A stretch of 46,593 nt of DNA, from positions 1 through 46,593 of the forward strand of contig MU006039.1 of NCBI GenBank assembly GCA_010093745.1, read 5' to 3'. Numbering within the stretch: the first letter of the stretch is position 1; each line of letters begins with the position of its first letter. This stretch comes from Piedraia hortae CBS 480.64 (taxonomy: Eukaryota). Below the pieces are notes generated by a model. The model ran no database searches, was not told where the DNA came from, and was given only the letters and a program-made list of their open reading frames with translations. A program made the position numbers and the translations under genes. Below are positions 1 to 46,593 of the stretch, piece after piece.

Positions 1-209
1 TGTTGTGAATATGCGGTATATTACGCGCATTATTAGTAACCGTCGCTCGGCTCTCGACTTCACGCGTCAACTAGTTTTCCGTAGAGATTTGTATGCAGGT
101 ACACATCTGCTCACAAATATAATAGAAGGCCCGTGCGTAGCCTCGTATGAAAAGTCACCAATCGTATGACCGTAAGCAAGTGGTCATATATGCAATAAGA
201 CCGTAGGCA
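1..209. mobile_element. LTR-like element (solo or terminal LTR of a second retroelement) inserted into the copia RT
   Basis: Bounded by TG (1-2, TGTTG) and CA (208-209). The first 79 bp recur exactly at 46515-46593. Internal repeat GACCGTAAGCA/GACCGTAGGCA. Copia RT homology starts abruptly right after it. The reverse complement (TGCCTACGG...CACAACA) reads like a fungal LTR, so orientation may be minus. Confidence 0.7.
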
Positions 210-1385
210 TGCAGTCACCCATGCTTTGGCAACAGGAGTTGACCAACTTCCTACGAAGCATAAGCTTCACACCTCTATGGAGTGACGCTTGTCTGCTACG
301 CGATGGTGCGGGCACGCTAATTGTGATATACGTGGACGATATACTTATCGCCGCGTCAACCGTCGAAAAGATCCAGCACAGTGCCAACTTACTTGGTCAG
401 CAGTTCCGTCTGCAATCCCTTGGAGACATAAGTTTTTACCTCGGGTACAGGATCTTGCGCGATCGAACGAAGCGACAAGTCAACATGGTTCAAGACGCCT
501 TCGTGACACAGACAGTTGACGCATACCACATGGATAACGATGACGAGTCCGAATTACCGCTCAGCCCAAGGGAAGAGCCGAGGGCTGCGAAAGCAGAAGC
601 AGGCGAAGATTACACCCCGCCGGCCAACCTGAAACATCGTTATCAATCACTAATGGGTAAGCTAACGTGGCTCGCAACGCAAACTCGCCCGGACATTGCG
701 TTCGCGGCCGGAAAGCTGTCGAGGTACATACACAAGCCAAACGACGCACACCTCGGCGCAGCCAAGCGTATCGTACGATATCTTAAGGGCACTGCAAGAT
801 ACGGCATTGTATTCCGAGGAAACGAAACAGGCGAACTCGGCCTGAAGGGCTACGCGGATGCTTCACATGCAGACGACGTGGACACACGTCGCTCCTCAAG
901 CGCATACATCTTCATGCTCGCCGGGGGGGCCCATCGCCTGGAAATCCGGGCGGCTGCCACTGGTCACTCTGTCCTCTACAGAGTCCGAATACTGCACCCT
1001 CAGTATAGCGGCCAAGGAGGCCATTGCAGTGGCGCGCTTGCTGGAAGAACTGAATTACACTGGAGACATCAAGCCGGTTACACTGTTTGAGGACAATAAG
1101 CCAGCCATAAGCTTGGTCTGCCAGGACGAAGATGCTACGTCTGACGGCAGAACTAGACATGTCGATGTACGGTGGCACTTCGTACGCGGAAGGTCTGCTC
1201 GTGGAGATGTTTCGGTGGAATGGATCTCAACCGACAAGCAAGCCGCCGACGGGTTAACCAAAGCACTCAATTACGTCAAGTTTACCAGGTTCCGGTGTGC
1301 AGCTGGAGTCCAAGACTGCACCGAAGCGATCGAAGATGGAACAATGGCGCGACAAGGGGGTGAGGCGAGTGATGCCGCGCATTGA
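210..1385 (+). mobile_element. Ty1/copia pol fragment (RT C-terminal half + RNase H), 5'-truncated and frameshifted
   Basis: QSPMLW, YVDDIL, YQSLMGKL-TRPDIA, GYADA in ORF 209-1090. RNase H motifs STESEY, EDN, RHVDVRWHFVR, ADGLTKAL in ORF 858-1385. Frame change at the G7 run 923-929. Confidence 0.95.
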
Positions 1386-1511
1386 GGTGGTGGCTGTCGG
1401 TGCGTCTTGGAGTTTCTCAGGTTTTCGCCCAAAGGATTTCCCTGAGTTCATTCAGGTTGTCATTGACACCTGCATGGCAAATACACTCCAGGTCACAAGC
1501 AACAAGGGGTG

Positions 1512-1730
1512 GGTTGAAGGATGTGTCACCTCATGACCATGTACAACGTCCTTTCATGTATGCAGCACATACAACTATACCATTTTTATGTCTTAGTGTA
1601 CTCACACTATCAGTTCGTCCCATTTAACTTGAGGACATTTCTTCCCCGTCCCATGTACGCTCAGGAGTAGCGTCATCCTCGACCATTGTATCCCAATGAC
1701 CTCGACCGGCTCGACCGTTACATTCAAACA
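1512..1730 (+). mobile_element. Probable 3' LTR of the copia element, preceded by a polypurine tract
   Basis: AAGGGGTGG purine-rich tract about 1504-1512, then (G)GTTGAA...TTCAAACA imperfect terminal inverted repeat ending in CA at 1730. Cassette homology starts shortly after. Confidence 0.55.
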
Positions 1731-1952
1731 TCTCGTTACGCCTATCTGTACTTCCATAGTTTGGCTAAGGAATGAAGACATTGGGCAAGGTAATATCATG
1801 GAAACATATACCGAGACGCAAATTCTAGGCTTCCTATCAACGCACTGTAGAGGTCCCATCCGTCTCGGACAATAGTTAGGAATCCAACGATTTCGCTCAC
1901 AGAACCGTTAGATCGTAAAATAGTTACCAAAATCATGAAAGAAACCTTAAAG

Positions 1953-2284
1953 CTACCTAGTTCGGAGGCAGATCTTTCTCCATAGCCGACGACAGGTGCA
2001 ACAGCCTCGCTTTTGCTTCCTCCCAATATTCAAAGTATATTTTAGAGGCTTCGCCGCTGGGAGGTTTACCCCAAACGAGAAGCCGTAGGGTGTGATAGTA
2101 TTGCCGTAAGGAAGGTACATTGCATTTTGTTCGATTTCTGTCTAGTTAACGAAATGTTTTACATGTTTCAGGCGTGAAAGTATACACCTGACTCTGTAGC
2201 TCGTCTATCCAGAATCGGAGCGCAGTGAGCGACAAGTACCGTCGCAACACTGATTATATTGGCGAGTGTGGTGATGATTTGCAT
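1953..2284 (-). CDS. Small secreted protein A, copy 1 (2 exons, about 93 aa; C-terminus frameshifted relative to copy 2)
   Basis: Exon 2284-2188 MQIITTLANIISVATVLVAHCAPILDRRATES, GT-AG intron 2187-2138, exon 2 to TAG at 1953. Same 97-bp exon 1 and intron position as the paralog at 22123. Confidence 0.5.
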
Positions 2285-3081
2285 GTTTTGTGTATAGTGT
2301 GCAAGCGGTGGGTTGTGTTGGCTGAAAAGGGTCGTTGTGAAGAGTTCTATGCACGGGTGGACACAGTGAGGGCGATAGCGGTGTAGAACGCAGTGCCTGC
2401 ACGTGGGATTGGCTGAGACTGTTCTATAATTCTTAATGATTTTAGGTATACAGTTCACATGACAGCTCCATGACACCTGTTACTGGGTCCGCTTTCGCTA
2501 TGTCAAGAATCTGATAGAGGTATGCAAGTTGCGGAGCAGAAGTGAATATCAGCTAACACATCGTCGGTACTTTGTGCATGTGTGACCCTTTTCCTCTTCC
2601 TTCCAAAAGCGGATCAAACTTCCTTTCCAAGACAATTTTGTCATCATACAAATGGCATGCAGTGGTTTGACGCTTCTCTGCATTCCTACAGTCAGCGAAC
2701 TGATCGCTACGCACGAAACAACTATTTCACAAGAGCGCTCGACCAGCCCCACCGAGTTACAGAACCCGGGTTGTCTGAGACAATGAAACAATGCTCCTTG
2801 TTCCATTACCTCAACTTGGGGTTAGGTACCGAAGGGTTCGATTACATTGTGATCAAGGACAAAGAACTCATCACTGTCTAGGGGAAAAGGGCAGATACCA
2901 CAATGTGGCCATTGTCGATGGTCAGATGTCAATGGCATTGTGTTCGTTGAAGTGTTTAGCAGCACTGTTTCGCTTTGCACCTTATAAGCCTCAAGTCCGC
3001 CATCCTTCTGTTCATATCACTCATCAACTTGCATTGCATTGCATCTCATCGCATCCACAATCATCTGCATACACTTACAGC

Positions 3082-4392
3082 ATGTTCAGCACCGTCAACA
3101 CTCTCACCCTCGTCTCTGGTCTTCTAAGCTCGGCTGGTCCAGCTCTTGGTCATTCCTGGATCGACGAGTTCCAGGTCATCGGCCCCAACGGCAGCTACAC
3201 CGGCGATCGCGGCTTTGCTCGTGGGTATGTTGCACGCACCGACCCCTCCTTTAACGGCTTCTCAGTGAACTACCAGGTGCCATCTGATGAATCCGGCCGC
3301 ATCCGGATCAACTCATCGGACCTCCTCTGCCACCCCTCTCAGCGTGCTTCCAACTACACAAACCCTAGCTACCCAATGCTGCAGGTCCAGCCAGGCAGCC
3401 ACGTAGCCATGAAGTACCTGGAGAACGGCCACGTCACCCTGCCCTGGAACCAGCTCGGCAAGCCAAAGGCCGGCGGCACCGTTTTCGTCTATGGCACCAC
3501 TCAGCCGTCTGAATCTGAAAAGATGGTCGACGTTCTTCGATGGACTAAAGACGGCAAAGGCGGCAACGGCCGTGGCTTTTTGATGGCCGCTCAGGCCTAC
3601 GACGATGGTAGGTGCCATCAGCTCAACTGCGGAAACGTCTCCCTCGCCCGCCAGGTCCTCTATCCCAACCACGTTCCGGGCCAGCCCACCTCAAGCCTGG
3701 AGCAGTGGTGCGAGAGCAACGTCCACATCCCCGCATCTCAGCCAGAGGGCAGGTTGACAGTTTATTGGGTCTGGCAGTGGCCCACGGAGCCGAACGCTGA
3801 CTGCACCTATCCGGGTGGCAAGGATGAGTACTACACCACCTGTGCTGACTTCAACGTTGTGAACTCTGTTCCTCGGCCAGCATCCTCGCACACTCTTGCA
3901 CAGGAGAACCCGCAAACAGCAGCGGTGAGCAATTTCCGCAGCCGCACAGCTTACACTACTTCGCCAACCATCGTCACGATGAGCGGGAGCAAGACAATCA
4001 ATGCCCCCTCCGCTGGTGCAACGCAGGATGGTGCTTGTACAAATCCCAACCCAGCTCCTGTGCCTGCTTCGTGTGATCCTGTGACCGTCTTCGACGGTGC
4101 AGCTTACACTTCTGCCTTGGAGGTCAACAAGCAGCTTGCGGGCTTGACACAGAGTCTCAGCGCTGCTACGACGCATGCTACATCTGCAGCTACGATGAGT
4201 TATGTTAGCGCCTCTGCAACGTGTGGAGCGTCCATGGTAAGTTCTGCGACCCCTGTAGTGACAGCAACGAGCTCTGAAAACTCGACCGAGTTCCAGACTA
4301 TCATGACGGTTGGACCGGCCATTCTTACGACGACATCGTACGCCTTTAGCGTCACAATGGCAGCTGGGGCACATCCTCGCGATTTTCACTAG
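3082..4392 (+). CDS. Secreted His1 (His-brace) LPMO-like protein of an uncharacterised fungal family (DUF7492-like), with Ser/Thr-rich tail, 436 aa; gene B copy 1
   Basis: Signal peptide MFSTVNTLTLVSGLLSSAGPALG then HSW; motifs KYLENGHVT, WCE, VYWVWQWP, EYYTTCADF; TATA-like TTATAA about 100 bp upstream. True start is likely ATG 3082, not 2791. Confidence 0.8.
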   Translation: MFSTVNTLTLVSGLLSSAGPALGHSWIDEFQVIGPNGSYTGDRGFARGYVARTDPSFNGFSVNYQVPSDESGRIRINSSDLLCHPSQRASNYTNPSYPMLQVQPGSHVAMKYLENGHVTLPWNQLGKPKAGGTVFVYGTTQPSESEKMVDVLRWTKDGKGGNGRGFLMAAQAYDDGRCHQLNCGNVSLARQVLYPNHVPGQPTSSLEQWCESNVHIPASQPEGRLTVYWVWQWPTEPNADCTYPGGKDEYYTTCADFNVVNSVPRPASSHTLAQENPQTAAVSNFRSRTAYTTSPTIVTMSGSKTINAPSAGATQDGACTNPNPAPVPASCDPVTVFDGAAYTSALEVNKQLAGLTQSLSAATTHATSAATMSYVSASATCGASMVSSATPVVTATSSENSTEFQTIMTVGPAILTTTSYAFSVTMAAGAHPRDFH

Positions 4393-4704
4393 CGAGACTG
4401 AAGGATAGATAGTTTTTTTGAGAAGATGATTGACAAATTTTTTTTACACGCTCTTGCGTCCCTTTTCCATTGTTTCATTCTGGATTTTGTATGCTCGGGA
4501 CCAATCGAAGGGAATAAATCATGCCCGTAGATCGGAAAAGCTACTTTCATCTGAGCTAGATAATTGCCGTATATATCCTTCCTGCTACATAAGCCCTCCT
4601 CACGGCTAAATTGTCATTCTCGGAATTATGTAGACTTTTCCTCACAAACGCGGAACTCACCCTCCTTGCGCTCCCGGGCCCTCTTGGCCGTCTCCACCTT
4701 GGCC

Positions 4705-5479
4705 TCATGATACTGGCGAACAATCTCCACATTTTTGTTGGGAGGGGAATGCCTCTTCAGCAGAGCGGCTTTCCTCCATGTCAACCGTGACCTGCCCAGG
4801 AATACCTCGCTTCGCCAGAACATCCTCGAACGCATCTTGCTGGGAGGAGGAAGTCTCTTCTGCAAAGCGACTCTCCTTTATATCAATCATGACTTGTGCG
4901 GGAATACCCCGCTCCTCCACCTTCACCTCAGTCCGCAGGGTGGAAGGTGCCGGAGAAGCGCTGGGGGGTACGGAACCTGTACCTCGCGTTAGTGACCTTT
5001 TACCCTTCTATATCAAGGACAGCACGTACTTAAATATGCGGTATGATTGACTCTCGTTGGTTTGGAGCCTGTACCTCGCATTAGCAGCCATTCTCGTCGC
5101 CTTCATCAGGGTTTGCACGTACTTAAATAAGCGCTATGGTTGATTATGCTAGCATAGTTGCTCGGTGCAGAGCCTGTACCTCGCATTAGTAGCCATATTT
5201 TTACATAAGAGGTCTCACATACTTAGATACGCGCTGTGATTGACTAAACTTGATGTAGAACCTGTACCCGTCAGTAACTCTTTCTTGCCGCCTGCATGGA
5301 AAGGTGCACATGCTTGGATATGCACTATGATTGACTACGCTGGGCGCAATACTCAAGTATGCGCTATGATTAAGTATCTTCGGCGCAGAATCTGAAGATG
5401 TGCTATGGTTAATTATGACTGGCGCAGAAAAAGCGTCCGCGACAAAGAGTGCTATAGCACCAGCAAGAATCAACTGCAT
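4705..5479 (-). CDS. Secreted repeat protein C encoded with symmetric micro-exons (188 aa as assembled)
   Basis: Exons 5479-5314, 5261-5223, 5173-5123, 5068-5030, 4976-4705. Four phase-1 introns of 49-54 bp with CTRAY branch sites and shared GGTACAG acceptors. The spliced frame stays open. Signal peptide MQLILAGAIALFVADAFSAP, six NH[S/T] repeats, two RGIPxQV..ESR.AEE repeats. Confidence 0.8.
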
Positions 5480-5534
5480 TGTGAATTTTGATATTATAAG
5501 AGCTGATGGAAAAGTTTTGCGTGTGCGAGAGAGT

Positions 5535-5538
<4 letters not shown>

Positions 5539-5565
<27 letters not shown>
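5539..5565. repeat. (TG)13 microsatellite upstream of gene C
   Basis: Perfect TG dinucleotide run about 60 bp upstream of the ATG at 5479. Confidence 0.95.
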
Positions 5566-5570
<5 letters not shown>

Positions 5571-6171
5571 GGACTAGTGGCTGGAACTGAATTTTCGTCC
5601 TTGGCTAGGGGAGAGACTTTACCGAATGTGTGAATTAGAGTTGACAACTCGCGATGATCTTTACTGAGAGAGGAAGTTAAGCACGTAGCCAGCGGGGCTG
5701 ACAGCTGTCAGCTGACAGGTCATTTGTTCTCGAGATGACGTTGCAACAGCAGACATGCCTCGTAGCGGAAACCTGTTTTCGGGTGAAATCATAGGAAATG
5801 CGGTTTGTAAATGCTTACATGCTCATTGGCAGCGAGGCTGCAGCCGACAAGAAATTTTCACAAGTGCAATCTGTCATCCAGACCTTTACCTGATCAGTCT
5901 TTGATGCCAGAAGCTCAAGTCCACCTAGCGAGGGGGATAAGAAGGTATGTCACATCGCAGCAGTATTAGTGCCTGACCCACTTCCCTTTTGCTGGTCAGT
6001 CTATACTGAGATGCATGGCAAACATTTCCTTCGTCAGTTCAACAGAAACATTTCATAAAGCCTACCGTGCCGCCTCTACCTCTACCCACCTCCTTTCCTT
6101 CCTTCTCATTCGAAAGCCCCAAGAACCATAGGAACACTTCAACACCGAACACCAGCCAAAAAGCGAAAATT

Positions 6172-6825
6172 CTACTTCGGAATCGGCACAGCGCCCTTCT
6201 CCCTCTCCTTCTTTTCTTCCTCCTCGTCTACGTCATCGGGGGTGATGCCCTTGTGGAGCGCGTGTTCCTTGAGAGGGCTGTGCGGGGTAGTTGGATGTGC
6301 GGCCGAAGGCGTAGACGTCGTATTCGCAGCGCCGGCGCTGTTACCAGCCGGAGTGAGCAAAGAAGAGATCGAAGTGGGCGGAGACCCGATCAGGTGCGGA
6401 GACTGCTGACCCGGTGAGAGGTGAGGAATCGTATCAGGCCTGTGATTTAGTCTTGTTAGCAAAAACCCAGCAATAGGAAGGAATCTGCCGTCCAACTCAA
6501 AGGAGTCTGCCTCGGTAGAATGTATGCCCTTCACCAGCGCCCCAAATCAAGCCTAGACCATCTCCACAGCCCCATCCAGAATCAGAAAGAAAGAGGGCAA
6601 TACATACGAAGGATGCTCCCTGCCCAGTCCACCGGAAACCGCATCCGATTTCCCCGCCTTAGACATTGCATAGTCGCCCGAATCAAAGTACTTGCGCTCC
6701 TTCAGCTTATTCTGCAGCAGGTCCTGGCGGTTAGGGAGCTTGCCGTATAGGCGGAAAAGCTTCGCCTCCTCCTCCGAGAGCGACGAAATGTCGACTTTGT
6801 TCTTCTGATGAGGATTGACTGCCAT
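6172..6825 (-). CDS. IGO1: Endosulfine/ARPP19 family phosphoprotein (Igo1-like)
   Basis: LYGKLP and RKYFDSGDYAMSKAG signature. Intron 6607-6440 (GTATGT...GCTAAC...CAG) joins exon 2 PDTIPH... to the stop at 6172. Confidence 0.9.
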
Positions 6826-7442
6826 TCTTGCGATCGCGGTGGCGTTAGCGTTAGGCGTTAGGGAAGCCCTATTTTTGCTGAATGGTAGGGGCAATTCAAA
6901 GGCAGGAAGTCTTTGCGCTAGAGTGGTCTCGCGTGGACTGTGAGAAAAAAAAGCCAAGGAGGGGTGAGGTTCGGCGTTGGTTGATCTGGTGATCAGTTTC
7001 GCACGTGACTGTGGGGTTGGAAACAACCATCAAGTAGGGGTGGGGGGCGTCACTTGACAGGCTGTGTGTAGCTGTGTGTGGCGCTGACGTTAGGGCAACA
7101 AACTCGGGGTTGAATATGACATCAACGGCACAATGAGATAGAGGTGCAGTTGAAAAAAAAGATTTCCTTCCGTATATTACATCGCCTTGAGGTTGGAGTC
7201 GAACAGATTGAATCTGACAAGCTGAAGACCAGTGCCAATGCAATGAACAAATAAGATCAATTTGAGCCGATTTGTACACTTGTGTTCCCGAGGGTAACTC
7301 CTTCAAATACGAATGCTCTTTGGTCGATTCGTATATATCTGCAACTGAACCTCCAGTGTCTCGCAGCGTTGTAGATAGCAAACTTCCCACCTCATTCCCA
7401 TCCCAGCCAGTCCCATTCGCCTGTTCCTTTATAACATGTCCA

Positions 7443-9737
7443 TCAAACCCTCACAACAGGTACAACGCTGACTCTTCCATGCGCGCAAACGAATGGCAAA
7501 TCACACCGCGCCAGCCTGCTTATCAAGGCAGTGCACTCCTCTTTGTTCAGCAAGTCATTAAACATGATCGCAGAGCGGCACGCCCTCGAACAAAGCATTT
7601 CTCGAATCCTAGTCGGACACGAGGTATTCCCGCCCTCCTCCGCAGTCCAGGCCTCTGCTCGCAATAAATCTCTCAAAATCCTCGGGTTCGCGAGACACCT
7701 TTCTGCGATACCAACAGGCAACGAGCGGATCTTGATCACCTCTGACAAATCGTAGGTGATGCCCCATTTGGCAAAGTAGGATGCGTGGCGGGCGAACAGA
7801 GCCAGTTCTTTAGATGTAAGTTTGAACAGTGGGGGGTTGGTAGGGATGTGGGCTTTCACGGCTGATGTGTGGCCTGTATTGGAGAATATAGATTCCGTGG
7901 CAGGGGAATGGAGTTCTGAGAGGAGATCCTCGAGGATGATCCGTTCGGATGCGGCGTGTTGGTCAACCAGAATGAGTAGTGTTTCTGCCACGCAGGGCAC
8001 GCTGCAGAGTATGAATTTGCCGTCTACTTGATTGATGACCCGTGATTGGGATAGCTGGGCCTTGGAGATCCGTAATGTGTCTGATAGGATGCCCTCACCA
8101 AGGCAGTCATGCTTTGTAACTTTTGCATCTGGCCCTTGGAGGGCCTGGATGGGTTGCTCCGCCGGGCAAGCGAATACGGGATTCTGCCAATCTTGGATGA
8201 ATTTTGGAGGAACTTTGTCAGTTTGATCTGAGCACTTCATTAATCTAGTACTGCTCATTCTTTTAACAGTGTCTCCATTTCTTATATCGTCTCTCTTCCG
8301 CATCATCAAAACAGCGCCGGTGCGAGAATTTACTTGGAAACCTTCTCTTGTCACTGGATTGGTCCAGTTCATTGAGCCATCTGTTCGACCTTCAGCTTCG
8401 TCTGCGGCTCGCAAAAGCTCGGCCTCGTCTATGCTGCCAAATTCACTGGATGGTTGTTTAACAGTCTTGCATTCACTGCATACCACGTCAGCAGATGCCG
8501 ACTCAATCAAATGTTTACTGGGACGGCTCTGGGCACCAGCTCTTATACGACTACATTCCCCTCGAAAGTTAACACGATCAGGAGCAGGACCTTCTGGCTC
8601 AACCCGTGATCGCTTCTTACGAGGCTGGAAATGGTGTGCGACGAGCCACTGGCGCACGGTAGCTTCGAGCAAATCAGCAGCCGCTTCCTGTACAGATTCC
8701 TCACTGCTCCGACGACCGAGTTGCAGACGAATTACAAACATCGGCCAGCGATCGACGCTCTTACGGCCAGCAGACTCTTCCTCCAAGTCAACGCCAAAGG
8801 AGCTGTTGGCAACTGTCTTGTTGACAATGTCAAAAAGATTTCCGTGAGTGGAGGGCAAGCACGGCCGCACACCGATGCTGATAAATTGGCACTGCTTTGT
8901 TGGGGCCGGTTTAAGGCAAAGCAGGCCCTGCACCGAAAGGCCGCCAGCTGAAGCTCTGACGGGGATCCAGTCTGGGCGGTTCTGGGCAAAGCTCGCTTGG
9001 AAAACGACGGGCAACTTGTCTTTTAAGTTCGCCTTGTGTCCTCTGTGCAAGAGATTCCTTTGGGTTAGGGGAAAGGAAGACCCCAGCGTAAAAGTCCGTG
9101 TACCGTCCCTGACATTGACTACGCAGAGTCTGGGCGAAGCAAGTAAGAGAGACACAATACGGTACTTGAGCTCCCGCCAGGCCGTCTCGGCGCCGCGTCC
9201 GCTTAAGGCCACATCTCGCTGCTTTACGCGGACGGGCATGTTGCCACAGAGGTCGGACACCGACACACGGGTACCGCAGCTTTCTAGAGAACTGGAAGCA
9301 TCTGGACATAGCATTTGAACCATCCTCCCGCGGTGCAGGACCAGGGTACAAGGCAGCTCATGTTGGCCGTGGAGGGAGGAGATCTTGAGCAGAGAAAGGG
9401 CGGCTATGGAGGATAAATCTGTCCCCTTGGAACCGCAGGTCTCGCCATCTATGTTTTTGGACGTACAGTGAGCCCTGGCGAGGTTGCAAAAGTCATCAGG
9501 CAGAATGCCGCTGCCATCGTCGTCTATGGAGCAGCTGCCGCGAGCGAGATCAACGGCAATTTCAACACGGCCAGCGCCAGCGTCCAGGCTATTTTTGAGT
9601 AGAGCAATGACAGCATCGGTCACCGTGACGACCTGTCGTGACGAATGCAATTGAACGGCGTGGTCAAGTGAGAGCGGGCGGATTCGCGGGGCGGCGGGGG
9701 CAGAGACGTTGACCCCTTTGTCACCGACACCAATCAT
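7443..9737 (-). CDS. MLH3: MutL homolog MLH3, compact
   Basis: N-terminal KNSLDAGA, DDGSGI, GTRVSVSDL-NMPVR; C-terminal DQHAASERIILE endonuclease motif, ACRSAIMFND and PFVCAHGR. Start codon uncertain. Confidence 0.9.
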   Translation of the reverse strand: MIGVGDKGVNVSAPAAPRIRPLSLDHAVQLHSSRQVVTVTDAVIALLKNSLDAGAGRVEIAVDLARGSCSIDDDGSGILPDDFCNLARAHCTSKNIDGETCGSKGTDLSSIAALSLLKISSLHGQHELPCTLVLHRGRMVQMLCPDASSSLESCGTRVSVSDLCGNMPVRVKQRDVALSGRGAETAWRELKYRIVSLLLASPRLCVVNVRDGTRTFTLGSSFPLTQRNLLHRGHKANLKDKLPVVFQASFAQNRPDWIPVRASAGGLSVQGLLCLKPAPTKQCQFISIGVRPCLPSTHGNLFDIVNKTVANSSFGVDLEEESAGRKSVDRWPMFVIRLQLGRRSSEESVQEAAADLLEATVRQWLVAHHFQPRKKRSRVEPEGPAPDRVNFRGECSRIRAGAQSRPSKHLIESASADVVCSECKTVKQPSSEFGSIDEAELLRAADEAEGRTDGSMNWTNPVTREGFQVNSRTGAVLMMRKRDDIRNGDTVKRMSSTRLMKCSDQTDKVPPKFIQDWQNPVFACPAEQPIQALQGPDAKVTKHDCLGEGILSDTLRISKAQLSQSRVINQVDGKFILCSVPCVAETLLILVDQHAASERIILEDLLSELHSPATESIFSNTGHTSAVKAHIPTNPPLFKLTSKELALFARHASYFAKWGITYDLSEVIKIRSLPVGIAERCLANPRILRDLLRAEAWTAEEGGNTSCPTRIREMLCSRACRSAIMFNDLLNKEECTALISRLARCDLPFVCAHGRVSVVPVVRV

Positions 9738-10623
9738 GGCCTCAGCCGACGTCGTGCGCCGGCCGCTGGGAGCGTCGCGACGCGGAGCAGCGGGCGTCGA
9801 TGGCAAGAGGAAGCAGAATTTTACCCACTGGATGCGGAAAATGACCAGCTTCAAGGGCGGCGACGCGCGTCACAAGAAGGGGAAGCCCGCCGAGCCAGAG
9901 GCACCCGCCGCCAGCAGCACGTCGCTACCCGATGCCGCACCCACGGTGCACAGTGATGGCGGCAACAGCGGCAGTAAAACAGCGACTACGACGACGGTAC
10001 CGGACAGCACCTTTAGTTCCGCCAATCCCAGCGAGCACTCACTGGCCACGACCCTGACGACAGTGCAGTCGCATGCCGCCACCGATACTCAGCAGCCGCC
10101 ACAGCAGCAACATACACTGGCCGTGGCCCAGACGCACACGCTGCCGCTGCCGCGACAACCGACCTACTCGGCCGCGACGGCGAACAATCTGCTGACGGAC
10201 AACGCAAGCATCCTGACGTTGGCGTCATCGTCCAAGCAGCGGTCTCGCCGGAGCATGGATACTGACGCGTCGGTGCGCGCCATTCCGCCGAGCTCCGTCT
10301 GGGGCGGAAGCCGCGAATCTCTCCCGCTCAGCGTCTTGTCCGGCACGGGGCCCGGCGGCGGCCACACATCCCTTCTGGCCAGCGAGCGCAATAGTTACCA
10401 CTATTCGTCGCCGCGTCTTTCGACCAAGGAGTACGCCGATGCCAGGAGCCTACGCAGCGTCAGTGAGGGCAGGCCGCTCAGCGACGGCGGAGGTAGGCCG
10501 GGCCTCGACTCGCGCTCCGTCAGTCAGAACCAGCTGGGCGCTGCCGTCGACGCCCCGCCCGTCGCTAATCGCCTCATCCGCCGCTCTACCGACTACGTTG
10601 ATGCCCAAGAGGAAATCGTCTAG
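9736..10623 (+). CDS. Conserved fungal low-complexity hypothetical protein
   Basis: Open 295-codon frame from a good-context ATG. Contains the block ATANNLLTDNASILTLASSSK..SMDTDASVRAIPPSSVWGGSRESLPLSVLS, which I recognise from filamentous ascomycete hypothetical proteins. Confidence 0.75.
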   Translation: MASADVVRRPLGASRRGAAGVDGKRKQNFTHWMRKMTSFKGGDARHKKGKPAEPEAPAASSTSLPDAAPTVHSDGGNSGSKTATTTTVPDSTFSSANPSEHSLATTLTTVQSHAATDTQQPPQQQHTLAVAQTHTLPLPRQPTYSAATANNLLTDNASILTLASSSKQRSRRSMDTDASVRAIPPSSVWGGSRESLPLSVLSGTGPGGGHTSLLASERNSYHYSSPRLSTKEYADARSLRSVSEGRPLSDGGGRPGLDSRSVSQNQLGAAVDAPPVANRLIRRSTDYVDAQEEIV

Positions 10624-10847
10624 ACCGTGATACCCGTGATGTCGTTCTATTGACTGCTATTCTTCTGAGTCGCTTTGATGGGAATTGGGATGGGTTGGGC
10701 AAGAACGGCGTTTAGAACTAGGTGAATACCTAATTGTTACTATCATTCTTCTGTGCCATCGCTAAGAGACCTGTCAATTAGAAAGCAGAGTTAAAACACA
10801 ACGGTTATTAGTTACACCGCTACCTAGCTACAGCCCTCCATGGACCT

Positions 10848-11396
10848 TTACGAGAAAGGATTGGTACGGGTGCCCCACCAGGTCATGAACATCGACAGGC
10901 CAACAGTCTCGAAAATGCGGGCGAGAGTTCCGACGGCAATAGTGTCAATGGGACGCTTTTCCGTGACAACGTGGGAGATGATCTGCCAAGTCAGCTAAGA
11001 TTTAGACGAGATTTCGGCGAAAACTGACCGAAGGAGCGGCAGAGGCCATGAAGACCAGCGAGCCAAGGTAGGCAGCACCCTTGTAGCTGAGAGTGCCGGT
11101 AGCGTTAATCAGAGCACCGATGCCGTACGACTGCACAGCCGAGCCGATGATAGACGTGCCCCAGGCAGACGCGGCCGAGGCGGCCTGCTTCGACTTGAAG
11201 AACTCCTCCTTGGAGTTGGAAGCCTGGGCCTGGCGGTAAGTCTCGCCGAAGACAGGGCCCAACACGGCCAGAGAGACGGCGTGCGTGTAAAGCGTGCCCA
11301 AGGCAATGGCCGAGGGCTTGACAGGAGGAAGGTCTGACACGCGTCAGCGACATGTCGATGGCGCGTCAAATTGAACTTACAATGAAGGGTGGCCAT
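10848..11396 (-). CDS. Small conserved fungal membrane protein (DUF1761-like), 3 exons
   Basis: Exons 11396-11381, 11333-11029, 10982-10848 with canonical GT..GCTGAC..CAG introns. Hydrophobic segments, GTLSYKGAAYLG, C-terminal WWGTRTNPFS. Confidence 0.8.
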
Positions 11397-11670
11397 TGCG
11401 ACGTGTGTTTACGGGGTTGCGAGGTCGTGTAGGTGATGGATGGTCTGTTTGTGTTGATGGAAGGAGGTTAAGAAGAAGCTCGGGAACTGAGACGGCGGCA
11501 AGCCACAACAAATCTCGTCGAATGATGTAATGGTCTGAAGCTCGGGCCCTTCCCTAAGCAAGGAACTTTCATGTAAGTGATGCCCTAGTCTGCCTAAACG
11601 AGGAACATTTCATGATAGTGCGTGACAGATTTTGCCCTAAACAAGGAAAGTTTCGCCCAGTGGATTGTAG

Positions 11671-12470
11671 CTACAACCCATCCCGCTCCTTGTCGATTAC
11701 CTGGTTTTCAGGTGCCCACTTGGGGTCTTCGATTGACGGAATCATCTCATTGACCTCCAGTCTGCCTTCGATAATTTCTTTTGCGTTGAGCAGATCGCTC
11801 TCATCCACTCTCTTCACAGCTTCTTCCTCGTTGGCTGCGACCCCGCTCTCCACGTGCCTCCTAATCAGCCTCTTTCTCGCTGTTTCGGTGCTTGCCTCGA
11901 CGAACCATAGCTCGTCCATCAACTCTGCGCTCTCCTTCCATTTGCCCTTGTTCAAGGCAAGGTAGTTGCCCTCCAACAGGACGATGCGCGAACTCGGCGC
12001 AATGGGAATGTCATCTGCCACGGGATCTTTTACAGAGTGGTCAAAGCTTGGGGCGTAGATGGTGCGCAGCTCCGGAACCAGCGGTTGCCGCAACTTCTTA
12101 ACCAGCTCAAAATATGCATCAGAGTCGAAGGTAAAGGCTGCACCCCTTCGCTTATGCGCAGTGTTGGGGTCAGGCATTGCCGACAGCTGCGCCCTTGTGA
12201 GATGAAAGCCGTCCATAGGCACAAAAGTCGCTATGCCGGGATCCGACGCAAGCGCTGGCGAGTCTCCTCGCCATTTCTTGTTCAGCTGAGTCGTGACTTT
12301 AGCTGCCAAGGTAGTTTTGCCTATGCAATCAGCCCATATCATCTGTACCTTCATGCGTTCCTACCTGATCCGGGAATGCCGCTAATCGCAATGAGACGAC
12401 GCTTACTCTTCGGCGTATCTTGGAGTTTCTCCCATAGGTGTTTTGCCAGACGCTGGACCTGTTCGTCCAT
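11671..12470 (-). CDS. P-loop kinase of the phosphoribulokinase/uridine kinase family (Yfh7-like)
   Basis: Walker A GIPGSGKTT split by a short intron near 12321-12364; PMDGFHL, RRGAAFTFD, PSFDHSVKDP, EGNYL motifs. Confidence 0.88.
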
Positions 12471-12578
12471 AACTGATGTACACAAGGCTGGGCACTGCGA
12501 TATCTCTAGGCTATCGAGTCATGAGGTCATACACGTGATATGGCTCAACGGTGTCTGTAAATTCGCACACTACTTTAT

Positions 12579-14486
12579 TCAGCTCGTTTGTAGACGAATC
12601 TCGCCTGTCTTTGTAGCCATTTCCTCAATGGCTGCGCCCGTTTCCTGCTTCTCCACGCTCTCCACTGTTTGCTTTTGCTTGGCCTGTTTTTCTACCTTTT
12701 TCCTTTCCTTGTCCGCCTTCTTAGCTGCTTTCTTAGCAGCTTCAGCCTCCTTTGATTTCTTTAGTTCATCGCCACCAAACGCTTGTCGCCACTCCTCTTC
12801 CTTGGCCGGGTCAATCTGCTTGAATAGGTGTGCCGGCTTGCCGATTTTGTGACCGCCTGTGATGCTATCCGGTTTCCAGGTGTCTGCGGGTATGATGAGC
12901 AGGTCTGCATTAAGCTGTTTCAGGATAGCCTTTGTGGTAGCAGGGACGTAGGGGGAGATGAGGGAAGCGAGCAGGTGGATGTGATTTACAGCCAGGTTAA
13001 CGACAGCGTCGCAACGTGCTCGCTCGCCCGTAAATAGTGCGTTGTCCAGCTTGTTATCCTGCAACAGCTTGTTGCCCAGAGAGCTCAGCTCCCGCGCCAC
13101 CGTGAGACCTTGTTTAAGGTGCACAGCGTCCATCTCGGTACGGTACTGGGCGAGGATCTTATTGCATTCCGCAACGTGTGCGTCTATCCGCTTCTGCAGT
13201 TCCTTTCCAACCGTCTCAGGTATGCCTGGGACCACACCTGTATATGTCTTGGCATTGTCCACAAATTTAAGCACGCGGTTGACGAGGTTACCAAAGTTTG
13301 CTACAAGCTCGTTGTTGTTGGCACTGATGAAGCCACTCCATTGGAACTCGGTGTCAGACGTTTCGGGTCGTCGCAGCAGTAAGAAATAGCGCCATACATC
13401 GGCAGCTAATCCAATCTGTTTGGCATCGAGGCCAAAGACGCCGATGTTGCGTGACTTGCTGAACTTGCCGCCCTCGTAGTTGAGGTACTCAGTCACAGAC
13501 AACGTGTTAAGCATCGTCCACTTGTCCCCAGTCCCCAACTGTGAGCCAGGAAAGACAACGGTGTGAAATGGCACGTTGTCCTTGCCCATGAACTGGTACA
13601 GCGCCACGTTCTCCGGGTTGCGCCACCATTTCTCCCATTCCTTGGTGTATGTAGCTGTGATGGACGGATACCCAATACAGGCATCAAACCAGACATAGAG
13701 CACCTTGTCCTCGTAGCCTTCGAGCGGCACGGCGGTGCCCCACTTAAAATCGCGAGTAATACCACGCGGTTTGAGCCCCTCATTGAGCCATTTAGACGTG
13801 ATGCTCTTCCCGTTCTCGCTCCACTTTCCTTCCTTTTCTGTCTTTGTTGCCCACTCCGTCACCTGATCCTGCAACTTGTTAAGCTGCAGAAAAACGTGTT
13901 TCGTGTCCCGCACAACGGGCCTTGACCCGTCCAGCTTACAGCGCGGGTTTATCAGATCTAGAGGATCCAGTAAGTGTCCACACTTGTCACACTGGTCTCC
14001 ACGCGCGTCTGCGTACCCGCAGAGGTTACACTCGCCCTCAACGAATCTATCCGCGAGGAAACCCTTGTGATGATCGCAGTAAGGCTGACTGGTCGTGCGC
14101 TCCTCCAGATATCCATTCTTGTACAGCTTAAGGAAGATGTCCTGCGCGATATCCGTCTGTTCTTGCGTCGGCGTGCGGCCGAAATGGTCAAAGTCGATGT
14201 CGAACCAGTCGTACACTTCCTTGTGCAGCGTGTGGTACTTGTCGCATAGCTGCTGTGGCGTGACGCCCTCCTCAATTGCCTTGGTTTCTGTCGTTGTGCC
14301 GTACTCGTCGGTACCACAGATAAAAAGCGTTTGATGGCCGCGCGCTTTGCAGTACCGGCTAAACACGTCCGCCGACAGCACGGAGCCGATGATGTTGCCC
14401 AAATGGGGAGAGTTGTTCACGTACGGCAGAGCCGATGTGATGAGGATGTTCCTCTTGCCTGCGACAGGCAGCGTTGCCGTAGCCAT
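12579..14486 (-). CDS. MES1: Cytosolic methionyl-tRNA synthetase
   Basis: ITSALPYVNNSPHLGN (HIGH), zinc-knuckle Cys pairs, YVWFDA, GKDNVPFH, KFSKS (KMSKS). Confidence 0.97.
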   Translation of the reverse strand: MATATLPVAGKRNILITSALPYVNNSPHLGNIIGSVLSADVFSRYCKARGHQTLFICGTDEYGTTTETKAIEEGVTPQQLCDKYHTLHKEVYDWFDIDFDHFGRTPTQEQTDIAQDIFLKLYKNGYLEERTTSQPYCDHHKGFLADRFVEGECNLCGYADARGDQCDKCGHLLDPLDLINPRCKLDGSRPVVRDTKHVFLQLNKLQDQVTEWATKTEKEGKWSENGKSITSKWLNEGLKPRGITRDFKWGTAVPLEGYEDKVLYVWFDACIGYPSITATYTKEWEKWWRNPENVALYQFMGKDNVPFHTVVFPGSQLGTGDKWTMLNTLSVTEYLNYEGGKFSKSRNIGVFGLDAKQIGLAADVWRYFLLLRRPETSDTEFQWSGFISANNNELVANFGNLVNRVLKFVDNAKTYTGVVPGIPETVGKELQKRIDAHVAECNKILAQYRTEMDAVHLKQGLTVARELSSLGNKLLQDNKLDNALFTGERARCDAVVNLAVNHIHLLASLISPYVPATTKAILKQLNADLLIIPADTWKPDSITGGHKIGKPAHLFKQIDPAKEEEWRQAFGGDELKKSKEAEAAKKAAKKADKERKKVEKQAKQKQTVESVEKQETGAAIEEMATKTGEIRLQTS

Positions 14487-14614
14487 TGTCTCTATGGGCT
14501 GAGGATGTTTCGCCGGCTAAATGGTGGGGCTGCGGGGTATTGATTGTTCGTTTCCGGTTTGTGACATCAATGCCAAGAAGCACACACACATACACATACA
14601 CATATGCAGACACG

Positions 14615-15124
14615 ATGGATGACGATCCATTTGACTCCATTCTAACACTCGAGTCGCAATTTTACGCGGAGGGACATGCCGAGGGCATGGCTGATGGGGC
14701 GCGGTCGGGCAAGATCGAAGGACGTATTGTGGGGCTTGAGAAGAGTTTCGAAAAGGGCCTTCAGATGGGCTGTCTGGCAGGCCAAGCCGCTGTTTGGCGT
14801 GCACAACTCGAGTCAAATTCAGCACAGTTGAACTGTCTATCTCAAAGGCAACGTAAAAGGATGCAGAAACACGTTAACCATCTGTCCGAGCTGACCGACT
14901 CATCCACGCTGAGAAAGGAAAATATTCCCAACGCAGTCACGGACTTCGATAATCGCCTGGCTAGTGCGGTTATAAAGCAAGACACAATAATGAAGATATT
15001 GCGCCAGGATCCAGCCAATCCGCGCTCTTCGCCAGGGAGCAGAGAGGATTCTCAAACGACGGGCGCTGCCCGCGGGACAGAATTAGAAGACTTTGTTGGT
15101 TTACCACAAAACTTGGCCAGATGA
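14615..15124 (+). CDS. Yae1/Lto1 (ORAOV1) family protein
   Basis: DPFDSILTLESQFYAEGHAEGMADGARSGKIEGRIVGLEKSFE deca-GX3 pattern typical of Lto1/Yae1. Confidence 0.8.
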   Translation: MDDDPFDSILTLESQFYAEGHAEGMADGARSGKIEGRIVGLEKSFEKGLQMGCLAGQAAVWRAQLESNSAQLNCLSQRQRKRMQKHVNHLSELTDSSTLRKENIPNAVTDFDNRLASAVIKQDTIMKILRQDPANPRSSPGSREDSQTTGAARGTELEDFVGLPQNLAR

Positions 15125-15212
15125 TGCAAAAGAGATAGTTGATGCTTTGCTTGTGCTAGTCCATGAAACGACCCATTCGCCAAACGCCTGCCCCTTGATC
15201 GACTCCAATCTA

Positions 15213-16822
15213 CTATCCAGCTTTAGGCGTTTGCGGCCGATTTGAAACGTCACCTTGCGCAACACCATTCGGTCCGTCGACTCTAGCCTTTTTGATGTCT
15301 GGTACACTGTTTATTGGCTGGTTGGTGATTAGAGACGTATTACTGACATCAGCGAGAGCTGGTCTCTTTACACCTGCCATGGTCGGTGGGCGGTACGGAC
15401 CACGGTTTCCTCCTGGACTAGGAGCACCAATCCGACGATGAGGATCTGCTGAAGGATTGATAAAATTTGTCCGCCCCGGTGTCACGGCAGTGGGGTTGGT
15501 GGCCGCCGCATTGGTCTGCACCTGACGACTGACCGGTGCTGATCTATCTGGGTCCACTCCACCTGTTCGGCGGATCGATGAGGTACTTGCATGCGGGTTG
15601 AATGCTATCGGTTTAGTCGGTGGCTTGGGATCCGGAGATTTATCATGCAAGTCCCAACTTCGGCCAGTTATGAAGCCAACAGGAGCATCTGGTGGTGGTT
15701 CAGACGGCAGCGGTAAGCCGTTTGCATCCATCTGTTGGCCATCTACGTTTGTCACCGGTTTGGGGTGGGGCTGTTGCCCAGCAACGGCTGGATTCTGCGC
15801 TCTTGGTTGTGCGCCAACGACAGGTCTCTGTGGCGGTTGGCCCGTTTGCTGGGGCTGCGGTGCACGAGCTGGCGCGGTTTGTGGAGCGCCGTAAATTCGC
15901 TGAGGAGGCTGTGGTTTGTGGTTATTTGGAGGCTGAGCTCGGTGAACATTTGGCGGCTGCGGCTGTGCCGCCTTGACAGGATCCATTCCTTGAGGCTTAG
16001 CTGTTTGCTCTGTCTTTATAGGCATTGTTTGCGGCTCTACGCGCAACGCATCTGGAGCTAAAAAATCCTCCTCTTCCAGCATGAACTCCCCAAACTCCTC
16101 TTCGAACTCCTCGCTTTCGGTCATGATGGCGGACTGAACGGCTTGTTGGGCTGCTACAGTCTTAATATCTGGTTCGGCTTCGGCTGGAACCTCCTTTTTG
16201 ACAGGCGTGATATCTGGGTGCCGAAGAAGGTTATTGACGTCCCATTTGACCGGCGGCGCCTTTACTTTGGCCAGCTTTTGAAGATAATCTTTGTCGTAAG
16301 CACAGTTCCCGAGCACGTTGCCAAAGCTCCTCAGCGCACGCTTGAGGGCATCGGTCACGGCTTGCTTCTTGGCCTTGTCGTACGCGGCTGCCTTGCCCTT
16401 GCAGTTGTCGATGTTGCCGGTTCCAATGTCTTCATGGTACGTCCCGTCGCGTATCGTCACACGTACGATGGCGCTTACGCCAATCGAGAATCTGCCAGAG
16501 CTCATCTCATCTGCAAAGTCAACCTGCACATGTTGTATGGCTGAACTCCATCCATTGACGCCAAAGACCCGGTTGGCAAGATTGATAGCTTTATGCCCCG
16601 ATAGATAATGGACTTTACTGTTTCCTGGCCCGGCACGCACCGAGATGTACTCTGGCCCCAATTGCTTCTCTAGAAGATTTTGAAGGGTTGCGAGCTCGCT
16701 CGGAGTGTACTCTGACACGGGACGGGTCTCATACGGATTCTGCACCATACGATACTGATCCCCCGGACTGCACATTGTTAGCTGATTACACTGAATGGGG
16801 CAGACGGCGCTCACGATGGCAT
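15213..16822 (-). CDS. RAD52: DNA repair/recombination protein Rad52
   Basis: LEKQLGPEYISVRAG, LANRVFGVNGWSS, DGTYHEDIG, AKKQAVTDALKRALRSFGNVLGNC. Short first exon ATGCCATC plus intron. Confidence 0.95.
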
Positions 16823-17449
16823 GTTTACTACCGTGTTTACGAAGTGACGTTACCGCGCCAGAGGTTTCTTAGCGTGTCGCGGATTCTTTAGCGCGACGCC
16901 AGCTCATCGCCCGCTCACGTGATGTTCAACAACGCAAGAACAACGTCGGGTTACGTTTGTAACATTTGCATTATAGGTGGATGGCATTTCACAGTTCATA
17001 AGTCAAAGAGTCAGACAATTGCTTCACAGTACCCACGGAATCATGGTTCTAAGGTTTGGTGTATGAGATTTCAACAAGTGTGACGTAATAAGACTGGCGA
17101 TGTCGGGAATAACCGCGACGGGCCGTGACGTGACCCACCCCACAGTGAGAGGCATTTCCAAGAGGGAAAGACACTAACCTTCTGACAATATCAAGCATGT
17201 CACAAAGGCCTGCCACGACAAGTGAAGCCACTCATCATGACAGTTCGTCATGCCAGTTCTCTACCATGCGAAACAATGTTACTGTCGGCTTTGATCTTCT
17301 CTCGACCTCATTCCTTGATTTTCAAAAGCGCCGGCCGGAATCCGGAAACTAAGGCATCAAGGCGCACATCGCAAGACTAAACATGACAGCATTCTCCATG
17401 GATTAAATGATAGGGCCGCCAGACTTATAAGCTTTCAACGACAGCAATT

Positions 17450-18194
17450 TTTCGTATTTCCAGAGCATTCCAAGAGTGATCAAGATTTTGCCCTCTATAT
17501 CAAGGAATGCGCTGTACTCAGGTGCCTACGACGATGTAGACCCCAAATTGGGGCCGCTGACAGCCCGCAAGAATGAAAAATGCTATTTCCAGGTTTGACT
17601 GCACATCGTTCTTCTTGGATCCGTGTCAGCACTTCAAAGCATGCAACGGGAAATTCGAGCAACTTTTCGAGCAGCGTAAGTCGCGCTCATCCGTCTGTCT
17701 CTTCCTAAAGCTTCTAGAGCGGGTACGCGTGCTTCCATACAACAGCGACAAAGACTTCCTTTGCAACCATGTCGCCACGGAGAATCTCGTCGAGAACTTG
17801 ACCTGGAACGGGGCCAAGGGGATGGAGGTGAGCCTTGATGTAACTGCGCCGCGCCCCAATTAGGAATTCGAAGGCCGTCCCGCAGGGCAATGTCAACCCG
17901 CTCGGAACTTCACTTACCTCCACGTCTATGTCGCATCACATACGGTTCTCTTGGATCATCCGCGCCATGCTTGCACAACTCATGGGCGTTGACCTCGCCT
18001 CGATTGAGAAGGCCGCCCCGTACATTCGCGTCGGCGAGCTCCCTCTCTTGGTTGGCATCATCCTTGTGGTGATAGCCAAAGCCGTGGTGATTGTCCTTAT
18101 TTGTCCCGCTCGCCGCACAGGTGTCGCGTATTCAAGATTAGAGGAAATCTCACTGGATGACCTCGAACCGCCCTCTCGAGGCTCGGACAGATGA
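17450..18194 (+). pseudogene. Degenerate KEX1 duplicate
   Basis: Collinear similarity to 23985-25300: [58 protein letters not shown] and the TM-region homolog; stops, frameshifts and deletions. Confidence 0.9.
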
Positions 18195-19579
18195 TGTTGC
18201 CGTGGGGTGCTTCAATCGACTTGAGTACTGTAATGAAAACCACCGACTTGACATACTGCACGGCATGTGGATAGTGAAGAGATTAGGGGCGCTGAGTCGA
18301 AGACTGCATGAGCAGTGAATTTCCTCTTACATCTCCCTAACTATCGTGCAGTTTCTCTATAAAAGAATGTTTCTGATCGGCAAACACATAGCCAAAGGCC
18401 TCAGCCAAACACCACAACAACGCCGCAGACAATCACCTCCAAAAAGATTTTTTACGACTGGATACATTGGTAGGAAACTATTTTCAACATCTTGTGTCTA
18501 CACTGTATCACCACGATGTCCATATTGGTGGCACGTCGAAACGTGACATCAACGCTCTTGCTTTTCTTTCCCTTCCGCTGTTTCTCAATCTATTATTCTG
18601 ATTCAAGGTATTCTATAGTGAGGGCGTTGCTGAGAGGACTCTGTGAGCATGTCCGTAACACAAAAAGAGTCTCGACGAAAGGGTGCATGCATTTTGAAGC
18701 CTTTCGTTGGAATGGAGCCTTTTGCCAGGAGCATATGATACCATACCCGTTTCCAAAAGTTTCGCCCAGAAAGATATTTCGGCTATGATACGATTCATGT
18801 GCGAAGGTGCGATGTGGCGAGTGTGCTCCCGAGATCAAATGTCAAGTCGTCTGTCAGCCACACTGATAGGTGACGAGGTCCTCGAGGTATCTTTAACTGC
18901 CCACTTATTGGCATTCTAGTCGGCAAAACTCTTCGCAGTAAGGTGACACTATCCAGCCTATTCAGTAATTAAAGTAGTCTCTAAGCGGCGATGGGTACTC
19001 GTAAAACCCAATTCCAGACACCAGTGCTTTTTGCATGCACATATACACGCAAAACACTCTCACACGTAAAATTTTCCATCCAGCAATAGCAATCTCACAT
19101 CCACAATGCAGCTGGTCCTTACTTGTGCCTTGACACTCTTGTGGGCGCTTGCTCTGCGTTGACCATGGTCAATCATAGCAGGTATTAAAGTACTTGCAAA
19201 ATCATATGTAGACAGCATAAATAGGGACTCTGATGTGAAGCATAGGCTCAGTGATTCCCACCGCCGCAGGGCCGCTTTCAACCCTGCAGAGTGACAAGCC
19301 ACTACTGCACGAAAGCCTGTTGGATTCAAGCATCGCCACTAGCGCGTATGCGGGGCACTTGCATAGCAAGTCAGCGATACCTCCTACACTACCAGCTGCA
19401 CCCTAGGTTTTTCCCTCACAGAGGTTTTCCCTCAGGGTCATGTCATATGTGACAAGGTGAATGCGCCCTGCTTGTGTACGACGTGACGTCACCGGCCCAC
19501 CGGTACAGAATTTTCATTCTGACGTCCCCTCATAGAGATAGATAGTCATTCACACTGTCGTATCGACACTGGTATTGAC

Positions 19580-19900
19580 TCATATACATCTACATCCGTC
19601 TTGTCCCTGATTTCGTCTATCGCTCTGTCCTCTTCGGGTCGCTGTGCACCATCACCCACGGGAGCCCAAATCTCTACAAAGCCCACTTGTCCAACTTCGG
19701 TGGTGGTGAACAACACTCACCACTGTAATGACCTTACCATACTCCGCAAATATCATGAGTTCAAAGTGGAGGAGGCCAGCCGTGCGCGCGAACGGGAGAA
19801 GGGTGAAATTCACGATGATTTGAAGAGGTCTACGTGATCTCCGGGATAGCAATTCTCCCCACGATATTTATCCGTGAGAGGAAGTCTTCTCTAGTAGAAT
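19580..19900 (+). pseudogene. Decayed paralog of secreted gene C (no ATG, no micro-exon repeats)
   Basis: Signal-like VLSLISSIALSSSGRCAP; ILRKYHEFKVEEASRAREREKG matches IVRQYHEAKVETAKRARERKEG at 4660-4725 (minus). Confidence 0.55.
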
Positions 19901-20217
19901 GTATACTGCATATATTTTACCAAAAAGGAGGCAAAGGTTACAGCGCCTATTCACAGTTGTTTTTAATCGTGGTGAAGTGTTCGCTCGCGGATCTTGTATA
20001 TGAGCTTCATCTAAGCCAGAGCACGCAAAAAATCACAATGAAACAATGGGAGATGAGAAAAGGCATAAGAGTGTAGGAAAATCTTTGGTATATTCGAAGA
20101 CTCTATTTCTTTCAATGTGGGAATAAGTGACCCAACCGTCATGATAGTCTGATATCCGGTCGAGTTTCCTGCTGAAAGCGAAGAAGTCGCAGATCTTACC
20201 ATTGCCGTGGAGGAACA

Positions 20218-21282
20218 TCAACCCGCAAGCTGCTTGTTGACCTTCAAGGCAGAAGTGTAAGCTGCACCGTCAAAGACGGTCACAGGTTCGCACGAAGCAG
20301 GCACAGGAGCTGGGTTGGGATTTGTACAAGCACCATCCTGCGTTGCACCAGCGGAGGGGGCATTGATTGTCTTGCTCCCGCTCATCATGACGATGGTTGG
20401 CGAAGTAGTGTAAGCTGTGCGGCTGCGGAAATTGCTCACCGCTGCTGTTTGCGGGTTCTCCTGTGCAAGAGTGTGCGAGGATGCTGGCCGAGGAACAGAG
20501 TTCACAACGTTGAAGTCAGCACAGGTGGTGTAGTACTCATCCTTGCCACCCGGATAGGTGCAGTCAGCGTTCGGCTCCGTGGGCCACTGCCAGACCCAAT
20601 AAACTGTCAACCTGCCCTCTGGCTGAGATGCGGGGATGTGGACGTTGCTCTCGCACCACTGCTCCAGGCTTGAGGTGGGCTGGCCCGGAACGTGGTTGGG
20701 ATAGAGGACCTGGCGGGCGAGGGAGACGTTTCCGCAGTTGAGCTGATGGCACCTACCATCGTCGTAGGCCTGAGCGGCCATCAAAAAGCCACGGCCGTTG
20801 CCGCCTTTGCCGTCTTTAGTCCATCGAAGAACGTCGACCATCTTTTCAGATTCAGACGGCTGAGTGGTGCCATAGACGAAAACGGTGCCGCCGGCCTTTG
20901 GCTTGCCGAGCTGGTTCCAGGGCAGGGTGACGTGGCCGTTCTCCAGGTACTTCATGGCTACGTGGCTGCCTGGCTGGACCTGCAGCATTGGGTAGCTAGG
21001 GTTTGTGTAGTTGGAAGCACGCTGAGAGGGGTGGCAGAGGAGGTCCGATGAGTTGATCCGGATGCGGCCGGATTCATCAGATGGCACCTGGTAGTTCACT
21101 GAGAAGCCGTTAAAGGAGGGGTCGGTGCGTGCAACATACCCACGAGCAAAGCCGCGATCGCCGGTGTAGCTGCCGTTGGGGCCGATGACCTGGAACTCGT
21201 CGATCCAGGAATGACCAAGAGCTGGACCAGCCGAGCTTAGAAGACCAGAGACGAGGGTGAGAGTGTTGACGGTGCTGAACAT
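20218..21282 (-). CDS. His1 LPMO-like secreted protein, gene B copy 2 (354 aa, Ser/Thr tail truncated)
   Basis: Identical to copy 1 except T>M, D>E, E>K near the end, then stop after KQLAG. An out-of-frame tail remnant MVRSAT..NSTGYQTIMTVG follows at 20011-20202. Confidence 0.8.
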   Translation of the reverse strand: MFSTVNTLTLVSGLLSSAGPALGHSWIDEFQVIGPNGSYTGDRGFARGYVARTDPSFNGFSVNYQVPSDESGRIRINSSDLLCHPSQRASNYTNPSYPMLQVQPGSHVAMKYLENGHVTLPWNQLGKPKAGGTVFVYGTTQPSESEKMVDVLRWTKDGKGGNGRGFLMAAQAYDDGRCHQLNCGNVSLARQVLYPNHVPGQPTSSLEQWCESNVHIPASQPEGRLTVYWVWQWPTEPNADCTYPGGKDEYYTTCADFNVVNSVPRPASSHTLAQENPQTAAVSNFRSRTAYTTSPTIVMMSGSKTINAPSAGATQDGACTNPNPAPVPASCEPVTVFDGAAYTSALKVNKQLAG

Positions 21283-22122
21283 GCTGTAAGTGTATGCAGA
21301 TGATTGTGGATGCGATGAGATGCAATGCAATGCAAGTTGATGAGTGATATGAACAGAAGGATGGCGGACTTGAGGCTTATAAGGTGCAAAGCGAAACAGT
21401 GCTGCTAAACACTTCAACGAACACAATGCCATTGACATCTGACCATCGACAATGGCCACATTGTGGTATCTGCCCTTTTCCCCTAGACAGTGATGAGTTC
21501 TTTGTCCTTGATCACAATGTAATCGAACCCTTCGGTACCTAACCCCAAGTTGAGGTAATGGAACAAGGAGCATTGTTTCATTGTCTCAGACAACCCGGGT
21601 TCTGTAACTCGGTGGGGCTGGTCGAGCGCTCTTGTGAAATAGTTGTTTCGTGCGTAGCGATCAGTTCGCTGACTGTAGGAATGCAGAGAAGCGTCAAACC
21701 ACTGCATGCCATTTGTATGATGACAAAATTGTCTTAGGAAAATGCCGATCTTTTTCTGCGCTGCTTGCTGTCAGAGGGAAGAGAAAAAGAAATTCAACAT
21801 CTCGGCGATGTGTTAGCTGATATCCACATCCGATCCGCAACTTGCATGACTGATGTTCACACTTGTGACGCACCGAAAGCGGGACCAGTAACAGCTGTCA
21901 TGGAGTTGTCATGCCAAATGTATACTTAGGATAGTAAAAGAGTATAAAACAGTAACATGACCCTTACCTCCGTCGCAAGTCTCCGCAAACCGTGAGAACT
22001 CCACTGTTCTCACTTCCAAAAACTGAATTCCAAAGCCTTATTGGCCCCCGTGCAAACAACGTTTCGCAACGACCCATATACCTGTTCACCAGTACAACGC
22101 ACTCCCCACACGCAGACAAAAA

Positions 22123-22432
22123 ATGCAATATATCATCGCACTCGCCATGATACTCAATGTTACAACGGCGCCTGTCGCTCACTGCGCTCCAATCCTGACC
22201 AAACAAGCTACAACATCAGGTACGTGTCTTTTTCCCGCCTAGGATTCAAAATTTGTTACTGACTAGAAAAGAAATTGCAAACCATACTACTCTCACGCCC
22301 CACGGCATCTCGAGTGGAGAATACGCCCCCAATATACAAAAGCGCCTGATAGACCACTCAGAATGGCCGGAGGAGCAAGAGGCTCTGTTAGCCCTGCTGT
22401 CGGCTTACAAGGATGGTATGCTGCCGAACTAG
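22123..22432 (+). CDS. Small secreted protein A, copy 2 (85 aa, intact, internal KR site)
   Basis: Exon 22123-22219 MQYIIALAMILNVTTAPVAHCAPILTKQATTS, intron 22220-22271 (GTACGT..CTGAC..AAG), exon 2 EIANHTTLTPHGISSGEYAPNIQKRLIDHSEWPEEQEALLALLSAYKDGMLPN*. Confidence 0.6.
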
Positions 22433-23094
22433 CTTGCTCCACGGTTTCTTCCCTCCATGACCTTTGGTTGCAATCATTCGTAGTTCTCTGTGAAAAATTG
22501 TCGGATTCCTGGCCCTTATAGAGGGAGGATGGGTCTACCAGATACACTGGTAAATAATATAAATGCGTTTCGATCGTACTCATCTGGCCCGATGTCCCTA
22601 AAATATTGATATTTCAGTCCACATGAACACAGTTCACAAGGCTGGTGAACGGACGCTGGAGATGACACCCTCTCTATAGAGAATGCCACCAACCACCTGC
22701 CATCACTTTTGACTTGAATTGAGTGATAGAAAAAGATTAAATGCATCAGACACTGTACTATCACGACTTGTCCACATTGATGTGCAAAAAATCTTGAATT
22801 CCTTACCGAAATGGTCCTTACAAGCTAGACAGTCCAATGTCCCCTCCATCCCGACTCGCTGTCATTTCGGAACAAATTGTGCCTCCACCACTCGGGCAAT
22901 TAATATTGTATAATGTTACTCATAAGATAAATGCAGTAACTTCTGTGCGTCGCGCATTGATATAGGTATCGAACAGTGCATTCGGCAATGATGTCACACA
23001 ATCCTGTCACTTGCCATCGCAGGTTGTCTGCTTTTTATGATAAGATGTGGGAACTTTGTTTTGAGTCACATGTACGTGTGGGGAGACGATGTGA

Positions 23095-23185
23095 GTGTGC
23101 CCGGCACGCACCGAGATGTATCCCGGCCCGAGCTACATCTCCAGAAAAATATTGAGCATTATGAACTCGCACATATTCACCCATT
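23095..23185 (-). pseudogene. 5' fragment of a RAD52 duplicate
   Basis: 22-bp exact match 23099-23120 = 16628-16649. Translates EFIMLNIFLEM*LGPGYISVRAG vs RAD52 ELATLQNLLEKQLGPEYISVRAG. Confidence 0.8.
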
Positions 23186-23496
23186 GCCGCGCCAGCAGTC
23201 TCTTTCTGCTGTGTTCCAGCAGCGCGGATATGAAGGTTAAACTCTCTGGAAGTTCTAATTCTGGCATCGAGGGCCGAATCTGGGTGCGGGACGGGCCGTA
23301 GCAACCAACACCTGTCTGCGACGCCATTGAAACGCCTCCGGATTGAGCCTCGCTCCCTTCGTTTCCTTTGTTCCGACCCGCTGTTCTTCTCGCAGTCTTT
23401 TTCCTTGATCTTTAAAAGCTCCGGTCGGAAGCGGGAAGGTAACGCGTCAAAGCGCACCATGTAAGACTAGAGACAACTACGCACGATCACACAGAG

Positions 23497-25367
23497 ATGC
23501 CACACAACTTGCACAGGCCATATTGGGTGGCCGTCCTGGTCCTGGCCTTGGCCTGGATGCCCTTTTCCCTAGCGGAAAAGTCCGCTGCCGACTACTACGT
23601 ACCCAAGCTGCCCGGAGCTCCGGCGGACGAACCGCTGCGTCGCATGTATGCCGGCCACTTGGAGATCACACCCGAGCATCATGGGAACATGTTCTTCTGG
23701 TTCCTTCGCAACCGACACATTAGCGACCGGAGGCGGACTGTCATCTGGCTCAACGGAGGCCCAGGATGTAGCAGCTTGGACGGCGCAATGATGGAAATTG
23801 GACCCTACCGCGTCCAGAAGGACGGGAACCTGCACGTCGTCGAGGGCAGCTGGGATGAATTCGCCAACGTGCTCTTTGTGGACAATCCTGTGGGTGTGGG
23901 TTTCAGTTATGTCGATGGGGATAGCTATCTACATGAGTTAGATGACATGGCCGCGCAATTCATAACCTTTCTAGAGAAGTGGTTTGCCGTATTTCCAGAG
24001 CATTCCAAGGATGATGTGAGTATATTGTTCCTATCCAATTCAAAGTCAGCTAACGAAAATTACAGCTGTACCTTGCTGGTGAAAGCTATGCTGGCCAGTA
24101 CATACCGTACATTGCCAAGGCACTGCTCGATCGCAATGACCGGACAGGCTCCGATCAGCAATGGAATCTCACAGGTCTTCTGATTGGAAATGGGTGGATC
24201 TCGGCGCCCGAACAGTACCGGGCGTATCTTCAGTTTGCTTATCAGGAGGGACTTGTTGAGCGCGGCAGCCCAGAGGATGCGTCTGCGTTGGACCAGCAGG
24301 CTAAGTGCATGACTGACCTTGAAAACGGTGGTAAAGACCATGTTGACATGACCTCTTGCGACGCCATCCTGCGTGACATCTTGCGTACTACGCAAACTGA
24401 AAAACAGTGCTTCAACATGTACGATGTCCGCCTGCGAGACAGCTATCCACAGTGCGGCATGAACTGGCCTCCGGACCTTGAATACGTCACGCCTTACCTC
24501 CGCCGTCAGGACGTCCTTGACGCCCTGCACGTGAACAAGGACAAACATGGCGGTTGGACCGAGTGCAATGGTCAAGTCGGGCAGCAATTCACAGCCCGCA
24601 ATTCACAACCATCCTCCAAGCTTTTCCCGAACTTGCTTGAGCGAGTGCGTATTCTCCTCTTCAGCGGCGATAAGGACCTTATCTGCAACCATATAGGCAC
24701 AGAGAACTTCATCGCCGGCATGACCTGGAACGGCGCCAAGGGAATGGAGTTGAGCCCTGGTGTGACCGCACCACGTCGCGATTGGGAATTCGAAGGCCAA
24801 CCTGCCGGACAATACCAAACAGCCCGAAACCTCACCTACCTCCGGTTCTACAACGCCTCGCACATGGTTCCCTTCGACCACCCACGACGCGCTCGCGACA
24901 TGCTCGACCGCTTCATGGGCGTTGACATCGGTTCCATTGGCGGCCAGCCCGCCAACTCCCTTATCGACGGCGAAAAAGCTCACCCAGTCACTTCTGTCGG
25001 AAGTCATCCCAACTCCACCGCAGCGCAGGAAGAGGCCGACCAAAAAGTCAAAGACGCAAAATGGCACGCGTATAAGCGCTCGGGCGAGCTCGCCCTCTTC
25101 GTTGTCATCATCGCGGCCGCTGCATGGGGAATTTTCGTTTACCGCTCCCGCTCCAAACGTGCTGGCTACTCCAGTCTGAACCTCTTTCCCCGCGGCGGCG
25201 CAGGTGATCCTTACGACGGCGGTCAGGAATGGGGCCTCGATGAAATCAGACGGGATAAATCGCGTGAGAATGAGCAGCGTGATGTCGAGGCTGCAAGGGA
25301 GTTTGATGAGACGAGTTTAGATGATCTCACCGAAGACCACGAGGAGAGTCCCGCCCGGAAAAATTAG
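23497..25367 (+). CDS. KEX1: Pheromone-processing serine carboxypeptidase Kex1 (S10)
   Basis: Signal peptide, [16 protein letters not shown] after intron 24016-24065, [18 protein letters not shown]-terminal TM helix and acidic tail. Confidence 0.95.
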
Positions 25368-28300
25368 ATTTTCGAAATTTATGGAAGGCTCTTGTATAAA
25401 TAAAACTTATTTCCTTGCATATCTTCCATTCCAACGTGAGAAGATGTGTATTTGTTCTTGAAGTCTCTTCGGAGAATCTGCTCGCTCAGCGCATCTTGCA
25501 AGGCGATCGGAATTGGAGCTTCTCTATCCTAAGTTGTTGACTCGTCTATTCCCGAATCGAGGGAAAGGAGGTTGTCCAATACGTTCCAACAAATTTTCTT
25601 TCGAGGCTGACGTAGGGTGGACTCTGCGATGTGTTGGAGTTGTTTATTGACGCGGGCGTCGCTGTTCTTGTGAATGTGTTTAAGGATTTGTGAGAGAAGA
25701 TTGTTGAGTATGTACGTCCGTGAGTGTAGGTGCCATGCTTGGAGATGAGTTAGTTATGAACGTTAAAGTGTGCGATTCAAAGTGCGAAGGTAAATTAGGG
25801 GTACTCTGTTCGTCCCGAGCCTGGAGAGCAAACTCAAACAGAACACAGGACAAAAAATCCAAACAAACCGAAAACTTCACAAGCAATGCTAGACTGAGGT
25901 TGGTATGGGGTCAGCATGGGTCGTCTTCCAGCTCAGCAAACCGTCGGTGCAATTATACGTGAATCACCCGTCCAATATCTATTTCGTAGGTACGTTATAT
26001 CAAGAGGTCGGAATGATCGCAGGGTGCGAAGAATGAGTATGTGACCCTACTATACCCGTGAGCTTTTCTACTCGTCATTTTCCGGACTATATGTAAAGTT
26101 TTGAAAGGTACATATCCTTTTGCAATGGCTAGGTTATCCAGAATTCGCACATAGACCGCCTCCGTGGCACCAGACAGTACGTGTTGCCTCTCTTGCTGTC
26201 CGACTCAACATTATGGGCCCAACAATTTCGTAAAAGTAGAGATAAGTCTTGCGATTCGTATGATATGTCGAACAGCAAGTTCGATATGTTTCAGCCAAGT
26301 TGAGAAAAGCTTGTAAGAGCGATCGGTGAGCATAATCCTCGGCACTTCGATCTGGCTGTGACATCTGTGCAGAAGACGACTTGAGAATCTTCGCAGTGAA
26401 TTTCGTCGACATAGCTGGTCGGCAGATCCTCATGGTGTGTTTCTCTGGAGTGGTGCAGGAGTAATGTGACTGAACAAGTCTGTGCCTGTAATAACGTACG
26501 TCTCTTCCAGATCTCCCCTCTCGCCTCCTCGAACCTCCTCCCTATCCTCCTGCTTTCGGCTCGTTCCGACCCCTCCAGACACTGTCATACGTCACGCCTG
26601 TCGCAAATCTCACATGCCTGGTAAGAGGGCCGCAGTCTGAACAATTTTTGGCAGCCACGTTCCATCACATAGTCTGATGCTGCCTCTTGCGGAGCCACCC
26701 ACAAAGAAGAGGTGGAACAATGTGGATCCATCGAGTCCAGGTGGGCTTTCATCGTTTTCAAGAAAAATGGCTGTGCCCTCTCGATGGCCGTGAGTCTGTT
26801 CTGGGGCGCTGATGAAGTAAGTGATTCTATCTTGGATTGTGAATATCGCGTGGAGAAGGAGTTTGTGCGATTCAGCAACAACACCGCTTAGCTCCGAGTG
26901 GGCAGGATCGAGAAGGGAAGAGTGAATGACGTCGGCGGTCGGAGAGAAGATGGAGATAGCTGGTTCCTTGAGGCTTAGTTCGTACTTCGTTGCTCTGCCT
27001 TTGGCACTTGGGATAGCTATCATCCTTGCTCCGAGGATGCTGGTTTCATAGTGCGTGCAACCGTTCTGCTCCACATCGAACTGCCTATAACCACGCTCGG
27101 ACGAAGCCGCAGAGCAGAATCGACAGCAGAGGTTGGGTCTGGGCCCCTTTAAGCCACTTTTTTGCTTTGCTGTGGCATATCTCCTGTATACTCCGAAGCA
27201 TAGGCGCAAACAAAGACATCCTCTTCATTAGTAGATTCCGAGATAGTGTGGTCGCCAGGTCATATTGACCCTTGAATAGGTGATCGACAGGGATCAAATT
27301 GAAAGGCTTCGTAATCGTCACCTTGTGTAAATTGATCGCACACTCACGTTTACTCCGCCGACGTGTCCCTTCGGTGAAAGCCCCGCCCTCAAAGGCTCCT
27401 GGACAGATAGGCTGCGGACGTCCAAGGACCCAGCGCTTGAACCCGCACTTTGAAATTGGTTCCTGGTAGATCAGAAACAACATCTGACGTCGCATTGTTT
27501 AAGGTCGGCTTGTTGATGTTAGTCGGGAGCCAGTTCCGATAGAGCTAGGGTGACCAGTAACCTCATCACCAGTAGAGTCTTGGCGAAAAGGTAGCAGCAA
27601 CAACATTGTCTTTCATGTCACTTCCCATTCCTACATTCACTACGGCTCGCCCCATAGGGATAGCAGTCGCATATGATGTCAACGTGCAAATCATATGGCA
27701 CGCGATCTGGTCCTCAGGCTCAGCGATATGGTCTCTTATCAGCCCAATGGCAAGTTTGTAATGGGCAACCGCTGCCTTCTTGTGTTTGACGCTGCGCACA
27801 GCAAACTCTAGCCCGTCGTCGATTAGTTCGGGAACCCGAGTACACGGGACGTCGCAGCCGTGGTCGATTCGTCCCATGGTAGTTTTCCGGACCTTGTACA
27901 TCCGCCGGCTCCCTTTTTCCCGTTCTTCGACTGCGTCGATGCAACGTCGAGCAGGGACTTCTTGAGGCTGCTCGTTAGTCTGCTGCCATTTCGCTTGGAA
28001 GACAGGGATTGTGAGGGCTGTAGCGGTTAGGGCGCCGCGATGAATGGCTGGCACTCAATTTACCCTGCAATCTCTGCAAGCCACTATAAGACACTGCCCC
28101 CACTGTTCATGTTTTGCTCGTGGCATGGCGGTGAGCTGAAGCAAGCCTTCTGCGCCCCGAGATGTCCGGTCGTGGCGGTCTCAAAGCGGATGGTGCTGAT
28201 CTCCAATCAGAATGGTATGGACTGTTCTCGCGCGAACTTGCTAGGCTGGTAGATGGTTCTCCCGCTGGGCGGGATATAGACTGAATAGACGGTTAGTGAC

Positions 28301-29499
28301 CCCTCACCTCTGCCCAGAGTAATAGACCAACATCAGTATGGCAAGTCTTCCGCCACTGTTCCGCCTCAGTGTTGGAAGTTGCTTCCTGGGAGCTGTTTGG
28401 TGTTTTCGTCTCCGAGAAGACAGCCAAATCGAGTGTTACAAAGGCTTCACACAGTGGGCCGTCATTAGTCCCGCATACTGGGCCTTCTTCGATTTTCCTC
28501 GGTTGGTGCTTTTAGCCTAAAAACAATCCCGTTGCCAAGTTGTAGAACAGCGATACGGAACAGAAATAGAGCTGGCGAGAAAGCAGAGGCTTGTCATATG
28601 TACATGCCATGCTTCAATCCCAGCATCTCTGGCTGTACGTATGTAAAACCGCCTTAGTACCTTGTCATGGGTCACCGCGCGAACCAGCACGTCGACCTCG
28701 TTGACATACTGGAACAAATTTCGAATCGCCATAGGACTGCCTCCCGCGAAAGTTAACATGTTTGCTTGCCGCGGCGTATATAAAGCCTCCGTGAATACCG
28801 GAACCCGAAAGCGCAGTCGACTGTTCTTGGCTCATGTGCGTGTTACGTGACGTGAGTTGGCGAATGTTAGTGGAATTGCCACTTATCTCCATCCTTCATG
28901 CCCGAGATTATGGCAGACGTCTTGTATCTGCCAGCTGCAAATACGGGCCCTAACAAAACTTTCCTGTTCTCTAGAGCTCTCCCAGTAAGCCCAGTTGGAT
29001 GAAAAGATGGGTTCATCTGATCCATTGACAAGGAAATATTTTCCGGTGATACTGCGGATGGAATACCCCGGGAATTTGAATCGCGCAGCTCTTATTGCTC
29101 GTTCAAAGAGAAGCAAACCCTCAATGCAGCTTGTGATGCATGTTAGAGGAGAAGAGGTGGAAAATAAAGCCAAGAGGACTGAAGAAATGGAAGGGTGTTG
29201 TCAGGGCAGGCTTTTCCGAGACTGCCAGTGAGAAATGTGCTCATTTTGAGCCGTGCGGTGGGTGATTCAGAGGTGCAGAATTTTATAAAGCCCACTGTGA
29301 CCCTAATCCTAACCCCAACCAATGTCTCTCTATGCATAAAACCTACGCACTGACACCGAGGCAATCAATCAGCGGGATAGCTAATTGCAGGATCCAATAA
29401 CACTTGCATTATTGCCTTTGCTCACCTGCAGAAACACCAAACCCCCAAAGCACGGGACGGTACCGTCCAAAGAAATAACCGATTGGCAATTCATTCTGA

Positions 29500-30676
29500 T
29501 GACGGAATCACAAGAGGCCCTTTCCTCCTATGAGGTCGCCAACGGGGTTGTTTATTTTTGAGGGTTTCTATCGCCATGTGTCGGGCAAATTTCACCATGT
29601 GCATCTGGGAGGTATCTTGCACAATGGACGCTATGGAATCTTGCAGAAGCTAGGCTGTGGATCTTTTCCAACTGTCTGGGCGGTGAGAGATGAACAGGAA
29701 CAGAGATATGTGGCCATAAAAATCCCCATCGCGGATGCACCGTCTAGCTTCGAGACGAGCGTCTTGGAGCTTGAAGGGCCAAATGGAATACATAGTTGCA
29801 CTGTGACTGACATTTATGGTGATCCTGTTGGTCTCGATCTGGAAGAAGAGAAGTTCGCACTGAAAGCCAGTGCTGCGAGGAGACACCAGAAACATCTTCC
29901 ACAAGCCATAGATTGTTTGCACTAACATGGAATCGTGCATGGCGGCTTGTACTCTGGCAATGTCGTATGGACCATACCCAACGTCAACAACATTACCGAA
30001 GAGGAATTTCTACAGCTTTTAAAGTATGCGCAGACTTGTGAAGTAAAGAGCAAAGACGGATCCCCTCTGCCACTAAGTGTGCCAAGACACCTCGTCATGC
30101 ACGACTATCGTCCCACCCAAGCTTAGAACGAGGACGAAATTAAGCTCTTAGATTTTGGACAAACGTTCTACTTGTATTCTCCGCCAGATGAGCTCGCAAC
30201 TCCACTTTATTACCGTGCTCCAGAGATTGTCTTTCACGAAAAAGTCGACGAAAAGATTGATGTGTGGAATACTGGTATGCTGGCATGTTCTGAGGGTTCT
30301 CCATGAAATCGCTGCAAGTTGATCTTAATATTGTTACGTGTTCTTGACCAGCATTCTCCCAATGCCAACATTGCTATGGGATGATTATATGCTCATAGAT
30401 GCCCTACTCGAGGTGATCCATCCTCAGCTTCCGGAAAGTTGGCAGATATTTGCTCGTTGGCGTAAAGAGGATCGAGAAGACGTCCCTGCCGAGGGGGGCC
30501 TTGAAAGCTTGCAGGCAATGATTGATGCACATTTTGAGAGAGGCGGTAATGAGAAATTACAAGACTTGCCAAGGGGGGTGTTTTGCAGAGGAGGTGAGCT
30601 GTTTGAGGAGGTACTGCGATTTGAACCCAAAGAATGCATCTCGGCGAAAGAGGCTCTTGAGCTGGATCGGTTTTAA
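29500..30676 (+). pseudogene. SRPK/Sky1-like protein kinase pseudogene
   Basis: RYGILQKLGCGSFPTVWAVRD, YVAIKI, EGPNGIH, HGGLYSGN (catalytic HxD lost), KLLDFG, YRAPE, DVW; in-frame stops at 29923 and 30124. Confidence 0.85.
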
Positions 30677-30897
30677 AGATCTTTCTTGAGAAATCTCTGA
30701 TTTTTAGGATACTATACTCATAGGAAATAGAATTCTCATGGTTCATCCTCACACTTGTAATGGCACTCCCAGAGAGTTAGAATAATCAGCTGCAAATCCA
30801 AATTGTAATCGATTAGGAACAAAAGCTGCGACTTGAAAGGAATAGGATCTGAACGGTTTGTACATTCAGCACAACTCGTTGACATATACACAAATGT

Positions 30898-31830
30898 CTA
30901 CATATACTTATCAAACCACCCCACCATCTTCTTCGGCTCCTTTGCAAAATAGTTATACCCATCAAACCTCCTATCGGTACCCTCAATCCACAGAAGATCC
31001 TTCTCCTTGGCGCCCAGCTTATCATAAATATCCTGCGTATCCTGCGAATGGATAAGGGAATCCTTTCGCACCTGCGCCACCAGCGTTGGGAAAGTCACAT
31101 ACTTCGCCAATGGGCGGACGTCAAGGTCTTCAATGTGGAAGCCACTCAGCTCAAAAAGACGTTTATCAAAAGCCTTGCAGGCTTCATCAACATTGATGCC
31201 CTGGTTCTCGGCGCCTCGTTCCACAAAAGTGTGGCCCGAAACGGCCTGGAGGAGGATCACGGCCTTGATGTCGTCACCCTTGAAATACTCTGGGAATTTC
31301 TGCATGGCGTGCATGGTAGAGTTGCCACCCACACAGCGGCTGAGGAAGCCGATGCTGGTTTCCTTGAGTTCTGGGTGGTTGCGGGTGTAGATGAGAGATC
31401 CCACCACGTCGCGGCTCTCGTAGTGGCCTAGCCCACCGTTGATGCCTCCGCAGCCGGCATCGCTGATCCCGTTGTTCCTGATGTCGTAGCAGACGACGTT
31501 GTAGCCGGCGTCGTGGAGGGCCTTGTAATCGGGAATGAAGTTGACTTCAAAGCCGCCGAACGCTTCGAAACCAGGCAGCTGGCCCGGGTATCCAGACCGA
31601 TTGCATGTCGCTGGGTGGTTGGCGATGATGGTTTTCTTCGACCCGGGGCAGGGGATGAACCATCCCTGAAGTGTCACGCCGTCCAGAGAGGGGAACCAGA
31701 TTTCTTCATACTTCAGTCCGACATCGCTGGGCTTTCGGAGGATTGGAGATCGCTTGCCATATACGAACAATTGGCAGTAGTTCTCAGCCAACTGCTGCGC
31801 AGGGCTGGACTTGTCAGATCCAGAGCTCAT
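30898..31830 (-). CDS. Intronless alpha/beta-hydrolase-fold protein with an SRCVG elbow
   Basis: FPSLDGVTLQGWFIP, GYNVVCYDIRNNGIS, ESRDVVGSL, GFLSRCVGGN, PTLVAQVRKD, KDLLWIEG; 310 aa open frame with strong codon bias. Confidence 0.85.
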   Translation of the reverse strand: MSSGSDKSSPAQQLAENYCQLFVYGKRSPILRKPSDVGLKYEEIWFPSLDGVTLQGWFIPCPGSKKTIIANHPATCNRSGYPGQLPGFEAFGGFEVNFIPDYKALHDAGYNVVCYDIRNNGISDAGCGGINGGLGHYESRDVVGSLIYTRNHPELKETSIGFLSRCVGGNSTMHAMQKFPEYFKGDDIKAVILLQAVSGHTFVERGAENQGINVDEACKAFDKRLFELSGFHIEDLDVRPLAKYVTFPTLVAQVRKDSLIHSQDTQDIYDKLGAKEKDLLWIEGTDRRFDGYNYFAKEPKKMVGWFDKYM

Positions 31831-34684
31831 TTTGTGAAGGCCTGGTCTGGAGATGGATGAGAAGGAGTCTTAAGTAATGGTCAACACCGCCGATGATGTC
31901 AATGATGTCGGAGAAAAAAGCCCTGCACGTTGGATGGGGCGCATAACCTCCACCCGGACGTTGTCCGCTCAATGTACGTGCGTCAGCGATATGCTGTCGC
32001 GAAGCCTGTCGAATTACATCAACAACCTCGTCTCGTTCTATCGCTGAGCTTTTGAACTATCGGAGTTTGCGACCGAGAGCAAGCTGTATGAAGCGTTCGA
32101 CTGACCATCCTCTCAGTGGTTCCATGGAAGTGGGGTGGTGGGGTAGTGGGGTCGTCGTGGGAAGGGTTCCAGCACGGTTCTGGACTGGTTCGGAACGGAG
32201 CTACGGATACAGTCCGGCTCACGGTCCTTTGCCGAGCCGATCTATCAAGCATGATAGGGAATTGTAAGCGGAGCCACGGATACAGTTCGGTCTACAGCCC
32301 TTGCCGGGATCGATCCCTTGAATGAAAGAAGGCGAAGGCGGTACCAGGGATAAAGGCCGGTCCATATTCTTTTCCGGAGCCGAGTTGAATCTCATGCTGA
32401 CTCATCATGCCTCTCGTCAGCGTGACGATGTTTCGCATCACATTTCCATGTGATGGTGACTGTGAAAATTCTGACCGGTTGACGTAATGCGGAATGCGAG
32501 GAAGATGGCTCTCTGGCAGATCATGACGTTTGGCCGACCGCCCTGGCTGAAATGACAATCATGGAAGTTTCAACGGAAAGTAGATTTTCCTGTCATATCA
32601 TTCCTGATTTCTACTCACGTACAACTTGACTTACAAAATCCAAGAGCTTGACCATTGATGGTTCAAATAAATGGCAAATCCAAGAACACATCATTTCAAA
32701 TCGACTAACCGGCCACCACCAAGTGTGTCATGCCTAGATAAAGTTCATAACCTGACAATGCCCATGCCAGTTTTCCATCCACTTGCTCGATCACACTCAT
32801 CTTCTTCCCTCTGTCCAATGACTCGAAACCAGAGCGCCCAGCAGCTCATTCTGCGAAGCAGTCCAGCCACTCGTCCACCCAAAGCCCGTTGCTCGCTGTC
32901 TCGCCTTGACCAAAGAGTCCTGCTCCGCCACCATAACCCGTAAATGCGTCATATAGAATAGCCTACATAGCTAAAGGTTGTCTCCTTGTTCCTTCTGAAC
33001 AAAAAAATGATCTTGTCATATTTCCACTGGATAATGAGCCTCCTCAAGCCCATTCCACCCACTTCCGCACCATAATTCGATGTTCCGCGGATCATGAACC
33101 TGCGTCTGTCCGAGAGGACTTCGGAACTCATAGAACCGATCACAATTCTTGGCCGTAAAAAAGAAAACATCTGCGTCCCATGCTCATCGTTGCCACCGCT
33201 GCCCCAAGCATGCGCCCCACAAGCGGACTTTGGCTGCGATCTTTCCAAACTGCGATTGAGCTCCCGTCCACCAGCCGCCACAATCTCTCCGTGACGGATG
33301 TTCAACATCCGATTCAATACGTCAACGAAGAACTCCTGCTGCTTTCTTTCCGCGGCCATTATCGAAACCCCCGATTCGGTGACCCATGCACAGTACAGTG
33401 CCTCGTTATCGGCCAAGCTCCAAGCAACTACTTTTTGATATTGTGATGTTCGCTAAGAATACGTGCAGTGAGGACAAGCACGCCAGGCGATCGCTGTCAT
33501 TTTCATCGTGCCGAACTCGGAAGAGAGATCCTTCATCTCGAAGAAGCTTGAACGTTGCCTCTGCTGGCGAAATGGGCATTCTTTCTCCACTCGTTGTAAA
33601 TATCCCTCAAGACGGATGATGCCCTAGGGCATCAACTGCAAAATGCCTGATTGCCAGAGCACGAGACAAGACCGTAGCCCCCACGGGACTTCCTGATCTC
33701 TGGCCCACGATGGAGTCCAGGGAAGTAGGGCTGATACCACGATGGTTGTGCTCTCCTTTCGTCTTGGCCGAGCTTTACCCCTTGAACATTATTCGCACCC
33801 AAAGCTAGCGTCATCTTGCACCCAGTCCTCTCGGCGCTCCATTTACACTTCGTGTTAGGCACCAACTTCGAGAGCGAGCCGCAGGCACCAAGGCCACAAC
33901 ACCCTAAATTTCTTCAGAGGTATCCTTCTCTTTATTAGCTCGTACCCATGATCTGCCGGAACTAGTAACATATTCCATCGCGTGATCCCTACCATGCGTC
34001 CCAGTTTCTGGTCTTAGGTGTCATATTCTTCCGTAGGGGGCCCACCTCGGAGAGCCTGTACACCAAAAATTACCTCCCCCATCCAGGGAGGTAGATTTCG
34101 TCGATATCGATGAATCCATTGCAGCCATCCATCGTTCGCGAAAGATGAATTCGTGTGGTTGACTACCTCCAATTCATGGTAGAGGCAAGAATAACATCCT
34201 CTGGTCAGGAAGTCTGCCATGTTCATAACCTCTTGTAAGTCGCGGATGACCCCGTTACTATTCTGCCGTAACGTCTCATTATTCGCAACATTAATCTCTT
34301 GTAACGTTGAGGTTTGCTGTTTCTTGGTGCATCAATATCAATGTAGCTGTCATCGCTATCATCAAAACCTCTATAACACTCCTTAGTGGAGTATTAGGTC
34401 GATTATTCCAGTGTCATGGACTGTATTTTTCTCAGTCGTTGGCTAAGAAGGGGTGATTAGGTCCTAATTCTATTGGGAATGCGACGGAGGTGTGGGCGAA
34501 AGGGCGTAAGGGCGGAAGTGTACTGTATGCGTGGGAGTTTGAAGTCATTACGGATAATCGATCTCCCGGCATGTACGCCAGGGAAGATCTGCTCCTTTTC
34601 TCGAACCTACCCACCCATATAGACACACATCACATAACAATCAACAATACAAAACATCATCATGAATCATACCACGAAGCATCC

Positions 34685-37600
34685 CTACTCTACCTTCCCC
34701 TCCCCTTTCCCCTCCTCCTGCGCAGCATTCTCTCCCCTCCACCCCCTCTCCACCGCTCTGGTCACCTCCTCCGACTTATGTGGCAGCAGTCCAATTGCAA
34801 ACACCACATCCTCCCACTCCCCCTTGCTCTCCGCTCTGGGCAGCCTCTGCACCAGCTTGGTCGCAAGCTGTTTCGCATGTCTCTCCTTCTCCACAAACGC
34901 CACAAGAAACCTCACAATCCTCCTAAACCTCTCCCTCTCCAGGCTGGCATCCGCCGAAAGCAGCGAAAACATATCCACAAAGTGATTATAAATCGCATTG
35001 TCCTTTGACGCGAGTTCCGCGAAGAACGTCCGTGCCATTTCACGGATCCGGTGGTCGGCGACGTCCTCGACAAGTTTTGCTAACGAGCCAAGCTGGCCTT
35101 TGACTTTGACCTGGCCGGCGAGGATGAGGAACGTGAGGGTGGTGAGACAGGTTCGTTTGACGAGGAGGGAAGAGTCGTCGAGACGGCGGTAGAGGAAATC
35201 GGTGTTTTCGTCGATGAGGTGATTGAAGCACACGGCCATGTCGCCGAGGGCGATAACGAGGTTGCTGCGGGTTAGGGCAGAGGGGGAGCGTTCGAGGATG
35301 GTGATGAGCAGGGAGAGGTTTGCTTCGCAGTAGTCGCTGCTGACGCACATGAGTTTGGCCATGCAGAGGGCGGATTGGGCTTGAAGTTCGGTGTTAAGGT
35401 AGCTGGTGTTGTTGGAGCAGATTTCGCGGACGAGGGGGCCGTAGTTCCGTAGGAGGCTGGACGGGCCGTAGAGGAGTTCGCGCTCGCGAATGTGGGCCAA
35501 CGCGTCGGTGAAGTCGTCTTCTGTTGTGCCGGCTATGAGGTCTAGTTCGTCGGTGTCGGTGGGTTGGGGTTGTTTGGTGGGTGAGCGTTTGGTTGGGGAG
35601 GCGGTGGGTTGGGTCTTTTCTTTGTCTGCTTTGCGGCGTTTGAATTCTTGTTCACAGAGCTCGAGGTGGACGAGTTGCTTGATGGCTATGTGTCCGACTG
35701 CAAAGAGCAGATGGGGGAGACTGTGCGAGGTTTGGGCATCTTCAGCTGCTGGATCTGGAGGCTCTGCTTCAGGCATGTCACTCATTTCTACGTCGCCGTC
35801 TTCGTCTACGACGCTGGATGATATTGGCTTTTTGGAGAACACTGCCTTTGTCTTTCGTCGCAGAATCCCTGAACAGAGAATATCTGGATGCTTTGACAGA
35901 GCATAGATGGCACCAATTGCCTTCTCCGCCATGCCATACCAGTCCTTGCTGTCAGTTTCAATCTCCAGCAAACTTGCCAAGCGAACGAGGACGGCATGAT
36001 CATTTGGTAGCCGAGTACTGGGCTTTGCCTGCGTGCCCTTTGTCGTCTTACTGTCCGTCATCCGTGTCAGTGCGATACAGGTAAACCTGGCCAGGACTAG
36101 GTCTTTCCTCCCAATAGCACCCAGTCCAATACGAAGACAAGTCTCCATCTCCCGCACAATGATATCAGGATCAGCCAGAGCCAACATACCGAGCACGATG
36201 ATCGAACCACGTCTCTGCTGTCTGCTAATTTCCTTCTTCTGTACTCCATACACCTGCCATAGTTTCTGAATGACAATCTCCGACACATTCTTCTCTTTCA
36301 TCATCGTCGCCAGCAGCTGCTCCAACGAGGCCAGCTCAGCGGGAGTAGCGCCGAACGTCAAGCTGATCATGTTCCGCGCAATGTAGTTGGCAGCATCATT
36401 TGCATTGAAATTGCCCGGTGCGTCAAAGAAGAGCCCCTTGTAGCACTCAACGAGATGATTCTGCACGCCTTTGCCTTCGTCGCTGTTGCCTTTTGTCCAG
36501 ATGAGACGCAGCATACGCCTGATTCCAGCCTTTGCGGTTTCCAGATGATAGGCATCGGCAACGACGAAAAAGTCCATGGCTTCAATGACTTCAGACTTGT
36601 TTTTGCTTCCCAGCAGTTGCATAACATGTTCTGTGGCATCTTGAAGCGTGTCAATAAACTTCAAGGCTTCAATGTAGTATCGTCGGGTAAGCTGGAGCTT
36701 GTTGAGGGCTTCAGACGTGGCAGCCTCTTCCTGGGCTTTCTTCATGGCGGCCTCTTCATCAACGTCTTTCTCAGGCTCTACTTCTGTCTGAGTCTTGTCG
36801 TTCAAGAGACCCTCGTCGACCGTCTCTTCCAAAGCGGCAGGAGGCTTCAACGAGTTCAGCTCTGTTTCACAAGTTTTCAAACGCTCATCCCATTGGCTAC
36901 GGCTGAGCAGGCCGCCGTGAAGCACTGCAAAGGGATGTGTAGCCATCAATTTGGTCAGCAGTTTGATCGCATTCTTGCGCACATTGCTGCTCTTGTCTTC
37001 GAGACTCCGCGTTGCCAGTTCGCAAGTCGTCTGTCTCCGCTTTGGATACTTTGTATCCAGATCACAGAGTTTCACATACACCTGCATCGTCCTGCACCTG
37101 CAATATGGGTTTACGTCAAGAAAGCGCTCTTCCAGAACGTCAAAAAAGGCGTTAATCTGGCCCTTGTGGTTCTCGTTCCGCTCCGCCTCATCGGTGTTGG
37201 ATAGCATGGCAATGAGGTTGCCGCATACCTCGATGATTGCACACCGTAAAGTGTAGTTTTCACTCTCGAGAAGCTTGGCAAGGTAGGTAATCTGTCTCTG
37301 CACCACACGGGGGGCCAGCTCCGAAAGTCGAGCCACAAACGTTGCCACAGACTTGGGGCCTTTGGTGTCATTTGCAGAAAATTCTTTATTCGAAAGCTCC
37401 TTCATGACCTCCTCGGCCAGCTGCGGGTAGTCGTATTGCTCGGCAAGGATGTTCAAGAACTCAGCCATTGGTTCTGCAAGGTGTTCGAAATATGTCAAAT
37501 TCTGCATGATGCTTGTCTGGGCGCCATAGGCGTGTCCATGGTGTTTGATGGCGATGCAGAGGACTTTGAAGATGTGCATACGCATGGATGTCAGCTTCAC

Positions 37601-38299
37601 CTGCTGCTCGTTTTCCAGGATCAGATAGGCGGGTCTGGTGAAGAGGCCAATAAAAGTGTCTCTCTCGCTGGTTGTTACGAATATCTTTGCAAGTTTCAAA
37701 CGCATGACTTTGGACATGATGTCTAATGCAGTCTGTAGCTGAGCCAAAGGGTCCCAGTTTCCGGTTTTTTGGCCTGTTTTCCCTTTTCCCTTTGCACCTT
37801 TACCTCTGACCGGACCAGATGCGGGCTTTTCAACACTTTTGCTCTCCGCAGCAGCGATGCACCATTGTAATAAGAAAGCAAAGGCCTCCAAGGTCTGCTT
37901 GTGCTGGCTAAAATCCGTCTCACCCTCCTGCTCCTCATGGTGAACGATTTCAGCCTCTGCCGCGAGTCCGCTCGAAACGATATCAATAAGCTTACTGAGA
38001 GACGCAGGTGGGATGAAGAGCGTCTGTCTACGTGGGGTTAGTTTTCTTCTTGAATCTATCAGAGGGACCGACTTGAGCAAAAACTGAAGGTTGTCGAGAT
38101 GTTGTTGTTGTAGAAGGGCGTCTGGGTTTTCTCCTATGGCATCGGAAATGGGGTTTAGCACGCTGTTAATAAGGCCTGGTGTATAAGCGTCTGGATCGTT
38201 TTCGCATTCGTTCAATGCCGCGTCGGCTTCGGGGGTGAGGATAGATTGAGGATCGTCGAGATATGCCTTGAGAGCCGCATTGATATCAAATTGGGCCAT
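34685..38299 (-). CDS. YCS4: Condensin complex subunit 1 (Ycs4/Cnd1/CAP-D2)
   Basis: HEAT-repeat protein with ERFLDVNPYCR, RRMLRLIWTKG, RSNLVIALGDMAVCFNHLIDENTDFLY, LTFLILAGQVKVKGQL; probable 45-bp in-frame intron near 38027-38071. Confidence 0.96.
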   Translation of the reverse strand: MAQFDINAALKAYLDDPQSILTPEADAALNECENDPDAYTPGLINSVLNPISDAIGENPDALLQQQHLDNLQFLLKSVPLIDSRRKLTPRRQTLFIPPASLSKLIDIVSSGLAAEAEIVHHEEQEGETDFSQHKQTLEAFAFLLQWCIAAAESKSVEKPASGPVRGKGAKGKGKTGQKTGNWDPLAQLQTALDIMSKVMRLKLAKIFVTTSERDTFIGLFTRPAYLILENEQQVKLTSMRMHIFKVLCIAIKHHGHAYGAQTSIMQNLTYFEHLAEPMAEFLNILAEQYDYPQLAEEVMKELSNKEFSANDTKGPKSVATFVARLSELAPRVVQRQITYLAKLLESENYTLRCAIIEVCGNLIAMLSNTDEAERNENHKGQINAFFDVLEERFLDVNPYCRCRTMQVYVKLCDLDTKYPKRRQTTCELATRSLEDKSSNVRKNAIKLLTKLMATHPFAVLHGGLLSRSQWDERLKTCETELNSLKPPAALEETVDEGLLNDKTQTEVEPEKDVDEEAAMKKAQEEAATSEALNKLQLTRRYYIEALKFIDTLQDATEHVMQLLGSKNKSEVIEAMDFFVVADAYHLETAKAGIRRMLRLIWTKGNSDEGKGVQNHLVECYKGLFFDAPGNFNANDAANYIARNMISLTFGATPAELASLEQLLATMMKEKNVSEIVIQKLWQVYGVQKKEISRQQRRGSIIVLGMLALADPDIIVREMETCLRIGLGAIGRKDLVLARFTCIALTRMTDSKTTKGTQAKPSTRLPNDHAVLVRLASLLEIETDSKDWYGMAEKAIGAIYALSKHPDILCSGILRRKTKAVFSKKPISSSVVDEDGDVEMSDMPEAEPPDPAAEDAQTSHSLPHLLFAVGHIAIKQLVHLELCEQEFKRRKADKEKTQPTASPTKRSPTKQPQPTDTDELDLIAGTTEDDFTDALAHIRERELLYGPSSLLRNYGPLVREICSNNTSYLNTELQAQSALCMAKLMCVSSDYCEANLSLLITILERSPSALTRSNLVIALGDMAVCFNHLIDENTDFLYRRLDDSSLLVKRTCLTTLTFLILAGQVKVKGQLGSLAKLVEDVADHRIREMARTFFAELASKDNAIYNHFVDMFSLLSADASLERERFRRIVRFLVAFVEKERHAKQLATKLVQRLPRAESKGEWEDVVFAIGLLPHKSEEVTRAVERGWRGENAAQEEGKGEGKVE

Positions 38300-38339
38300 G
38301 AGAGATGTTCGCGGCTGATAATCTGCTGCTTCGACGGCG

Positions 38340-38445
38340 GTGTTGTTTCACATGCGTGTCACACGAGTCGCGCATAGCAACGCGGATGTCACAACGCGGC
38401 CCGTGTTTGTCACATTTGTTTATATCGCGTCTGCCACGCGACGGG
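38340..38445. promoter_or_regulatory. Short bidirectional YCS4/CDC7 promoter with MCB-like CGCG elements and TGTCACA repeats
   Basis: Several ACGCG/CGCG motifs and three TGTCACA motifs within about 155 bp between two divergent cell-cycle genes. Confidence 0.5.
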
Positions 38446-38454
38446 CTGCCCAAC

Positions 38455-39729
38455 ATGGCAGAACAGGAGCAGCCCGCCAGAAATCACACAAACGAGATGG
38501 AGAACATGCAAGAAAGCATGGGTCCGCTAGACGAAAGTGGAGCAACGATATCCGACGACGAAGAGGAGGAAGAAATCGACGATGCAGTAGCTGAAGATAT
38601 CAGAGCATTCAAGGCGACGTTCAAAGACATTGACCAGAGATATAGACTGATCAGCCGCATTGGGGAAGGCACGTTCTCTACCGTCTACAAGGCTGAAGAT
38701 TTGCTGTACGACTACTACCGAAACGATTGGGATATCGACCAAGACTCGTCCAAACAATCGCATTATGTGGCGATCAAGAAGATCTACGTCACATCGTCTC
38801 CCATCCGGATAATGAACGAGTTGGAACTGCTCCACGATCTCAGGAATTCTGATAATGTCTGTCCTCTCATTACGGCATTCAGACACCAAGACCAGGTCAT
38901 CGCTGTCCTTCCTTTTTTCCGCCATCGCGACTTCCGAGACTATTACCGCGACTTTACCATAGACGAGATGCGTGTCTACTTTTACAATCTGTTCACGGCG
39001 TTACGATCGGTGCATGAGGCGGGCATAATACATAGAGACATCAAACCCACTAATTTTCTTTATTCGCCAAGCCGGCAGCATGGAGTTTTGGTTGATTTTG
39101 GATTGGCTGAGCGGGACGGTGCCGAATATGCACACTGCTTGTGTTGCGCATCAGAGCACGACCGGCTGCGAAAGGTGCAGTCATCGGTATATTTGACGGG
39201 AGCGTCGAGTTCTGCAGCAGCTCGACCTAGTTATCCGAACAACGATACACGGCCATCACGAAGAGCGAACCGGGCGGGCACCCGCGGCTTCCGGGCTCCA
39301 GAAGTGCTGCTCAAGTGCACCGCTCAGAGCTGTCTCATCGACGTCTGGTCATGCGGCGTCATTCTACTCACATTTCTCACAAAGCGATTTCCTTTCTTTC
39401 ACTCTGCAGACGACATTGACGCCTTTATCGAGCTCTGCTGCATTTTTGGCAAGCAGAAGATGAAAGAGACGGCGTTGCTGCACGGTCAGGTACTACAGAC
39501 TAATATCCCCACGTTGCCGGAAAAGAGCCACGGCTGGGACAAGATTGTGCTGTGGTGTACTGATCGGGACCGCAAGACGCAGAGTCTCAGCAGTGAGGAG
39601 CAGGAGGCTGTGGGTTTTTTGAGCAAGTGTTTGGAGTTGAATCCGTCCAAACGACTGAATGCTGATGATGCTCTACATGATCCATTTATCGAGGCGTGTT
39701 TGAGCGGAGAGAGTGGAGGCAGTTTGTAA
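38455..39729 (+). CDS. CDC7: Cell division control kinase Cdc7/Hsk1
   Basis: IGEGTFSTVYKA, VAIKKIYVTSSP, HRDIKPTNFL, LVDFGLA, RANRAGTRGFRAPEVLLKC. Confidence 0.95.
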   Translation: MAEQEQPARNHTNEMENMQESMGPLDESGATISDDEEEEEIDDAVAEDIRAFKATFKDIDQRYRLISRIGEGTFSTVYKAEDLLYDYYRNDWDIDQDSSKQSHYVAIKKIYVTSSPIRIMNELELLHDLRNSDNVCPLITAFRHQDQVIAVLPFFRHRDFRDYYRDFTIDEMRVYFYNLFTALRSVHEAGIIHRDIKPTNFLYSPSRQHGVLVDFGLAERDGAEYAHCLCCASEHDRLRKVQSSVYLTGASSSAAARPSYPNNDTRPSRRANRAGTRGFRAPEVLLKCTAQSCLIDVWSCGVILLTFLTKRFPFFHSADDIDAFIELCCIFGKQKMKETALLHGQVLQTNIPTLPEKSHGWDKIVLWCTDRDRKTQSLSSEEQEAVGFLSKCLELNPSKRLNADDALHDPFIEACLSGESGGSL

Positions 39730-39856
39730 TGTCATGACCATCATCCCGTTCCCCAAAGTGACACATCGTTGTGACAAGGTAAATGTGACAATGTGACATC
39801 AAGTGACATCGCAAACGCCAACCCCGATCCAACCACCGACCTCACCTCTCCAGAAA

Positions 39857-41040
39857 ATGCGCCGCGAAACGCTGCGCCGTCTGCGGCTCCCCTTGGACCT
39901 CGTCCAAAAACCAAGGGCAATCCACATCGACTCCGCCTCCTCCCCATCATCTACCCACCTCCCACAATCAACCATCAAACCTGGTACGCGCGAAGCATCC
40001 CTCCTCCCCTCCCCTCCCCTCCCCTCCCTCCCAACTAAACAGCAGCAGAAGCAACTTTTACAATCCTCTCCCCCACATCTTCCCTCCTCTCCGCGACCCT
40101 CGCCCCGGGCGTGCCCCTCTACACGCGCAGCGGCACATTGGTCGGTCTCTCCGGCACCAACACGCGAAGCATCACAAAACATCTCCACATCCTCTCCCCC
40201 CTCCTCCGCAGCCTCACCCTAACACCCTGGCTCTACCAACGCGTCACCTCCGCCGGAGGCTACAGCGCCCTAATCGGGACGCGATCAGCGATGACGAGCA
40301 TGTCCGTCCTGAACCTCGATGGGAGAGAAGACTGGAACATCATCAAAAAGAACGCGATTTTGGCTTGGGCGGGGGAGAAACTTGCATTAACACCCAGCCT
40401 TACCGGAGCATCTAGGGGAAGTTCCCTTTCTCCCGCAACCTCGTCGGTGGGAGGATCAAAGTTAACGAGTTCTGAAGCAAGCCTCCTTTCTCATGCGATC
40501 TCCTTATCAGGAACGGAGATCACGGGACGGGGTTTGGTAGCGGTGGTAGGAAAAGGCGCATTGCATCAGATTAATCTGAAGAATGGGGAGGAATATATCC
40601 TCCGCAGGGGGAATGTGGTGGGGTATACCCTTACATGCCACCCCGAAAGATTCAGCTTCGAATCGAAGATGACGCTCCGCGTCCCGGACCTGTTCACTCA
40701 TACCCGTTTCTGGACGGAGCTGAGGAAGACGGGCGTGTATAGATTTTCCGCTACGCTGGGTGGGTTGGTGGGTAGGGTTTGGGGCTGGGTGATGGGTGAG
40801 GAACCCTATTTCCTCTTCCGCGGACCGGGAAGGGTGATTTTTCAGAGTCGTGGGACGGGAGTAAGGGATTTAGTAACTGAGGGGGAGAGGAGGGAGGGGG
40901 GTGGGAGGGTGGGGATTCCTTGGGGTGAGCAGCAGGAAACGCCTGCGGCGCAGAAGAGTTTACCTCCTCCCGTGGTAAAACAGCAGGGCAAAATCCACTA
41001 CGCTTCTGTCAGCGAACGGGGGAATGTAAAATTTCAATAG
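39857..41040 (+). CDS. AIM24: Mitochondrial AIM24-family protein
   Basis: Arg-rich presequence, intron from about 39984 restoring frame, LYTRSGTL, LNLDGREDW, GRGLVAVVGKG, FRGPGRVIFQSR. Confidence 0.75.
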
Positions 41041-41116
41041 AAACCGTGTAAAAACTGTATGCCTTACAATAGGAATTCTCTCCCAACGCCACTGATGCAT
41101 AGGTATTATTAAGTCC

Positions 41117-42685
41117 TCAACACACGCTCCAAACAAGTAGACCCATAACCCCCCAAAACAACACCCCGCCGAAAGGGACATTAACCTCCGCAGAACTCTT
41201 CTTCCCCGACCCATTCGCACTCCCATTAACCGCCCCATTCGAACTCAAGCCCAAAGGAAGATTCTGCCACCCAAACGTCAAATTCTGCGGCACAGACCGA
41301 TTATAGCACTCCCCCTTCGCCAGATCCAAGTTCATCAAATCATCCGGCGTGCGGAAGAAGAGGTATTTACTCTGCGGGATATCCTTAAACCCCGAGGTAT
41401 CATACGGAAAATGGTTATCTGGGTCTGTAGCCGACGTGTTCCTTAAAAAAATACACTGTACGTTTGGAAAAGTCTTGGCCATGAGAGGGTAGGCTTTCAT
41501 CACGTCCGAGTTGGTAGTATCCGCTACGAGGACGAATTTCCGTTTCGGAAATGACTGGATGACTTTGATGAGGAGGAATTGTCGGATGCTGAGGGTTGCG
41601 GAGACGTCGCTGAAGTTTAGGGGTCTGGTGTCGAAGCTTCCGCCGGGATAGGTTGAATAAATGAATTGCATGTAGTTGCGGGTGACTTGTTCGGGGGTTG
41701 TGGTTAGGTAGTGGAAGTGGATGTTATCGAGACTGCGGCTCCAGTTGGAGTAGATGCTTGGCATGTTTTTCCATTTGAGGTAGGGACGAGCAAAGGAGTT
41801 GAGGAGGCCGATTTTGGGTTGGTAGATTTTTGTGACCCGTAAGATGTCGTCGATGTCGCTGACGACGGTTATGCCTTCTGTGGGAACCAAGTAGGCGGTG
41901 CTGTTGCCTATGGATGCGCCTTGGACGTATGTGTTGAGACGTTGGACGGAACGAGTTGAGTTGCCGGCTATGAGACCGTTGGACTTGATGGGCATGAAGA
42001 CGTCAAAGTCGCCTTCGATCGTGGTGTTGTAGGGTAATACAATCTGTTGCGAGCCGCCGCTGGGCGTTGTCGCTCCGCCTCCGCCGGGCTGGCCGCTGGA
42101 GCCCTGGCTCGGGGCGGGCTCGAGGTTGATGGGAGCCACCTTGACGTTGCCTTGCTGCACAACGAAGATGGATGCCGTCACGTTGCGTGCCTGATCCTGC
42201 TGGTCTTCGGGCAGATCTTTCATCGACGTGCCGTAGATGAAGAGATCGTCGGCGCGCTTCGTGAGCTCTTCCTTTGACGTGTTGGGCTGCTTGTAGACAT
42301 TGCCGTGAAAGCGAACGTTCCAGCCCTGGTCCGTCCAGTTTGCGTATGGGTCAATGTTCAGCACTTGGGTCGGAAGAGCGTCCAGATCGGAATTCTTGAG
42401 GCCCAACGCGCTCTTGACTGCGTCGCCCGTCGGCAGGTTTTGGAAGAAATTGGGAACGCCAGACACGACATACGACGGGATGCCAGAGCCCAGCAGATGG
42501 CCGACTGAACTGAACATGTCGCCAAGGCCCCGCTCCTCCAGCGTCTTGGACGGCGCATTCTGCGTCACCGACGGGGCTACCGCCGCATCGTTGGCCGGAC
42601 CGGCGATGATCGGCGTCGGCGCATCAGTAGCGGCCGGAGCGGCGTGCGCAAATGCACACAGCAGCAAAAAACTAGGCAGTATCAT
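41117..42685 (-). CDS. Secreted/GPI-like App1 (DUF2183) phosphatidate-phosphatase-family protein
   Basis: Signal peptide MILPSFLLLCAFAHA, SDIDDILRVT, FHYLTTTP, FPKRKFVLVAD, IFLRN; hydrophobic C-terminus. Confidence 0.8.
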   Translation of the reverse strand: MILPSFLLLCAFAHAAPAATDAPTPIIAGPANDAAVAPSVTQNAPSKTLEERGLGDMFSSVGHLLGSGIPSYVVSGVPNFFQNLPTGDAVKSALGLKNSDLDALPTQVLNIDPYANWTDQGWNVRFHGNVYKQPNTSKEELTKRADDLFIYGTSMKDLPEDQQDQARNVTASIFVVQQGNVKVAPINLEPAPSQGSSGQPGGGGATTPSGGSQQIVLPYNTTIEGDFDVFMPIKSNGLIAGNSTRSVQRLNTYVQGASIGNSTAYLVPTEGITVVSDIDDILRVTKIYQPKIGLLNSFARPYLKWKNMPSIYSNWSRSLDNIHFHYLTTTPEQVTRNYMQFIYSTYPGGSFDTRPLNFSDVSATLSIRQFLLIKVIQSFPKRKFVLVADTTNSDVMKAYPLMAKTFPNVQCIFLRNTSATDPDNHFPYDTSGFKDIPQSKYLFFRTPDDLMNLDLAKGECYNRSVPQNLTFGWQNLPLGLSSNGAVNGSANGSGKKSSAEVNVPFGGVLFWGVMGLLVWSVC

Positions 42686-42823
42686 GGTTGTAGGGAGAAA
42701 GGCCGCGTTCTGGCGCCTACAAACAAAACCGCGGTTGTTGGCGATGCGACGCGCGTTGGGCACGGCCGTTGGTTCGCTAATCATAGGAAAGCCCCTGATA
42801 ACTAGAACGCCCAATTACCACAA

Positions 42824-43413
42824 ATGACCCTTCCTTTGCCCGTGCTGTGCACCGCCAATCACGCTGCTCTGGTGCCGCAGCTGGCTGAGATTCACGCTGC
42901 GTGCGTCCTTCACGACCACCAGCTAGCTACCTATCTGCCTGATGCTTCGGGCGACATGGACATGTCGAAACTATTAGACTTTTGGAGTAGACAGATCACC
43001 GACCAATCTCGCCTCATAGTCCTGCAGTTTACAGATGACACAGAGTCTGAAATCATTGGCTGTGTCTGTCTCCACATGCCTTTGAGTGAAACGGGCCCGT
43101 TTAGGGCTAGCGTAGAGAAGCTTTTGGTGAGCCCCAAGCACAGGTACAAGGGTATTGCCCGCCGCTTGATGAAAAAGTTGGAAGACGAGGCTAAACTGCG
43201 GGAGAGGTATCTACTGGTGAGCAGACTGTCTTGTACAAATACCTTGCTCATGTGGGACAGATGCTCGACACGACGATTGGCTTCGGCGCCGACAAGGTGT
43301 ATCCCAAGCTAGGTTACATCCAATGTGGCATGATACCAAAGTATGGAATCAGCCCAAAGGATGGCAGCCTGGTGGATGAATTGTTCTTCTACAAAGACCT
43401 GAGAAGCGTCTAA
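42824..43413 (+). CDS. GNAT family N-acetyltransferase
   Basis: VEKLLVSPKHRYKGIARRLM acetyl-CoA motif; intron 43217-43260 joins LDT..ADKVYPKLGY..G.IPKYG. Confidence 0.88.
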
Positions 43414-43487
43414 CCTGTTTTGGCGATGGCGCTGTAAGATTGACGCTAGCAAATAATCTCCGAATCAGACATCAGATAACAACAAAA

Positions 43488-45519
43488 ATGTTCACCAGTC
43501 GCCTTTGCAGGCCTGTGCGACCTGTTATATCTGTTCATACGCATAAAAGAGTCTTTGTGTCCACACCGACATGGCAGAATTCAGTCAGAAAAGACGAACC
43601 AACCAAGAAGCCGAATGTCCTCCTATCCGAAGAGTCCCTCACCAAAAAGGAGCAGCGGAAAACCGACTGGTCCAATATCAAGAACATGACCCGATATCTC
43701 TGGCCCAAGGATGATCCTGGGACACGGTTCCGGGTAGGACTCAGCGTGGCCCTTTTAGTAGGAGCCAAAGTAGGCCTTTCTGCAAGATACATAGCTCCAT
43801 ATGTTGATAATTTGGCAGGTCCTCAATGTGCAAGTTCCCTTTTACTTTAAAACCATCATAGACTCCATGAACATTGACTTTGCCGCCGTGGGAGGGACGG
43901 CAGCCACCGTAGCAGGCGCTTCCATCTTCGCTTACGGCGCAGCTCGGGTCGGGGCCACCGTATTTCAAGAACTCCGCAACGCGGTCTTCGCGAGCGTTGC
44001 CCAGAAAGCCATCCGCAGAGTCGCGGGCAACGTCTTCACCCACCTCCTAAACCTCGACCTATCCTTCCACCTAAGCCGCCAAACCGGCGGCCTCTCCAGG
44101 GCCATCGACCGGGGCACCAAAGGGATCAGCTTCGTTTTAACCAGCATGGTCTTCCACATCATCCCCACCGCACTCGAAATCGCCCTCGTTTGCGGCATCC
44201 TAACGCATCAATACGGCTGGAAATTTGCCCTCATAACCGCCAGCACCATGGCGACCTATACCTGGTTCACCATCTCCACCACTGCCTGGCGCACTCAATT
44301 CCGCAAGCAAGCTAACGCGGCCGATAACCAAGGCGCGACCCGCCAAATCGACACCCTCCTCAACTACGAAACAGTCAAATACTTCAACAACGAGTCCTAC
44401 GAAACCAAGCGCTACGACTCCGCCCTCAAATCCTACGAACACGCGAGCATCAAAGTCGGCACGAGCCTTGCCTACCTCAACAGCGGACAAAACCTCATCT
44501 TCTCTTCGTCCCTAACACTAATGATGTACCTCGCCGCCGAAGGCGTCTCTACCGGCGCCCTAACCGTCGGAGACCTAGTAATGGTGAATCAGCTCGTCTT
44601 CCAGCTCTCTGTTCCCCTCAACTTCCTCGGCAGCGTCTATCGCGAACTCCGCCAAAGCCTCCTAGACATGGAGACCCTCTTCAACTTCCAACGAATCCAA
44701 AACAGCGTCACAAACTCCCCTGGCGCGAGACCCCTACGTCTCAAAAGCGGAGCGATCAGCTTCCACAACGTGAGCTTTGGCTATACCCCCTCCCGCCCCA
44801 TCTTGCGGAACCTCACCCTCTCCATCCCCCCGGGGAAGAAAACAGCCATCGTCGGCCCAAGCGGGGGAGGGAAAAGCACCCTTCTCCGCCTCCTCTTCCG
44901 CTTCTACGATGTCGATTCCGGAGCCATTTCAATCGACGGACAGGATATCCGCTCTGTCACCCTTACCAGCCTACGGCAGAACATCGGGGTCGTGCCACAG
45001 GATACGCCGCTCTTCAACGATACAATCATGCATAACATGCGCTATGGGAGGCTTACCGCGTCCGACGAAGAGGTCGTTGAAGCTGCGAAGAAGGCGCAGG
45101 TTCATGAGATCATCACAAACCTGCCCGAGGGGTATAATACTCAGGTTGGGGAGAGGGGGATGATGATCTCCGGAGGAGAGAAGCAACGCCTAGCGATTAC
45201 GAGGTTGATTCTTAAGGATGCGAGGATACTGTTTTTTGATGAGGCGACGTCTTCGCTGGATACACAGACTGAGCTTGCGTTGATGGGGGGAGTTAGGGGT
45301 TTGATTCGAGAGGGAGGGAAGACGAGTATTTTTGTTGCGCATAGACTAAGGACTGTGTTTGATGCGGATTTGATTGTTGTGTTGAAGGAGGGGATGGTGG
45401 TGGAACAGGGGACGCATGAGGAGTTGCTGGGATTAAATGGGGTTTATGCTGAGTTGTGGAGGGCGCAGGAGATGCTTTTTGAGAAGGATGAGGTTGATAA
45501 TGGTGAGTTGGATACATAG
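43488..45519 (+). CDS. ATM1: Mitochondrial Fe-S export ABC transporter Atm1
   Basis: [12 protein letters not shown] across intron 43770-43818, [37 protein letters not shown]. Confidence 0.97.
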
Positions 45520-45524
45520 GTTAT

Positions 45525-46466
45525 TTACAGTTCGCCGTCGGTGCGGAGGGTTTGTTCTGGGGTTGGAAGGTCGCCGGTAAGGGATGTGAGGCCGTGAGCG
45601 GGTTCGCAGGATTGGCGCTTGCTTAGGGGTCCGGGAGGGGGCAGGTTCTTGGCGTCGACGGCGTTGCCGCCGGATTTGAGAGTTGCTTCTCTGAGAGCTT
45701 TTAGCAGTGACTTTGTGGTTTCGGGGGTCAGGTCCTCGTAGTAGTCGTCGTTGATCTGAACCATGGGCGCATTGACACATGCGCCGAGACATTCGACCTC
45801 GGTGAGGGTGAATAGCTTGTCTTCTGTTGTTTGCCCGTGATGGATACCTAGCTCCTCTGTGATGGCCTTCATGACCCCGTCGCTGCCGCGGAGTTGGCAT
45901 GGTGTCTGCTTCCGTTAGCAATTCCAACCTGAGAGAAAGAAGGGTGGCTATTGTCTTGTGAGACTTCTTCGGAATGCCTCCCTACGGCCTCCCACTCCCC
46001 ATGCCAAGAACTCACCGTTGTGCAGCACTGAACATGAAACCTCCCGACCTCCTGCCGATTGTACATTGTATAAAAGGTCGCGACCTCGTAGACCCGCATG
46101 GGAGGCATCTCCAGAATCCGCGCAACCTCCTGCATAACACTGATTGACGTGAAACCATGCTGTCTCTGTCCCAAATCCAGCAACGGCATGACAGCCGCTT
46201 TCTTGTACTGCGACGGGTATCGGCTCAGAATCTCCTCGATGAGTTGCTCATTCTGCGGGGAAAACTTGAACGGGATGCTTGGATTGTTGTTGGGGGTATC
46301 ACGGTGCTAGATGGGTTAGTGAGCGGAGGAGAGGGTTGCTCCAAGAACGAAGACATACGACCATGACCGAGTCGCTTCGTCGAGGCGCACAGGTACGAAA
46401 TGTCCGAACGGCGGGGAAAGAGCGCAGTGTGCGAGACATCTTTAACGGCGAGGGTCGAGGAGGCAT
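45525..46466 (-). CDS. NADH:ubiquinone oxidoreductase 24-kDa Fe-S subunit (NDUFV2/NUO-24), 3 exons
   Basis: Presequence [17 protein letters not shown].., [53 protein letters not shown]; two introns with CTAAC branch sites. Confidence 0.95.
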
Positions 46467-46514
46467 TGTTGATCACTGGCAACCTGGTCCAGGTGAGGTC
46501 GTCAGAGGTGGATC

Positions 46515-46593
46515 TGTTGTGAATATGCGGTATATTACGCGCATTATTAGTAACCGTCGCTCGGCTCTCGACTTCACGCGTCAACTAGTTTTC
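46515..46593. mobile_element. Start of a second copy of the terminal LTR-like element (truncated by the window end)
   Basis: 79/79 identity to positions 1-79. Confidence 0.8.

Follow-up and report, generated by a model that had tools for sequence, protein, structure and literature searches.

A transcribed five-exon gene with symmetric micro-exons in a Dothideomycete fungus, and its probable product, a small secreted repeat protein

Described systems closest to the locus

Micro-exon genes (MEGs) of Schistosoma carry symmetric micro-exons of 3-81 nt and introns of up to 5 kb, as stated in the available text of bioRxiv 10.1101/2023.06.21.545858. The pipeline published for Kex2-processed repeat proteins (KEPs) requires, in the accessible part of PMC6339444, three or more repeated motifs with KR/RR (or KK) sites between them, which yields at least four fragments. 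As for intron gain in Dothideomycetes, within-gene tandem duplication makes up less than 1% of the single intron gains of Zymoseptoria tritici, according to the available part of PMC4457414. Finally, the excerpt at hand of PMC4617103 deals with fungal repeat-containing secreted proteins and effectors, which are small, leader-bearing, lineage-specific, of low complexity, composed of short tandem repeats and devoid of a Pfam domain.

The gene reported here lies in a window of 46,593 nt, by which we mean the whole stretch of DNA that was analysed. It is read on the minus strand and three of its five exons are micro-exons. Its best-fitting class is that of the repeat-containing small secreted fungal proteins, whose traits, as far as the excerpt of PMC4617103 lists them, it shares, the leader being a prediction. 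The unusual twist is that each later repeat forms its own micro-exon, with an intron that would have been duplicated along with it.

An analogy with the Schistosoma MEGs had been put forward in a sequence-only reading of this DNA. The two have in common a leader-bearing first exon, symmetric micro-exons that fall within 3-81 nt, and a secreted product, leader and secretion being predictions in our case. However, the introns measure 52, 49, 54 and 53 nt here as against the lengths of up to 5 kb given in the available MEG text, and micro-exons supply only 129 of the 567 coding nt (23% of the CDS), whereas the coding sequence of a MEG consists mostly of micro-exons. Moreover, the two have no sequence relationship and belong to different kingdoms, and the contigs of public run X1 show an all-exon form for the fungal gene. 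The analogy is thus not supported beyond part of the general layout.

With KEPs and precursors of the alpha-factor type, as far as PMC6339444 presents them in its accessible part, the gene shares a leader, predicted here, then sequons that precede the repeats, and a repeat placed directly after KR. On the other hand, its RGIP repeats number two and its KR sites one, RR being absent, which is fewer than the KEP pipeline asks for, and it has no Ste13-type dipeptides. The resemblance to the intron gains treated in the available part of PMC4457414 concerns the fungal class, which is the same, and sister introns with near-identical 3' parts. Unlike the introner-like elements of that study, the copies found in the window are confined to one gene and its relic, and they stand alongside homologous exons. 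The exon and intron array would be an example of the within-gene duplication route that the same text reports as rare in this related fungus, the introns having multiplied by being copied with a repeat unit. Our searches of the literature on fungal micro-exon genes and on tandem exon duplication in fungi found no such gene described. The locus could serve as a small test case for the joint growth of repeat proteins and introns, and it offers a concrete search pattern to annotators of Dothideomycete genomes.

Gene model, transcript and growth of the repeat array

Reading of the window, together with a splice-site script, gave a gene on the minus strand that runs from the ATG at 5479 to the TGA at 4705-4707, with four introns removed. 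Its features are as follows.

5480-5524, minus strand: 5' leader, covered by transcript; no ATG in 5480-5565
5479-5314, minus strand: exon 1, 166 nt; ATG, predicted leader peptide (aa 1-18, 5426-5479) and, free of introns, three NHS units of 39 nt
5313-5262, minus strand: intron 1, 52 nt, phase 1, GC..AG, with a branch-like CTGAC; skipped in the transcript contig
5261-5223, minus strand: micro-exon 2, 39 nt, unit STSSLVNHSAYL
5222-5174, minus strand: intron 2, 49 nt, phase 1, GT..AG; 49 nt skipped in the contig
5173-5123, minus strand: micro-exon 3, 51 nt, a unit with a 12-nt insert
5122-5069, minus strand: intron 3, 54 nt, phase 1, GT..AG; 54 nt skipped in the contig
5068-5030, minus strand: micro-exon 4, 39 nt, the NHT-bearing unit
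5029-4977, minus strand: intron 4, 53 nt, phase 1, GT..AG; 53 nt skipped in the contig
4976-4705, minus strand: coding part of exon 5, 272 nt; Ser/Pro-rich linker, two acidic RGIP repeats, KR site and TGA at 4705-4707
About 4810-4911 and 4738-4809, minus strand: RGIP repeats of exon 5, found as an 83-nt repeat of 75% identity
4807-4812, minus strand: KR site of exon 5, aa 154-155, the single one in the protein
4593-4704, minus strand: transcribed 3' region, contig coverage reaching at least 4593

The ATG stands in a good context, and a TG/CA repeat (5535-5565) lies upstream of the 5' leader. Once spliced, the coding sequence comprises 567 nt and 188 aa, with zero internal stops and four phase-1 introns. 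The script returned the donors A/GCATGT, A/GTATGT and A/GTACGT (twice) and four ..GGTACAG/ acceptors, the slash marking the splice site. The 3' ends common to the introns read CTAATGCGAGGTACAG (twice), CTAACGCGAGGTACAG and CTGACGGGTACAG. Every donor follows an A and every acceptor precedes G[TC], so that any pairing of donor and acceptor yields a Ser codon. These results bear out the sequence-only reading, which had described a signal-peptide-like exon and, behind it, micro-exons (39, 51 and 39 bp) between phase-1 introns of 49-54 bp, shared intron 3' ends, NHS units, two RGIP repeats and a KR site; each was found at the positions given. It had also stated rightly that no listed ORF captures the gene, the plain ORF list carrying fragments only (5201..5647, 148 aa; 4705..4926, 73 aa). 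On the other hand, it had overlooked the GC donor of intron 1, the three intron-less 39-nt units of exon 1, and the overlap of the last nine codons of the spliced ORF with a conserved tail that belongs to another frame. A gene verified by a transcript can thus escape ordinary ORF tracks.

We aligned the contigs of run X1, the one public run found to contain this stretch, over 4300-5900. A contig of 765 nt (depth 127) matches 4593-5524 with 0 mismatches and 0 indels, in the pieces 4593-4974, 5028-5067, 5122-5172, 5222-5260 and 5313-5524. It skips 53, 54, 49 and 52 nt, which are the four predicted introns given a leeway of 1-2 nt at the joints; at intron 1, the 52 skipped nt with a leeway of 1 nt allow GC..AG on the minus strand. 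Past the 5' leader, the contig goes on for 41 nt within the (CA)n repeat. Run X1 is not declared in its record to be RNA, and we infer the nature of the material from the spliced contig itself: because the exact removal of four canonical introns marks mRNA, an mRNA of the five-exon gene exists. Altogether, the gene is genuine, and the Dothideomycete fungus transcribes and splices it; the four junctions expected from the sequence, whose absence from spliced reads would have spoken against the gene, are all found in one contig. This 765-nt contig is the sole assembled transcript of the gene and contains every exon; such contigs show neither transcript ends, nor expression level, nor rare isoforms.

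Repeat finding gave six 39-nt units, three of them in exon 1 at spacings of 39 and 39 nt and the later ones each separated by an intron. The four exon and intron units can be aligned over their full length with a mean column identity of 72%; neighbouring units are homologous in the exon as well as in the intron and all are of phase 1, as in tandem duplication of an exon with its intron. The last ~21 nt of introns 2-4 (4977-4997, 5069-5089 and 5174-5194) are 78-96% identical, and the synonymous sites of the adjoining exons are saturated. The identity of these 3' ends exceeds what a branch point and AG consensus comprise.

An origin of the introns as duplicated exon sequence was ruled out, since they lack similarity to the exon units: in none of the 24 pairs did intron and exon unit align above shuffles (best z 0.86). 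Nor did the introns fold with unusual stability (z from -0.20 to 1.30). An intron profile search of the 46.6-kb window recovered the four introns and a weak match at 19190-19240 (nhmmer E 0.061), which lies in a paralogue described below; within the window, no introner-like copies were found outside the gene and this relic. The claim that repeat number grew by exon and intron duplication, already made from the sequence, is thus supported by units that align throughout and introns unlike the exon units.

The simplest history that these alignments suggest is that the gene had a 39-nt coding repeat, that one unit carried a phase-1 intron at its 3' edge, and that unit and intron were then copied together. 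Tandem duplication of the 39-nt unit would have enlarged the array, and copying of the intron-bearing unit would have left three symmetric micro-exons and four sister introns. Alternatively, the first units could have lost their introns.

The predicted product, its paralogue and the rival readings

We give a probability of roughly 0.6 to the reading that the five-exon gene encodes a lineage-specific small secreted repeat protein grown by exon and intron duplication, secretion and glycosylation being predicted from the sequence. The product would open with an 18-aa hydrophobic leader directing it into the ER. Kyte-Doolittle hydropathy reaches its maximum of 2.95 at aa 3, with a peak over aa 3-13, while windows of 19 residues further on stay at or below 0.64; the N-terminus is hence the sole hydrophobic stretch, and A-F-S (A-x-S) stands ahead of the predicted cut. 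The next ~80 residues would form six units of 13-17 aa with the pattern S-S-A-P-x-x-[VIL]-N-H-[ST]-A-Y-L, their cores being INHSTSSD, LNHSAYLS, VNHSAYPS, VNHSAYLS, INHSAYLS and VNHTAYLS. They carry six N-x-S/T sequons at regular intervals (aa 24, 37, 50, 63, 80 and 93), all candidates for N-glycosylation. The linkers, rich in Ser, Thr and Pro (25 Ser, 6 Thr and 10 Pro in residues 19-118), could be O-mannosylated, which would make this region a disordered, glycan-covered stalk. After the stalk come two acidic 34-aa repeats of the type RGIPxQV..ESRxAEE, the second following LAKR, a possible Kex2 site; residues 119-188 contain 15 acidic and 7 basic residues. We assume here that signal-peptide cleavage occurs after A-F-S, that oligosaccharyltransferase uses the sequons, that O-mannosylation takes place and that Kex2 cuts at KR. 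With such a layout of leader, six sequons and an acidic C-terminal part bearing one KR site, secretion of the 188-aa product and N-glycosylation of the six predicted sequons both appear likely. AlphaFold2, run on the exon-5 peptide alone, gave an uninformative model (pLDDT 58, pTM 0.25).

A degenerate NH[S/T]AY DNA pattern has 6 matches in the window, five of them inside the gene, against 0.01 expected, and an RGIP DNA pattern has 2 matches against 0.09 expected, an excess that chance does not explain. The repeats themselves appear to be constrained as protein. All six sequons are kept, in unit 6 by an S to T change, and unit 1 retains only I-N-H-S, which suggests that the unit motif has the sequon at its core. 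Over the eight-codon NHS motif of units 2-6, pS is 0.90 and pN 0.085; over the seven whole codons of the same units, the reading frame gives pS 0.83 and pN 0.10 and the other two frames give pS 0.10-0.13 and pN 0.23, values that come from very short and non-independent repeat comparisons with saturated synonymous sites. Differences between units 2-6 number 13, 8 and 31 at codon positions 1, 2 and 3, and the two RGIP repeats have pS 0.59 versus pN 0.21, in the reading frame only and subject to the same limits. Because the differences fall mainly at third codon positions, selection at the protein level is indicated for the NHS units as well as for the RGIP repeats: the amino-acid motifs would have been held by purifying selection while silent sites became saturated. 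This argument for conservation draws on the repeats inside the gene and on one decayed paralogue. A short N-glycosylation-type motif would thus have been kept by selection despite saturated synonymous sites.

The same layout raises the question of whether the protein could be a precursor. The glycosylated NHS region would then be a pro-region like that of alpha-factor, and Kex2 cleavage after LAKR, perhaps also after EER, would free one or two acidic peptides of ~33 aa. The order of leader, six sequons and repeats starting right after KR or ER suits this idea, as does purifying selection on the RGIP repeats, and the KEP literature, in the part of PMC6339444 at hand, describes such peptide production. 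However, the protein has a single dibasic site, its first repeat being preceded by E-R, and it falls short of the KEP definition in that text, under which KR/RR/KK sites separate three repeats or more. Moreover, the KR is not followed by X-A or X-P dipeptides, and the neighbouring genes in the window include no maturation enzymes. We regard a precursor as rather unlikely.

The surroundings of the gene bear on a second alternative. The segment 2418-4147 (plus strand) is repeated in inverted orientation at 21953-20218, with 95.9% identity over 1747 nt, and the two copies harbour two DUF7492 genes (Pfam E about 1e-93 each) whose predicted mature N-terminus would start with His. A full-text literature search on DUF7492 found no paper. 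The flanks of this duplication are far more diverged, at about 60-80% identity, which suggests that gene conversion may have homogenised the core of an older inverted duplication that includes the micro-exon gene and a paralogue, here called B. The features concerned are the following.

19107-19837, plus strand: decayed paralogue B, next to the second DUF7492 copy and in mirror position to the micro-exon gene
4626-4736, minus strand: charged tail of the micro-exon gene, 36 codons and TAA in the +1 frame relative to the spliced ORF (codons 4629-4736)

Paralogue B and the out-of-frame conserved tail are both new with respect to what had been read from the sequence before. Paralogue B retains a homologous leader with its ATG and signal peptide, but it is damaged: a 4-nt deletion brings in TGA at codon 19, the one VNHS unit that it has closes with TAA, and the other repeats are absent. 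It also contains the intron-like relic at 19190-19240 and a 104-codon open frame (19523-19837), which ends in the tail shared with the micro-exon gene. This frame follows an intron-like phase-1 3' end (CTGAC..TCATAG), the 5' exons being disabled. Paralogue B may still be expressed from another start.

The tail and its counterpart in paralogue B share the sequence ..YHE.KVE.A.RARER..GE...ST and are identical at 16 of 28 positions by BLASTP (E 2e-9). The exon-5 spliced frame gave no BLASTP alignment with paralogue B. In the +1 frame only, the tail has pS 0.68 versus pN 0.30, and the stops of both copies are at the same place. The tail of paralogue B is read without a break from the frame that precedes it. 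The ancestral protein probably ended in this charged tail, to judge from the two copies, and the frame of the micro-exon gene was probably broken at or near the A5 run at 4732-4736. An assembly error is improbable because the transcript contig carries the same sequence as the window, and an ordinary indel is the likely cause. Since the conserved tail lies beyond the frame break, the C-terminal ..KCGDCSPVS of the spliced protein is probably a by-product of the frameshift, and the expressed allele may be a truncated or decaying form. Locating the break through an alignment of RGIP repeats 1 and 2 was tried and discarded, MAFFT placing an ambiguous 8-nt gap.

One could accordingly ask whether the whole locus is in decay, both duplicates being damaged (B at its 5' end, the micro-exon gene by a frameshift before its tail) and an mRNA being made for a product devoid of function. 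The lesions of paralogue B and the tail common to both copies in the +1 frame of the micro-exon gene are compatible with such a fate, and so is the failure to find a relative in the large protein sets searched. Against it stand 179 codons of constrained frame, four intact pairs of intron splice sites and a correctly spliced mRNA that is expressed; besides, losing a 35-aa tail need not destroy function. We hold the loss of function of the product to be unlikely, and the reading as a small secreted repeat protein accommodates these facts as an old inverted duplication whose sister copy decayed and whose charged tail here came to lie out of frame.

The sequence-only reading had gone further and envisaged a variable surface or effector protein diversified by alternative splicing. 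In a MEG-like scheme, symmetric micro-exons would be skipped in combinations, yielding secreted proteins with differing numbers of glycosylated units. The three internal exons are indeed multiples of 3 between phase-1 introns with splice sites that give Ser in any pairing, and the almost identical 3' 21 nt of introns 2-4 could allow exchange of donors and acceptors. However, this symmetry follows automatically from the copying of one phase-1 unit, and it is hence no evidence for a skipping mechanism. The lone assembled transcript has every exon, although contigs drop rare forms. Fungal introns of 49-54 nt are recognised by intron definition, for which the usual alternative is retention and not exon skipping, and their shortness therefore counts against skipping, as does the small share of micro-exons in the coding sequence. 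Neither diversification by splicing nor an effector role finds support in these observations, and we regard the MEG-like scheme as very unlikely. There is a slimmer chance still for a fungal counterpart of the micro-exon genes in which exon skipping sets the number of N-glycosylated NHSAYLS units and a +1 shift at the overlapping stop adds the tail to a fraction of the products; if true, one locus would give rise to a graded family of secreted glycoproteins.

As to recoding in itself, a +1 ribosomal shift on the A-run, or on UCA UGA G in the manner of antizyme, that would append the charged tail to some of the protein is extremely improbable: the stop of the spliced ORF does fall among the tail's best-conserved codons (TAT CAT GAG overlaps TCA TGA G) and transcript and genome have the same sequence, but no known shift signal was recognised and the continuity of the tail with the upstream frame in paralogue B makes an ordinary indel sufficient.

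Homologue searches, host and neighbouring sequence

The exon-5 peptide, compared with 1.84 billion representative proteins, found no true relative. The single match, P0001, a His/Ser-rich repeat protein of 1672 aa aligned in 13 stretches, was rejected as a low-complexity repeat artefact. A word-based protein search with the exon-1 and exon-5 peptides in the 'longer' length range gave no match, and two scans of metagenome contigs gave 595 pattern matches each, 0 of which were confirmed. No Pfam family reached its cut-off, the top one being Virulence_fact (E 0.036, 14.9 bits versus a cut-off of 25); the best E value among PDB sequences was 0.35, and the two Rfam matches over 4300-5900 were both far under gathering scores. 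Exact look-up of eight ORF translations derived from the window in a large protein collection found none present.

The neighbouring genes are ordinary eukaryotic ones and encode Rad52, MetRS, a MutL homologue, condensin, endosulfine, AIM24 and APP1. No other protein exceeds 78% identity to the MetRS frame, whose best named matches (73-75%) lie in Baudoinia, Zasmidium, Hortaea, Meristemomyces and Acrodontium, which argues for a Mycosphaerellales-like Dothideomycete as the host, one that would have no close sequenced relative in the protein collection used.

Beyond the (CA)n repeat, at 5586, begins a second X1 contig (703 nt, depth 1048), which leaves the examined stretch (4300-5900) upstream in the direction of the endosulfine-family gene (6553-7029, minus strand). 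This contig may represent a long 3' UTR of that gene or a separate abundant transcript. Near the contig start, at 176-1090, lies a copia-type reverse transcriptase fragment (RVT_2, E 3.5e-14). The window ends, 1-79 and 46515-46593, are identical and form a direct repeat; as the window appears to be a whole contig, they are suggestive of an overlap left by assembly or of a repeat present at each end of the contig.
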